DNA of 64,000 nt, taken from Lepidodermella squamata (lineage: Eukaryota > Animalia > Gastrotricha). Below are positions 1 through 64,000 of the stretch, piece after piece. The DNA is taken from NCBI GenBank assembly GCA_047495785.1, contig JBLDXI010000004.1, forward strand, positions 992,001 to 1,056,000, in the 5' to 3' direction. The position numbers and the translations under genes are program-made. The notes beneath the pieces are model-generated. The model worked only from the letters and a program-made list of their open reading frames with translations. It was not told the origin of the DNA and made no database searches. Position 1 is the stretch's first letter. Each line of letters opens with the position of its first letter.

Positions 1-478
1 AATACCGAAGTAGACGGGGAGGGTGAAGCCACGAACCTTGCACGTGAACATCGATGCGAAGCTTGCACCAACTTTGGGTCTTAATTTTTTAAGAATTCGA
101 TTCGGTTATCTAATTTTCACTGGGTTTACTCTTGATAACTTTTTAGTTGAATGTAACAAGCTTTGCTGAGATTGAATATTATTTTCATCATTATTCCTGA
201 ACCGTAGCGTAATCACAACCATTCTCTAAATCATCTCATCAATTACTAGTAGTAGTGGTTGTGAATGAAAAAAATACGAGAGGTCAAGCGCTCGCACGAT
301 CTCAATCTTGAAGTGCTGAGATAAAAAACATGGATCTGTAAAGATCAAAGATGAAGAGATCACGGCGCGCCACGGTCCAACTAAAAAATAGGAAAAGCCG
401 TGAGCAGCGTTACAATTTTGTTGCTAACGTAAACAAATTTTTCATGTAAATTAAAAATTATCATGTAAATAATTTTAA

Positions 479-973
479 CGAAGTGCGCTTTCATACATAT
501 TTATGTATGAAATTTTTCCCTTTCATACATATTTATGTATGACAAAATTAACTTTCATACATATTTTTTTTCATAAAATCGTGTTTTTTAGCCAAACTGT
601 GATTAGGAATTGGAGTTGGGGGTTAGGGTTAGGTGCCAGGGTTCGGGTTAGGGTTAGGGTTAGGTTTAGGTTTTGGTTAGGGTTCAGGGTTAAGGTTTAG
701 GGTTAGGGTAGTTCGAGTTTCGGGTTTCTACAAAGTTCGATTTTTGGGCCCTTGCGCTTCCCCAATAACCATTTTCATGCGGAAAAAATTGACTACGCTT
801 TCGGAACCCCGTTTTTCCTTCACATAAACCGAAATCTAGTCATCTGGCATTTCCCTAATGTTTTCAGCTCGAATTTAATGAAAATAAATATGTATGAAAG
901 TTAATTTTGTCATACATAAATATGTATGAAAGGTAAAAATTTCATACATATTTATGTATGAAAGTTGGCACCC
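479..973. mobile_element. Non-autonomous MULE-type foldback element with internal telomere-like repeats
   Basis: ~90-bp TIRs built of palindromic TTTCATACATATTTATGTATGAAA units (~488-563 vs ~889-964); 9-bp direct repeat TAATTTTAA on both sides (470-478, 974-982), the TSD length typical of Mutator. Confidence 0.75.
620..710 (+). repeat. Degenerate (TTAGGG)n interstitial telomere-like tract
   Basis: GGGTTAGGGTTAGG...GGGTTAGGGTTAGGGTTAGGTTTAGG read directly. Confidence 0.85.
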
Positions 974-2304
974 TAATTTTAATTTACATGAAAAATAATT
1001 TTTTAACAAATAAAATCAACGGGATCCAAAAATAGTTGCTAGTGCGAGGGATTGCTCTTATCGGGGTTGCTTATATCGAGGGAGCACTGTAATGAGGAAA
1101 TTGTGGATTCACTGGCTCCACTAAGTTCATATCCTCTAAATATGCATATCCGCTTAGTATCGTCGTGGAAACGGCGGCAAAGCATTATTCAGCAAAGCAT
1201 TATTAGCGCTATTCATGGGTTCGTTAGAGAGAGATTTTTAAAGGCGCTGAACACTGAACAATATTCCGTAAAAAAACCAGGGGTCATCATTTTTGGTGAG
1301 CACCCCGATGATCCATCAGACGTTTTCAAACTGTTCAAACGGTTAATTTTGGTTATCCAATAAGCTTCAATAAACCCCTGTCGTCAAAGCCCTGGCACCC
1401 AGAAAGTTTCGGGAAAATTAGTAAATTAAAGTTTCCGGCAAATGCTGGCACCTTTAGCAGCGCCTTAGCTCCTCTACTTGCCAAAATGATCATTAGCGAT
1501 TTCAGTGATCAAGTATGAACAATTGGGTAGAGCGTACAAGTAAAATGATCTGAAACCTGAAATCAAATTAAACATTGCAAGATTATATCAACATTGTCAC
1601 CTTAATTGTCTCAATTTCATCTTGAGTCATTCAACCGGATCATTATTCCCGCTCGGTCAAATGCTAACGTTTTCTCAAGACATTCTCTCCCTCGATATGC
1701 CGGTTATCTTTTTTTCGATATCAGCCCAATCATTAGTGGTTAATTGGAAGTGGCAAGGTAATATCCATTTTTACCTGCAGTTTAAATATAGAAATTGATA
1801 AAAGTTTGCGATCAATGGAATGCGGAAATTTGTGTGCGTTCATTCGAAGCAACAAAGAAAGGACAATATGACTTGATTGCAATATCACCGCGCTTAATAC
1901 GCCATGTCAATATTAAGTTGCGTCAAAAACATTTAATTTGAAAAACCACCCGCTATTTGGCATTAAGTGAAATCGATCAAATGTCGCCTCATTGAGCGCA
2001 AATTAAAGGAAAATGTTTGTGACAGTGAAGACTTGCAAGATATCCCTCGGGCGTTTAAAGCGCTAAATGGATTATTTGTACCTTGTACTTGTGTACTTCT
2101 TCGTAACCTTGCCGTAAGCTGTTGTGCTGAATGTGATTTATGCCCATGATTTACAACCTCTAGTGAAAAAGCGTGAATTCGGGCCGTATAAATTATTAAT
2201 CAATAGGGGTCCGATTTCGTCTTCCTTCTAGGAATAGCAGATCTAAATCCATGTGTGCGTTTTCGACAACAAAAATCTTTCGCGCATTTTTTTACCTTTT
2301 TTCG

Positions 2305-2725
2305 ACTCGAGTTGTCGCGTCATTTTAGAAACCGACACAATGTTTTGAATTTTTCAGAGCAATTCAGAATTAGCTGCGACAACTCAGAACGCGACTACTC
2401 AGAAATTTATCGGGCTATTATTCTGAGCGACAATTCAGAAACCGGCCCAGCAATTCAGAATGTGATAATTCAGGAAATGTTGAGACGTGAGCATGCCCCT
2501 TCGACATGTCTTGCTCGGCCTGGGCAGTGCTGAAATGATCGGCTGCAAGTTCACATTAAAAGTAGTAAATAACAATTCTGGAATTATCGCATTCTGAATT
2601 GTCGCTAAGAAAAATAGCCCGCTAATTTTCTGAGTAGTCGCGTTCTGAGTTGCCGCAGCTAATTCTGAATTGCTCTGAAAAATTCAAAACATTGTGTCGG
2701 TTCCTAAAATGACGCGACAACTCAG
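2305..2725. repeat. Foldback inverted repeat with recurrent TCAGAA/TTCTGA subunits
   Basis: 2309-2470 is largely the reverse complement of 2575-2725; ORFs 2255(+) and 2622(-) share the same peptide for this reason. Confidence 0.8.
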
Positions 2726-2965
2726 AGCAAAAGTTTAGAGTTGTCGGTTTCTGACTTGTACGCTCTGAATTGTCGATTTCTGGGCTGTCTGTTCTGAATT
2801 GTGTTTCAGGAAAGTGTTTCAGGAAATTCAAAAAATCACGTCGTTAGCGTCATAGAATAACTCGGGTTGGGGCTTGTTAGTCTAGAACGATTTCCGACAA
2901 TGCCTCTTTATTCTTTTAGAGAACATATTTTCAATTTTTGCGGCGACAAAAAGTGACCCTGTGAC

Positions 2966-4933
2966 ATGACTGGTGTCAATCAAGAAGAAGAATGTATAGC
3001 AGTCGAAGCTACTTCTGGGCCTGGTGCTACTAGCAATATAATGGTCGTTCAAACCTCAACGCTGTCTGACTCTGACTTCGTTCTCTGCAAAGTATGAATC
3101 AAATGTTTTTCGCTTTGTATTTCAACATTGTCTGGCATTGTCTTCATTTTATGACGAATTAGGTGTGCAATCAGCGCACTCTGAACCGCATCCGATGTGA
3201 CGTTTTGGCATGTGAAGCTTGCAAGGTATACATCTATTTATATGTTTCCTATAAAGTCCCTATTAAATAAAGAAGAGTCATTCGCAATGGTTGATTTCAC
3301 CCACATTTTCTGCATAATACAATTTGACCCTTGAAAGTTGTCCTAATCTCCGAGGGAAATTAATGGTGACGTCAACTTACAATGTTCCAACCATTAATAT
3401 TCAATACCTCAGAATCAAGAAAAATTAAAATAATTATAGTTTACCCTGCTTAATTAATTGTTAAAAGTTAATTGTTTCTCCTCAGAAGTTTTATCAACGA
3501 AATCGCGAAAATGCCAACTTGCGTTGCGCCTCCGGAACTTTCGACTGTCTCCTATCCGAGGACCAATCTGCCTTGACGAGTTCAGGAACCGTTTGGCGGC
3601 TAGTTTGCCCTCGATGCCGCATGGCGAAATGTCTCGAGGTTGGCATGCGAATTCTCGGCCGGAAACCGAGTAAAACTTCCGTTGCTGGATCCGCGAAATC
3701 GAACCAAACTAAGCCTTTGACCCTGAACCGATCGGCTTCGAGCAACGATCGGTCGAAAGAGTCATCGAGCAATATCGACTCTTTCGACTCTACGACTCGA
3801 TCGTCGTCAAGTGTACCTCGTAACTTGAATGAGAGCAGTGAAAGCCGTAGATCGTCGGCTGATACAAAGCAAGCCGTTAGTCGTCAGGGTAGTCGAAACA
3901 AAAACAGCCCGGATTCGCTACCAATTGGGTTGAATTTCGAACAGCTCTCACCGGCTCATCAAAGCCTGTTGCAGACTATAGCGGCTGGCTCGAGTGGCGT
4001 ATCGGCATCGAATTCGAAGTCTGGTTCGAATCTTGCCGCCAAACCGCCGACGCCGCTTGCTTTAGCGAATAAGCTACCGATTCGACCCATTGCCATGGCA
4101 CCGCCGCCGCCTAACGCAGCCTGGCTATCGGCGATGATGCAGCAAAGTACGCCGCTGCCTTATTCATCTTTACTATTGGCGCCGAGGTGCCCGATAAGGT
4201 TGGAAGGAGCCAGACAGGAAGAAATGCTGAAGCTCACTGTTCAGGCTGCTCGCGAACTTTCACAACGCTATGAATCGGTATTAAAAATGTTTGCTGCCAT
4301 TCGAAAACACCCCATTAATTTGTAAAACACTGTTTTTGAAGCTTCATAGCTTCATTTATGAATGAAGTTACGGCCTGGCAGGGTACGATGCGTCATTACA
4401 CCGAGGCACGATCGGTGATGAGCTTCGCCCATCAGCTGCCAGATTTCGATCAACTGAGCGCCGAAGACCGGTGTATTCTTTACTCCCAGGCGGTATCACC
4501 GCTGACTGTCGCGCAAAATCTTCAGTCGCCGGCGCCCTTCGGCATGAATTCAATAAATGCTACCAATTTCATACAGTTATTCCCTGAATTCTCAGTTAGC
4601 ACGCTTCCTGATTACCTAGAAAAAATGCAAATTTATATGCAACTGAGAATAATTGAATAATATCCTTTTCTTCTAGTATTCCGCCCCTGAATCGGCGGCT
4701 ATCAGCCAAACTCTGAACGATTGGAACTCTTCAGCTGCCGAATACAGCCTGCTGATGGCACTGCTTTTGTACAACAGTCGGGTTTTGAATAAATTATCGA
4801 TTTGAAGTTTCAACTCTGTGAAGCACGCTGGCTCAATTGGGTCGCTGAGCAACTGTTTATCTGAGATAATCAAGATCGAGTTCCCCCTCGGCCGCGTGGT
4901 GGTTTACCAATCACTAATTCGGGTTACAAAATA
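2966..4933 (+). CDS. Divergent nuclear hormone receptor (C4 zinc-finger DBD + LBD), multi-exon
   Basis: Predicted exons 2966-3091, 3163-3225, 3486-~4277 give CK|VCNQRTLNRIRCDVLACEACK|KFYQR...CASGTFDC...CPRCRMAKCLEVGM; LBD signature FAHQLPDFDQLSAEDRCILY at ~4420-4480; 3' exon boundaries approximate. Confidence 0.85.
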
Positions 4934-5119
4934 GAACATTGGGAGGCTGGGAGAGTAAGACTTCACCATTCAAATCCCGTCATACGGAAATGTTCACCCT
5001 CTTGCGATAAGACTTAGGACTAGATTATGCGGCATGTCCTCCAGATCAGTATTCGCCCAGGCGTAAAAATATAGGCCCTGATTAGATCAAAATTTGCTAT
5101 TAATAGGAAATAATTTCAA

Positions 5120-7309
5120 GTGCTAAGTTTTAACCATACTACAGCACCTCCGCCTCGCAAAAATCAGCCGAGTGGTGATGAAGTGGTTGTTAAGCGGAAA
5201 CGCGGAAGGCCACCTAAGGTCAAAGAGCAGGTAGCTGAGGATAAGCCGAAGAAGCGCGGCCGCCCGCCCTTGAGATCACAGCAGCCCGCAGAGAGCGAGG
5301 CAACGCCGCCACCCTCGCCTCACGTCGCCTCACCTGGGCTTGAGTCTCTTGAGTCACCCCCAGCACTTGAACCACAACCTTCGCCGCTCGCATTACCGCT
5401 CTCAGCACCGGATATAGTAATATCTCCTGCGTCACCCAGGTCTAAGAAGGCTAAGACTAAAATAACTGTTCCTAAGGCCTCTTCAACTGCAGCGCGTCCG
5501 CGGTTATTACTGTCGAGGAAGGCGAGGCTGGTATCATCGCGCCGTCTCCAATTGCGCTCTCTAATTCACCGGCGGTTTCTAGCATAATTAGCCCAACTAC
5601 GCTATTATGTCGGTATAAACAAGCCCTCGCTGAAAATGAACAACTAAAAAGGCAACTAGATGACACTTGGCCCTGATGATGAGGAGAAGCGAGGTGACAC
5701 CTTCACTGACATGTCGTTCGCGCCAACAACCGCAAAAATTGTGCGTTATAAATGGAAGGACTCGATTGTTACTATTTACGATGGAGTCAAGTACCAGGAA
5801 GACAAGCGAAAAAACGGCTCTGTTTATCACCGTTGCTGGTGCTCTCGTACCCAAGATTGCCATGTCAAAGCTATAAATGTCCCCGAAATGCCAGAAGATT
5901 ATGTCGATGGCCCTGTAACCTTTGATGGCGAGCTCATGACTTCGGGTGAATATTAATGAAAATAACAACGAACAAAAATTAATTTCGAGACTATTTTTTA
6001 AGGTGGTGATCACACGCATCCTCGCTGCTACGAGAAATGGGAAATTGAGATCGCGGAAGCCGAGTTCAGGCAGCGAGTTAGGGAGCAGCCTGAGCTACCA
6101 CCGGCCCATCACCACGAGGCTGTTCGGAACGCGATCACCGATCCAACCTTGCGAAAACTGTTTCTGAAGTTCGAGTCGGTGAAAAATGCCGCATATCGGG
6201 TGAGAAACGAAAGTTGTGGCTACCCTCCCGAGCCGGAAAGTGTCGACCAACTCTTGGACATTTTCGCCGCCGCTATGGCTAAGACTACGACCGATGATCC
6301 GGATTTGGCTCGGTTCCAGATTGATCGCTTCGTTACTACACGTGATGGCCGGCCGTTTCTCTATGAAATGAAACGTAGTGCTGATGCCAGCTACGTTGTT
6401 CTGGCGACGAAAAACGGTTTTCGGCGGTTGGTGAGGGCGAAAAGATGGTTTCTGGACGGTACCTTTAAAACGGCGCCGGAGCATTTTTGCCAGATGTTCA
6501 GTATACATACGGTCGAGCACAGCATGGCGGCGCCGAACGTTTTCGTGCTGATGACCGGTGAATTGGCCCCGGATTATTCTCAAGTATTCAAAACGATATT
6601 CAAGGGTCTCGATGAGACTGGCGAATCGATGCTCTTCGAGGAAGCCACATGTGATTTTGAAACTGGACTCATAGCTGCTTTGAAGAAGCTAAAAGGGCGA
6701 AACGGCAAATACATCCGCATTATCGGATGTCATTTCCATTACAGGCGGGCACTTATCAAATGGCTGCGCAATCATGGGCTAATTAACTATTACCGACGCA
6801 ATTCGTCATTCCGAACATTGATACGGCGATTTATAGCTTTACCTTTCCTACCGCTAGCCGCAGTGCACTTGTGTTCCACCGCGCCGCAAATTTTGGCTGA
6901 ATTTGTTGAATATTACCGGAACACCTGGCTTGAGAAGTTCGAACCCGAGATTCGGAACGTTCATGGCCACGAAATTCGCACCAACAACTTGGTTGAGTCG
7001 TGGCATCACAAAATAAATTGCAAGCTGACCGCGCCTCATCCAAGTTTTTGGAAATTCGCCGAGCTCATGATCGGTGAGGTTGCATCGATTGACTCTAAGC
7101 TGTTGCAACAGGCCGGCGGCCAGAAATTGGGTCGAACAAAAATCGAGAAGAAAAATGAGGCCATCAGTTTCATCACCGCGCAGTATAACAGCTCAATGAA
7201 TATTCTTCAGGAGCAAAAATTGGACGCTTTAAGCCATTCTTTCCGCTTGCGGGCAATTACCATTGATTTCCTTGATGGCATCGGTGTTCACTTATGCGAC
7301 TTGATTTAA
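5120..7309 (+). pseudogene. MULE (Mutator-like) transposase with AT-hooks and FLYWCH/WRKY-like zinc finger, frameshifted
   Basis: KRGRPPK/KRGRPP AT-hooks; YHRCWCSRTQDC...GGDHTH across intron 5946-6002; core WFLDGTFK, CDFETGL, GCHFHY, RTNNLVESWH; apparent frameshifts near 5490 and 5660. Confidence 0.85.
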
Positions 7310-7382
7310 ATAAATCTTGTTGGCTATCTCTTCTTCGCCTTGTTTCAGGCGTGCGCGCGCTTTATTATTATTTATTTACTTA

Positions 7383-7474
7383 GTTGGGAGAATTGGTTGG
7401 GAGAGTGCGCGGTTGGGAAAAATTATTGGGAAAATGCGCGGTTGGGAGAAAAAGTTGGGAGATCGGGAACACCC
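7383..7474. repeat. Probable right TIR of the MULE (TTGGGAG/TTGGGAA subrepeats)
   Basis: Six TTGGGA units ending GATCGGGAACACC just after the transposase stop; no matching left TIR seen. Confidence 0.55.
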
Positions 7475-9359
7475 CGTGTTATCGCTCCTGGCTATCAAGG
7501 GCGATTAACATGCCAAATTCGAATTAGTTCGCACTGTCAAAGTCAAAATTCTGAAATTTCTAGAAACTGCTCATTAAATTTATGCGCATCGAATGCGCCC
7601 CACTGCGGCTTTTTTGGCCACCCTATATGTCTAATCAGCTCCGTCTAATTTCTAATCAGTCTAATCAGTCTCCGTGGTTAATCAGCTGTATCCGCACGAT
7701 CCAGCGGCTGTCGAAGCTGGAATGCGTCAATTATCACAAGTTGCCGATATAATTCGGTCAACTGTGCCAAATCGGCTCGAATCGTTTGAGTCGCTGCGAT
7801 CACGCCGACCAGACCTGTTACAAAAGGGCGTTGGCAATAAATTGTATAGTAATGTATACTCAAGCGGGGCTAGCCAGAGCATGAATAGGAGCGACAGCAC
7901 CAGCGATACGTTGAATATTAGCTTTGAATACAACGAGGAGTGGAACGTTGTCGATACTACTCAGGATGCGACAAACCCGACGTGCCGACCTTACGATATC
8001 GCAAAAAACAGCAACAGAAACCGATCACCGCCCCAGCCATCTCCCAACTCTGCGATGGCCAGGTGATCACAAATCCAAAGAGCGAAGTACTTCGTGGGAT
8101 GCTAGGGATCATCCCTACCAGTTCACTTGGTCCGTGCGGTGTACACGGCCAAAGATTAAGCAAGAGGACCCTAATGAACACTCGAACACGCAGAATCATT
8201 GAGAAGCAAGAGAAATACATCGAACCTATCGATATTTTCAGATTTTTTTTTTAATTTCGGGTATTTTTCCGTACTTCAATACAGAATATCGGGTGATTTG
8301 AAACTGACGCAGTGACGCGATTCGTTGCATAATTCATTTTAGGAGGATTTTGGCTACATTTCAGAATTATTATAATTTTTTATAATTTTTATAATTTATA
8401 ATCGATCATTTCTATTTACCAGGACCGAAGAATTGTATAGATCCCGTGCCAGCTAACGATGTGATCGCAAGATTAATGAAATTGCGATTACTTGATACCG
8501 CAAAATTTGAGTTTTAAACCGCCTCACAGTGAGTTGTTAACAGCGCCCATAAAAATTTCACACACAAATAAAAACTGCGCTCGCTTGAGTTTAAGTAAAA
8601 ATGACGACGCAACAACCGAAGTAATCATCATTGATAATTACGAAGTAGCTCGTGTAAATGCGACGGCTGAACATCAGTATATTTCACTATTACAATGTAC
8701 ATTCATCGATATCTGCAGTGGGTCGGGACCAGACCCTTGAAATTATCGAGTTAGACAGCTATCGACGGATTAGAGTTTTTTTTGCTGGAAACAGATGCGA
8801 GAATTGCGCTGAACTCAGCATGGTCGAATTACTTAAAAACCGTTGAAACAACAATAGGTCAGAAATTTTTTGCCCCTCCGGTGCTGTAGTACCCCCTTAG
8901 GGGAGATCTTGAGTCATCTTAGTCATCTCTCTGGATCTCTAACCATTACACCTGGAAGCTTCTAATATTGATTTTCAAATTCCCCGCACTTGATTTTGAT
9001 AGACAAACCGCGTGGTCATAGTGGATATGCGAGTTTATGAGCAAATACGAGGCAGCGCAGCAAAGCTCGAGACTCACGAGGCGTAGCCGAGTGAGTCGAG
9101 GGCTTAGCAACACTGAAACGAGACTCGCGAGGCGAAGACGAGAGAGTCAAGTTCATGTGGCAGCTGGCTTCCGAGTTTTTTGCTCGTCAACACGCATAAC
9201 ACGTGTGGACAGGCGGTTTGTGTATTTATTCCACGTTGTTGCTCATGTCCTGATTGTTTTCGCGTAGGTAATTGGTCTTTTTACCTATAATTTTGGTCCA
9301 TTTCCCTATTGAATTCAACCGAACTTGATGCAAAAATTGAGAAACAAATATAAATAAAA

Positions 9360-9867
9360 GACGTGCGCCACCAGGAATCGAACGTGTGAAGCTAACGTTA
9401 AAAGCATCAACAATCTTTCATGAGCCACAAACTATTATCAATTTCTTTTCTTAAATAGCCCTGAAATACCAAAATTGAGCATCTTGATTCTTGATTTATC
9501 CAGATCTGTAGTCTAGTGGTAGGAATGCTGCTTAGGTGACAGGTAATCATTGGTTCGATGCCTGGTGCGAGCTCTTTTTTATTTTTCGCATAGAGCGAAG
9601 TAGGACCGCGGAACTGATAGGGATAAGGAAAATCGACATAAGGGTCCCCCCTTTGGTCTTTTTCTGAGCTTACCTTGCGGACCGATGGAACTGGTAGGGA
9701 TGATCCCTACCATCCCTAGCGGTACTTCGCTCTCTTTTTCGCTTTGAAAACGGTTTTAAGCTTATAAGCCCCTTTTAGGATAAACATTTGTGCGTGTCGT
9801 CGTTGTCTAGTTGTTTAGCCTTGTGCTAAAAGGCAACGAGCATTGGGTTCAACGCCCGCTCACGTCA
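9360..9867. other. Three degenerate tRNA-like / SINE-head (Pol III A+B box) sequences
   Basis: Minus 9360-9430 (GTTCGATTCC), plus ~9505-9575 (TAGTCTAGTGG...GGTTCGATGCC then T-run), plus ~9792-9867 (TGTCTAGTTG...GGGTTCAACGCCC); none folds into a convincing cloverleaf. Confidence 0.5.
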
Positions 9868-10515
9868 TTACATTACATTACATTACATTACATCTTCTTT
9901 ATTTCGTTTAGAGCAAAAAGACAAGAAAGAAACCTGTACACATAACGAAATAAAATTCACTCCGGTGTACCCAGTATGGCTGAAGGATGATGGTGTTCCT
10001 CCAACCATACTGAGTGTCGGAGGAGGACCAACGTTAGTCGATCCTAAGTCAAGCCAAAATCAATGTATCTTGAAAATGATGAAAAATTCGATATTTTTGT
10101 TTGAAAAATGAGCGAGATGAATTCATAATTCAAAAATCAATCATCTGTGATATTTTTCAATTTCGTACGCCACTCACTTCTATTCTGAGCTAATATAGCG
10201 GCGTCTTCCCAATTCTCAATCTTAATTTTCTTCAACTGCCTTTTCATGCAGTCTGAGTAGCGCAGTTTGGGACGGCCCTGGGGTCTTTGCCACGAATCGT
10301 CTGGGGGGTCCCAATACCTAACCTGTTTCAATAGCGATTCCGAGTCTCTGCGCTCTACGTGTCCGTACCATCTTAATTGATTCCTAGCGACCTTTGTTGA
10401 TAATTTTTGCGTATTACATTTTCTCCTAATTGTTTCATTTCGGACCCTATCAGCCAGCCTAATTCCAGTAATGTTCCTGAGCCATTTCATCTGGCAGACA
10501 TCTAGCCTTCTTTCA
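9868..10515 (-). mobile_element. 5'-truncated non-LTR retrotransposon (RTE-like) 3' end
   Basis: ORF 10137-10490 with MKWLRNITGI..DRVRNETIR..QLRWYGHVER..RPQGRPKLRY; (TGTAA)n tail at ~9868-9893; 3'UTR hairpin ~9972-10012; 11-bp TSD CGCTCACGTCA (9857-9867, 10516-10526). Confidence 0.9.
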
Positions 10516-11219
10516 CGCTCACGTCACAAAAACAAAAAAACTTAAAACTTGGAATTAATTTTCCAAGTTCCAGGTCTGGGTATATGGCATATCCTAGCTA
10601 AATGGCTGGGATCAGATACGAGTAGTCCACAGGTTTGCGCCAGTGAGCACAGGTATATGTCAGAAACTGCCCTTATACAGCGTCCGAAAACAATCGGGAT
10701 ATGAGCAACAGTGGTATAAAGTAATGAAATGAACTTGTATAGAGCTTCACTCTGTTGGTCTCAAAAGACCTTCTTCCCCCATCAAAGCACACGATGATCT
10801 ATTTGATCACCCTAGCTTGCCATGCAAGCTCGTCAAATGACTTTGGGCAAATATGATCTCGAAAAAGGTTCATTTCTTTACTAAATCAACCTATCTGACC
10901 TATTGTTGTGTCAACGGTTTTTAAGTAATTCGACCATGCTGAGCTCAGCGCAATTTGCAGAATTACTCTATCTATCATACTTTTTGCGCTACAACATAGA
11001 GGAGGTCAGGCGACGCGGCGACCAGACTTGGCAACATTTCAAATTTCTCCCCGTAAATGCGTTACCATGGGAAATATTTTAAAAATTGTATGTAAATATA
11101 ATAATTCGAAGGATCTACGTCATTTAAGTAGAGACATTTCAGTACTCAACGTGTGAAGAATCAACTGTCCAATATGTAAAATTATGTAAACATATAATTA
11201 TATATAGCCCTAACATATA

Positions 11220-14051
11220 TGTTGTACGCCTATGAGGGATGAAAGCTAATGCGGTATAGGCTTAAGCGTATAGAGGATGACTTGAAAGCTTAAGTTTATG
11301 AGGCATCGAGGTTTTGTCGCTCTTAATCCCCTCTCACGCTAATTTAAGGAGGTATGACGCATAGGCTTACGATATAAAGGTAGGTGTTTACTCTGCGCGC
11401 GCGATCTGTGCGCGGCGCGGTGGGCGGCTACCGCGCGGTATGGTTTGGATTTTCCTGGTGTTTTTTAAACCTGGTAAGTAACCTGGAAATGTCAAACGAG
11501 GATATAATAAGGGCCACAGTCAATGGGTAAAACAACCAAAGTTATCAGCTCATTTGTTGCTATAAAATCAGCTTTGAAATGCCTAAAATTATTGCGCCGG
11601 CCGACAAGGCCGAGCTGGAAAAGATGAAACTTGCCGTCGCGACAGTTGACCGAACTACGATCGAAGGTGTCACGGCGAGGCAAAAGTCAAAATGGAAGGC
11701 GGCGTTCATCGTTATGGACGGCGTGCTCCATAGCCGAAAAGCGTTGAGCGATAACAAGCGCAACAGCCGTATCATTGTCCTGGACGAAATCCCACAGCTT
11801 TTCGAAAAATTTCATAGCGAATGCGGGCATCCTGGTGAAAGCGCGACTGTGGGCAAGTTCCGAGAAATATTCTACGAGGTGCCGGAGGAACTGGTGTGCA
11901 GGCTGGTAAAGGAGTGCGCGATTTGTGCCCAAGACCGGGTTCTGCCCAAGCCTCCCGTCGGCAAGCCCATCATTGCCAAGGGCATTTGGTACCGTGTCGG
12001 AATCGATTTGATCGACATGACCTCGATCCCAATTCGCAACCTGGACGGCAGCGTCAAGTACAGCTGGATCTTCCACCTCCGAGATCACGCCAGCAAGTTT
12101 TCCATTGCGAATTCCCTTCCAACCAAGGTATTTAATTACCAAGTTCGTGTAATTTGATTTAACTTTAAATTAATTAGGAAATGGAAAACGTCGCTGAAGC
12201 TGTGCGCAATATTTTCTTTACTTTCGGGTCCCCTCGAATCCTACAGCACGACTGCGGCACAGAGTTTACTGGGTCTGCGCTGCCCGAAATGATTGCCCGC
12301 GATTTCCCCCAGGTCATTATAATCCGATCTCGACCTCGCCACCCGCAATCCAACGGCCTTATCGAAGCTGGAAACAAGAAATTAGAAAAACGACTCGCCG
12401 CCCAAATGCGCCAGGAGAACATCAACGACTGGGCCATGTTGTTGCCGAAAGTTGTTTACAACATGAACGAGGAGAAAAACCGTGTCACAGGTGATCTGCG
12501 CGTTTTTTGCTAATAAATTCGCTAATTGTTTCTTTTCAGGTAACAAGAAAAACGTTGGCATGTCGCCTTTTGAGATGATGTTTCAGCGCCGTGTTTCATT
12601 TGCGATTGACCAAACGCCAGTTCAAGACGCCGATCTCGTGCCTGTTGACGTTGAAGAGTTGTTTGGCGATGATGAACAACCAGCTGAACAACAAGAGCAG
12701 CAGCAGCAGCAGCAAGCGGTTGGTGCAATTTCAACCAATCAGGGTTCAGTTGCGTGCGCTCTCTCGACAAGCAGTGCGGTCGACGCGGCGCCGCTTTCAA
12801 GCCACTCGCATGACTCACTCACGCCGTCTGCGAATCAGTTTATCGCTCCGCCCCCACCAGGTTACGGCGACGAGAACGACGACGAGCTATTGGCTGGCTT
12901 CGGTCCTTCTGCGCCCAATCAGCCGGTTCCGGTGCTCTCAGCCAATTTGCTGCACGCTACCTCGTCAGTGCCGCCGTCGAAGCTAATTGAAATGGTACCT
13001 GAGGAAGCGCCGCCGTCTTCCATCGTCGTATCGAATCAATACCATCTCCTGTATGCTCGGCAAGGCAATGATCTTCATACTGTTGCTGTTGCTCTCAAAA
13101 GTGCCGACAGCCGACTGCCTGATCGCAAGCTGGCTACAGACGAGGCTGTATTCGAAATCGTAATAATTCTTAACGATGCCTATCGCCAGGAAATGAAAAT
13201 CGGCATGAAGACGGCGTGGAAAATCGAATTCACCTCGGATGGCCTTGGTTGTACACCAGAAGCTGTTGCCAGCCGGGCTCCAGCCCATCTCGCCTACTTG
13301 AAGGACGGCATGGACCGCGGCGACCGTTATCGCGATCTAGTGGCCGAACGTCGCCAGTTGGCTGTAGGCGATCATGTTTTGATGCCTATTGCTAGGACCG
13401 ACAGGTCAAACATGTGCCCTCGCAATTTGGAGTGTCGCGTCAACAGAGTTCAAGGCGATTTCGTCGAACTTGCCACGCCCGCTGGAGTTCTTCAAACAAA
13501 ATTTCCTCAAGAACAGGTAGCTTATCTCGCTAATTAGTGAGCAATCAGTTGATTAATTTCATTATTTCTAATTACAGCTGACCCTGATGAAAACACCGAC
13601 CGTCTCGTTTTGTGCTCCCGATACCAGAATACCCCTTGTTAGCGCGCTTCGCCAGAACACTACCTACGGTTCCGATCCCTCTATCTGCAACTGCAAATCT
13701 AGAACGTGCAAATCGCATTGTAAATGTTTTAAGGCTGGGTTGAAATGCTCTTCTAAATGCCATGGTGGCAAGCCTTGTCAAAATCCCAAATAATCGCGTG
13801 TTTTACAGCGTTTTTTAGCTTTCCTTTCCTATTGATTTGTACGTCAATTGGACAGTGAACAAAACTTAATACTTGATACCCTAAAGGCTTAACCTAATGT
13901 GTCATACTCTATAAGCTTAAGTGGCGGCTGTGCTTACGCGGCGTAATGCGGTATTTCAATGACTATACCCGATAAAAGTGCGCCTATGAGTCATCTCGCA
14001 TAGGCTTAAGCCTATACCGCATTAGCTGAAATACCTTATAGGCGTACAACA
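11220..14051 (+). mobile_element. Ginger/TDD-type DNA transposon (Gypsy-like integrase with TIRs)
   Basis: TIRs TGTTGTACGCCTAT...ATAGGCGTACAACA, 4-bp TSD TATA (11216-11219, 14052-14055); no gag, RT or LTRs. Confidence 0.88.
11579..13793 (+). CDS. Integrase-type DDE transposase with H2C2 zinc site and C-terminal Cys-rich domain; 4 exons
   Basis: Exons 11579-12127, 12178-12490, 12540-13516, 13578-13793 join in frame; HSECGH..CAIC, IDLIDM, DHASKF, QHDCGTEF, HPQSNGLIE, CNCKSRTCKSHCKCFKAGLKCSSKCH. Confidence 0.9.
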
Positions 14052-14528
14052 TATACTTGGCCTAGGGGTGTATGCAAGAAAGCTGACTGATTGCTCGCTT
14101 CTTATGCGAAATAGTAGACAAGAAGGGCAGCAAAACAACGCTTCTGCCAGCTTCTGCTGCCCGAGAAAAAAATTACGCCGCTCGCAAACATATGAATACT
14201 ACACGGCTGCGCTCATACATGGGCTTTTGATAAAGTTCCCTTATAGGGCAAAAGGAGCAATATGTCGGGGTACCCATGGGACATCGTTAGCGTCGAGTAA
14301 TAACTCGGATTTAAGGTTGTTATGTTAGGTTTAGGATATAGATGGCAATTAACAAAGTCACTCGTCACTTGTTTTGCTGCGTTATTCACGTATGTCACCT
14401 TTCATGTCAAAGCGGAATTTAACAAGCTGGAATCCGAGTAATTCAACGACGATAACGGCATAATTTGATTTTCCAATGCATCATGTTTTTTCAATATAAA
14501 AGGCTTGCATTTTTCATAATGGACAAAA

Positions 14529-14876
14529 ATGCGGCAATACCTAATTTTTGCTTCAATATCGACCTACATTTATGTGTCATCGGCGGCTCTATTTTTTTTG
14601 TATGATATGAATGAAGATGCTGTTGCTGTTGAGGCTCTGGCTGCACCTGATCACAACGCAGCAATGTCATGGAGTAAGCTGGCGATAATCGAAGGAGCCA
14701 TGCGGACAAACGTGGACCTGTCACGCAGAACCTACAATAGGCAGAAACAGCGAGGACAAGGCAGAATGCAGAAGGCGGCATCTTCACAAAAAGGCAAGCA
14801 GACTCTGGCTACACGACGTGGCAAAACTCATCACAGTGGAAGGATTATTGTCAAAGAATCTCTGCTCTCGAAATGA
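14529..14876 (+). CDS. Small putative secreted precursor (signal, acidic pro-segment, cationic tail)
   Basis: TATAAAA at ~14495; hydrophobic N-terminus; similar to 27917-28321 (AALFFLYDMNEDAVAVE vs AALGLLYDLNSETTPVE). Confidence 0.6.
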   Translation: MRQYLIFASISTYIYVSSAALFFLYDMNEDAVAVEALAAPDHNAAMSWSKLAIIEGAMRTNVDLSRRTYNRQKQRGQGRMQKAASSQKGKQTLATRRGKTHHSGRIIVKESLLSK

Positions 14877-15484
14877 GTAAAGAAATTCGGGAGTTGTCAT
14901 TTTTCTCTAACATTATCGATATGTAGCCCGAAAAAAGTTGAAGGACCCGAGTCATCTATAGGAAAAAGTTGGCTAGTCACATATGGTCACATATATAAAT
15001 TCATCAATTAGCACTAACACCTTTTTAATACCGGAACACGTCCGAATTTCGATTTTAACTTGGATTAATTGGTTTATCGTTTATGAAAAATCTCCAGTTA
15101 TTTATAATAAAATATCGTAAATAGTCAGTTTCGCGCGTTTAACCTTGACTGTGAAACAATTCTTCTCAGTTAGACGCACATTTACGGATCCGCGGTGGTT
15201 TCCTCCGGCCACTAAAAGGTCGTGAAAGGCTATTTTTCCATAACAATTATTTGCTCGCACGCTATTGGTCGATTCAAAAATAAACGCGGGAACAGCACTA
15301 ATCCCACTGCGGAACAAAACAACCGTCGACTTGGCAGATTTGTTGCTTGTGGCTAATAGTCAAGACTGACGCAAATATTAAGAGCCACATTCTCACAAAC
15401 TGTAAAAAATTACACCACAAAGAAATCAAAAATAAATTTAGGAAGAATTGCGAAAATTTAGCAATAAATATTTGGAGAACATGA

Positions 15485-18069
15485 CCCGGACTAAAAGGTT
15501 TCATGTTGTAAACTCGTGTAAATGGGCTGAAAACACGTCCGTGTATTTTGCTGTAAAATCAGGGAGAAATGGTAACGAGTCCTATGAATTTACATGATCA
15601 TTTTATTGATTCAGCTCACACGAATTTACATTTAGACCATAATTGGCCGCCGTTCGCCCTGCGCTTCCACGGAATTACACGGAGTTGTGAGTCTGGCTGA
15701 TTTCGCCGGAAACGCTGGAAAAACCTGTCTTGACTTGCTTCTCCCAGCTGAATCGTCAAACTTAAGTTTCCAACGACATTTCGCCGTTGTAAACTCATGT
15801 AAGAAGATTCTGCCGAGAAAAGCAAGTCAAGACAAGTTTTTCCAGCGTTTCCGGCGAAATCAACCAGACTCACAACTCCGTGTAATTCCGTGGAAGCGCA
15901 GGGAGATTGGCTCAACAATATAGCATTTTTCACACAGAATCGCAAATTAGGCACAAAAAATCACACGGAAAACATCGTGTAATTCCGTGTAAGCACATGC
16001 AGAGCAGCGCAGAAAAAACAATTTTCACACAAAATTCACAAAAATGAGAAAAAATCGAGAAAAATGGTGTGATAAGCAGAGAATTGGCAACATGAGAACA
16101 GCAAGAGAATATGGCATTTTTCGAAAGAAAACGACGATATTCACAGCAAAGGCAATTTGCATGAAAATTTCAAATTCAATGATAATTCGCAAAAAGCCCA
16201 AAAAATCGTTTTTTTATTGTCTTTCTTCGGTGCATTTTTGCGCCTAACTGCGACTCATTTGGCTTTCCCGGAACAGCCAGAATTCAGCCTAAAATGAACA
16301 GCTTCAGTCCGAGGTTGCTACAGAATTCAGCTGAAAATAACGAAAAATGTAGCTGTAGTAGAAACGTGAGATCGAAGTTTGGGTGTCTTCAACTTTCCCC
16401 ATGCAAGTTTCCCTATGCAAGTTTACCAATGCGCGGAATTAATTAGTGTGATAAGTACTGGAGTTCGCGTGCCTAATCCTCATGTTGACACGCGCTTGCT
16501 GAAGCAAAATGTTGCATCAAAATGCAAGTTTACCCCGCGCTAAGCCAGAAAACACGTGCCGATTTGGAATATGTTTCCGACCGCGCAAGTCGATTTTTAA
16601 ACATTTTTCCTGAAACACGATTTACTCACTATTTGTAAACAGTTTTAATACACCTTTTATAAATAATGATTCGAAGCAAGCCTGATAAATTATTAGTTAA
16701 ATGCGACAAGTGCAAACGCGGTTTTCGCGATGCTCGAGGCTTAGCTCAGCATAACCGAGGTAAAAAGTGTGTTTCATCGCCTGCTAAAAATCGCGCACGA
16801 ACTGCCGCCTCGCCGCCATCGTCTACGGATGACTACCAGGTGTACTACCGCGATATGCCGGGGGGAACCCCCATACTGTCACCGTTTGTGAGTGGACAAG
16901 TTGTTTGTTTGTTTGTATGTCGCCAGTGTGCGCACAGTCTATGCACGCCTTTCGCGCACGCTTTAAATTACCTACGTTTGGTTTTTGGATCTAAAACTAG
17001 GCGATTGCTTATATTCTTGCGTGGTTGTATGACAATTGAGCAACGACAATTCGGCAATTCGGCAATATTTTGTTATTCGATCGAAAACGACAACTCGAAA
17101 CTCGACAAACGCCTAATGGGCACTGGGGTGTCGCGACACCCCAGCACCTCTGTACTTCGCACCCTGCTCCGCTCGCATAGCCTTTTTACTAATATTATTG
17201 CTCAATGCAGGACATAACATTTTGTCCCGTTCTCGGACTTAATCACTCTTTCTCAAACGTGAATTTATTCCTGCCGTTTCCCAATATCCAGTGATTTTCA
17301 TCATATCGAGTTGTCGTTTTGCCGAATTGGAGACGTTGAATAGCCGCTTGCTCCATTGTCGCCACACCTCTTTCTTCCGCTGTCGTGCGTTGTCCGTCGA
17401 TGTTGCTCACGAGTTACTCGATACGTTTTTGAATCCCATTAAGCCGTTGAACGAGTCTATCGCCCTTGAGCTCTAAGACTGCCATCACGGGAAGTTTGTC
17501 GCGTCCGAAAACGTTATGCAACGAACTGACCTAACAAACTCTCTTTAACTCCCAGAACCGCCGAGTCCTCCGTTCTCCGGTGCGTGGTAGCCGATAATGT
17601 GCGTCGCCTTCACTAGAAAAAAAATCCGGTTTATTAGCTCAAAAGCCCTCAAAATGCTCTTGCTAATAAACCCGTCGCCAAAGGGTTTATTAGCTATGTT
17701 TAGCTAAATATCCAGCTGAATAGCCATAATTTGATTGCGCAACAATGAAAAATAAGCTATTTAGCTGGATATTTAGCTAAACATAGCTAATAAACCCTTT
17801 GGCGACGGGTTTATTAGCAAGAGCATTTTGAGGGCTTGAAATAACTGAAAGACGAAAATCCATGAGTTTACATGACCGAATTTCAGGGTTTACACGAATT
17901 TCCATGAGTTTCCTCGGCCGAAAAACGACAAACCCTGTTTTACAACGCTGAATTCGGATCGCTGAGCTGGCTCCTGATGCTGCTTACATGAAAACAACCG
18001 AATAAAGTGCAAAAAACAGGAAAATACAGGAGTTTACAATGGTAATTTACTCAAAATTTTTTGTCCGGG
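15485..18069. mobile_element. Non-autonomous CMC/EnSpm-like element (CCCGGAC termini, 2-bp GA TSD), short copy with cargo
   Basis: CCCGGACTAAAAGG...TTTTTTGTCCGGG flanked by GA; arms match the ends of 39944-54573 in opposite orientation; internal hairpins ~15657-15903 and ~17643-17838; C2H2-like CDKCKRGFRDARGLAQH fragment at ~16700. Confidence 0.75.
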
Positions 18070-18333
18070 GAGTTAAGCCTTCGATTTACAAGAAATTTAA
18101 ACCACTTTGATGCAAAAAATGTCACGCCTTTGCATTTTGCAAAATCATAAAAATTACCTAATAGCCATTTACTGTTTTGAAATCGATAGTCTCCACTTTA
18201 GTTTTAATTTGCAATTGATTGGCGGAAAAGGCTACCCCTATTTTTTAATTTCCAAGGCTAAATTTTATCGTTCATTTTTCTCGAAATAACGAGCTGGCTG
18301 CAAGCCATTCATAAATTCTTGTTGTATAGTGAC

Positions 18334-19397
18334 CATAGAGCTGATAGAGTGCTCACTCGCCATCAAAAACACGGAACGCCATGGGGGCCATATGGCAGGG
18401 GATTAACTCATTGTCCTGGAGTAAGAAACTGAACTAATTACAAATCGATCGATCACATAAATCGCTGGCGCCAGCGCTTCGATTATCGGTTCCATGGCCG
18501 AGCGTTTGGTCATCGAAAGAGTAAGAGACAGCCGATTTTATTATACCACATTTACAAAGGTAGCTATCTTAGAAGTGGTGGTAAGGCGACCGAGAAGTCG
18601 GCTTCCCTTATCATCCTTGACCATTTGAGGTGGTCCACACCTGAAAGTAAGGTGAAATTGAACGACCTTTTGAAGCCAAGTTATTCATCAGGCCGAGGCG
18701 ATCGTTTTGGTACCGGATTTAGATCTGGAACCCCCATATTTTGATGGGTACACATTTTCACAGTAAATTCGCCCTTTAAAAGCACTGTTTTGATTCAAAA
18801 ATCTTTATTTTGTGCGAGTGAACGAGCATGAGTCATCAAAACGCTTGTTTCAAATTAAGCTTAGCGCAAAAAAACTAAGTCTCAATAATTACGCAACATT
18901 TTTTTCCTTTAAATCACTCAGTAAAAACTGCGAAAACAGCAAACAAAGTGGTTTTTAAGGGTGAATTAACTTAAACATTTATACCGATTAAAATATGGGG
19001 GTTCCAGATCTAAATCAGGTGCCAAAATGATCGATTCGGCCTGATGCATAACTTGGCTTCAAAAGGTCGTTCAATTTCACCTTAGATCCAGGTGTGGACT
19101 ACCTCAGAGGTAAATGGTCGAAAGTGGACGTTGACTTCTCGGTCGCCTATTGGCCACTTCTAAATATGCTAACCGGGCAAATTTAGTGTCAAAATATCGG
19201 CCGTCCCTCGGTTTAGCGATGACCCAAAGCCCGACGTTGTAACCGATAATCGAAGCGCTGGCGCCAGCGATTTATGAGATCGATCGATTTGTAATTAGTT
19301 CAGTTTCTTACTCCAGGACAATTAGTTAATCCACTGCCATATGGCCCCATTGCGTTCCGTGTTTTTGATGGCGAGTGAGCACTCTATCAGCTCTATG
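18334..19397. mobile_element. P-element-type foldback MITE
   Basis: CATAGAGCTGATAGAGTG...CACTCTATCAGCTCTATG termini, inverted symmetry over >400 bp, perfect 8-bp TSD ATAGTGAC (18326-18333, 19398-19405). Confidence 0.85.
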
Positions 19398-20119
19398 ATA
19401 GTGACCTAATTAATTATTGTGTGGAAATGGTTGTGTGTTGCATAGTTTTATTGCTATGTGATATTAGTACTGCAGGAAAAAACTATGGCCAAAAGAGCGC
19501 GAATGAACGTAAACTGCCATACTGTAATAATGACAAGGAATGCTCACGCTCAAAGATCGAACCCGTGGCGAAGACGTCTTTCGAAAGACGTCGATTGATT
19601 TTGACATGCCACTTTTAAAAAGGCTTACATGGGTTCATTCTTACTTTTCAGTTATTTTTTTGTTGCGTTTTGTTCAAATGAGTGTGAAATACCTACTCGA
19701 ATCGAATAAAATCAAGTTAACTGCAAAGAAAAAGAGATATCTGCGTTTTTAGATGGATTTAATTAGTGTTGCTTCAACTATACGTTGCTGTGTGTCCCCG
19801 GTGGCTGGACCCAATGTCTGCGTCCCTAACACGGACGGTTGATCTTGTTCAGATTTCCCTCGTTGAAGTGTTGGACAAAATGGACGTTTTCCCAGGTTTT
19901 TAGCGCAGAAATTTGTATTTAGTCCAACATTTTGTCCAGCACCTCATTTGGAATACCAAGTTGAATAAGCAAACTGCGATTGTCCAGGAAAGGAGCGTTT
20001 CAACTTCACTATCTAGCTTCGCATTCAAAATAATCTCAACGAAGCGAGATTTTTGTTCAGTTGTCGCATACTAACAGTCTAACCAGAGGGTCCCTAGGTG
20101 GGTTTTTTTTTGTTGCCTT

Positions 20120-20422
20120 TGCTTTTCCTTTGACAGAAGAATTGTTGACGTTTGGAACAGTCTCAATGTCGAGCATGTAAATTGTAGCCTTAATACGTTT
20201 AACATTCATTTATTGTTTTTTGAAGTTGATAATGACCTAGTTTCTTCAGTGAGGCGCCTTACATAATTCATCTATTAGTCCTTTTGAATTTCTGTTTTAT
20301 TTGCTCGGATCACGTAACAAAATGTGTATGTCAAATAAGGACAAATAAAAAATATGTTCGCTTTGTTCGATTTTCGTTCGTATGCGATATAGTAAGTCAT
20401 TAAGAAATAAAAAGGAATAAAT
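20120..20422 (+). mobile_element. CR1/L2-like LINE 3' fragment
   Basis: Translates FSFDRRIVDVWNSL..SLNTF, like the C-terminal end of CR1-type ORF2; A-rich tail. Confidence 0.55.
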
Positions 20423-21150
20423 TGCCTGGGCCTCTCGAGGTGGGGGTACCTCGGGTACCTCCCGTACCTCCCAGTACTACGCACTCTGGAGGAGATGTTC
20501 AAGACTATCTTAACACAGCATCTCGCCGAGCGTTTGTTGCAAATCAATTCTCAGCAGTTTGACGTTCAAACATTTAAATATCGAAATTTCTAGACATCAA
20601 ATTAAATCTTATTAATTACTAAGAATTATTCACAGCGGGTGGCAACCGAGCGGTCATGTCACGGGCCCTTCGAAGCTGCGGCGTCCCATATTACATCTCG
20701 CATGACCACGGATTCGCCTCTTCCAACGCTTCAATACCACATGCCACCCTCCGCTAACTTGAAGAGTCGTAGAAGCAAACAGCTAAATCAGTTATACACT
20801 TGAACAGCTCCCATGACTCACAATTGACCAATTTAGCAACATTTTATAAGATCACCATCACCCATCACAACTTACGATGCAAATTTAATGATGGAATCAG
20901 TCTCTATATTATAGATCCTTCGAATTTTATTCAGAGCTCTAATTTTAAGAGATGGCTTCAACTCGTCATCACGAGTACAGAGATTAGTCATCATCTTAAT
21001 TTTTGGGGAAGGATCCATTGCAATCCATAAACAGATCAAATTAGAAATACTTGTGGATAGTTGTACCTCTCAGCGAAATTTCATGCAAACCCTCAGGGTT
21101 GAATGAGTGGTTCAGATTTTTCAAGTTGTTTCCAATGCGTTTTCCAAGTA

Positions 21151-22552
21151 TCACCGCATTGCGAGAGAAACAACACTATCCAGCTGCGTAGTTGGCTGAC
21201 GTTGAGTGAAAGGGACGCTGAATTTCACAAGCTCATGAAGCGGATATTCGCTCGCCAATCGACCAAATCTGAGCCAAGGATACTTTGTCGACAAAAAGCG
21301 CGACACAGCGGTAATTCTGGCGACATAAACAACCGGAATTACGATTGGCGTCAATAGGAAACATGTGTATAGGATATTGTGTGCAATGATGCGATACTCA
21401 TCAAGTCGCCTAGAGCCGTCCGAAGTTTTGACTAAATAGGTCATTACGATTTCGTGGATGACAAACGGCATCCAGCATACAGTGAATGCTGACAGCGTAA
21501 GCACCGTTGTTTTGCTCAATTTCGCTAATCTCGCCCTGGTGCGTCCACTCGACCGGCGGATAACCCGCCGGAAGCTCAAGTGGCAGATGGTTATAAAAGC
21601 CATAGCTAGCAACGAGATGATCATAACCAGAAACTCGAAAGAGTTTTCGTATAAACCATACGAGAAATTGGAGCACCAGTTCCAGTTACTGGAAACTAAC
21701 ATATTTTGATCATCCACGGCCAGAAATGAATTAAGGTAAAGATCAAGCAAGGAATCTATCGAAGTATTCAAGTGGCAGGCTTCTGGCAGGTCAGACGTGA
21801 ATGCGTTCAGATAAGAATTGAAAGACGAGACGTTGCTGAGATCGATGAAAAATACCCCGTGATTGAAACTGTTCACGATAGCAATGGGTTCTTGAACTCG
21901 AGCCGAGGCCGTCCCCAATATCGTCTGGTCGCAATTCTTATACCCAACAGCAATCAGAGCCTGTTGTGGCCGTGGCAACTGTGATTCCATATTCGCAATG
22001 GGTAGTATCACCTCGAATAGCCCATGACCAATTATAGCTGCTGGCAAATAGATAATCAGAGATGTGTTAGGATTTGATTAAGTCTTACTCATTAAAACAA
22101 CTCCTATCGAAACGAGAAACGGAGCCTTTTTCACAATAAAGTGATTCGTAGCGTTTTTATAGGCATGTGGATGTACCTGGTTAGAAAAATGGTTCTTGTA
22201 ATGTAAAGTAGGGCTTCAAAGAATTACTCACGATTCCTATGAAATGGTCTGCAAACATTCCGCAGAGATTGAGCAGAAAAGACAGATAACCAGCCATTTC
22301 GAGGCTATGCTCCATCCTATGAGCACATTTGTTCGCTTTAGCGTCGATATCGAAGAACCAGAACGATGCCGATCTAGCTAAGGACACCGCTCTCATGGCG
22401 CAGATGTAGATCCCTGAGGCCAGAAGGCTCCCTAGGAACAGCCTGTAGTTCCGCCGGCGGATTTCTCCCTTGACAACGCCTTCCATCGCGAAGGAATTAA
22501 TAACTATAGCTATGACGAGGGTAACAACTTCCGCTACAGCTTTGTATGCCAT
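21151..22552 (-). CDS. Rhodopsin-family (class A-like) GPCR, 3 exons
   Basis: Exons 22552-22232, 22176-22089, 22040-21151 join in frame; DHFIGIVHPHAY (DRY..P..Y variant), TM6 FTVCWMPF, TM7 IPVVY; seven hydrophobic segments. Confidence 0.88.
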
Positions 22553-25169
22553 AATTCTGCGAAGCCCTTTACTTGTAAACTTTGAGAATATTATAAAATC
22601 GGTTAAAATGGTCCAAGGCTTTCCTTACGTAGATGTCCTGTTTTTATATATTGACAGAAGATTAATCCAAAAACTGTTGATCATTCTAGGTAATATTCTG
22701 CTAATCTCTCAACCCCCGCCTCTAGGGATCTTTCGACACATCAGGAGCTATAATAACAGAGTGACTAATACTTTTCCTGTGTCGAAATCTATATTAGTCA
22801 CGCCTCACCTGTCAAATCACCTAAATATTGTGAACCTATTCATTAGGTGACCGATAGATAATTATTGGCTGATGTATCACAGCAATTCAACGGCGATCAA
22901 ACTCAAATTGCTTGATTGACGTCGTCACATTTCAGCTAATAACTCAGTTAGCAGCTTTCACATGCAATAACAACTTATTGAAGTTTATTTGCCTTCAATG
23001 CTCTATAATAAATTCCTCAAAATTTAAACATTGAGAGCCTGCATCGCAATATGCCCCACTTCAGATTCCAGAAAGTGGGTATCCTTTATTTAATTCACTT
23101 CGCGGAAGAAGTCGCGGAGGAAATCGAACTCCGACAGTACATCGAGTACAGTAAGTTAATGCTGTACTAAATTCTACTGTAAAACCGACTGTACTCTCCG
23201 AACGACGGGCTGGTCGTATGATTTAGAACTTATGCTACAGCAGGGATGCCGTACAAAAATGCTGTCGGGGAGTGCTATACGGAAGAATACAGTCAGTACA
23301 GTGTTTCATCAGTAAAGGAAATTTTTCATCTATGTAGCAAAAATGTGGTTATTGACAATTCTTGATGAGTCTTTGATGACAGAAAGTGCTGTCGAGAGCG
23401 GGAGTCCAAAACGTTTCAAAAAATTTCAAAAGAAGAAAGGGGGTATTGGTATTGTGAAGTGGCTTGTCTGGAGGGTCAATTCCCATGAGCGCAACCTCAA
23501 AAGTGTAACCGAAAATTGCTTTAAAACAGGGAAATTCAAGGGAAATGTAATTCAACAAACAACAGATAAAAAGGAAAACACCAGGAGCTGCCTGAAAGCT
23601 GGTGATGATCGCCAGCAACCTCGCACCTCGCCAGTCGCCAGCAATGTCATAATTTTCTCGAAGTAAATTTGAGTCAATATAATTTTTTTTATTTTTCGTA
23701 CATCATGGAGTCGGGATGTAATCAGTCTTCCGTTTTTCGTTTTGGTCGGCTTTATTCAGAAAACCATGTAGAAAATGCCCACTTTCACGTATTTTGATTA
23801 TCGTAAAATCACGAAAAGCTATATTTGAGCTCATTGCTGTGAATGGACACATTATAAAAATAGTGTCTAACCGGACCGATTTTGGGGTAATACTTCTACT
23901 TACCAATTACAGGTTAAGTCCTTCAAGCGACGGTAAGCTAGACTCTAGAGTCAATCAGACGCGACGAGCGTGACTCTGCGAGTGGGGTGCCAGCAGCGGG
24001 GGTTGTATATTTGAATGAGGCCGGCTCATGTCTTTTTATCCACATGTGAGAATCGAAAAAAACAAAAGAACTTTCGCGTCTCTCATTGAGGTTTAAGTGC
24101 TCATTGTTTTTTTAGCTGAGTTAACCGGTTGATTTTAATGGGGTATAAAAAATATTCCGTTATACATTTTTAATTTATTTTTGAATGTTAACACTTTAAC
24201 TGCCCAAATTACGGCAAAAGTACCGTTGCGGTCGTAACTAAGTATCGGTATTTCGTATCGGCATTATATTTTGTTAATTTTAACCGGCATTTTTGACGTT
24301 ACAAAATTCCGGCACTTTTTGAGGGCATTGCCGGTAATTTGTAACGAAACAGGGAGAGAATTAGTCAACTAATGCTAATGAGCACTATAATCAGTAAAGG
24401 CAACGCCTGGATGTTAAGCAATGATTCAACTCATAACTTAAGATGTTATAATGATCTCAATGGAATGTTCGATTTTAGATTACTTGTTTCGATCTATTAA
24501 ATTAAAATGTGCATCAATTTTTTCTCCGACAATAGGTTTTTAGCGCAGCGCTTACCATTAATATGTTATCCAATTCAGATATTTTCGATAATTATTTCAG
24601 TTTGCATTTTATCTATCAAGAACATCTGAAAACCAAAATCTCTTGATTTCTCGTCGTTGCAGCAAGATAGGACCTATAAGATAACCCAGGGAGCCGTAGT
24701 TCGATGCTCAATTATTCCCTATAGCAGTGCTCCGCAAAATTGGTTTTTGCGGCCGCATGCGCCCGGCTGGGAAGTTCATGGAAAGCCGGAAGGCGCTCCT
24801 CGAATAGAGCGGCAGAATGCTTCATTTCGCACGATCTTGACGCGAAAATCAGCTTATTGCAGACTATGTTAACCCTTATCTTGGTGAAATACTATTGGCT
24901 GAAGCCTCGCTTCGATCGGATATATTATTTCACCCAGGTTTGCTAGGACCAATGCGACAATCTTGAGCAGTTTTTTTAAGCCATTTTAGCTGAATAGAAA
25001 GGGCATTTGAATTGAAGTTAATGTGTTAATGTGAGTGTGAGGTTTAACATAGGGCTCAACAACTGTGACACGTTAAGGAAAATGTTTCAGTACCGCTAAA
25101 GCAATCGGCTCAGTTGTCGTCGACGTTTCCAAGGCCTGTGGTATTTAGTTGAGTCCCGTAATCTAAGCG

Positions 25170-25700
25170 CATACTCGCGGAGGAAAATTGGTTGAAGAAA
25201 AATGTCCTTCAAGCTTGAAAGAAAATTCGCGGCCGAAGAAAGTGTATCAACAGTATAGGTGCGGCCGGAGAAGATTCGACTTGTATCCGGAGCTGAGGCT
25301 TTCAGTCCCCCGAAAATGCCTGCGGTAAAATAAGTTTGCGGATCACTGTTTCCTAGGATAGGAATGGCCGTGGCAAGTCACTCGCGTCGAGCTTCCGAGT
25401 TATAGCGTAGCATTCTAACCATATCCCAGACCGGCACGAGCAATTTTTGGCTCATTCGAACAACTCAGAACAATTCGATTTGACCCCTTTGTTCGCCTGT
25501 TTCGATCACTTTAGGATTTGTTCGGAGTTGTTCGGCTGGAAAATGCTCCAAAATTGCTCGTGCCTGTCTATGATACAGTAAAATCTGTCATCTCAAACCC
25601 TGCTAAACTTGAAACTAAGCTAGGAACCCTGCATCGGTCGCACGCGCGAGCTGGATTTTCTCTCCCCGAATTCGAAGTCGAAACTCTCTGGGTATCGAGT
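25170..25700 (+). pseudogene. Probable globin pseudogene interrupted by a MITE
   Basis: Fragments in globin order: NVLQA*KKI (A helix, W>stop), FDLYPELR (C), VASHSRR (E His), LETKLGTLHRSHARAGFSLPEF (F His/G); stops and a frameshift. Confidence 0.45.
25428..25569. mobile_element. Small MITE
   Basis: TIRs AGACCGGCACGAGCAATTTT / AAAATTGCTCGTGCCTGTCT. Confidence 0.65.
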
Positions 25701-26334
25701 TTTTTATTAGGACCCGTAGTCCTTCGAGATATGTTACTGTATGTTATTATATATTACCAAGAGCGGTAATATGAATTTAATTTTAGGACCGTTGCATGTG
25801 CAGCTTTAAAATATTTTAGAAACTTAAGCATTGAATAGGGCAGGCTTAGTCAACGAGGTTAAGGTCATTCGCCCCGCAACATTTAATTTGTTAGATTTGC
25901 AGCTCAGTCTTCTCTGATTAAACGATTAAACGAAAAACGAGGTCGTCGAAAAATCTACCTAGCAGCCACCGCGATGCAGATCAGTTTTTTCTCTTGCGAA
26001 ATTGATCCGGATTCGCGGCAACAGAAAGCCCAAAACAAGCTAGAGCAGGATTTGAGGCGTCAATGACTGCTTCGTCGGTGGATCTTCGACGTCGATTGGC
26101 GAAATTGACCCGGATCAAGGATTTATTGCCACCGCGACTGGGATACCAGTCAGACTTCTAAACGCCGCGCTGTGGAGGCACGGAATTCTGTGTGAAACCG
26201 GCTGGCAAGCTATCGTGAGGCGATCGATTTGATTGGCTTCTTCGGGGCAGCGATTGTTTCGTTTCGACCCGTTCGAACCAAAGAAACCCCGTACGAAGGG
26301 TTCCCGATCAGGGGGAAATTTCATTTTTCTATGG

Positions 26335-26832
26335 CTTTTGTTGTTTATGAAACGTAACGCATTTATTCCAGCGTTCAGTTATACTCGATAACCATCTTCA
26401 GGCATTAATTAAGAATCTAAATCGAAATCGAAATATGAGGTTAATATAATAATTAAGGATGATGTTTTTAGAATATATTGAAATTATGATCCGATTATCT
26501 TTTCATCTTCTTCTTGCACTTCTCATGGAATATCGGCTCCGAAAATAACTTAGCTTTGACCGAGTCGTTTAGTTTGTTGAGATTAGGCTTAAGCTTACGA
26601 ATGTAGAGCATTTCGAGAATAAGGCAATCCCATTTAGTTTGTCCTTTAGCGAGCACCTTGAAATACTTCTCAAGTCCGTCCTTCCCAACGCCATGCGGCT
26701 CCATATGTTTGGCGACTTCCGTGTATCGATGGCCTTCAACGCGTTGATGTAAGTGTTTGGATGTCATCCCAACATAATCAGTTTCGCACTGATCACATTT
26801 AAAGTGATACACAACACAAACTTGTCTATGGC
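26335..26832 (-). mobile_element. 5'-truncated Penelope-like element (GIY-YIG endonuclease end)
   Basis: VVYHFKCDQCETDYVGMTSKHLHQRVEGH...ILEMLYIRKLKPNLN; 10-bp direct repeat TTTTCTATGG (26325-26334, 26833-26842). Confidence 0.88.
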
Positions 26833-27350
26833 TTTTCTATGGAATAATCCTTTATTATTCAACCAAATTTTCCAGTTCTTTTTATATATAAATTGGTGAC
26901 CAGGCTTCTCGTGGTCACATTCATGTCGAATCTGCGCTCAAATACGACAGCTTCTAGAAATTTCAGCCCAACAAAATTGTTCTTCAAGATGTCAAAACTA
27001 GGCAAAAGTGCCACGCCCTATCACGGACTCGAAGCTTTGTTTGATGGAACGAGTAGAAAAATAACGTTTTCTTATTGCTAACACTGTTGAAGGTTGTGAG
27101 GAGTGCGTGAAACATTTTCCGAACTGATTGATTGCCAATATAATGGTAAAGCATTGACGGACGATCAAAAGTGGCGTTTCTTACTCAATACCGAAGAGTA
27201 CGATTGGTACGATACCGAAAAGTATTGAGTAAGAACTTTTTTCCTAAATTTTTCCTATGACTGAGGCTAAAATACGATACAGAAATGGTTACGCTGTAAC
27301 AACGAGAATGGGAAATGTTAATATGAAACACAATGTCTCTGTTGCGATTC

Positions 27351-27760
27351 TCAACGGATCCTATTTCTACCGATGCTACAACCAGCCTCGATAAAGTCAG
27401 GCCGATCTATCGCTTTCGTTTTCAAACATTTTTGTATTTTCGCCTGAAATAAAATAGAACCTATATATATGCAGCAACTATCTGGACGAAACTTACACTG
27501 CGCTTGCAAACTGCATAACACGTCGAGCGAGTGAGCTGATCCAAAGCTTTGCTGACCATAACTTCCACCCGCATCAGTTCATCATTTTTGCCAATAGGTG
27601 GCTCGACCATCGAACTGCGTAGCCCCAGAAGGAAATTTTCAAAAGCCTCACCATTGTCGCGCAACAGCTGCCGCAGACAATCGAGCCACCGTTGCGATAT
27701 TTGGAAATTATCCAAAGCAATCGTCCCAAAAAACAACCATGCATATTTGGGGTAATTTAT
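27351..27760 (-). CDS. Small 4-Cys peptide precursor, paralog A (start uncertain)
   Basis: Exons ~27760-27497 and 27443-27351: ...LFFGTIA...TRSTCYAVCKRS|AKIQKCLKTKAIDRPDFIEAGCSIGRNRIR*; no clear in-frame ATG. Confidence 0.65.
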
Positions 27761-27916
27761 CCTACTCTTATAAAACGTGAAAGCCCATCAACAAATTACT
27801 GCTAATGTTTAAAAAGAATTCGTATTCCTTCTTGACTATTCCATGAAGTCCCTGAAAAGACGCTCTGGTTTACTTTGAAGATATTATTTATTAAAAACTG
27901 GGTTACACAAATACAT

Positions 27917-28321
27917 TTACGGGGAGAGATTTCTCAATCTCACTGTGCCTGGCGTTTTGTAAACACGCATGCCAGAAAATGAATTACGATTATTACGGTT
28001 ATTACGATGCGGCCATGCTGACCACGGTGATTTTCCTCCGGCTTTTAACCACTGCAGACCCTGAACATCAGCCTTATTTAGCCCCGTTAGATCAGTGACA
28101 AGTTCCGTTCGAAAAGCTCTGCCACTTGTGGCTAGCTTGCGAAAAAATAGCGCTGAATTACTTTGAGAATCAGGATTGGAAGCGGCGTTTTCAGCTGTGA
28201 GTTCATCATGTTCGACTGGTGTTGTCTCGCTGTTCAAATCGTACAACAAGCCCAACGCTGCACCTATTAACGCTAGCCAGGACAAATTAAGAAGGAAAAC
28301 AAATAATACTTGCATTATCAT
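27917..28321 (-). CDS. Small putative secreted precursor (signal, acidic pro-segment, cationic tail)
   Basis: Hydrophobic leader, acidic NSETTPVEHDELTAE, basic C-terminus, AATAAA just after the stop; paralog of 14529-14876. Confidence 0.7.
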   Translation of the reverse strand: MIMQVLFVFLLNLSWLALIGAALGLLYDLNSETTPVEHDELTAENAASNPDSQSNSALFFRKLATSGRAFRTELVTDLTGLNKADVQGLQWLKAGGKSPWSAWPHRNNRNNRNSFSGMRVYKTPGTVRLRNLSP

Positions 28322-29120
28322 CTGCTGAGCATCCTGATTCTGAGATTCTGAAGGTTTTTAAACACTTCCGCAAATTGTTGTCGCCATCGATTAGCCACCA
28401 GTTCGGGACAAGTTGAAGAGGTTTTAGTTTGAGGGAAACTAGGGCCACACTCGTCACATCTGTCTAGCTTGATTAATGTTTTGCCCGGTTTCCTGATTGT
28501 TCATGATCAGGCCTTTTAAAATGTCTCCTATACTATGAAACCTTCATTATGGCAATCAGCATAGTTAGTTATCAGCTATGAATTTCTTGTTACTCTCAAA
28601 CCTATGTTGGGCTGGAATTCCGAGTCTTATTCTATTATTCTATTCCATTTGCAATTCGGACTCATGCATGCAACAATTATTGGTGGGGTTTTGATCAATT
28701 TGGTCTATAATATTTTTCTAGCCTTCAAACATCCTGCCCTTATGCGACCAAATGGATGTAGAATTTTCGATCGATTTTTTGCATGCATCAAATTCAAATA
28801 TGATAGCACGAGAATTCTAGTTCCTTTTGGTAGCATATAAGCTTTATTGTCTGTCTGCTGACATCTAGCGTGTCCAGCTACGCAGAATTACTAATTCATA
28901 GGGTTGTTTGCTAATTCTTCTCTAGAAAATTGAATTCTTGTCAATTATTTATTTTCGTAATAAACACTCATCAAATGTCTTCGATTGGATTTAACGATGG
29001 ATATGCATTGCCGCACTTCTGACAGGCACAATTAAATTAACCTACTTAAGATCAATTTCAACAACCTTCATTCCTCAGGGTATTTAAACCGAAATAGGAG
29101 AAGCGTCTGGCCCTTGAAAA

Positions 29121-29496
29121 ATGCTCTGCATGGTGAAGATTGTGATTTTAGCAGCCATGTTCGCCGGAACTATTGCTAAACCCTCAGCCAGGATTCTATC
29201 TGGTCAAATAGGCGAACGAAGTGTATTTCTGCTCGCTCTCAATCTGATGAGCGAATCTCAGCTGGCCGAATTGGAGGCTAAGGCTGTAGCGGCGATTGAA
29301 AGGCTGACCACGCGTCAGTGCCGAGTGCTTTGCAAACGATCGGTAATGCGTTGAAAATGCGTTGAAGATCACCCCTTCAATTTTATTTTCACAGGTCAAA
29401 GTAACGAGTTGCCTTGGTGAGAAACCAGCTCATCGGCAAAGTTTTATGAAAGTCAACTGTACCAACATTTCAGCGCCGAAGTTTCATCAAGGTTGA
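29121..29496 (+). CDS. Small secreted 4-Cys peptide precursor, paralog B
   Basis: Exons 29121-29342 and 29395-29496: signal MVKIVILAAMFAGTIA, ...TTRQCRVLCKRS|VKVTSCLGEKPAHRQSFMKVNCTNISAPKFHQG*; TATTTAAA at ~29081. Confidence 0.8.
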
Positions 29497-29947
29497 ACGC
29501 ATATTCCACTGAATCACTTTCAAGTATTCAATCCAAAATCCCATACAACTTTCAGTTATTGTAACACTATTGTGGAAGCTTCATTTCGGCTTGTATTTTC
29601 ATTGTCATTTTCAACACAAAGTGGATGACGAGGAACCCTTCATTTCAAAAAATAGCAAAGGCAGCAGTATCCACAGTTTGAAACTCAATAAAATGACTTC
29701 GAGAGCTACCTATGAGAGATAACGAATTGTTCTAGTCGTTTGCCTTCGTATTATATATGATAATTGCCTTCAGCACCCTTTGAACAACAGATAAACCTAG
29801 GCTACTGATTTCATAAGAAAATGTTGCCGATGGCGTTATCATCTTTATTATCTGTTGATTTCGGCCGATATTTCAAATTACATTCCGCCCCATTTTCGCC
29901 CCGAATGAGCTCCCAGAAGACAGGTGGAATTATGGTCTATGTCATTG

Positions 29948-30245
29948 TGGAACCACTGGTAAGTTGAACTTTGGCGCGCACGCTGATTGGTCAATTATTC
30001 GTTGCTAATGACTCCGGAATGAAACATTTACGTCGTACGATCCACTAATAAATTATTTTTATGTAAAAATGACCTTGGCACACCCTCTGCACGGTTTCCA
30101 TTGACCACGAGCGTAAACTCCATATTAATTGTGGTAGATTGCTGCGGCAAAAAACACTTGTTGCAACAAATCTTATGGATCGCACGACTGAACGTTTCAT
30201 CCGGGAGTCATAGCAACGATCGATTGACCAATCAGCGTGCGCATT
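29948..30245. mobile_element. Inverted-repeat element, copy 1 (copy 2 at ~31834-32046, inside an NHR intron)
   Basis: GCGCACGCTGATTGGTCAAT...ATTGACCAATCAGCGTGCGC inverted repeats; shared interior with the second copy. Confidence 0.7.
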
Positions 30246-31241
30246 GGATTGGACTTTTAAGTGGTCACACAATGGTATTGGGTTAATACCCCCAAATAAA
30301 TTGAAACTGTTGACCAAATTGCAGCAAACTCATTGATCCTAGAGGAAAAAACCCTCAATGGTTTTGTCACCACTTATCATTGCTATTTTGGAAAGTTTTC
30401 TCAATTTTAGGATGTTTAATTTATTTCTTCGTTTTATTTATTTTGTCCGCGACTGATCCTTCGAACTCGATCTGATCGCCCGTCGCCGTCCCCAAAACCC
30501 GCATGGGTATTTTGGAATTTGTTGTACATATGTTTGATGTACTTTTATTCCACGAAAAATAAACAATTTCATTTTGTGGTCATAATTTATTTTGAAAATA
30601 TCAGGCTTGAAGCAGATGTTGACTTCACCTTATGCGATTAAACACCATGAATTATCGACTGTAGGTCATCAGGGATGCTACGACGAACCTACTGATCCTA
30701 AGATCCTACAGATATTGGCGAAGAACATGCATGAAAATGGGTGCGTCCCAGACCGGCGTTTGCACTTGCGAACAATGCCGAACGTAGGGGTGGCTGAAGA
30801 AATCAAATCAAATCAAATCAAAGTCACAGGCAATCTCAAGAGAATGGTTCCCTGCTTACTTGTCTTCTACAACAAAGCTGCGAGTTCTTGAAATTCAACG
30901 ACACGCGAATTTCCAAAGGTTACGGATTAGCAATTAGCCACTTTTGCCCATTTATTCGTGCCATATGTTGTAAAAAACAGCAGCTATAATGAGGTGCGTC
31001 ACCTGTCAATCAATTAATTTCGTTACGGTACAAGCTGATCATTAAACTAGTTTCGGGATCACTTAACCGCGTGACAAAACAATTTACAGAAATGAAATTG
31101 CATAGAAGGATTGTACTGTCACTGTAACTTGTACATCCCGCTGGCAAATTGTTAATTAGAGAAACGTTCACAACCTGAGCCTCTCATCTTTTCTCAATTG
31201 TTGATCTATATCAACCTAATTCTTGGAGGTTGCGTTACGTC

Positions 31242-33195
31242 ATGAGTGCTATACCTCATACGTGCTACATTACTCGCCAGAAAAATCTGCACCTAACCGC
31301 TACGAGCCAGTCGAGCCGATTCTCGTGCCAGGTTCTACTTTACCGCGCATTATTCTGTAATGTCTCTTGTAATTTTTGTGCAGGTTTGTCGCCTAGAAAC
31401 TGATGGGCGCATTCGATACGGTGCGAACGTCTGCGATGCTTGCAAGAAGTTTTTCACAAGAAATTACGCTAAAATTGACGAAATGAAATGTAGTAAAGCT
31501 GTAGCCGGGGCATGCTTCCTTTCACGCAAATATCCGCAAGTACGCTGTGCACCTTGCCGTTTAAAGATGTGCTACCTGGCTGGAATGCGACACGGCAACA
31601 TGCCGGATAGTGAAACGGCTAAGGAATCGCAGCAGATAAACACTGCAATACAAGGTTAGAAAATCATATGAGCTATAAGCATACATTATACAAACATAAA
31701 TCATATTTTCCCAGGGCCCATCGTGAGCCCAACCAATTTCGATGCCATCAACGGGGAAAGCTACCTTTGTACTATTCTTGCAGCACATGAGACCCTATCT
31801 GCGTTATCAACCGTAAGAAAAATTCTTACATTGTGGAACCTCTAGAAAGTTGAACTTTGGCGTGCATGCTGATTGGTCAATTGAACGTTGCCATGACTCC
31901 GGGAAGAAACATCTCAGCCGTGCGATCCCCAAATAAATTATTTTATAATTATGTAAAAAATGACCGTGCCATACCTTGCCATACTGCGGCAAAAAACACT
32001 TGTTGCAAAAAATCCGGGAGTCATAGCAACGATCGATTGACCAATGAGTTCCAGTTCCAATTCCAGTTTTTTCGATTAACCGTTGGGTTCGACCACGACG
32101 GCCCGGCCCGGTGATAAGCACGGGCCTCAGGTTTAATTTTTATCCGCGGCATCTCTAGCGTGGGTATTTTTAGCCCTGAATTTATCTGACCAAAGGATCT
32201 CCCTGTGGTTGGTCTTCGCACACTGCACCAAACACCAAGTTCAAAGGTCAACATAAACCCTCTCCAGGCGTTTTCAAGTTTCATTGTTAATCAGATTTCA
32301 GATTTCCTGTTCAAAATGCCATTTTGGTTTTATCTACAGCTCCCTCTTGCTAATGATTTTGCTACTTTGCCGAAAGACGACAGCCAGTTGTGCTGGAGAG
32401 GCGTGATGGAACACTACGTCTTATTCCTTCAACACAGCTCGGTGTATGTGAAACAACTACCAGGTATTAAATTGTTTAACATGCCGCGCCGAGTTTTCCA
32501 ACACGTTTCTTACATCTTACAGGCTTCTCGCTAGTTACACTGAACGACCGCCGCAAGCTCTTTGCGAAATCTCTCGTGCCAACCGCCCTGGTATGGCGGT
32601 CTTTGCATGGCTTAATAGGCTTTGGTTTGAGTCATCGGAACCTGGCAATCTTGAGTGCCCATTTCCCCATGTATCAAGTGAGTATTTGCCACAATAGAAA
32701 GTGTCAATATCTCTGTTTTCTCAGGCGAAAATTGCCTTTAGCTTCCGGCTGTGTTCAAAAATCGCCTCGTACAAACTATCAAGAGATGAATGTGCCTTAC
32801 TTGAAGCTGCGTTGTTTTACCAAGGTAATTGCGCCTCTCTTCTTTTGACAAACATAAATATATGGGAATATTCATGAAGGCGTGAATTCCAGCAGTATGG
32901 AGAACCCTGACGTCGTTGTAACTCAGATGCAAGCGATACATTACGCATTAGCTGCGATTCAGCCGAAAAATGATATTGGCAACCGAAGGGTATAATCATA
33001 TTTCCACCAAATCTACCGTGTTTCTTTTTATGATTCATCCAGCTGGAACAATTGCATGACCTCTTAGCAATGCTAGCTGAAGTGCCGTCGTATAATGGTA
33101 AATTCATGAGCAAATTTCATGAAGCGCGACCTGATTTGGCTGTGATCAATCCAGCATGGTACGAAGTTATGGTTACTCTTACGAATTCGTGTTGA
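31242..33195 (+). CDS. Second divergent nuclear hormone receptor, multi-exon
   Basis: Exon 31242-31331 then 31384-: CQ|VCRLETDGRIRYGANVCDACKKFFTR..CSKAVAGAC..CAPCRLKMCYLAGM; LBD exons YVKQLP|GFSLVTLNDRRKLF, LSRDECALLEAALFY, last exon ending WYEVMVTLTNSC*. Confidence 0.85.
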
Positions 33196-34400
33196 CGTTG
33201 GGATAGAGTTACCCTAAATACGTATTCGTGTTACCCTGAAATAGGATTGGAAAATCCATAAAAATAGGGAGAGAAAGTAATTACTTTGCTACATTTTTGT
33301 GAAAAAGTGATATCCGTGATTATCAAAATAAAAAAATGGCAGTTACATTGTCATATATCACAATTATGAAAGTATCACCCCCATAGTTTTGTTGAATTCA
33401 GGGCTAGAATCGAAGTGAGTTCCGGTAATAACCAGACGATTTAAACCGGTTAACCTTCGTTCTCATACCACTGATTTTAGAAACACACAAGGAGAGTATA
33501 GTTCACTTTCAGGCATTGTTTCTAAATTACAATTATTTCAGGTTTTTTAATCCCATTTGACTGATTTGGACACATAGAATTTTTTTAAATTAATATTAAA
33601 ATTCTGGAAATACATTCTATACAAAGCTGCAAAACACTTCTTTCTGAGGAACAAAGCAGCCCAGTCAAAGCAAAGAGTTATTTCAGATTTGATCAGTCTT
33701 AAAGGTGTACAATTTCGGGTTTCACTTTCTGAACGTTAAAGACAGACTAAAAGGGACGTGATGGCGCATGGTTAAAGTTAGATATGTTCACAATTGACAT
33801 TTTTCTTGCGCGTCGTATTTTTCACGGCTTTAAACCGTAAATTTTTTTGAACATCTCCTCAAACTTTAGAAATCTGACCTGTCAGCACGATTCTTAAGCA
33901 GTAAGCTGCAGTTGATAAACCGAATCATTTTTGCATGGCGAAACGCGAAAGCCTATAGGTGTTTGGGCCTAGGGTTATACAGTTACTGCCGCGCTACTCC
34001 TCTTGTGGAATAGATTTCCCCAAAATCCCCCAAAATTTCCCAGAATTGTGGCAACAGTAATCACCGGAAAACAAGGTTTTCGACCGATGACCGATCAATG
34101 CATTTATCCCAGTTTATATGCAGGCTATTCTATTTGTCCTATATTCTATTTCTTTTGCGAACTTCAGTTTTTTTCAACCAACATTTTCAAATTAAGAGGT
34201 CAACTAAGTGCATGTTTACGATGACTCAATTGTTCAGTCAGCGTCGTTGCATGGGTTTTATTGAAAAACTGACACATGGTCCGTCGTGTAAATCTGTCAT
34301 GATGAGTGAAAATCATGAGTGGACTGAGTCGCTAATAAAATCAGTCATGACCAATGTGACACGGTTACGATTCAGATCACCAGCACCTCAGTCTAATTAA

Positions 34401-34802
34401 CCCTTAGCCGCCGGCGCAATGACGTGTTAACTCGAGCAACTTTCAGAAAATCCCAGAAAATCAAGAAGAGGCTAAAATCAAATTCTAAGTCGGCAGAAAG
34501 TCTTACATTTAGCCTTAGATTGAAAGCCGAACCTCTTTTTCAGCAGAAATTTACCTGGGTTGCCGTTGCTATGGCGTGTTAACGCGTTTTCATGACGTGT
34601 TAACAAGTCATTTATAATTTTTCTCACTATTTTCGACCTGGTCAGAATGGCTTTGAAAATGTGGATTTTCGGGGAGTGCTTGTTTCTTGCTATTGATTTA
34701 TCATAATTTATGACGCATCAATGGGTTCGATAGCCCAAATCCTCCGACCACGGTGAATTTTCTCCGGAATTAACGCGTGTACACGTCTTCGGCGGCTAAG
34801 GG
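34401..34802. mobile_element. piggyBac-type MITE
   Basis: TTAA|CCCTTAGCCGCCG...CGGCGGCTAAGGG|TTAA. Confidence 0.85.
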
Positions 34803-34905
34803 TTAATGTGGACCTGTGATACAGCGGATTTACTACTTAGCGCTTAGCGGGTATAAAACAAGGGAATATGCTACCATGGGTCATATCTCAAATTTTAAAC
34901 TTATA

Positions 34906-35205
34906 ATGAAGAGCCTATTCCCCGGTATATTGTTAGTTGCTTGTTTTGCAGTTATTTCGTCGTGTAGACCGGTCATAGCAAGGAACGGGCGATTCAGCGA
35001 AACAATTTTCCACGCATTGAATCAGTGTTCGAACCACGAAGAGGCTTGGCGATCTGCTCCGTCGCTCATCACACCATGCATCGGAAAGATCGAAAATTTT
35101 CAATGGCTTGACGCTTCCACGGCAGCGCAATTTGGACACCAGCAGGGGCAGCTCCCTGTCATGCTTTTCCAAAATGAATTCGGCACTGTGAATGAGCTTA
35201 ATTGA
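34906..35205 (+). CDS. Small putative secreted protein
   Basis: TATAAAA at ~34852; MKSLFPGILLVACFAVISSC leader; 3' end may be spliced. Confidence 0.6.
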   Translation: MKSLFPGILLVACFAVISSCRPVIARNGRFSETIFHALNQCSNHEEAWRSAPSLITPCIGKIENFQWLDASTAAQFGHQQGQLPVMLFQNEFGTVNELN

Positions 35206-35999
35206 ATACCCTTTTTCATTTCTGTATATTTACTTAATCTGCAAGAGATGGCCAGCATATCTTTGAATAAACAATTTATTAGCTTGGAATACACTTCGAG
35301 GTCGCTGCACCCCATCAGTAGTAAGAATTAAGGGAATATAATATGCTGAAAAATGTTGAAATTATAAGCTGAATTAAGCTGTCAAGTAATATCACGGGCT
35401 GTCAAGTACAGGGGTGTCCCAGCTTCGAGCCCTCGGGCTCGAAGCTTGGCCACAGGGGGGACCATTGTGTTTTTTTCCTGGCCCCTGCGGAAACATTAGC
35501 GATATAAGGGGGGACCCTTACCTATATCCCCCTTTCGGCAAAGTGTCCATCTTCTACACTGCTCAGAATAGGATGAAGCTTTTGTTTTGAAATGAAGCTT
35601 TGCTGGCAAGAAACACCAATTTGTTGGCGAAAGTACCCAAATAGATGGCGATATCAGTTTCGTTGGTAAAATCCCCAATTTGATGGAGAATACCCCTAAA
35701 TTGATGGCAAAAGTATTTTTCCCTTACACGAAACTTTGTATCTAGAAATATGCCGAAATTCTGGGAAAATTAAGATAGTTATTAAGTCATATAAATCAAA
35801 CTTGACTAATTATAAGCTATTGAGAAAGAAATTTAAAGATCTCTTCATCAAAGTGACTAGATGTGGAGAATTCGCATATTGGTAACGATTTCATTTACTT
35901 GCGATGTCCACGATTGCGCCACAGACACCCCCTTATTCAGTCTAAACCCCTAATTTGACATTTGACCCGATGATCTGAGTTCGATGGTCCCCCAGCGGC

Positions 36000-36548
36000 G
36001 TGGGGCGGCAGATTGATATATGGATCAGCAACGAAGCGGCACGATCTTCAATTATAGGTACTCCGACGGTAGAAGATTTCTACGGGAGCGACCACACTGC
36101 AACTTGCCTCAAAGTCAAATTTTCTGCGTGCACTTCCCCGCCGAAATCAGATGTCGAAGCGCCCCGGATAAACTTCAAATTTGATTCCAGGTCTGATGAA
36201 CTGATGAACTGGTCTCGATTCCGAAGCAGTCTTGATCAGTGTCTTGATGAACGCACAGAAGCCGTCAAGCCGAAAGTAGGCGACGAAATCAGCTCGATCA
36301 AAAATTACATCACAGAAATCTCAAGTACAGTTCAGTTTGTCACGGATGCGGTCGCGCCGAAGTGTCCTGCAAACAAGTTGCCGACCTTCAACATGAACAA
36401 GGAGATAGGAGATCTTCTGGATCAGCGAAATCAGCTACAACGTCTGCATGCTGAAACAAATGCGCCCGAAGTGAAAAGAGAGGTGAATCGCTTGAACCGC
36501 GACATAGACAACACTGTAACAGATAGGAAACTAACGATCTTTCCATAG
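36000..36548 (+). mobile_element. Non-LTR retrotransposon fragment (end of APE endonuclease + linker)
   Basis: IDIWIS...GSDH motif followed by the helical linker (NWSRFRSSL..IGDLLDQRNQLQR) that precedes RT. Confidence 0.7.
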
Positions 36549-38104
36549 TGAATTTATTCGAGCTGTTATTGCAAAAAGGGCGGCACGCGACTACTTTTTT
36601 GATCACCCAGCGCCCTATCCGCCCATTATAATTTTAATTATTTTCAAAAATAAAAAAGCGACAGGTACCCCTTTAGAAAAATTTCATTTTCTGCTCATAA
36701 ATAGTAGAAGTGCCCCTCTATCCAATGATACCAGGTTCATCTTGTGTACTCTTATGGTTATTGTTTTAAAATTCACTGAAAAAGCCAATAATTGGCCATT
36801 TTTGGCAAAATTGCCATTCTTCTGCCACGGTTGGCTACGTCATGCAAATTTTTAAAAATCTGACAAAATTATTTTATTCATATTCAGAACTTCCTCTATC
36901 CGGCAATATAAATTTCAACTGTGTATCATTTTCTTATGATTTTCCGAAATCCGGCGGATTAGCTTGGTATTACATTATTGTTATTACAAGATTAATGAAG
37001 TTGTCCAGAAAGGCCTTGCTGGCATGGCGTTCCGAAACGTCAGGTGGCCGTAAGGCACTTATGCATCGATGGTTTTTCTTGCCTTCTAAAAAGGTATCGG
37101 ATTTGTGTCGGCTAAGCCTTTCAAAGCAATCAACCAAGATTGCCGATGATCTTCATCGACTTGGTCTTAAGGGGCAGCCTCGACTCGATTGGATCATGAG
37201 ACGTACTATAGGACGCCGCGGCTTCGAAGCTCGCGTTACATCGGCCCCCTGAAGGCCGCAGACTGTGCATATCGGAATGTGCATATGAAATAAATTTTAG
37301 TCCACTAACTGCGGAATTTATGAATGAATAAAAATTGAAATTTAATTTAAATAAATGTGAATTCTTGATAACGCTTAATTTCTCTTCCGGCTGCCGTTGC
37401 CTACCTAAGCTCTTAACAGCAGAACCGCGTAAGGGAGACCGTAGAGATGTACCTGAAAGTTGGCTCGGCTATCGGTTGGCGTCCAGTTTGCAGTTTACAT
37501 ACCTAATCACCTATTAGTCATATTGTTATTGAAGTTGACCGTTACATAGCACAGTTTCATCAATGTTAAGCTTAAATGACTCTTCTATCATTCCACTATA
37601 GATCAATCATGATGAACTCTCCACCTAAACAGTGAATTCAATTTCTTGTTTATGATTTATGTAATCTATTAGGCATCTAGACATTTTATTAGCACGGCCC
37701 ATGCTGTTGTTCTATTTAGCTCTATGGCTCATCGTCTGCATCAGCGGATTCCTAGCCACGTTGTTGTGTCGGCGCCTGAGCCTGTTAACGCCGTTGGCCT
37801 TCTGCCGCGGGTTAACATGGTTCATGGCTCGCCGTCGTCGTCGTAGGTTCCTGATGCATTATATCTTGTTAATATCGCAAGTTGCCCCAGTTGGGCAACG
37901 TCTTGTTAGGCAGCGCCTAACGAGGAAGCTGGCTTTACGGGGCTGTAAATGGCTACACAGGGATAATAGCCGCAGAGTTGGACGTGAACTTTCAATGTGG
38001 CCGAAACTACTTCTGCTTCCATCCTGGTAAGTATAATTAATTAGTCTAATAACTGGTTAATTGTTGAATCTTAATTTGGATAACAGTAACTCCTCCTATT
38101 CAAG

Positions 38105-38209
38105 GCTACTACTGCTGCGGTCTGGAGATGTGTGTTTATTACGATAATATCTACTAGTAGTGATGTTACATTAATTAATTATTCTTAGGTTGAGCGCAAT
38201 CCAGGGCCC
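38105..38209 (+). other. 2A/StopGo ribosome-skipping motif LLLLRSGD|VERNPGP, split by intron 38130-38188
   Basis: Micro-exon g cta cta ctg ctg cgg tct gga gat, GT...TTCTTAG intron, then gtt gag cgc aat cca ggg ccc; exact match to D(V/I)ExNPGP with an upstream Leu-rich run. Confidence 0.85.
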
Positions 38210-41200
38210 GTGAACGGCAGCAATCCCATGCCCGGCAAAATTTGTTTTCAGTCTGTAAAGACGGGAAAGACTGTTGGTGTTGTGCCCATTGCTATAAACG
38301 CAGGAGCTTCAAGAGATGCTACAAGACCTTGGCTATCAGTTACCACACAACCTGCAGCCTCCGCACCGGTTGTTGCTAAGGTTAAAAGAGGTAAGACTAG
38401 AATTTCATCATGCAATGGCCAAATACATCTACATTGATATGTTATTATTAGAAATTGGCGTTGTGCGAGTTATGGATGTCGATCCGCCTGTGATAAAATC
38501 TGTCATTATCACGCCTGCCGGAACAGTGGTCAAGACATCGTCGCAGCAAGTAACCGCTGTCGTCGAGGGAAACCAGCCGCCTACACAAGATCAGCATCTG
38601 CTACCTATCGCTAAATGTTACGCTTATCGTAAGCGTAACATGAATTTGCGTAAAAATGCGTCTACAAGTCGTAACTCCGTCAGAATGTCTGCCGTTAGAC
38701 GAGTTGCTCCAACCGAAGTCGGACGACGTGCTTGTGTTAGATGCGAGGCCTCTAAAAAGATGGTTGCGGACCTACGGCGCCAGGTTCAAGACATGCGTCA
38801 GCCTGCCGTGAAGAGTGCTGTTATCCGCAGAGTTTGCATCAAATGCAACGCTGCCAAGCAGATTATAGCTCAAGAGCAGCGAGAAATCAAGGATTTGCGA
38901 CGAGAGTTGAAGTTGGCTGTTAAAACAACCATCCCTAAAATTCAATCGAAATCGATCGGTGTTCAAGTCGACCTGCCACCAGCTGTGATCCACGCGCCTA
39001 AGGCTAACCTGACCATGGATGAGCTAACCCTGTTCTTGCATAAGCAGCATAAACTGCGATCCTTGGATACTGTACGGGCTATTCGCTATGATGGCGCCGA
39101 TGGTGAGCTGACGTTCAATGTTGCCATGATCATTCACTCGATGAGCTCCAAGTGTTACGACTATTTACGTGATTCCGGCATTCTCATGCTGCCACATTCT
39201 TCGACAATAACAACCTTAGTTGCCGTTGATTACAACCCTGGCCTGTCGGATTCTTGCATGGAGTTATTGTGTGTCATGATCAAGCAGTCAGCAACGCCTG
39301 AGCGTTTCAGATTTGGCATGCTTTCGATCGATGCTATGGCCATTTCGTCGGGCCTACAAATAATTGATAAAGGAAATACGATCGTCGGGATGTCCCTCGA
39401 TCAGCCTGGTGAACCCGCAACTCAATGTCTGTCTTTCTGTCTGAAGTTTATCGAGGATAGGACGGTAGTTAACATTGCTAACTTTCCTATGGTCGATCTG
39501 CCTGTCTCATTTGTCGCAAAATTTTTAAAAAATGCAATTAGCCGCCTTTATAAGTTGGAAACGCCTATATTGGTCAAGGCTGCTACGTGGGACGGGGCGG
39601 GCGAGAACTGGAGCATGTATAACATGCTGTGTGAGCAGTTCGGCCCAGAAGGTTTGAAACATCCCGAGAAACCCGAGGAAGTCGTCCATCTTCTATTCGA
39701 CCCGCCGCACGTTATGAAAATCACGAGGAACGCCATCATTCATAAAAAGGTTGGAATTTTATTTAATACATTTTTTGTTGGCTAATTAATAGGCTAGTGG
39801 ACTAGAGGGTTTATAAAGCAACATTGCATGCCACAACATTGTGAAAAACACAATTTTTAATATCATGAAACCTCATCGCCTATTTACTGGAAATTTATTC
39901 TTGAAATTATTTAAACAACAGCTGACCATCGACTTTTCGACGACCCGGACAAAAAAGTTTGAGTAAATTAACATTGTAAATTCCTGTATTTTGGTGTGAA
40001 TTGCAGTTTATTTGGGTTTTTTCATGTAAGCAGCATCAGGAACCAGCTCAGCGATCCGGAATTCAGCGTTGTAAAACAGGGTTTTTCGTTTTTCGGCCGA
40101 GAAACTTCATGGAAATTCGTGTAAACCCTGAAATTCGGTCATGTAAACTCATGGATTTTCGTCTTTCAGTCATTTCTTCGATGTATTTCAATGGAAGCTG
40201 AACAATTTCTCGACTGAAATGTCCTCACATGATTTTACATCCTGGAAAAGACGTTGTATTCTCATGTAGGAAGATCGATTGAATAAAAACTGAATTAATT
40301 TTTAAAATTCAACCGCGATCTACCTAATTTTGCTGCTCGAATTTTCAAGTCCGAGTCGCAAGTGACATTACCTGAAATTACACGATCGGAAATTTCACGG
40401 AATTGCAAGGAAATTTCCCCTCATTCTATTTGGGGAGAAACTGAGGGGTTACACGAATATACACGGATTTGAGAATAATAAATACTGGTAATTTATTGCT
40501 CAAAAATCACCGTGTAAATTCATGTAGACAGATTTTATAATAAAGAATCGAGAAATAATGAAATTGTTGATTAAAATTTAGGTATTTTTCGCCTAAATAA
40601 ACGAAGTTATGTGATTTCAGTTTTAATGATGCAAAAATATTCATAGCGCAGCCGGTTTTTCCTTTGGATTAACGATGAATCATCATTGAGTCATCAGAGC
40701 GTCACGTGACTGTAGAGCAAGAAGCTAAGTTTTCTCCGCAATTCTCCGCGTTTCTCCGGGTTCCTCCGCAATTCTCGGTTAATTCTTCAATTTCAAGGTG
40801 TTTAAGGTGAATTGGAGCTTGTTAGTACCTGCTGCATCCGGATACGGTTAACGGTTCGAAGCAACCGGTTCGAAGAAAATAACGCCACTGATAAATCAGC
40901 AATTTCATTTTATCTCGGCCGACCATCGCGGCCATCGTGGTGAAAATAAGAAGAAATAAGAATCGTATTCACAACAATTATGCTCAATAAAATATTGAAA
41001 GGAATGATCATAAGTACACATTTTGGCAGCCAGGATTGTTTCGAAACCGCACGAGATATATCTATTCAGTAAGCTTCGAGTCATTCGGCAGCTGACAGCA
41101 AAATTTCCGAAGTGAAAGTTACCTCAAAATCGAGCATAGTGACGCCAAAATTGCGTCTCAACACTTAGAAGAAGCAGGGAAAGAGCGATATATAGGCATT

Positions 41201-44200
41201 AGAGGCACCGATAAACATCCGATTTAATTATAAGCCGCAATATTCAATAGGAAATTATTAAAATTAATCGAGGAAACTGTTGGCGGAATTTATTTATTTA
41301 GAAGCTATTACACCCAAAGAGGGAAGAGGGAATGAAAGCAGACTGAGAACAATTGATAATGATAAAGAATTTTTACGGCCGGCGAGATCAGAATAAAGAA
41401 TAACTCAATAGAAACAAGAATTTTTGGAATATTTTAATAAAATGTAAAGAATTTGTTGAGTCAGAAATAAGTTGATAGGTACCTTTAGGATTTCCCCATA
41501 TTTTGTTAAATTGTTTCCAAGGCGGGAGAAAAATTATAGCCATGGTTGGGATCTCGAGGCATAATTTTAGCAAAACACAACCTTGATCAACAGATCTCTG
41601 TGAGATTCGAACTTTGAGGAACGAGAAAAAGATAACGGTTAATTATGAGCGCACTTCCCTACTTTAACGTGTAAAAACGAATAAGAAATTCTACATTTTT
41701 TCTGCACAACGATACATCAGTACAGTCTTGTTGGAAAAGGTGACACGGCCGGTTTAAATAAGAGTGAAGAGCACGTAAAAAAATTCATACATGATGAAAC
41801 CACTCAAGCGTGACTTTAACGTAAATTTAAACATCACCTACCCACACATGTTATCGCTTATTGTTTTTCGAACATTTCTGGTACAATTTCGAAAATATTT
41901 TCAGAATTAATTTAAACGAAGAGATGAAAACGCCGCAGTCGGTTTGAAAAAGAGGGCATTTGCAAAACATCGCGCAGAAAATGATTACAGCGTAAAATTC
42001 GAATTCACTGGAGCGTGTCACATTGAATTCAGACCTGTAGAATGTGGCTAAAAAGTGCGAAATAATTTTGGCCGTCGCTAATCAGAACATTTTTCAATTA
42101 GTGTGAATGTGAGCAACTTTTCACAAGTTTTCTAGCATCTACGCGTGGCGAGTTCTTGAAAATCAGAGTGCCGAGTTTGAGCCTAATTCAGGTATGATTT
42201 TGATTTTTCCGAAATCGCAGTAGCAATCGATTGCAGATTGCAGCATCGCCGTATTTTCTACATAAATCATAAATGTATGAATCCCATAGTACCTGGTACC
42301 CAAAACTGAGCATAGCAGAGGTCCATACATGTTAATTTTTACAATACTGTAACGCAGAAATGGTGGATAAAACGCGAAAACTTGCAGCCGAAATGCTTGA
42401 ATTCCGTACTGGAACCTCAATACTGAGAGCTGCGTTCCAATTTTTATTATTAAAAGCCGCATAACCGCAGCTCTCAGGCATGATCTGTGGCGTCCTCAAT
42501 AAGGGCTAATTATGAATCAAATGGCCTAATAAGCCGAATTCAAGTAACAGAAGTTATGATCACAAATTGTAGAAAAATGAGAAAAATTCTTGGGTATATC
42601 GACGTGGTGGTCGTAAAGAAATTCAGCACTGGCTTGAATAGCTCGATTTTTGACCGCGCCTCAATCGGATCTTCCATAGCTTGGCGTTGGTTCGATAGCA
42701 CGCAGGAATAAGGACTGAAATAAAATCAGATAATAAAAAAAAATGATATAAAATTGAATTAGGAAAAATTGGAAAATTTAAAATGTAAAAATGTAAAAAT
42801 TTAAATTGAATTATTTGAACATTCAAAATTAGGAATTAGGAATGATATCGACGATCACGGCAATCAGACAAATTCAGGAAATTTCTCGAAAAAAGGTAAA
42901 AAATCTGATAAATTACCGAGTGTAGACTAGCAATATCGGAAGCCAGTAAGCTGAGTCGTCGCCCTCATCGGTCAAAGCTCGACCAGTCGATCAGCTGCCA
43001 TCCAATCTAAAAATGATAAAAATATTATAAATTTCCAATTTGCATTTATAAGGCGCAGTGCGTAACAGTAAAGCTGCTGGGAACCAGGTTTAAAATTTGG
43101 CAGTATGAGTTGCCCAGGGCCTAGGCAAACGTTTTAACCATTATTCACGATGGCAAACAATAGAAGTCCTCATAATCAATATAAATTACAAAATGAAATT
43201 TTTCCACCAATTTTGGGGCCGAAATCTTGATATGAAGCGGATAGTCTGACTTAATTTCCGCGTCTCATCAATTTCTTAGGAAAAGACATCTGTGGATAGG
43301 GGAATAAGGAGGCAAATTTTGAGAAATCTACCTTGGGCAAACAGCTTAGGTCAGCTTTGATTGCTCATTAGCATTGCCGTAACACAACTGGACTAAGTCC
43401 AACTGGTGTGGCTAACGGTGTGGCTAAACGGCCGCAAGCTCGAAACTTGGCTGGCGAATGAACAGCCATGCATCAAAAATTGCAGTGATCAAATAGCGAA
43501 AAATAAAATTCTAAAATCAGAAAAATAATCAAATGAAGGATGAACGGCATGTGGCATGTGGCATGTGGCAGTAAGACCATTGTGACGCTTGGATTGTTGC
43601 GTGAAAATAAGTGCGCAACAACTCCAATTTCGCACAATCAAGAAAACGCAAGAAAAAAATTGAAAATTAAAATTGATAAAAAAATCACCTGATAAAAGAG
43701 AAATTTTATAAAAATCAGAAAATACCCAGTCCAGCCTAGTTCCCGGCGTATACGCTTGAAAGTTAAACATTATTCGCCCATAATGTCGAATTTTCAATCG
43801 AATTTAAATGAAAATTTTCAGTGAAAGAAGAAATGGGAAATTTGAAGAGCGGCTAAAATGCCTACTTGTGGAAAATAATGGCCACATAATATCATGGTGA
43901 AGGCTGACCGAACTGAACGGTTTGATTTTACCATAGCGTATTTGAGAGCCAGGTAATAAAAATAAAAAATAGTTACCACAAATCCGCAAGCGGAAGAAAT
44001 AAAAAAATTCCTAAATTTCTAAAATTAGGCTCGAATTTAACCGATTTTTCAGACAATTTTGGTTCGATTTTTCGCTCAAGAAATTCGAATTTTGGCAAGC
44101 TTGCATTTTGAATTCATTGTTTTCTATAGCTGTTAATTCATCTTAGAATCGTCATGATTCGAAGCTATAGGTTGGAATGGAGTTAAAATTATCAGAGAAA

Positions 44201-46035
44201 TTTTAGAGATTTCACACCACTTGTCTGATTTTTGAATTTTTGGCAATTCATCGCGCCAAGAAAATGTCATTATTTCAAGATGAAATATTTTTTCTATAAA
44301 GCTAAGACCCTTCAAGCAAAGCGAGTCACATAACACCAGAAATTTAACGCAAAAAACGCCGCAGCGATGGAAGTGCGGCGCAATGGTAATTATGGCTTTT
44401 CTGCGCGCTGAGGTCACGCGGCTTTTTCTATAATTGGACGTAATAAAATAAAGCGGCAGACAGGGGTCACTAACGACATGTTTCAGCCTAAAAGCGAAGC
44501 AACTTTCTCATGATATTCCATTACCTGCTAGGGACTGAGGATAAATATTAATAATTTGATTTGGCAGAATTATTAGCTCGTACTGCGACGAGTTAATCCT
44601 TCTGACCATTGTTGCGCAATCGGATCATTTACAGACCTTCGATTTCGTGCGGGTTACGAATTCTTCGATTTTGGATGCTTATAATTTTCCTAAGTAATTA
44701 ACTGCTCTTGGCTAATTTTTCGATTTTTCTACCGCTGCGACCTTGAAATCGTCGCTGAAGCAATGAATTTAGCTTGATGGGCGGCGGTTTTCCTATAATC
44801 TAGCATTATTTCTGTTTGCCCCTTATGACCATATAATTAGAGTGATAGTTTCATAAAATCTAAAACTTTTTCATTGGAAGCACATCTATTTTAATAGTTT
44901 TATGACGTTATCCGTTATTTTACTGGTTTACAGCTACGATTTCATGCAACTAGTGGACGCAAAGTTGATGACTAAGTAAGTTTTATGCCTTTTAAAGAAT
45001 AGACTGTCTACAAAAAAAATAATTTTAAATTATCACTTTCCTGGAGCCAGAAAACCCAAATTTGAGTCGTCTACTAGTAAGAATGACCAAAAAACATTAT
45101 CAAAATGTCTTTTTTGAATGAGATTTCAAAGTCGAAAAAGTCTTGAAATTGACGGTTTTTTCATGAAAAAAACATGACAGCGTGAATGAGCATCATCAAT
45201 AGTAGTAGTTAGTAAAGTTTATTCAAGAATTCCGAAACTTTGCCAAAAAATTTCAAAACGTGTGTCGAAAGCTCGAAATTGGATTTTTTAGTGCAGTGCA
45301 AAGAAGTCGCTTTGAGCTCGGTAATCTCTTAGAGTGAATCACGCTAGTACTAAACATGCGAGAAGCTGGAGGGGGTTCGGAGGGGGTTCGGTTTCACAAT
45401 GAAAAAATACTCCTCCGCCAGTAGTGTTACGTAATGTGCTTCACTCACAATGAAAAAACGAGACTCATTTTTCGAATGGATTTTTTGCATGACGACTCTG
45501 CTTTGTGCTCGGATTGTCACAATTTTTATCGTAAAAACAATTACGTTTCAATTTTCGAATTGCGGTTAACAGAAAAATTAAAGGGAAAAGCGAAATAAAA
45601 TATAGACAATAAATATGTGAACGCTGAATCTCGTCTTTACGTCGATCGTCCTCAAAAATGAAAAAAAAATTTATCAGCATTTTTTACGCGCATTTTATTT
45701 TCTATTTTTTCGGCTATCTGGAATTACTGTGGGCTGTGGGATCGATGTAAAAAAATGCCCAAGAAGAACTGAGGTCTTCCCGCTACATTATTTCTCGGAC
45801 GATTATTGCCGCCGAATTATCCTTTAGCGTGTTTAGCGGCGAGGTTGTTGACAGTGTACGGCAGTGTTTCGCCGGCTATATAGTTTTCCGTATAAATAAC
45901 TATTTAAAATGACCAACAATTTTTCGCCCTTTGACATTAATTATTTTCAAATTCGATTTTTGGCCTCTTCATCTCCGTCGTATCCCCGTCAAATAACAGG
46001 CTTTTAAATAAAAATTTTACTTTTATTTTTTTCAG

Positions 46036-48380
46036 AATTTTCTGCGATTGCCGGTACAACCGCCAGAAGTTCAGGATTTTATTTAGTTGAACTAACATGC
46101 CGTTATTATCAAGCCGAGCAGTTATTACGGAAGACGCTGCTGCTCAGCTAGCCTATTTTCTGTCATGAACTAGCGGTACCGAATTCCACGACCGAATTTC
46201 TGAAAAGGAAAAACCTGGAACATCAGTCGACCGTGCTGCGAAAATGTTGTCGCTTAGTGGCATCGGAATCGACAGTGGTGTACCAATTATTGCTAGCGTG
46301 ACGACGCCGTAATTCACAGCAACTCGGTAAGACTGAATCAAGCGCCGAATTCGCCGGAACCATTCAACCGTGAAAATTTCGTAAAAATCGGATACTGCTA
46401 CGGCAATCGTTGTCTTCGATTGGCCGGTGAGGCATTGTAGCTCTCTAGCTTCGTTTGGCCAAATCGGCATCAGAATCAACACAGCAATGACCCGAAAAGC
46501 ATCGGTCTACTTCGTCCATTTCTCTCTAAACACCAACCTATTTTCCCGCAATTTTACCGCGAACGCAGCGCGGTCAGTGAGGTTGCCATCGAATTCAGCC
46601 AGCCGTTACTTCTCGGGGAAGAATTGAACTAGAACCAGGCTCATCGTCAAGTTTCATTGGATCCAATTTGGTACTCGTCATCTGATGACAGGTGAGCTAT
46701 TTCTTTCTATTATTTCTCCGACTGATCATCGACTTGTGTCTTGTGTACCTGTTGAATTTTTTAGTAAATTTTCTCTGAAATTTATAGCTGTCGTAATATT
46801 TGCCCCTGACATCTCCATGCTTGAGCTTCCCTAAATTTTACTTGAATTATTTAGAAATACTTTTTTTCCTTTTTTATTTATTTTCAGCTTCTTTTATAAT
46901 TTTTTTTATAACGCCTTATTATATGCCTCTCCTCAGATCCGTTCACCTGGGTTTTAAAATTCGATTTTTCGATAGATTTTATCACATTTTTTTCAGCGGG
47001 TTCACTCAGGCGTGAAGCAAAGCCCTCTAACCTTTTCTCCCGGATTATTCCGATTTTTTTATTATTGTATTATTTTTGAATTCTTTAACATGATTTTTTT
47101 ATAGATAAATAACGCTTGATCAAGGCATGAGGATTTCAAGGCCGGCGTTTGACTCGGCGAGAGGCTGGCTCACAATTCGTCTATAAATTCGAAAAATTTG
47201 GAAATTTGTGGCTTTGGACTCGGCCTGTTGTACCATTTATGGGCAGGAAGATGACAACAACTGATCTCAACTCGGTGAGACTGAACCCAGCGAACTCTCC
47301 AAAATTATTTAGCCTTGAGAAATTCCGGGCAAACCTATCTGTTTGAGGAATCGTTTTCTCTTCAATTCGTCGGCAAGCCCTTGAGTTTCGTTCAATCAAA
47401 TGACGTCAGACTCGACACGGCGATGACCCGAAAATTGTCGGTGTATATACTACGGCCTAAAATGCGGATTTCTCTCAGAACAATTAAATATTCCCGCATT
47501 TCAACCGTGAAAAAGGCGCGGTCAGACAGAGCGATCTCCGAATCGAAATCACTCAGCCGTGGTCAAATTAGCGCTGCAAACTTTCGGTCGGTCCTGTTAC
47601 TGGTTACCTGATGATAGGTAAGCTAACTAATTTAATGCCTCAAATCGATTTTTTATTTAATTAATTTGAGAAGCAGGTGGGGAATTTTCGATTCACGTGC
47701 TTAGCGAATTTATTTAGTTCATGTTTCACGGAATTTTCAGCAGTCGATATATTAGCCCATGATATCACTCAAACTTGAGTTGTGTGTTATCATTTTCCTT
47801 AATTAATTCTACTTGAATTATTCAAGAACGGTTTCGGCTATTTTCAGCTTTTCATTTCCCCCGGAAACGCATCGTTTTATGCCCCTCTGAGTAGCTTAGA
47901 TCACCTGGGTTTTAAGTTGTATTCCAATTACCGCTCAATTTGACTCATATTTTCATTCGGTAGATTCATTCAGGCGTGAAGTGAAAGCTTCGAGCTTCAA
48001 ATAATTTAGGAACTGTTCGTTGAATTAATAAATTCCAAAAAATACATTTATTCTATTTTTATCACAGGCAACGCTAGCCGCTGAGACCCGAGACTAGCTG
48101 GTTTAATTTATGGAATCGAGTCGAAGAGTCGAGACGAGACCGAACGTTAATTCGAATTATGTCCGGACTGTTGGCATATTCTCGAATTCTCAGTGAATTT
48201 TCCTGCGGCTCGATTTCAACATTTCGATCCGGAAACGAGTTTATCAGACACCCTGCAATCACTCAACCGTGACGGAGTTGCTGTTGCAAGTCAAATTTGA
48301 GCCTTCAGTTGTCACTGAGACGTCGCAGGCTGGCAAGAACTTCATCGGACGAGACTGCAGTTCAAGCAGCCTAGTGAAAG
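46036..48380 (+). pseudogene. Tandemly duplicated (~1 kb period) decayed exons within the cargo
   Basis: NSVRLNQAPNSPEPFNRENF (46321) vs NSVRLNPANSPKLFSLEKF (~47269), IFPQFYRERSAV vs IFPHFNREKGAV; matching AG/GT sites; multiple stops and frameshifts. Confidence 0.6.
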
Positions 48381-49786
48381 GTATTAGGGTGGTAGCAGTA
48401 ATTTTTCGCTTGGATTTGTATCGAGAAATTTAATGTTGTGCGGTTACGATAAATTTTCCACTCCTCTGTATTATTTTCCAAATTATTTATAAATTGAAAA
48501 TTAATATATGAGAATATCTTGCTTTAAGAAAGTTCAATTCTGGTGACTTCAGCTTGGATTAGATTTTTCAAATTTTTTCTTGTATTAATTTTCGTTCATA
48601 ATTTGGTGATGATTCGTGAAAACTCACTCGCGAAATCCATCTTACGATGTGACATTTTATTCGCAGGCGATCAGGATCGGAAATATCAAGCCTTCTAGCT
48701 TCGTTATTCGCTTTAGCAATCCTAAGATTTAACAGCTGAGTGTGGTACCGTTCTCAAATTTTTTAACAAGACTCGCTGTCATTTTTGCTAATTTTTGGCC
48801 ATTCCGATTTGACCATTAACTTTTTTAAAAATACGGCATTAATATGCTTTATTAGATTAGTTTTTAAGGCAGAGATTCCTTTATAATTCCATCAATGATT
48901 GATTTCAAATCGAATGTAAAATCAGCCAAGCGTGACTGAATTGCTATTTGGACTACGTAAAAGAAGTAGAAGCTGAACATTTCAAGATTACGAATGTTCT
49001 GCTTTGAGTTGGATACATGATTATCTCAGGCTACTAAATTTTGTAAGGTCTTGCTTGATTCCTCAGCTAGCTTTTGCTCAAATAATCTGAAATTCAAATG
49101 TTCCTCCGTTTGCAGGAATCAATTCACTTCTCCATTAGCAATATCCTATCACAAGCTGAAAATGAGTCGATTCAACTTCAGCCGAAAACCCGTCAATCAA
49201 GGATGTCTCGCAATCGCACTGAGATATCCTGAGGAAAGTGCCGAAAGTAAATCGAAATCGATTCGCCTAGCTTCGAAGACCAGTATTTTGTCAAATCCAC
49301 AAGAGCTTAATCGCTCGTCTTGTTACATCACAAGTTATGCTGCACGTCCGCCGGAAGTTTCTCAGACTTTGTCGAACTTCAAACTCGATTGTTCGTTGCT
49401 TCGTTACTCATCTCGCAACTCTTGATCGATTGTGATCCTTTCTAGCTCTAACTGCATTTTAACATGACAAATCAATAAAAGTTTCATAATTTCACTCAAA
49501 TGCCTTCGAAAAGCCCGATTTTGATCTTTGAAGCCTAAAGAAATTCTTGCATGAAACCCACTTGTGCTCATTTCATTCGATTTTCAGATAGTCTTGATCG
49601 CTGGAACCTCTTAGTTCTATTTTAGAACCTTCAGTATCCTGTTTTGAAGTGACAAATAGCTAGAATAAGCGTATGTCCGACTGCTGCCATGAAAAAAACG
49701 GCTTCAAAATGCATCAAAACACCGAGTTCAGACCTTGGTTTGCTGGTTGAACCTCGAACACGAGAAATTTTGCGGCGGCGTCACCC

Positions 49787-49800
49787 GTTACCATGGCAAC
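49787..49800. promoter_or_regulatory. RFX X-box consensus GTTACCATGGCAAC
   Basis: Exact match to GTTNCCATGGNAAC; TCAAGGTCA nuclear-receptor half-site just downstream. Confidence 0.5.
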
Positions 49801-52800
49801 GGCTAGTCAAGGTCACGTACTCTTATTTTATTTTTCCGAGAAGTCTTTTGATGGGATAAAATTATTTTTAAGAACTAACAGCGACTTGGTTAACAAAAAT
49901 TTGCGTAAAATAAATCCCACTTTTGAAGGAAAAACAGGCTGCGCTATGTTGGAAAAATCGGCGAGGTTAAGTTGTAGCGGATTTTTTATTTACGCCAAAC
50001 GGCGAAGTCGTGAAAATGACGCAGTTTGGAATTCAGCGCGAAAATTCGAAACAAACGTTCTTTCGCTTTAAGCCTTTGCTTACGGAATTCAGGAAAATTC
50101 AGGAATATTTGAAAATGCTTTCCTACCAAGTTAGCTTATTTTTGCATAGAATCATGCAGAATACAGAATTTTCGAATTTGTTGAGATTTTTAGTAATTTC
50201 AGAAATTTATCAAAATTTTAAATTTTGAGAGAAAAATTCAGGAATTGGATTTCTTGATTATTCAAAAATGTCGAATTTTTCATTTGCCATGAAATTAATT
50301 TGCCTGAGCTATTTTTCGCCATTTTCAACTGGTGTCTTTGGTGACGGATAATTGCTTCCAAAATTTACCAAAATCAGACTGATGGGTAGAAATTAATTGC
50401 TGAAATTATCGATTTACTTAAACCATTTGCGCTTCATCCAAATGTCGAAATCGGTTGCGTATTTAGTGATCAACAAGATCCCTCAACGTCAATTGGAAAA
50501 AAATTAACGGAACATTTGGAAATTTTCCAAGCTTATCCTTGTTATTGTTGCCTATCCGGTAGGACCAACCGCCGAGAATCGCCGTGAATTGAGGTCAGGG
50601 CGATATGTCCCAGCTTAAGCAGCCCTTTATCTATTCACATTGGAGAATTCATCTGTGATTATACCGCTGCTGTGTCTTGTTACAAAAATAACTCAACGGG
50701 TTGAGCTCCATATCGCGGCACATTGAATATAAATGAGTTATATATGAGTTATATGCGACAGGAAATCATAAAAAATTGATATTTATAATTCCTTATATCA
50801 CACAATGACAATGTCGGATTTTTATGGCACTCGAATAGGACTTCGGATTCAGATTCTAGATGTCTCAAATTCCAAAGCGCGGAAAATTCGAATGATAATA
50901 TCGACGTGCAAATTAGAATTTGGAGAAGCTAGCGAAAATTTAAGATGACAAATCAATTTAAAAATTCATAAAATGAATTCAGCAATTTACGAAATTCAAG
51001 GCTTGAGTTCAGGGCTTTCTCCTAAAATAATTTATAAATACTCTGCTCAGGGTAAAGTCGATCTGGGCTTAAAATGTGGCGCAAGGCACAAGTATCAGAA
51101 ATCAGAATAAAAATGATTGAAAAATCCTGAATTTTCGAAATTATTTTGGTACCACTGCAAGTAAGTTTGTTGAGCTGAAAGATCGGGAGAAAAAATTCCT
51201 ATTAAGTCTAGCCATGTAAGATCCCTAACAACATTTAAAATAAAAATATGAAATAATAATAGAAGCGTAATTATTATTCAGGTTCCACATGAGCGCCTCA
51301 GTAGAAAAATAGAAGGTGGCAAAATTATCACAGGAAAAGATAAAAATGCGAAAAATGGATATAAATATTTCTCCATTAATTTTAAAGGCGGTTGGACTTC
51401 GGATTCTAGTGCCAAAACTGATGAAAGATGATCACAAACACGAGTTTCCTTATATCTATTAGCGAATTTTCTTGATTTTAAATTTCGTAATTTTAAATTT
51501 TAAACCTCTCAAAAAATCAGCCAAGCGATAAAAGCCAAGCTTGAATTTTGTCTATAAAAAAATTCATAACAGAGCGTGTCAATCGGCCATACTAGTACCC
51601 AGCAAATGAACGAGCCGTGGATGGATTTAATGTCACGAGAAAATCTCTTGTAAATGAGAAATTAGATGAATAAAAAATGCGAAAAAAATGAAATAAAAAC
51701 AAATTTTAAATAAAGCGGGCCTTGTGTTACGTGTCATCTGGCACGTGCGCCTTAGGACAAACTAAGTGGAGTGAGAGCCACACAGTTAATCGCGATTTTT
51801 TTCGTCGTTTCAAATCAGGTCAATTTAGTTATTTCATGCAGCTTGCTTTTTGATTGAACAAACTGGCCGGTCTAGGTACTTCGTTTCGATGGCGGGTGGC
51901 AAGGTCAAAGGTAAGCAGGCAAAGCAAATAATAATTTATTTATCGCCCGCCGCACGCTATGGCGGTTGTTTATTGGCCGCGCCTGATCAATTACGGGACT
52001 TTCGGCAATTCGATTTTACGAAAACGGCTTCACGGGTATTCCTGTCTGACGATGCCAACTTTATTCTTCTGCCTGAGTAATAATTTCGGATAATTTCGAC
52101 AGGCAAACGCAACGTAGATAACTCGCTTTCCACATTCCACCTGTACGTTTAACAAGATTAAAATCTTACGGAATTAGAAAAGGCCTGTCATCTATGTAAG
52201 CTAAAATTTGATTTGATTTTTATCACGATTATTCATCGTTGTTTTGACCCTCGAGGCAAATTTCATACTAACCGTATTTTTCCTATAACAGCCCGGGAAA
52301 CTAAAATTACAACGTCGAAATTAAAATTTTTTTTAAAAATTCATCGTTGGTCGATTCGTACTATTTCCCATATTTTCCAACCGACTTCGCCTGTCAACCC
52401 TGGAGTACTGTTAGCGATGAGCGATTCTTAGGGATTCATTAGAACAAGTCATTTGCAGTATTTTTCTCGACAACTTGCGTTTGATTTTAGAATTTCGATT
52501 TCGAGTTTAGCCGTTAAATTTCAGTGTTAATCGCGTGACTTGAAAAATTCCGTAAAAATTTGAATTTGTTCAGAATTTGTAAAAATTCCCTTTCAGAATA
52601 TAGAAAATTTGTGTTTCAGCTGCTAACCAAATTTACTTAGGTTTATTCATCTTTCCCTTTTGAGATTTCATTAGCCTTTTTCAAAAATGGGAATTTCCGG
52701 AAATTCTAATTGGGTAATAATTTAGAATTAATTAAAAATTGCTTCGTTACTTAACAAATAACCAAATATGCTAAGAGTCAATTTTTTTATAATAATTCTA

Positions 52801-55800
52801 TGAATTTCTGGCGAAGAATGAGGAATGAGTTTTGAATTGAAGACTCTCTTCTCTGATAGAGAATATTACGCTAAATACACTGGTGATTTTTTTAGAAGTA
52901 TTGTGGTCAATATCCGAAAAGAAATTTCGGGCCACTAGAAAATTCTAAAATTTGTTTCCGCTCATTTGGTTCCGGTAAGAGGAGGACCCAATAATAGATT
53001 AAAATATGTTCACCATATAAAATTTTAAAAACATCTCAGGAGGGCACAGATCTGAAAAAACTTTTTGATTTCGCATAATTTTCATTTAGTTCAATCTTTG
53101 TATCACTATAGTTTGTGGGCAATGGCCCCCAATCTCACCGAGCCTCTCGCATTTCCTGAAACGCGGTGAGTGACAATCCACCTTAAATTTATTTAATTAT
53201 ATAATTAATTAACGTTTTTACTATGGAGGATATTTATGTCCTCGAACGACTGCATTATGGAACGATCGCGTCGTTGAGCGAGCCCGAAAATATACTGAGA
53301 TGAAGGTAAAAAATGTTAAGACAATTTCTGATAAATTTCTGATAAATAAATTATTGCCTACATCACCTACATCAGGCTGGGCCAGACTTTGTTCCTGAAT
53401 AGAACTACGGCAAGCTGGCGAAATGTGCTATGATTTTCTGCCATCGGAAACATTTAAGTTATTTTGGCATTTTACATCAAAAGACCAACAATTTTAATTA
53501 TAAATTCAATCTAAACTTTTCAAATGGAGGAACTACTGTCGGATTTTGTCATCCCATTCAGTTGAATTTTGAAATGGTGTTAATTTTCAGGGATTTTGCA
53601 CAAGATCGGCTGCTGTCGCCGACTAAGTTCATGACCCAGTGTTGCTGCTGCTGCTGCTGATTTTGAAATTCAGGTGATCAAAACCTCGATATCACGTTTC
53701 TACTACAACTACGTTTTTCGTTATTTTCAGCTGAATCTGTTGCAACCGTGGACTTAAGCTGTTCATTCAAGGCTGAATTCTGGCTGTTCTGGCAACGCCA
53801 AATGAGTCGCATTTAGGCGCAAAAGTGCGCCGAAGAAAGACAATAAAATAATGATTTTTTGTGCTTTTTGCGAATTAGTATTGAATTTGAAATTTTCATG
53901 AAAATTGCCTTTGCTGTGAATATCGTCAATTTTTTGAAAATTGCCGATTTTCTCTTGCTGTTCTCATTTTGCCAGTCCTCTGCTTATCACACCATTTTTC
54001 TCGATTTTTTCCCATTTTTGCAAATTTTGCGTGAGCATTGGTTTTATTTCTGCGCTGTGCTACCTATGCTTACACGGAATTACACGATGTTTCCCGATTT
54101 TTTTGTGCTTGTTTTGCGCATTCTGTGTGAAAAATGCTGTTTTGTGCCGTTTGTACTGTGCTTCCACGGAATTACACGGAGTTGTGAGTCTGGTTGATTT
54201 CGCCGGAAACGCTGGAAAAACTTGTCTTGACTTGCTTTTCTTGACTGAATCATCTTACATGAGTTTACAACGGCGAAATGTCGTTGGAAACTTAAGTTTG
54301 ATGATTCAGCTGGGAGAAGCAAGTCAAGACAAGTTTTTCCAGCGTTTCCGGCGAAATCAACCAGACTCACAACTCCGTGTAATTCCGTGGAAGCGCAGGG
54401 CGAACGGCGGCCAATTATGGTCTAAATGTAAATTCATGTGGGCTGAATCAATAAAATGATCATGTAAATTCATAGGAGTCGATCTAATTTCTCCCTCACT
54501 TTACAGCAAAATACACGGACGTGTTTTTAACCCATTTTACACGAGTTTACAAGCTGAAACTTTTTAGTCCGGGGATCGACTGGGACGCCTTCGGTGCCGT
54601 TTTCGAACCCAGCCTAATCGCTTTGTTTCCTCGGATCGGCCAGGGCCAGGTGTTATGGGCATTTGTCGAAGAAATTTACCTTCGTGACCGTAACCGACTG
54701 TTGCAGCGGTCGACTCGGCTGACCGCGCATCACGTTTTCTCAGTCAAGAAGAAAAATTCCCCGCAAAAAATGAATGTCGCGTACGCCGCGCAAGTGCTAT
54801 CACGGTCTGTCGCGATAGAAATTCTCCTCCTGCATCCTGACAATGTAGATGCGCAGGCGACGGCTTTTTTTCTATTGTTGATGGACGTCTGGTTTGATTG
54901 CCTCAACGGCAACAAGGAATTCGTTCACGAGAACTTTCTGAAATTGAAGCCTAACATTGGTCCGTACCACGTTTCCGATGATAAACGTCTTGTCTGGTTG
55001 GAGGAAACCTTTGTTCCACTCATTGAGAGGATCAATCTCCAAAACAAGAAGGACAAAACGTCGCTGTCGTGGCAAGCCAATCGCGGTCTCCAGGAGACCT
55101 CGCTCAATTTCGTCAATCTCGTTCGTGATGCTCTTGGTAAAGGCGTTGGAACTTTCGTACCAGCTCGTGCTAACCAAGACCATAATGAAGTCCTATTCAG
55201 CCAATTTCGATGTGACGGTGGCTCATCAAAATCGAATCCTAATATGGCGGCAATTCAGAGAAGGGCCGGTATTTTGCGTCATGGCGGGGGTTATTTCGGT
55301 GCGTGCCGAGGTAGCAATGTCAAGGTGCGCGGCCGAACCAACGGCATACCGGTCGCAGATGCTCGAATACTGAAGAAACAGTCGATGAGCCGAGCTAAAG
55401 AGGCCGGTATCCACCGTGTCTATTTGCCGGGTAACCTCGAGATTGACGACTCATCGATCGAATGGGCGGCGGGATTTATTACGCGCCTGCTGTGCCTCAA
55501 GCCCAGCCCTGAGGTGCACAGTCAATATGTCGCCTTGCGATCGTGGGGTAAAGCAACGCAGCCCAATGGTGATGTTTTACGAATCCTGAAGTATTGCCTT
55601 AGCGAACTTCAAGCCGACCTCGTTAACTGCAAGTCGCTTCATCCGCTCATCCCAAAAATTCAAGCAAAATTCAACGATATTCGCGACCAAACTATCATTT
55701 TTCCTGTCTTACAGCGAGCTCAATTTATGGTGGCACGTCGAACGGTGCGTCATTTTAGAGATAAATGCGGCGGCTCCTCTCTAGCCTTCCGAGCCAGCCT

Positions 55801-56964
55801 TAAAAAATTCGGTAAAGATTAGTTTCGAATTTTATTATTTCAATTCTACCTCTCGTCTGCGATTCAATGGTTGTCCGCCATTCTGTTGCAATATTGATAT
55901 TTACTGTGATTATCTTGACAATTTATATATATAGTCATATTCCAAGCCTTCATATGTTGTTGATCTGCTAATTCTTTCACGGCGATGCTTCCTCAAATAG
56001 CGATGTTGCAGAACTTATAATGACTAGAGATAATTTTTATATCAATTACTTGTGATCATTGTTATATAATGATGTGATATATTTGTTGAAATTGTCAGCC
56101 ATTGTTGAATTTTTCCCAAATGAGTAAGCGTCTTTCTTGTGAAAATCCTCTACAGCTATTACATGTGTTGCCATTGTTGAAATTCTTATACTGTGCCATC
56201 GAGTAATATTTTGTATTTTTGTTAGTTGGTTGCTCTCTTGCGTAGCCATTGCTCAAATCTTCGTCAGCAATCACTCAATTTTACGACGAGTATTATTTTT
56301 ATCAATACCGTATTTGTACATATCTTTGTTGAGGTGGCTATTTTTGCAATTCAATGTTGAAAATGCTATCTACCTGAATACTTATATCACGTTGAGATTA
56401 TATCGTCATTACTGAAATAGATTTTAACGGTGGTTACATATTATTGTTGACAGATTTAAACGGTGGTTACATATTATTGTTGACACATCGCCGGTGATTA
56501 TGTGATTAACCGATGTTAACAGAGGCAGAGTGAAACAATAAATTTATACTTTAATGGTCATTTTTTCTGCGTTTTTGATCTTAATATAACAACTAAAGCC
56601 GCCGACACCCTAGACTTAACAGTTCCTGAATATTTCCATGCACAGGACCATTTACACGCAGGAAAATAATTTTAGGCTGTTCTCTTTTGGTGACTCTAAA
56701 AATAGCTCAAGATTGCCCATGCTCCATTCATTATTATTTACAACGTTTTTTTATCGCCTCTACCATGCGTCGCATGACAGCGTTGTCATGGCGATCACTG
56801 CAAAAAATTAATGAGATGATTCACCGCGGGGTCGTGGACTTTGGACCTCATTAAAAAAAACTCGTCTTTCTTGCTTTTTATCGAGCCGCGGCGTCCTATA
56901 GTACGTCTCATGGCTTCTGGCTGTGATCCACTCAAAGAATAACAAAGGTTTTATTCGATTTTAG

Positions 56965-58353
56965 AATGCCCGAATGTGTTACAAATTCGCTGCTTTGACC
57001 CCGTTTTGCGTTCCTGGAAACATCGGCTGCAACAACCCGGGTGATCTCAATGTAAGTATCAAACGAATTTGTTGACATATTCATAATAATATTACACAAT
57101 TTGTCTTTAAGACGTTCTGGTTCAATGATCAGAATGCCACGTTGAGCTTAAAATACAACCTGAAAGAATGTGAGAAGCAACGAGCTGTTTTCGATGTGAG
57201 TAATTCGGAACTACGCAAATGTTCTGATGCGTCTTACATTTTTTTGAATCTCAAACATGCGTACCCGACCCTTACACTTGCCCCAACAATTGGGTTAGTT
57301 TCATCAGGTTCATTTTTAGTTATATCCTCAACATGTTTGTATAACCTAAGTAACTGAAGCAACGCTTTACCCGAATTCAGCGTCCTGCATCAATGGAACA
57401 AGTGAGTATCCTCCTCCCTCCTCTCACACTGCTGATTTTAAATTTTACTTCCCATTTTTTTGAGCGTAGTGACTGTTCCAGACAGCCAAAAGCCTCACAT
57501 TCGATGTTTCGATTCAACTACCGGCAAATTCAACGACTGCCGACCACAAAGCTCAGGCTGTATCATTGGCAATGAGACTCGGCAGTACTCCACCGGGGTT
57601 TACATCAATCGCGATACTTGCCTGATTGGAGTGAGCTTTGGACGGATAAATTAGCTCGACTTTGATTTTTTCTAATTTTTGATTTTTGAACAGAATGCTG
57701 TTTCCTGCAAGGATGTATCCAGTCGAACGTCTTGCTATGCAGCTTGCCCTCAGGATCAATCTCGGGTAACGCTCGACCATCGGCCAATTTTTCTGGTATT
57801 AATTGCAATTTTCTCAATTAAGGATAGGCTGTTCACGGAACTACAGTCCTTTCAACTCAATCACGCCAAATGCATCAAGGATACATCGCCTCCTGTGAGT
57901 TTGTTTTCTTGAATATGTAACCCAATAAATGCAATAACTTTCCTCTGGGCAAAGTCTCTGGGCAAGAAATATCTGCCGATATGGTTCACCCCGACAAGTG
58001 GCAACAAAGCAAACTGCACTTCGAAATGCGCCGAAAACAACGGCACAACAGCTACGATCAAGTCAGCCGATGAGCTGGCCGCGGCCGAGATAGCGCTGGA
58101 ACCTCGCAAGTTTTCGTACTGTTGGATCGGTCTCACTCGGGCACAAGGAGTTTATAAATGGGACGACGGTTCGGATCTTACGTTCAATGAAGTGCCGTGG
58201 TCGGGTACGATTCAGGATGGGTGCATTGTTATCACCTATAATACAGTGCCAAAGCCTGGTTTTTACTATGTACATATTGATTGCGGTTCCAACTGGGCAG
58301 ATTGTTTATGCGAGACGTGGATTTCGCCTGGAAAATCGTTACCTGAAAAATGA
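56965..58353 (+). CDS. Multi-exon Cys-rich protein with C-terminal C-type lectin domain (5' end missing or degenerate)
   Basis: Last exon ~57955-58353 (absent from the ORF track): CTSKCAENNGTTATIKSADE..CWIGLTRAQGVYKWDDGSDLTF..W..GCIVI..DCGSNWADCLCE; upstream short exons with GT-AG borders. Confidence 0.75.
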
Positions 58354-59957
58354 AGACTGCATTGATACATCTGTCACCAGAAGAATAGAGGGCATTTTCC
58401 ACGGATCATACACAATCACGCAAGCCATTTTAAGCATTCGAATTATTCGATAAAGACCAACAAAGGCAAGAGGCGCTCTCAGCATCCAGACCAGTAAAAC
58501 GGCCTACCACTGTCATAGGAGACGGGCACGAGTTGCGACAAACCATCCCGTTGGATGACGAGCATAAAGAAGCGGGCTGCAATATTTCGGGAATAAATTT
58601 TCTGTAAATAGTTATTGCTTATTGCACAAAAAAACGAACTCCTGCGGCGCAATGGAATCGGTCGATGTGAGTTCCACTACTGTACGACTGATGATGAAAA
58701 ATAGGAATATTTAAAAACGTGCTTTCGATCTTTACAAGATGTTTAACCTGAGTCATTGAGGTTGGATTGCAAGGCGTTGATTGGCAGCCGACGAAGGACC
58801 GATCGCTCTGGAGGAAACATCGAATGTGAGGCATGAAAAAATCAGAATCAATCCGCACAACTGTTAAAGTATTTATAACCTTTCATGAGTTTGCATCCAT
58901 AAAAATGAAATAAAAAAATTGAGCGGCCGTATTTATAGGCAAACTAACTGTTTTCCTGAGCAAAGCATAGTGCTGTAGCTGTCGACCGGGTTCTGCTTTG
59001 GGATAATAACGGAAAATGGAAAATTTCTCGATTGACTATCAGTTGAAACCCACTCCGCTATTAGGGCAAGGGCCGTTGATTGGTATGCAAGTTCTCTGGC
59101 CATTTTTGTCACAAGCCGTCGCCTGAATATTCTGAAGCAGGCAGCAATGCCGCGTTTCAAGATCAAACAACTTTGAATTTACCTAGCACCTTAGGATAGC
59201 GCGGATTATTTTCAGGACCCCCGTCGCAAAACACCATCAAAACCGATTTGATAGCGTCCTCGTTTTGAGTGTAGTTTCAAAACTCGGGAAATTGAAACAG
59301 CTGTTGCAAATACGCCACGTGTGATTGCGCACTTGGCTTAATAAAAATTAGAGATAATCTCTTGTGTCCGGTCTCGCTAGACCCCCCTTAGTCTCGAGTC
59401 ACACTTTGGTCGACCCCTCCCCCCCTCGGAAGCCGGACGTCTTTTATGGATGCTCCCCATCCAGAAAATTCCTCAAAATCAAAACAGGAAATTTTTGATC
59501 GTCGATCTCATGCCGGATTTGCAACTTGAAAATGAATTCAACGCGAGTCCGAGCTTTATTAAATGCGGAAAATGGCAAAATAAATTATGATGTTGAATAA
59601 GGCGCTTGCCTGAATTTCATCGAGGAACGAACAATTTGCTTTACAGCCTGTGAAGGTGTCATTCAAACGGGAGAAACAGACAGAATTGTAGTAATAACAT
59701 TTTTTTCTATTCGAAATTGACAGGAGGTTAACCTTTTCATAAGTCAATTGCACGCGTTGAGACGATAATTTATCCATGATTACTACTGTCTGTAACGGCA
59801 GGTAGCCGGCGATACACTCACGGCTTGTGGGTTTGATGCTCTCGTGACTATAGAAAAGCTCATCATCACTCATAAAGCAGCGCTGTTGGCTGCTTCACGT
59901 GTTGCGTGTTTGTAACTACTGTGATATCACTACGAACAGCAAAATAAAAAGAGAGTG

Positions 59958-60097
59958 GCTATTCGTACATATTATGTACAACTTTTTTGCTATTCGTACA
60001 TAAATATGTACGACTTTTTTGCTATTCGTACATAAATATGTACAACCATTTTGCTATTCGTACATATTATGTACACATTTTTTGCTATTCGTACATA
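59958..60097. repeat. ~31-bp tandem repeat x5 with palindromic core, possibly the left TIR of the downstream MULE
   Basis: GCTATTCGTACATA(T/A)(T/A)ATGTAC units head-to-tail, starting with GG; same design as the foldback at 479-973. Confidence 0.7.
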
Positions 60098-61114
60098 AGA
60101 AAAATAATTAAGCTAAAAGGCTGGAATAAGACAAAATAAGACAAAATGAATAAGACAAAATACTCTCGAAGGTATTTTATTCTTCCTCGGTTCTCATCAT
60201 CTCACCATTTTCATAAATATCAAGTCAACCAAGTGTTGCCGCATTTTGGGCTTCTGGAAAATGGCTCAACGGTCCGTACTCGTGACGGTCCACTCGCCAC
60301 AAATGGCTTCACCAGTTACCTTTGTTTCGCAGCCTGAAATTATAGCATGGGGTTACTTGAATTTGATGGAGAAAAGTGAGCTTGACCTCTTTCCTTGCAG
60401 ATTAGTTCCACAACCTTTTCTGTGCTATACCGCACTATCATGTTGCAATGCTGATTAGCTACTATCGCGCATTGGCGATTCGAAGCCTTAACATCTTGAA
60501 CCAGTTCACCGCGGCTCGCGAAGCAGATTTTGAAGACATATTAACAACGATAAAACAATACAGCGATAAATCAACTTTAGATGTTCATATGTTCAGGTTC
60601 TTCAAGCTTTTTTCGAACGAATGTGAATTCATGTGGACTTTGAACGGCACACGCCGACCAGGCACGAGCGCTGAACATTTTTAGATGGAAAATAATAATT
60701 TACGAATTTTATGTGATATTAGAGGGCTACTACTGAATTGAACGGCTGAAAATGTTTCTCATTTTTTTGTTAAAAGATGCCTGCTGTCGATACCTGCTTT
60801 ACTACCATTTATATTGAATCACACTGTTCCTTGCGAAAACGCCTACAACCCATGTTACCGGTTGAGGCGCGCTATCTTGGGGAATATCTTGCCTATCTTG
60901 TTGTTTAACTTAGACTTGAGCATGTTCGTTCGTCATTTTAGATAACTTTCCGAGTTTTCCCAATATGACTATTAGAAAAATTTCGAGCCCTTCCGGCTTG
61001 AAGTACAAGTGCGATGCAAATAAGGAATCCTTAACTGGGTTGAGTGCAGAAATATTAACAGTAATATTTGGTCTTGATCATTAGTCATATTTTTGGTATA
61101 TCGAAGTTTATGAA

Positions 61115-63938
61115 ATGGTAATTCGAAAAATTTCAAGCCCTCCAAGAATGCAGTTGAAGTGCGAAGCAGGGCCGTTTGTGGCCGGGGCGAAATTCAAATC
61201 TGCTGCTGACATTTTCAAGTTGGCAAAGGAACTTTGTGATCGCACATACCAACCATTTATCAAGCGTTCAACGTCCCGAATTCAGATTATTTTCAAGTGT
61301 CGTCACGGGATCCGGAGGACTACCAAAAGTACAGGTGATCGAGAAAATCAAGGCTACAACTACATGGAGTGTCCCGCTTCGATTTCCCTTAGTAAACCAA
61401 AGCTCGAAAAGCATTGGAGGGTCGTGTCAGCATGTTTTACTCATCATAATCACGAGGTTAGTGCTGAGAAATACGCTACTTACCCGGAACAGTGCAAGTT
61501 GAGCTCCGAGGAGAAAGAAAGTATTACAAAGAGATTTGAAGGTATCCATGTTCGGCCGAAAACTGTGGAAAAACACGTCCGGCGGTTGACAAATAAAATG
61601 ATAACGTCATCTTTGTGACGTCATCTACTGCAAACACTGAGGAAGGTTGTGACGTCATCGAGGCAAGCGGTGAAATTGTAAATACCGTTACTGATGATTA
61701 ATTTCTAATTCCTTGTTGAGTCTAAATACGATATTTTTATACTGGTATGCATGTCATTGTCTTTTTCCTAATTTCCTAACTTTCTTTGTTGATATCTACA
61801 TAATGACCTCTTCACGTCAAATCTAATTGTACTAATCATGCTTCTTTTTCAGCTGAGCTGTCCTACATCCCTTGGATATTAATGCTCATAAATAAATAAA
61901 TAAATAAATAACGGCGAAGCAACTAGCTAATTTGCGATTGTTGAAACCATCGGACCAGCTTCTTGCTGAAAAGCTTGTCAAGTTCTTAGACGAAGTCGAG
62001 GCTGATGGTGGTTTAGTTGAGGAAAGGGTGTCCGAAGAAAATCACACTCAAGTCCTGTTTGTCTCTACTAAGAAGATGCGGCAGCGCCTTGAACGCCAGA
62101 AGCCGAAAACCATGATTTTGGATACAACCTTCGGGACCAATAAGTCGGGTTACAAGCTAATGGTCTTTTGCTATCCAAATGCTGATAATGGCAAAACTGC
62201 TATTGCAGCTATTGCCATGTTGGAGGATGAAAGCGACTCCAACGTCAAGGCGGCATTTCTTATTTTCAAAGAACTGCACTCGCCAAAAATATTCTTGGTT
62301 GACAAAGACCTGAAGCAGATCGAGCTGCTGCGGTCAACCTTTCTGTGTATCGTACTTCTATGTCATTGGCACGTCGCCAAGTATCTGAAAAACTTGATCG
62401 CCACAGCTCCCACAGAAGTTGAGGTGAAGGTGGAATTGTATAAATTGATTCTTGCCATGATGCGCTCGCGTGATGATGATGTGTATGGAGAATACCTGGG
62501 TCAATTCAACGTCGCTGCGGAAGGAATACGAGTTCGAATTCAAAAGAAATATGTTTCATTGTGCGAATACTTTGAACGCAACTGGAACAGTTGCACCGAA
62601 ATGTGGGTGAAGCATTTTCGCAGTCGTCTGGAAACAATGGGTGAAAATACGACCAGCAGAGCAGAAGGATCATTCGGCAGTTTCAAGGTTATATTGCATG
62701 CAACACTCGGCAAGAAACCGAAGATCGAAGCTGTCGTGCCGGCTGTGTGCGAAATGGCAGATGATCAGGCTGAAACCATCCACGCCAAGAGAATTCAGCC
62801 TGTCTCCGACGAATTTCAAGCCGTCCTCTACAAGGCATCTTTTGCAGTGTCATCTTTGGCGGTTAAAAAGTACTTTCAGCAACTGAAAGCTCTTAAAACC
62901 GTCGAATACAAGAAGCTGTCGCTTGGACAGGTGAAAGTTCTTGCAGCTGAAGGGGACAGAACGTACTCGACTTATCATGACCAATGCGATTGTTCCATTT
63001 TCAATCAAAGCAAAATTCCGTGTCATCACATTCTTGCACTCCGTCAGAAAGATGACTTGCCTATGTTCGAACTGAAATTATTCGGGCTTCAGTATCATCG
63101 AATCAGCTCCAACGAGGCGCCAGCGAGTGATCAAGACGAAGATTCAAGCTCGGAAGCTGGGCAGGCATCTGCACAGGAGGAGGAAGAGGAGGAGGAAACT
63201 TTTGACTTCGAGGAAGCCAATTTTCACAGCCCGCAATCGAGCAAAGCGCAGCAAGCTAAGTCAGCCAAAGCGAAGTCGACCCAGAAGAAGTATCGCGGTG
63301 CCATGGATCTAATGACTGACATTGCGAATATCATGTCTCAGCATGGTATGGAGCAGTATGATCGCTACGTCGCCAATCTCCGTCAATTCAAAATGTTGAT
63401 CAATGATGGTAAAAACGTTGTTGTCGGTGAAGAAATCAGTGAACGTCTTGACGAAGATGGCGAAGATGACGAACTTCCTGAATTGGCCATTCCTATTGAA
63501 GAAGCTGATGTCATTGAGCACGAAAAAACTCCCTCTAGGCCTGGATCGAAGTTCGCTTTGGCTTACAAAACCGGCGTCAAGTGTCGAGGAAGACCGAAAG
63601 ATTCAGACAAGCAGGCAAATTCAATGCTAAATATAACTTTGCATCCCGCAGGTCATCCCGCAGGTCATCCCGCACGTCCCGCATCAGGGCAGCATCGTCC
63701 CGCATCAGTATCCCGCAGCCATCCCGCAGCTATCCTGCACATCATCCCGCAGCTATCATCCGCTATCACTTGTTACATATGGCTGTTGCCAGATGAATTC
63801 AAATTTGCTACTGGATGTTTGCGGAAATGGAATGTATGTGTTCTGCCGCCATTTTTGACCAGAAATTTGACTGACTTTGCACGCATTTTCAGCGCGAACC
63901 AAGTATCGCCGGCCCATAAATCTTATATCGGCGGATAG
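61115..63938 (+). pseudogene. MULE transposase (FAR1-like N-terminal Zn domain, DDE core, SWIM finger), interrupted
   Basis: FKCRHG..YMECPASI..HNH; MILDTTFGTN, LVDKD, LCHWHV, TTSRAEG; SWIM CDCSIFNQSKIPCHH; RGRPK; frame is restored by removing 61607-61913. Confidence 0.9.
61607..61913 (+). mobile_element. Short retroposed insertion (LINE/SINE 3' end) in the MULE ORF
   Basis: (TAAA)n tail, TGAGC...GCTCA stem before the tail, TSD ATAACG (61601-61606, 61908-61913). Confidence 0.8.
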
Positions 63939-64000
63939 CCCTCGAAATTCTGTACAAACTATCCGCGGCCGCTGACCAAATTCGCCGCCGATCGTATCGA

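What the first reader, a model, noticed from the sequence alone, without database searches (positions are those of the whole stretch)
37701..39943. P-element transposase expressed through an intron-split 2A (StopGo) ribosome-skipping peptide
Seen: canonical GT-AG joins (38026/38105, 38129/38189, 38390/38452, 39749/39922) keep one frame and produce ...PKLLLLPSW-LLLLRSGD-VERNPG/P-VNGSNP..., continuing into a P-type DDE transposase (123 aa + 916 aa). The motif only exists after splicing of a 25-nt micro-exon, so motif scans of six-frame translations miss it. Established: D(V/I)ExNPGP causes co-translational skipping in picornaviruses and is known from non-LTR retrotransposons and some invertebrate cellular genes. 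I do not know of it in P-superfamily cut-and-paste transposons. Inference: a bicistronic DNA transposon in which splicing and 2A efficiency both gate free transposase; skipping the micro-exon would shift the frame, recalling splicing-controlled germline restriction of the Drosophila P element.
Basis: partly seen in the sequence, partly recalled or inferred. Interest (0 to 1): 0.92.

Follow-up and report, generated by a model that had tools for sequence, protein, structure and literature searches.

The report
P transposon with intron-split 2A leader
A cut-and-paste (P-type) jumping gene in this small animal genome places a short greasy leader protein and a virus-style 2A "ribosome-skipping" site, readable only after two short introns are spliced out, in front of its transposase. 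I found no report of this layout for DNA transposons, and neither the splice nor the skipping could be tested.

Summary
With GT-AG introns removed, window 37701-38026, 38105-38129 and 38189 onward read in one frame as ...PSW|LLLLRSGD|VERNPGP. That is a full 2A/StopGo core with its upstream Leu-rich tract and Gly.

- **Transposase:** the downstream protein is a P-superfamily transposase (HTH, RNase H-like and GTP-binding insertion domains).
- **Element:** it spans 37195-56912 with perfect 29-bp inverted ends.
- **This copy is dead:** a 14.6-kb non-coding insertion at 39943/39944 splits exon 5, and the rest of the gene lies at 54574-55822.
- **Conservation:** four other lineages of the element in this genome (48-67% transposase identity) keep the same layout. 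Each has an ATG-started hydrophobic leader, a phase-2 intron, a short exon ending ...LLxxGD, a phase-0 intron exactly between Asp and Val/Ile, then (V/I)(E/Q)x(N/Q)PGP.
- **Selection:** the leader is under purifying selection in one pair of lineages (dN/dS about 0.15-0.19).
- **Departures:** only two lineages keep the canonical core. Two carry Glu-to-Gln and one carries Asn-to-Gln.
- **Outside this genome:** the nearest relative from another sample has no leader and no NPGP.

No RNA data were available, so splicing and skipping remain inferred. The scan had already reported this design on sister copies elsewhere in this genome. I found no published case in a DNA transposon.

The parts
37195..37223 (+). 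5' terminal inverted repeat of the P-type element (29 bp, begins CATGAGACG)
   Evidence: Perfect 29-bp inverted match to 56884-56912. The same 29-mer occurs about 99 times in the genome at up to 2 mismatches, mostly as pairs about 360 bp apart, against 0 for the control pattern.
37701..38026 (+). Exon 1: start of the leader. ATG, an N-terminal hydrophobic segment, then an Arg-rich stretch.
   Evidence: Open frame from the ATG to the GTAAGT donor. Hydropathy of 1.6 or more over residues 1-29. Homologous to the C7 copy's leader, sharing the block F.RGL.WF..RRRRFL..Y.LLISQ.
38027..38104 (+). Intron 1 (78 nt, phase 2)
   Evidence: GTAAGT...CAAG ends. If retained, a stop follows at once (TGG TAA). 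The phase is conserved in all five lineages.
38105..38129 (+). Exon 2, the micro-exon: encodes (W)LLLLRSGD, the upstream half of the 2A peptide
   Evidence: It is 23/25 identical to the C16 copy, and both differences are synonymous. An alternative acceptor at 38086/38087 would give a 43-nt exon in the same frame.
38130..38188 (+). Intron 2 (59 nt, phase 0), lying exactly between the Asp and Val codons of the 2A core
   Evidence: GTGTGT...TTAG ends. The same position holds in the C16, C7, C29, C66/C24 and C25/C46/C60 copies.
38189..38209 (+). VERNPGP: the downstream half of the 2A core. The predicted skip falls between Gly (38204-38206) and Pro (38207-38209).
   Evidence: Within roughly 100 aa around the junction, LLL..GD....PGP holds all but two of the columns invariant across the five lineages.
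38189..38390 (+). [quoted passage not shown]
   Evidence: Homologous to the exon-3 regions of the other lineages (the ..F.S...G block).
38391..38451 (+). Intron 3 (61 nt)
   Evidence: GT...AG ends. Reading through it ends in a stop.
38452..39749 (+). Exon 4: coiled-coil/CxxC region, P-element HTH domain and N-terminal half of the RNase H-like domain
   Evidence: Pfam PF21787, E = 4e-8, above its cut-off. PF12017, E = 0.003, below its cut-off in this copy but above it in the C29 copy.
39750..39921 (+). Intron 4 (172 nt)
   Evidence: GT...AG ends. The position after ...NAIIHKK is conserved in sister copies.
39922..39943 (+). First codons of exon 5 (LTIDFS..), cut off by the nested insertion
   Evidence: Homology to LIIDFA/LIIDFS in sister copies ends here.
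39944..54573 (.). 14.6-kb nested insertion that breaks the transposase gene. It is non-coding and AT-rich, with short inverted ends of its own.
   Evidence: No ORF of 150 aa or more, other than one at its right edge. Its ends are CCCGGACAAAAAAGTTT and the reverse complement of CCCGGACTAAAAAGTTT.
54574..55822 (+). Rest of exon 5: GTP-binding insertion domain and C-terminal part of the transposase, with the stop at 55820-55822
   Evidence: tblastn against the C29 second half gives 53% identity over 434 aa. Pfam PF21788, E = 2e-11. The frame is open.
56884..56912 (-). 3' terminal inverted repeat

Best explanation
This is an autonomous-type P-superfamily DNA transposon, dead in this copy. Its single spliced mRNA would encode, in one frame, a 123-aa hydrophobic leader that ends in a 2A/StopGo peptide, followed by a transposase of about 916 aa.

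The 2A exists only in the mRNA. Its upstream half (LLLLRSGD) sits on a short exon, and its downstream half (VERNPGP) opens the next exon.

The proposed mechanism is as follows. After the introns are removed, the ribosome translates the leader. At Gly-Pro of NPGP it releases the leader without forming the peptide bond, then carries on and makes a free transposase that starts with Pro. Transcripts that keep intron 1 or 2 run into stops and give no transposase. If the ribosome fails to skip, the transposase stays fused to a membrane-type leader and would probably be kept out of the nucleus.

Shown here: the element's anatomy, the P-family domains, the conserved exon-intron layout, the conservation of the motif, and purifying selection on the leader. 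Inferred: the splicing, the skipping, and what the leader does.
For: 1. **Motif.** After GT-AG splicing the window has every residue that mutational scans mark as critical: two Leu in the hydrophobic cluster, Gly11, Asp12, Val13, Glu14 and Asn-Pro-Gly-Pro (critical positions from preprint 10.64898/2026.09.24.754024).
2. **Conserved layout.** The window, C7, C29, C66 and C25 lineages share it at 48-67% transposase identity. Each has an ATG-started leader, GT-AG introns of 53-78 nt, intron 1 in phase 2, exon 2 of 25-85 nt that is always 1 mod 3, and intron 2 exactly between Asp and Val/Ile. All read through in frame.
3. **Conservation island.** In about 100 aligned residues around the junction, LLL..GD....PGP holds all but two of the invariant columns.
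4. **Coding leader.** dN/dS is 0.19 and 0.15 for the two halves of the leader between C66 and C29. An N-terminal hydrophobic segment is present in the four lineages where the start of the leader could be read.
5. **No alternative start.** No conserved ATG lies downstream of the 2A in exon 3, so translation must begin upstream.
6. **Genuine mobile P family.**
   - Inverted ends of about 28-29 bp that start CATGA.
   - 8-bp target duplications at the C25 and C46 copies. These are 99.9% identical to each other but sit at different sites.
   - About 150 and 99 end-sequence matches for the two end variants, many of them in short non-autonomous copies.
   - HTH, RNase H-like N and GTP-binding insertion domains.
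7. **Age.** Both deep branches of the 2A-bearing clade carry the module, so it predates their split.
8. **Not chance.** The split motif occurs at 11 genomic sites, against 0 for the control pattern.
Against: - **No transcript evidence.** No RNA run holds this sequence. The one run that does hold it is DNA contigs with the introns in place and no joints.
- **No assay.** Skipping was not tested.
- **Non-canonical cores.** Only the window/C16 and C29 lineages keep the canonical core. C66/C24 and C25/C46/C60 have Gln for Glu14.
   - A 2026 mutational scan found no Glu14 substitution above its activity threshold in the two viral peptides it scanned, apart from His in one of them.
   - Odon et al. 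2013, citing Donnelly 2001, name Glu to Gln as the one tolerated change.
   - C7 has Gln for Asn16, which is expected to be inactive.
- **Recent movement with a variant core.** The copies that moved most recently (C25/C46) carry the Gln variant, so full 2A activity may not be needed for transposition.
- **Absent outside this genome.** The nearest relative found elsewhere (56% identity, contig L040) begins at its inverted end and has neither a leader nor NPGP.
- **Fast-evolving leader.** Between the window and C7 the leader is only 39% identical, with pN/pS about 0.56 and synonymous sites saturated.
- **This copy.** The window copy is broken and has no matching 8-bp target duplication.
Confidence: 0.62

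Rival explanations
1. The layout is real and spliced as described, but the 2A-like site does not separate two proteins efficiently. It would instead act mainly to lower or stall translation (dosage control), or be a decaying relic. The transposase would then be made as a leader fusion, or in small amounts.
For: Three of the five lineages carry changes at Glu14 or Asn16. The recently mobile C25/C46 copies have the Gln variant. Preprint 10.64898/2026.06.17.732966 reports that most retrotransposon-associated 2A-like peptides reduce protein abundance rather than simply skip. Odon et al. 2013 found Nematostella LINE 2A-like sequences with changes at Glu, and the two they tested were inactive.
Against: The window and C29 cores are fully canonical. 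Leu-Leu, Gly-Asp and Pro-Gly-Pro are invariant across an old clade, which argues for continuing selection on the motif. Glu to Gln was reported as tolerated. A nuclear enzyme fused for good to a hydrophobic leader seems unlikely to work.
Confidence: 0.22
2. The gene model is wrong. The leader frame and short exon are not joined to the transposase, which would start at a site of its own. The in-frame 2A would then be an artefact of choosing splice sites by eye.
For: No RNA evidence exists. The exon 2 acceptor is ambiguous in the window (25 or 43 nt). The window and C29 copies have a Met shortly after NPGP.
Against: Frame, intron phase and GT-AG ends are kept in five lineages even though their intron sequences cannot be aligned with one another. 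C66 and C25 have no Met near the start of exon 3. Exons are more conserved than introns between the window and C16 (0.86-0.92 against 0.77-0.80). The leader is under purifying selection.
Confidence: 0.08
3. The locus is a domesticated host gene of the THAP9 type rather than a transposon, and the leader-2A belongs to a host function.
For: The window copy lacks a matching target duplication, and its exons are free of stops apart from the insertion.
Against: It has perfect 29-bp inverted ends, and its ends are shared by about 99 mostly short copies. Sister lineages have 8-bp duplications and near-identical copies at different sites. The gene itself is split by a 14.6-kb insertion.
Confidence: 0.03

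Closest known systems
2A-like sequences at the N-terminus of APE-type non-LTR retrotransposon ORFs (L1Tc/Ingi, CR1, Rex1, Crack, L2; Heras 2006, Odon et al. 2013, PMC3708506)
   Same: A transposable element puts a D(V/I)ExNPGP site near the start of its enzyme's reading frame, after a short leader. Some lineages also carry Glu-substituted variants. One Nematostella CR1 has the same Glu-Ser to Gln-Leu change that is seen in the C25 lineage here.
   Different: Here the host element is a cut-and-paste DNA transposon of the P superfamily. The motif is interrupted by a spliceosomal intron, which is not reported in the 2A papers I read. The leader is a conserved 120-185-aa hydrophobic protein.
N-terminal 2A-like signal sequences giving dual protein targeting (sea-urchin NOD-like receptor genes; Roulston et al. 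2016, PMC4981915)
   Same: A hydrophobic N-terminal leader is followed directly by a 2A. In that system the skipped product stays in the cytosol and the unskipped fusion enters the secretory pathway. The same logic would release the transposase only when skipping occurs.
   Different: There the 2A-like peptide itself is the signal sequence and is only about 25-30 aa long. Here the hydrophobic segment lies 90-160 residues upstream, in a longer leader. No localisation data exist for this element.
Drosophila P element (31-bp inverted ends starting CATGATG, 8-bp target duplication, four exons, germline-restricted removal of the third intron)
   Same: The ends start CATGA and sister copies have 8-bp duplications. 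The transposase has HTH, split RNase H-like and GTP-binding insertion domains. The gene is multi-exon, so transposase production depends on intron removal. Many internally deleted non-autonomous copies exist.
   Different: Pfam detected no THAP zinc finger. An extra upstream leader cistron and a 2A are present. Tissue-specific splicing was not tested.
Viral 2A/StopGo peptides (FMDV F2A, porcine teschovirus P2A and others)
   Same: The core matches, as do the upstream Leu-Leu cluster and Gly11. The window sequence LLLLRSGDVERNPGP fits the consensus at every constrained position.
   Different: It lies in a nuclear, intron-containing gene of a DNA transposon rather than in an RNA virus polyprotein. 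Activity was not measured.

Membership tests
P superfamily of DNA transposons | Terminal inverted repeats of about 30 bp | tested here: met
   A 29-bp perfect inverted repeat at 37195 and 56912. Sister lineages have ends of about 28 bp that start CATGAGACG.
P superfamily of DNA transposons | 8-bp target-site duplication | tested here: inconclusive
   Met in sister copies: AAGTTAAG at C25, CAAATTTC at C46, and 8-9 bp at C29. Not met at the window copy, where the flanks are GATTGGAT and GCTTCTGG, nor at C66.
P superfamily of DNA transposons | Transposase with a P-type HTH, an RNase H-like catalytic domain and a GTP-binding insertion domain | tested here: met
   PF21787 and PF12017 in exon 4. PF12017 is below its cut-off in the window copy but above it in C29. 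PF21788 is found at 54548-55819.
P superfamily of DNA transposons | N-terminal THAP zinc-finger DNA-binding domain | tested here: not met
   No THAP hit in any exon of the window or C29 copies at E up to 0.01-0.1. THAP is typical of the superfamily but not universal, so this lowers the membership claim only slightly.
2A / StopGo recoding peptides | Core octapeptide D(V/I)ExNPGP in frame with the downstream protein | tested here: met
   DVERNPGP after splicing in the window and DVESNPGP in C29. The variants are DVQSNPGP, DIQLNPGP and DVERQPGP in the other lineages.
2A / StopGo recoding peptides | A suitable upstream tract (hydrophobic Leu cluster, Gly before Asp) of about 10 or more residues | tested here: met
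   LLLLRSG before the Asp. LLL and G are invariant in all five lineages. The positions needed are taken from the scan quoted.
2A / StopGo recoding peptides | Production of two separate polypeptides from one frame (measured skipping) | not testable with these tools
   This needs an in vitro translation or cell reporter assay.
2A / StopGo recoding peptides | The motif is actually present in the mature mRNA | not testable with these tools
   No RNA run was found. The only run that holds the sequence is DNA contigs with no joints. Support is comparative only.
2A-like N-terminal signal sequences (dual targeting) | A hydrophobic signal or anchor at the N-terminus, upstream of the 2A | tested here: met
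   Hydropathy windows of 1.6 or more at the N-terminus of the window, C7 and C25 leaders, and from residue 18 in C66. This is a hydropathy scale only, not a signal-peptide predictor.
2A-like N-terminal signal sequences (dual targeting) | Different localisation of the fused and skipped products | not testable with these tools
   This needs tagged expression in cells.

The most novel reading that the evidence does not exclude
The hydrophobic leader plus intron-split 2A is a portable cassette that different classes of mobile elements in this genome have acquired. It would work as a splicing-dependent and skipping-dependent gate: only fully spliced mRNA on which the ribosome skips yields free nuclear enzyme, and everything else yields a truncated leader or a membrane-tethered fusion. 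Here it is seen in P transposons and in at least one LINE. By the scan's earlier, unchecked notes it is also in Helitrons, and it heads a few other genes whose nature I could not establish. This would be a previously unrecognised self-limiting control layer for DNA transposons.
Probability: 0.3. Interest if true: 0.85.

Novelty: new variant of a known kind. Interest (0 to 1): 0.72.

Why it matters
2A/StopGo recoding is regarded as mainly a device of RNA viruses. In cellular genomes it is rare and, among mobile elements, is known essentially from non-LTR retrotransposons. A conserved 2A in a cut-and-paste transposon would extend it to a second major class of mobile DNA.

An intron inside the motif has a practical consequence. 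Surveys that scan six-frame translations or poorly annotated proteins will systematically miss such cases, so the true spread of 2A in eukaryotic genes may be underestimated.

The hydrophobic leader offers a testable model. Transposase release would be gated by both splicing and skipping, which parallels the splicing control of the Drosophila P element. It also matches the dual-targeting behaviour shown for sea-urchin 2A-like signal sequences.

The natural Glu/Gln and Asn/Gln variants in sister lineages form a ready-made allelic series for such tests.

Tried and rejected
- **RNA evidence.** The search for sequencing runs returned one run, not on record as RNA. Laid on 36800-40800 it proved to be DNA contigs of a slightly different strain, with the introns present and no joints. 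It says nothing about splicing.
- **Relatives in other species.**
   - The word-indexed protein search gave a single hit.
   - The exhaustive representative search gave one close hit, the same protein, plus about 400 distant P/THAP9-like proteins that align only to the catalytic core.
   - The one close relative's contig lacks the module.
- **Leader homologues.** Pfam found nothing. The two Atlas feature searches gave either no usable hit or only generic membrane-protein fragments scoring below 0.9. I take this as "looks membrane-like", not as membership of a family.
- **THAP domain.** Not found.
- **First search for the ends.** A search of the window with the sister lineages' end sequence found nothing at up to 3 mismatches. 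The window lineage has an end variant of its own, found afterwards by inverted-repeat BLAST.
- **Target duplication at the window copy.** Not present.
- **dN/dS, window against C7 leader.** Synonymous sites are saturated, so only pN/pS (about 0.56) could be read.
- **Rejected readings.** A chance motif (11 sites against 0 for the control, and conserved across lineages) and a host-gene origin (inverted ends, short non-autonomous copies, nested insertion).
Full report
**Observation**

| Exon | Coordinates | Ends / content |
|---|---|---|
| 1 | 37701-38026 | ends ...CCATCCTG before GTAAGT |
| 2 | 38105-38129 | follows ...TTCAAG, ends ...GGAGAT before GTGTGT |
| 3 | 38189 onward | follows ...TCTTAG, opens GTTGAGCGCAATCCAGGGCCC |

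The spliced frame reads ...PKLLLLPSW LLLLRSGD VERNPGP VNGSNP.... This gives a leader of 123 aa up to the Gly, followed by Pro.

The 25-nt size of exon 2 is not certain. An acceptor 18 nt upstream also keeps the frame without a stop, both in the window and in the C16 copy (sequences). The 2A is the same either way.

**What the downstream protein and the element are**

- **Domains.** Exon 4 carries the P-type RNase H-like N domain and, more weakly, the P-element HTH.
- **Second half of the transposase.** The gene appears to stop just after 39940, but the second half, including the GTP-binding insertion domain, lies at 54548-55819.
- **Nested insertion.** The two parts are separated by a 14.6-kb AT-rich stretch with no long ORFs and short inverted ends of its own, at 39944-54573.
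- **Ends of the element.** It is bounded by a perfect 29-bp inverted repeat at 37195 and 56912 that begins CATGAGACG. That 29-mer occurs about 99 times in the genome, mostly as pairs about 360 bp apart, which are short non-autonomous derivatives.
- **Target duplication.** The window copy has no matching 8-bp duplication.

**Sister lineages**

The genome is about 121 Mb of eukaryotic sequence in 151 contigs. It holds related copies at 48-85% identity. I fetched them and defined their ends.

- **Ends and duplications.** C29, C66 and C25/C46 have inverted ends that start CATGAGACGTAG. C25 and C46 have clean 8-bp duplications, and C29 has one of 8-9 bp.
- **Recent movement.** C25 and C46 are 99.9% identical yet sit at different sites with different duplications, so this family moved recently.
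- **Intact transposase.** The C29 copy's transposase reads open as 473 + 437 aa with HTH, RNase H-like N and GTP-binding domains.

This is a genuine P-superfamily family, although no THAP finger was detected.

**Conservation of the split 2A**

All five lineages have the same plan:

- an ATG-started leader exon;
- a GT-AG intron in phase 2;
- a short exon (25, 49, 67, 67 or 85 nt, always 1 mod 3) ending ...LL(L)xxGD;
- a GT-AG intron of 53-64 nt in phase 0, exactly between Asp and Val/Ile;
- an exon opening (V/I)(E/Q)x(N/Q)PGP.

The introns cannot be aligned between lineages, but the exons can. In an alignment of about 100 residues around the junction, LLL..GD....PGP holds all but two of the invariant columns. 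Retaining either intron gives in-frame stops.

Between the window and the degenerate C16 copy, the micro-exon differs at 2 of 25 bases, both synonymous. Exons are 86-92% identical against 77-80% for introns.

A genome-wide pattern for the split form finds 11 sites, against 0 for the reversed control, and 8 of them are in P copies.

**The leader**

- **Shared features.** It has an N-terminal hydrophobic segment in the four lineages where its start could be read. It has no Pfam family and no usable Atlas relative.
- **Selection.** Between C66 and C29, dN/dS is 0.19 and 0.15 for its two halves, with many synonymous differences. It is therefore a coding sequence.
- **Rate.** It evolves quickly. 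The window and C7 leaders are 39% identical with synonymous sites saturated.
- **Charge.** The strong positive charge of the window leader (23 Lys+Arg against 4 Asp+Glu) is not shared by C66 or C25. I would not build on that feature.

**State of the core**

| Lineage | Core |
|---|---|
| Window / C16 | DVERNPGP (canonical) |
| C29 | DVESNPGP (canonical) |
| C66 / C24 | DVQSNPGP |
| C25 / C46 / C60 | DIQLNPGP |
| C7 | DVERQPGP |

A tree of the catalytic core places (window, C7) and (C29, C66, C25) as two well-supported groups. Glu at this position occurs in both groups, so it is probably ancestral.

The literature on the Gln change is mixed.

- Odon et al. 2013 state that, of such changes, only Glu to Gln does not ablate recoding.
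- A 2026 mutational-scan preprint reports that no Glu14 substitution passed its threshold in the two viral peptides it scanned, except His in one.
- A 2026 PNAS survey lists His, not Gln, as the rare natural variant at this position.

The Gln forms are therefore likely to be weaker, and the Asn-to-Gln form in C7 is probably dead. The most recently mobile copies carry a Gln form. This is the main reason I keep a sizeable rival in which the site acts as a brake or a relic rather than as an efficient separator.

**Outside this genome**

The only close relative in the protein collections (56% identity) comes from another sample. Its contig begins at a P-type inverted end, and its transposase starts at an ordinary ATG with no leader and no NPGP in any frame. 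On the same tree it falls outside the 2A-bearing clade (midpoint root only). The module is therefore old within this genome's clade, but it is not a general P-element feature.

**Transcript evidence**

There is none. No RNA run holds the sequence. The single run that holds it is DNA contigs from a slightly different strain, colinear with the introns. In those contigs, none of the listed differences fall in the micro-exon or in VERNPGP. That is only weak support, because 56 further differences were not shown.

**Comparison with what is known**

2A-like sites are established in non-LTR retrotransposons (Odon 2013; Heras 2006), in NOD-like receptor genes, and in a few other cellular genes. The recent large surveys I could read mention LINE ORF1/ORF2 and one Ty3-like element, but no DNA transposase and no intron-split motif. 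Full-text searches combining 2A terms with DNA-transposon, P-element, THAP9 or Helitron terms found nothing relevant.

The closest functional analogue is the sea-urchin N-terminal 2A-like signal sequence, which partitions a protein between cytosol and secretory pathway.

The scan's earlier notes report the same design on sister copies in this genome, and similar leaders on LINEs and Helitrons. I re-derived the P-element part independently and confirmed one LINE case. I did not check the Helitron claim.

**Verdict**

The function (splicing plus StopGo release of the transposase) is a well-founded inference but untested. I class it as a new variant of a known kind. The window copy itself is a dead example.

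Noticed in passing
window 39944-54573: A 14.6-kb AT-rich non-coding block sits inside exon 5 of the transposase. It has 17-nt imperfect inverted ends (CCCGGAC[A/T]AAAAAGTTT) and a 127-nt hairpin-like inverted repeat near its right end (54146-54408). It is probably a composite of non-autonomous elements. I did not classify it.
   Followed up: partly
window ~40645: In the one public DNA run laid on the window, a contig breaks at about 40645 into sequence that reads as a P-type inverted end of the CATGTGACGTAGATAGGACGC variant. The window assembly has no such end there. This suggests a short P-derived element whose insertion differs between the two samples.
   Followed up: no
L043:2700-8162 (G000:C28:109000-114460): A LINE whose 423-aa ORF1 opens with IEANPGP after an apparent intron. 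The preceding exon ends ...FNWLLLCGD before GTGCGT. An APE + reverse transcriptase ORF2 lies downstream. An intron inside a retrotransposon is odd, because spliced copies should lose it. Unexplained.
   Followed up: partly
L042 (G000:C9:~3393278, minus strand) and L041 (G000:C1:~4939549): Two further genes begin with very short N-terminal 2A-like leaders: MRLPVLFAVNLLQLCGD | IESNPGP and ...MPFLLLICGD | IESNPGP. Both are split at the same Asp/Ile position. The C9 downstream ORF (475 aa) has no Pfam hit, and neither locus matches the P transposase. They resemble the sea-urchin 2A-like signal sequences.
   Followed up: partly
G000: C2:1720945, C15:2777444, C42:2172366, C7:3991258, C10:322697, C33:2002418, C55:1993668: Seven uninterrupted GD-I-E-x-NPGP sites in three sequence types, against 0 for the control pattern. 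They are probably further mobile-element 2A sites. I did not examine them.
   Followed up: no
L033:3720-4690 (G000:C29): In the C29 copy the leader exon is interrupted by about 1 kb that is absent from the C66 lineage. That copy's leader is therefore broken, or it carries an extra intron, even though its transposase frames are open.
   Followed up: partly
window 36000-36548: Just upstream of the P element's 5' end there is an ORF whose translation contains a ...GSDH... motif. By eye it resembles the end of an APE endonuclease domain of a non-LTR retrotransposon. I did not check it against Pfam.
   Followed up: no
L040:1-30: The related P element from another sample (a Logan contig) starts exactly at an inverted end, CATGTGACCTACCCAGGACGC. 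This shows that the CATG.GAC...AGGACGC end signature is shared beyond this genome.
   Followed up: no
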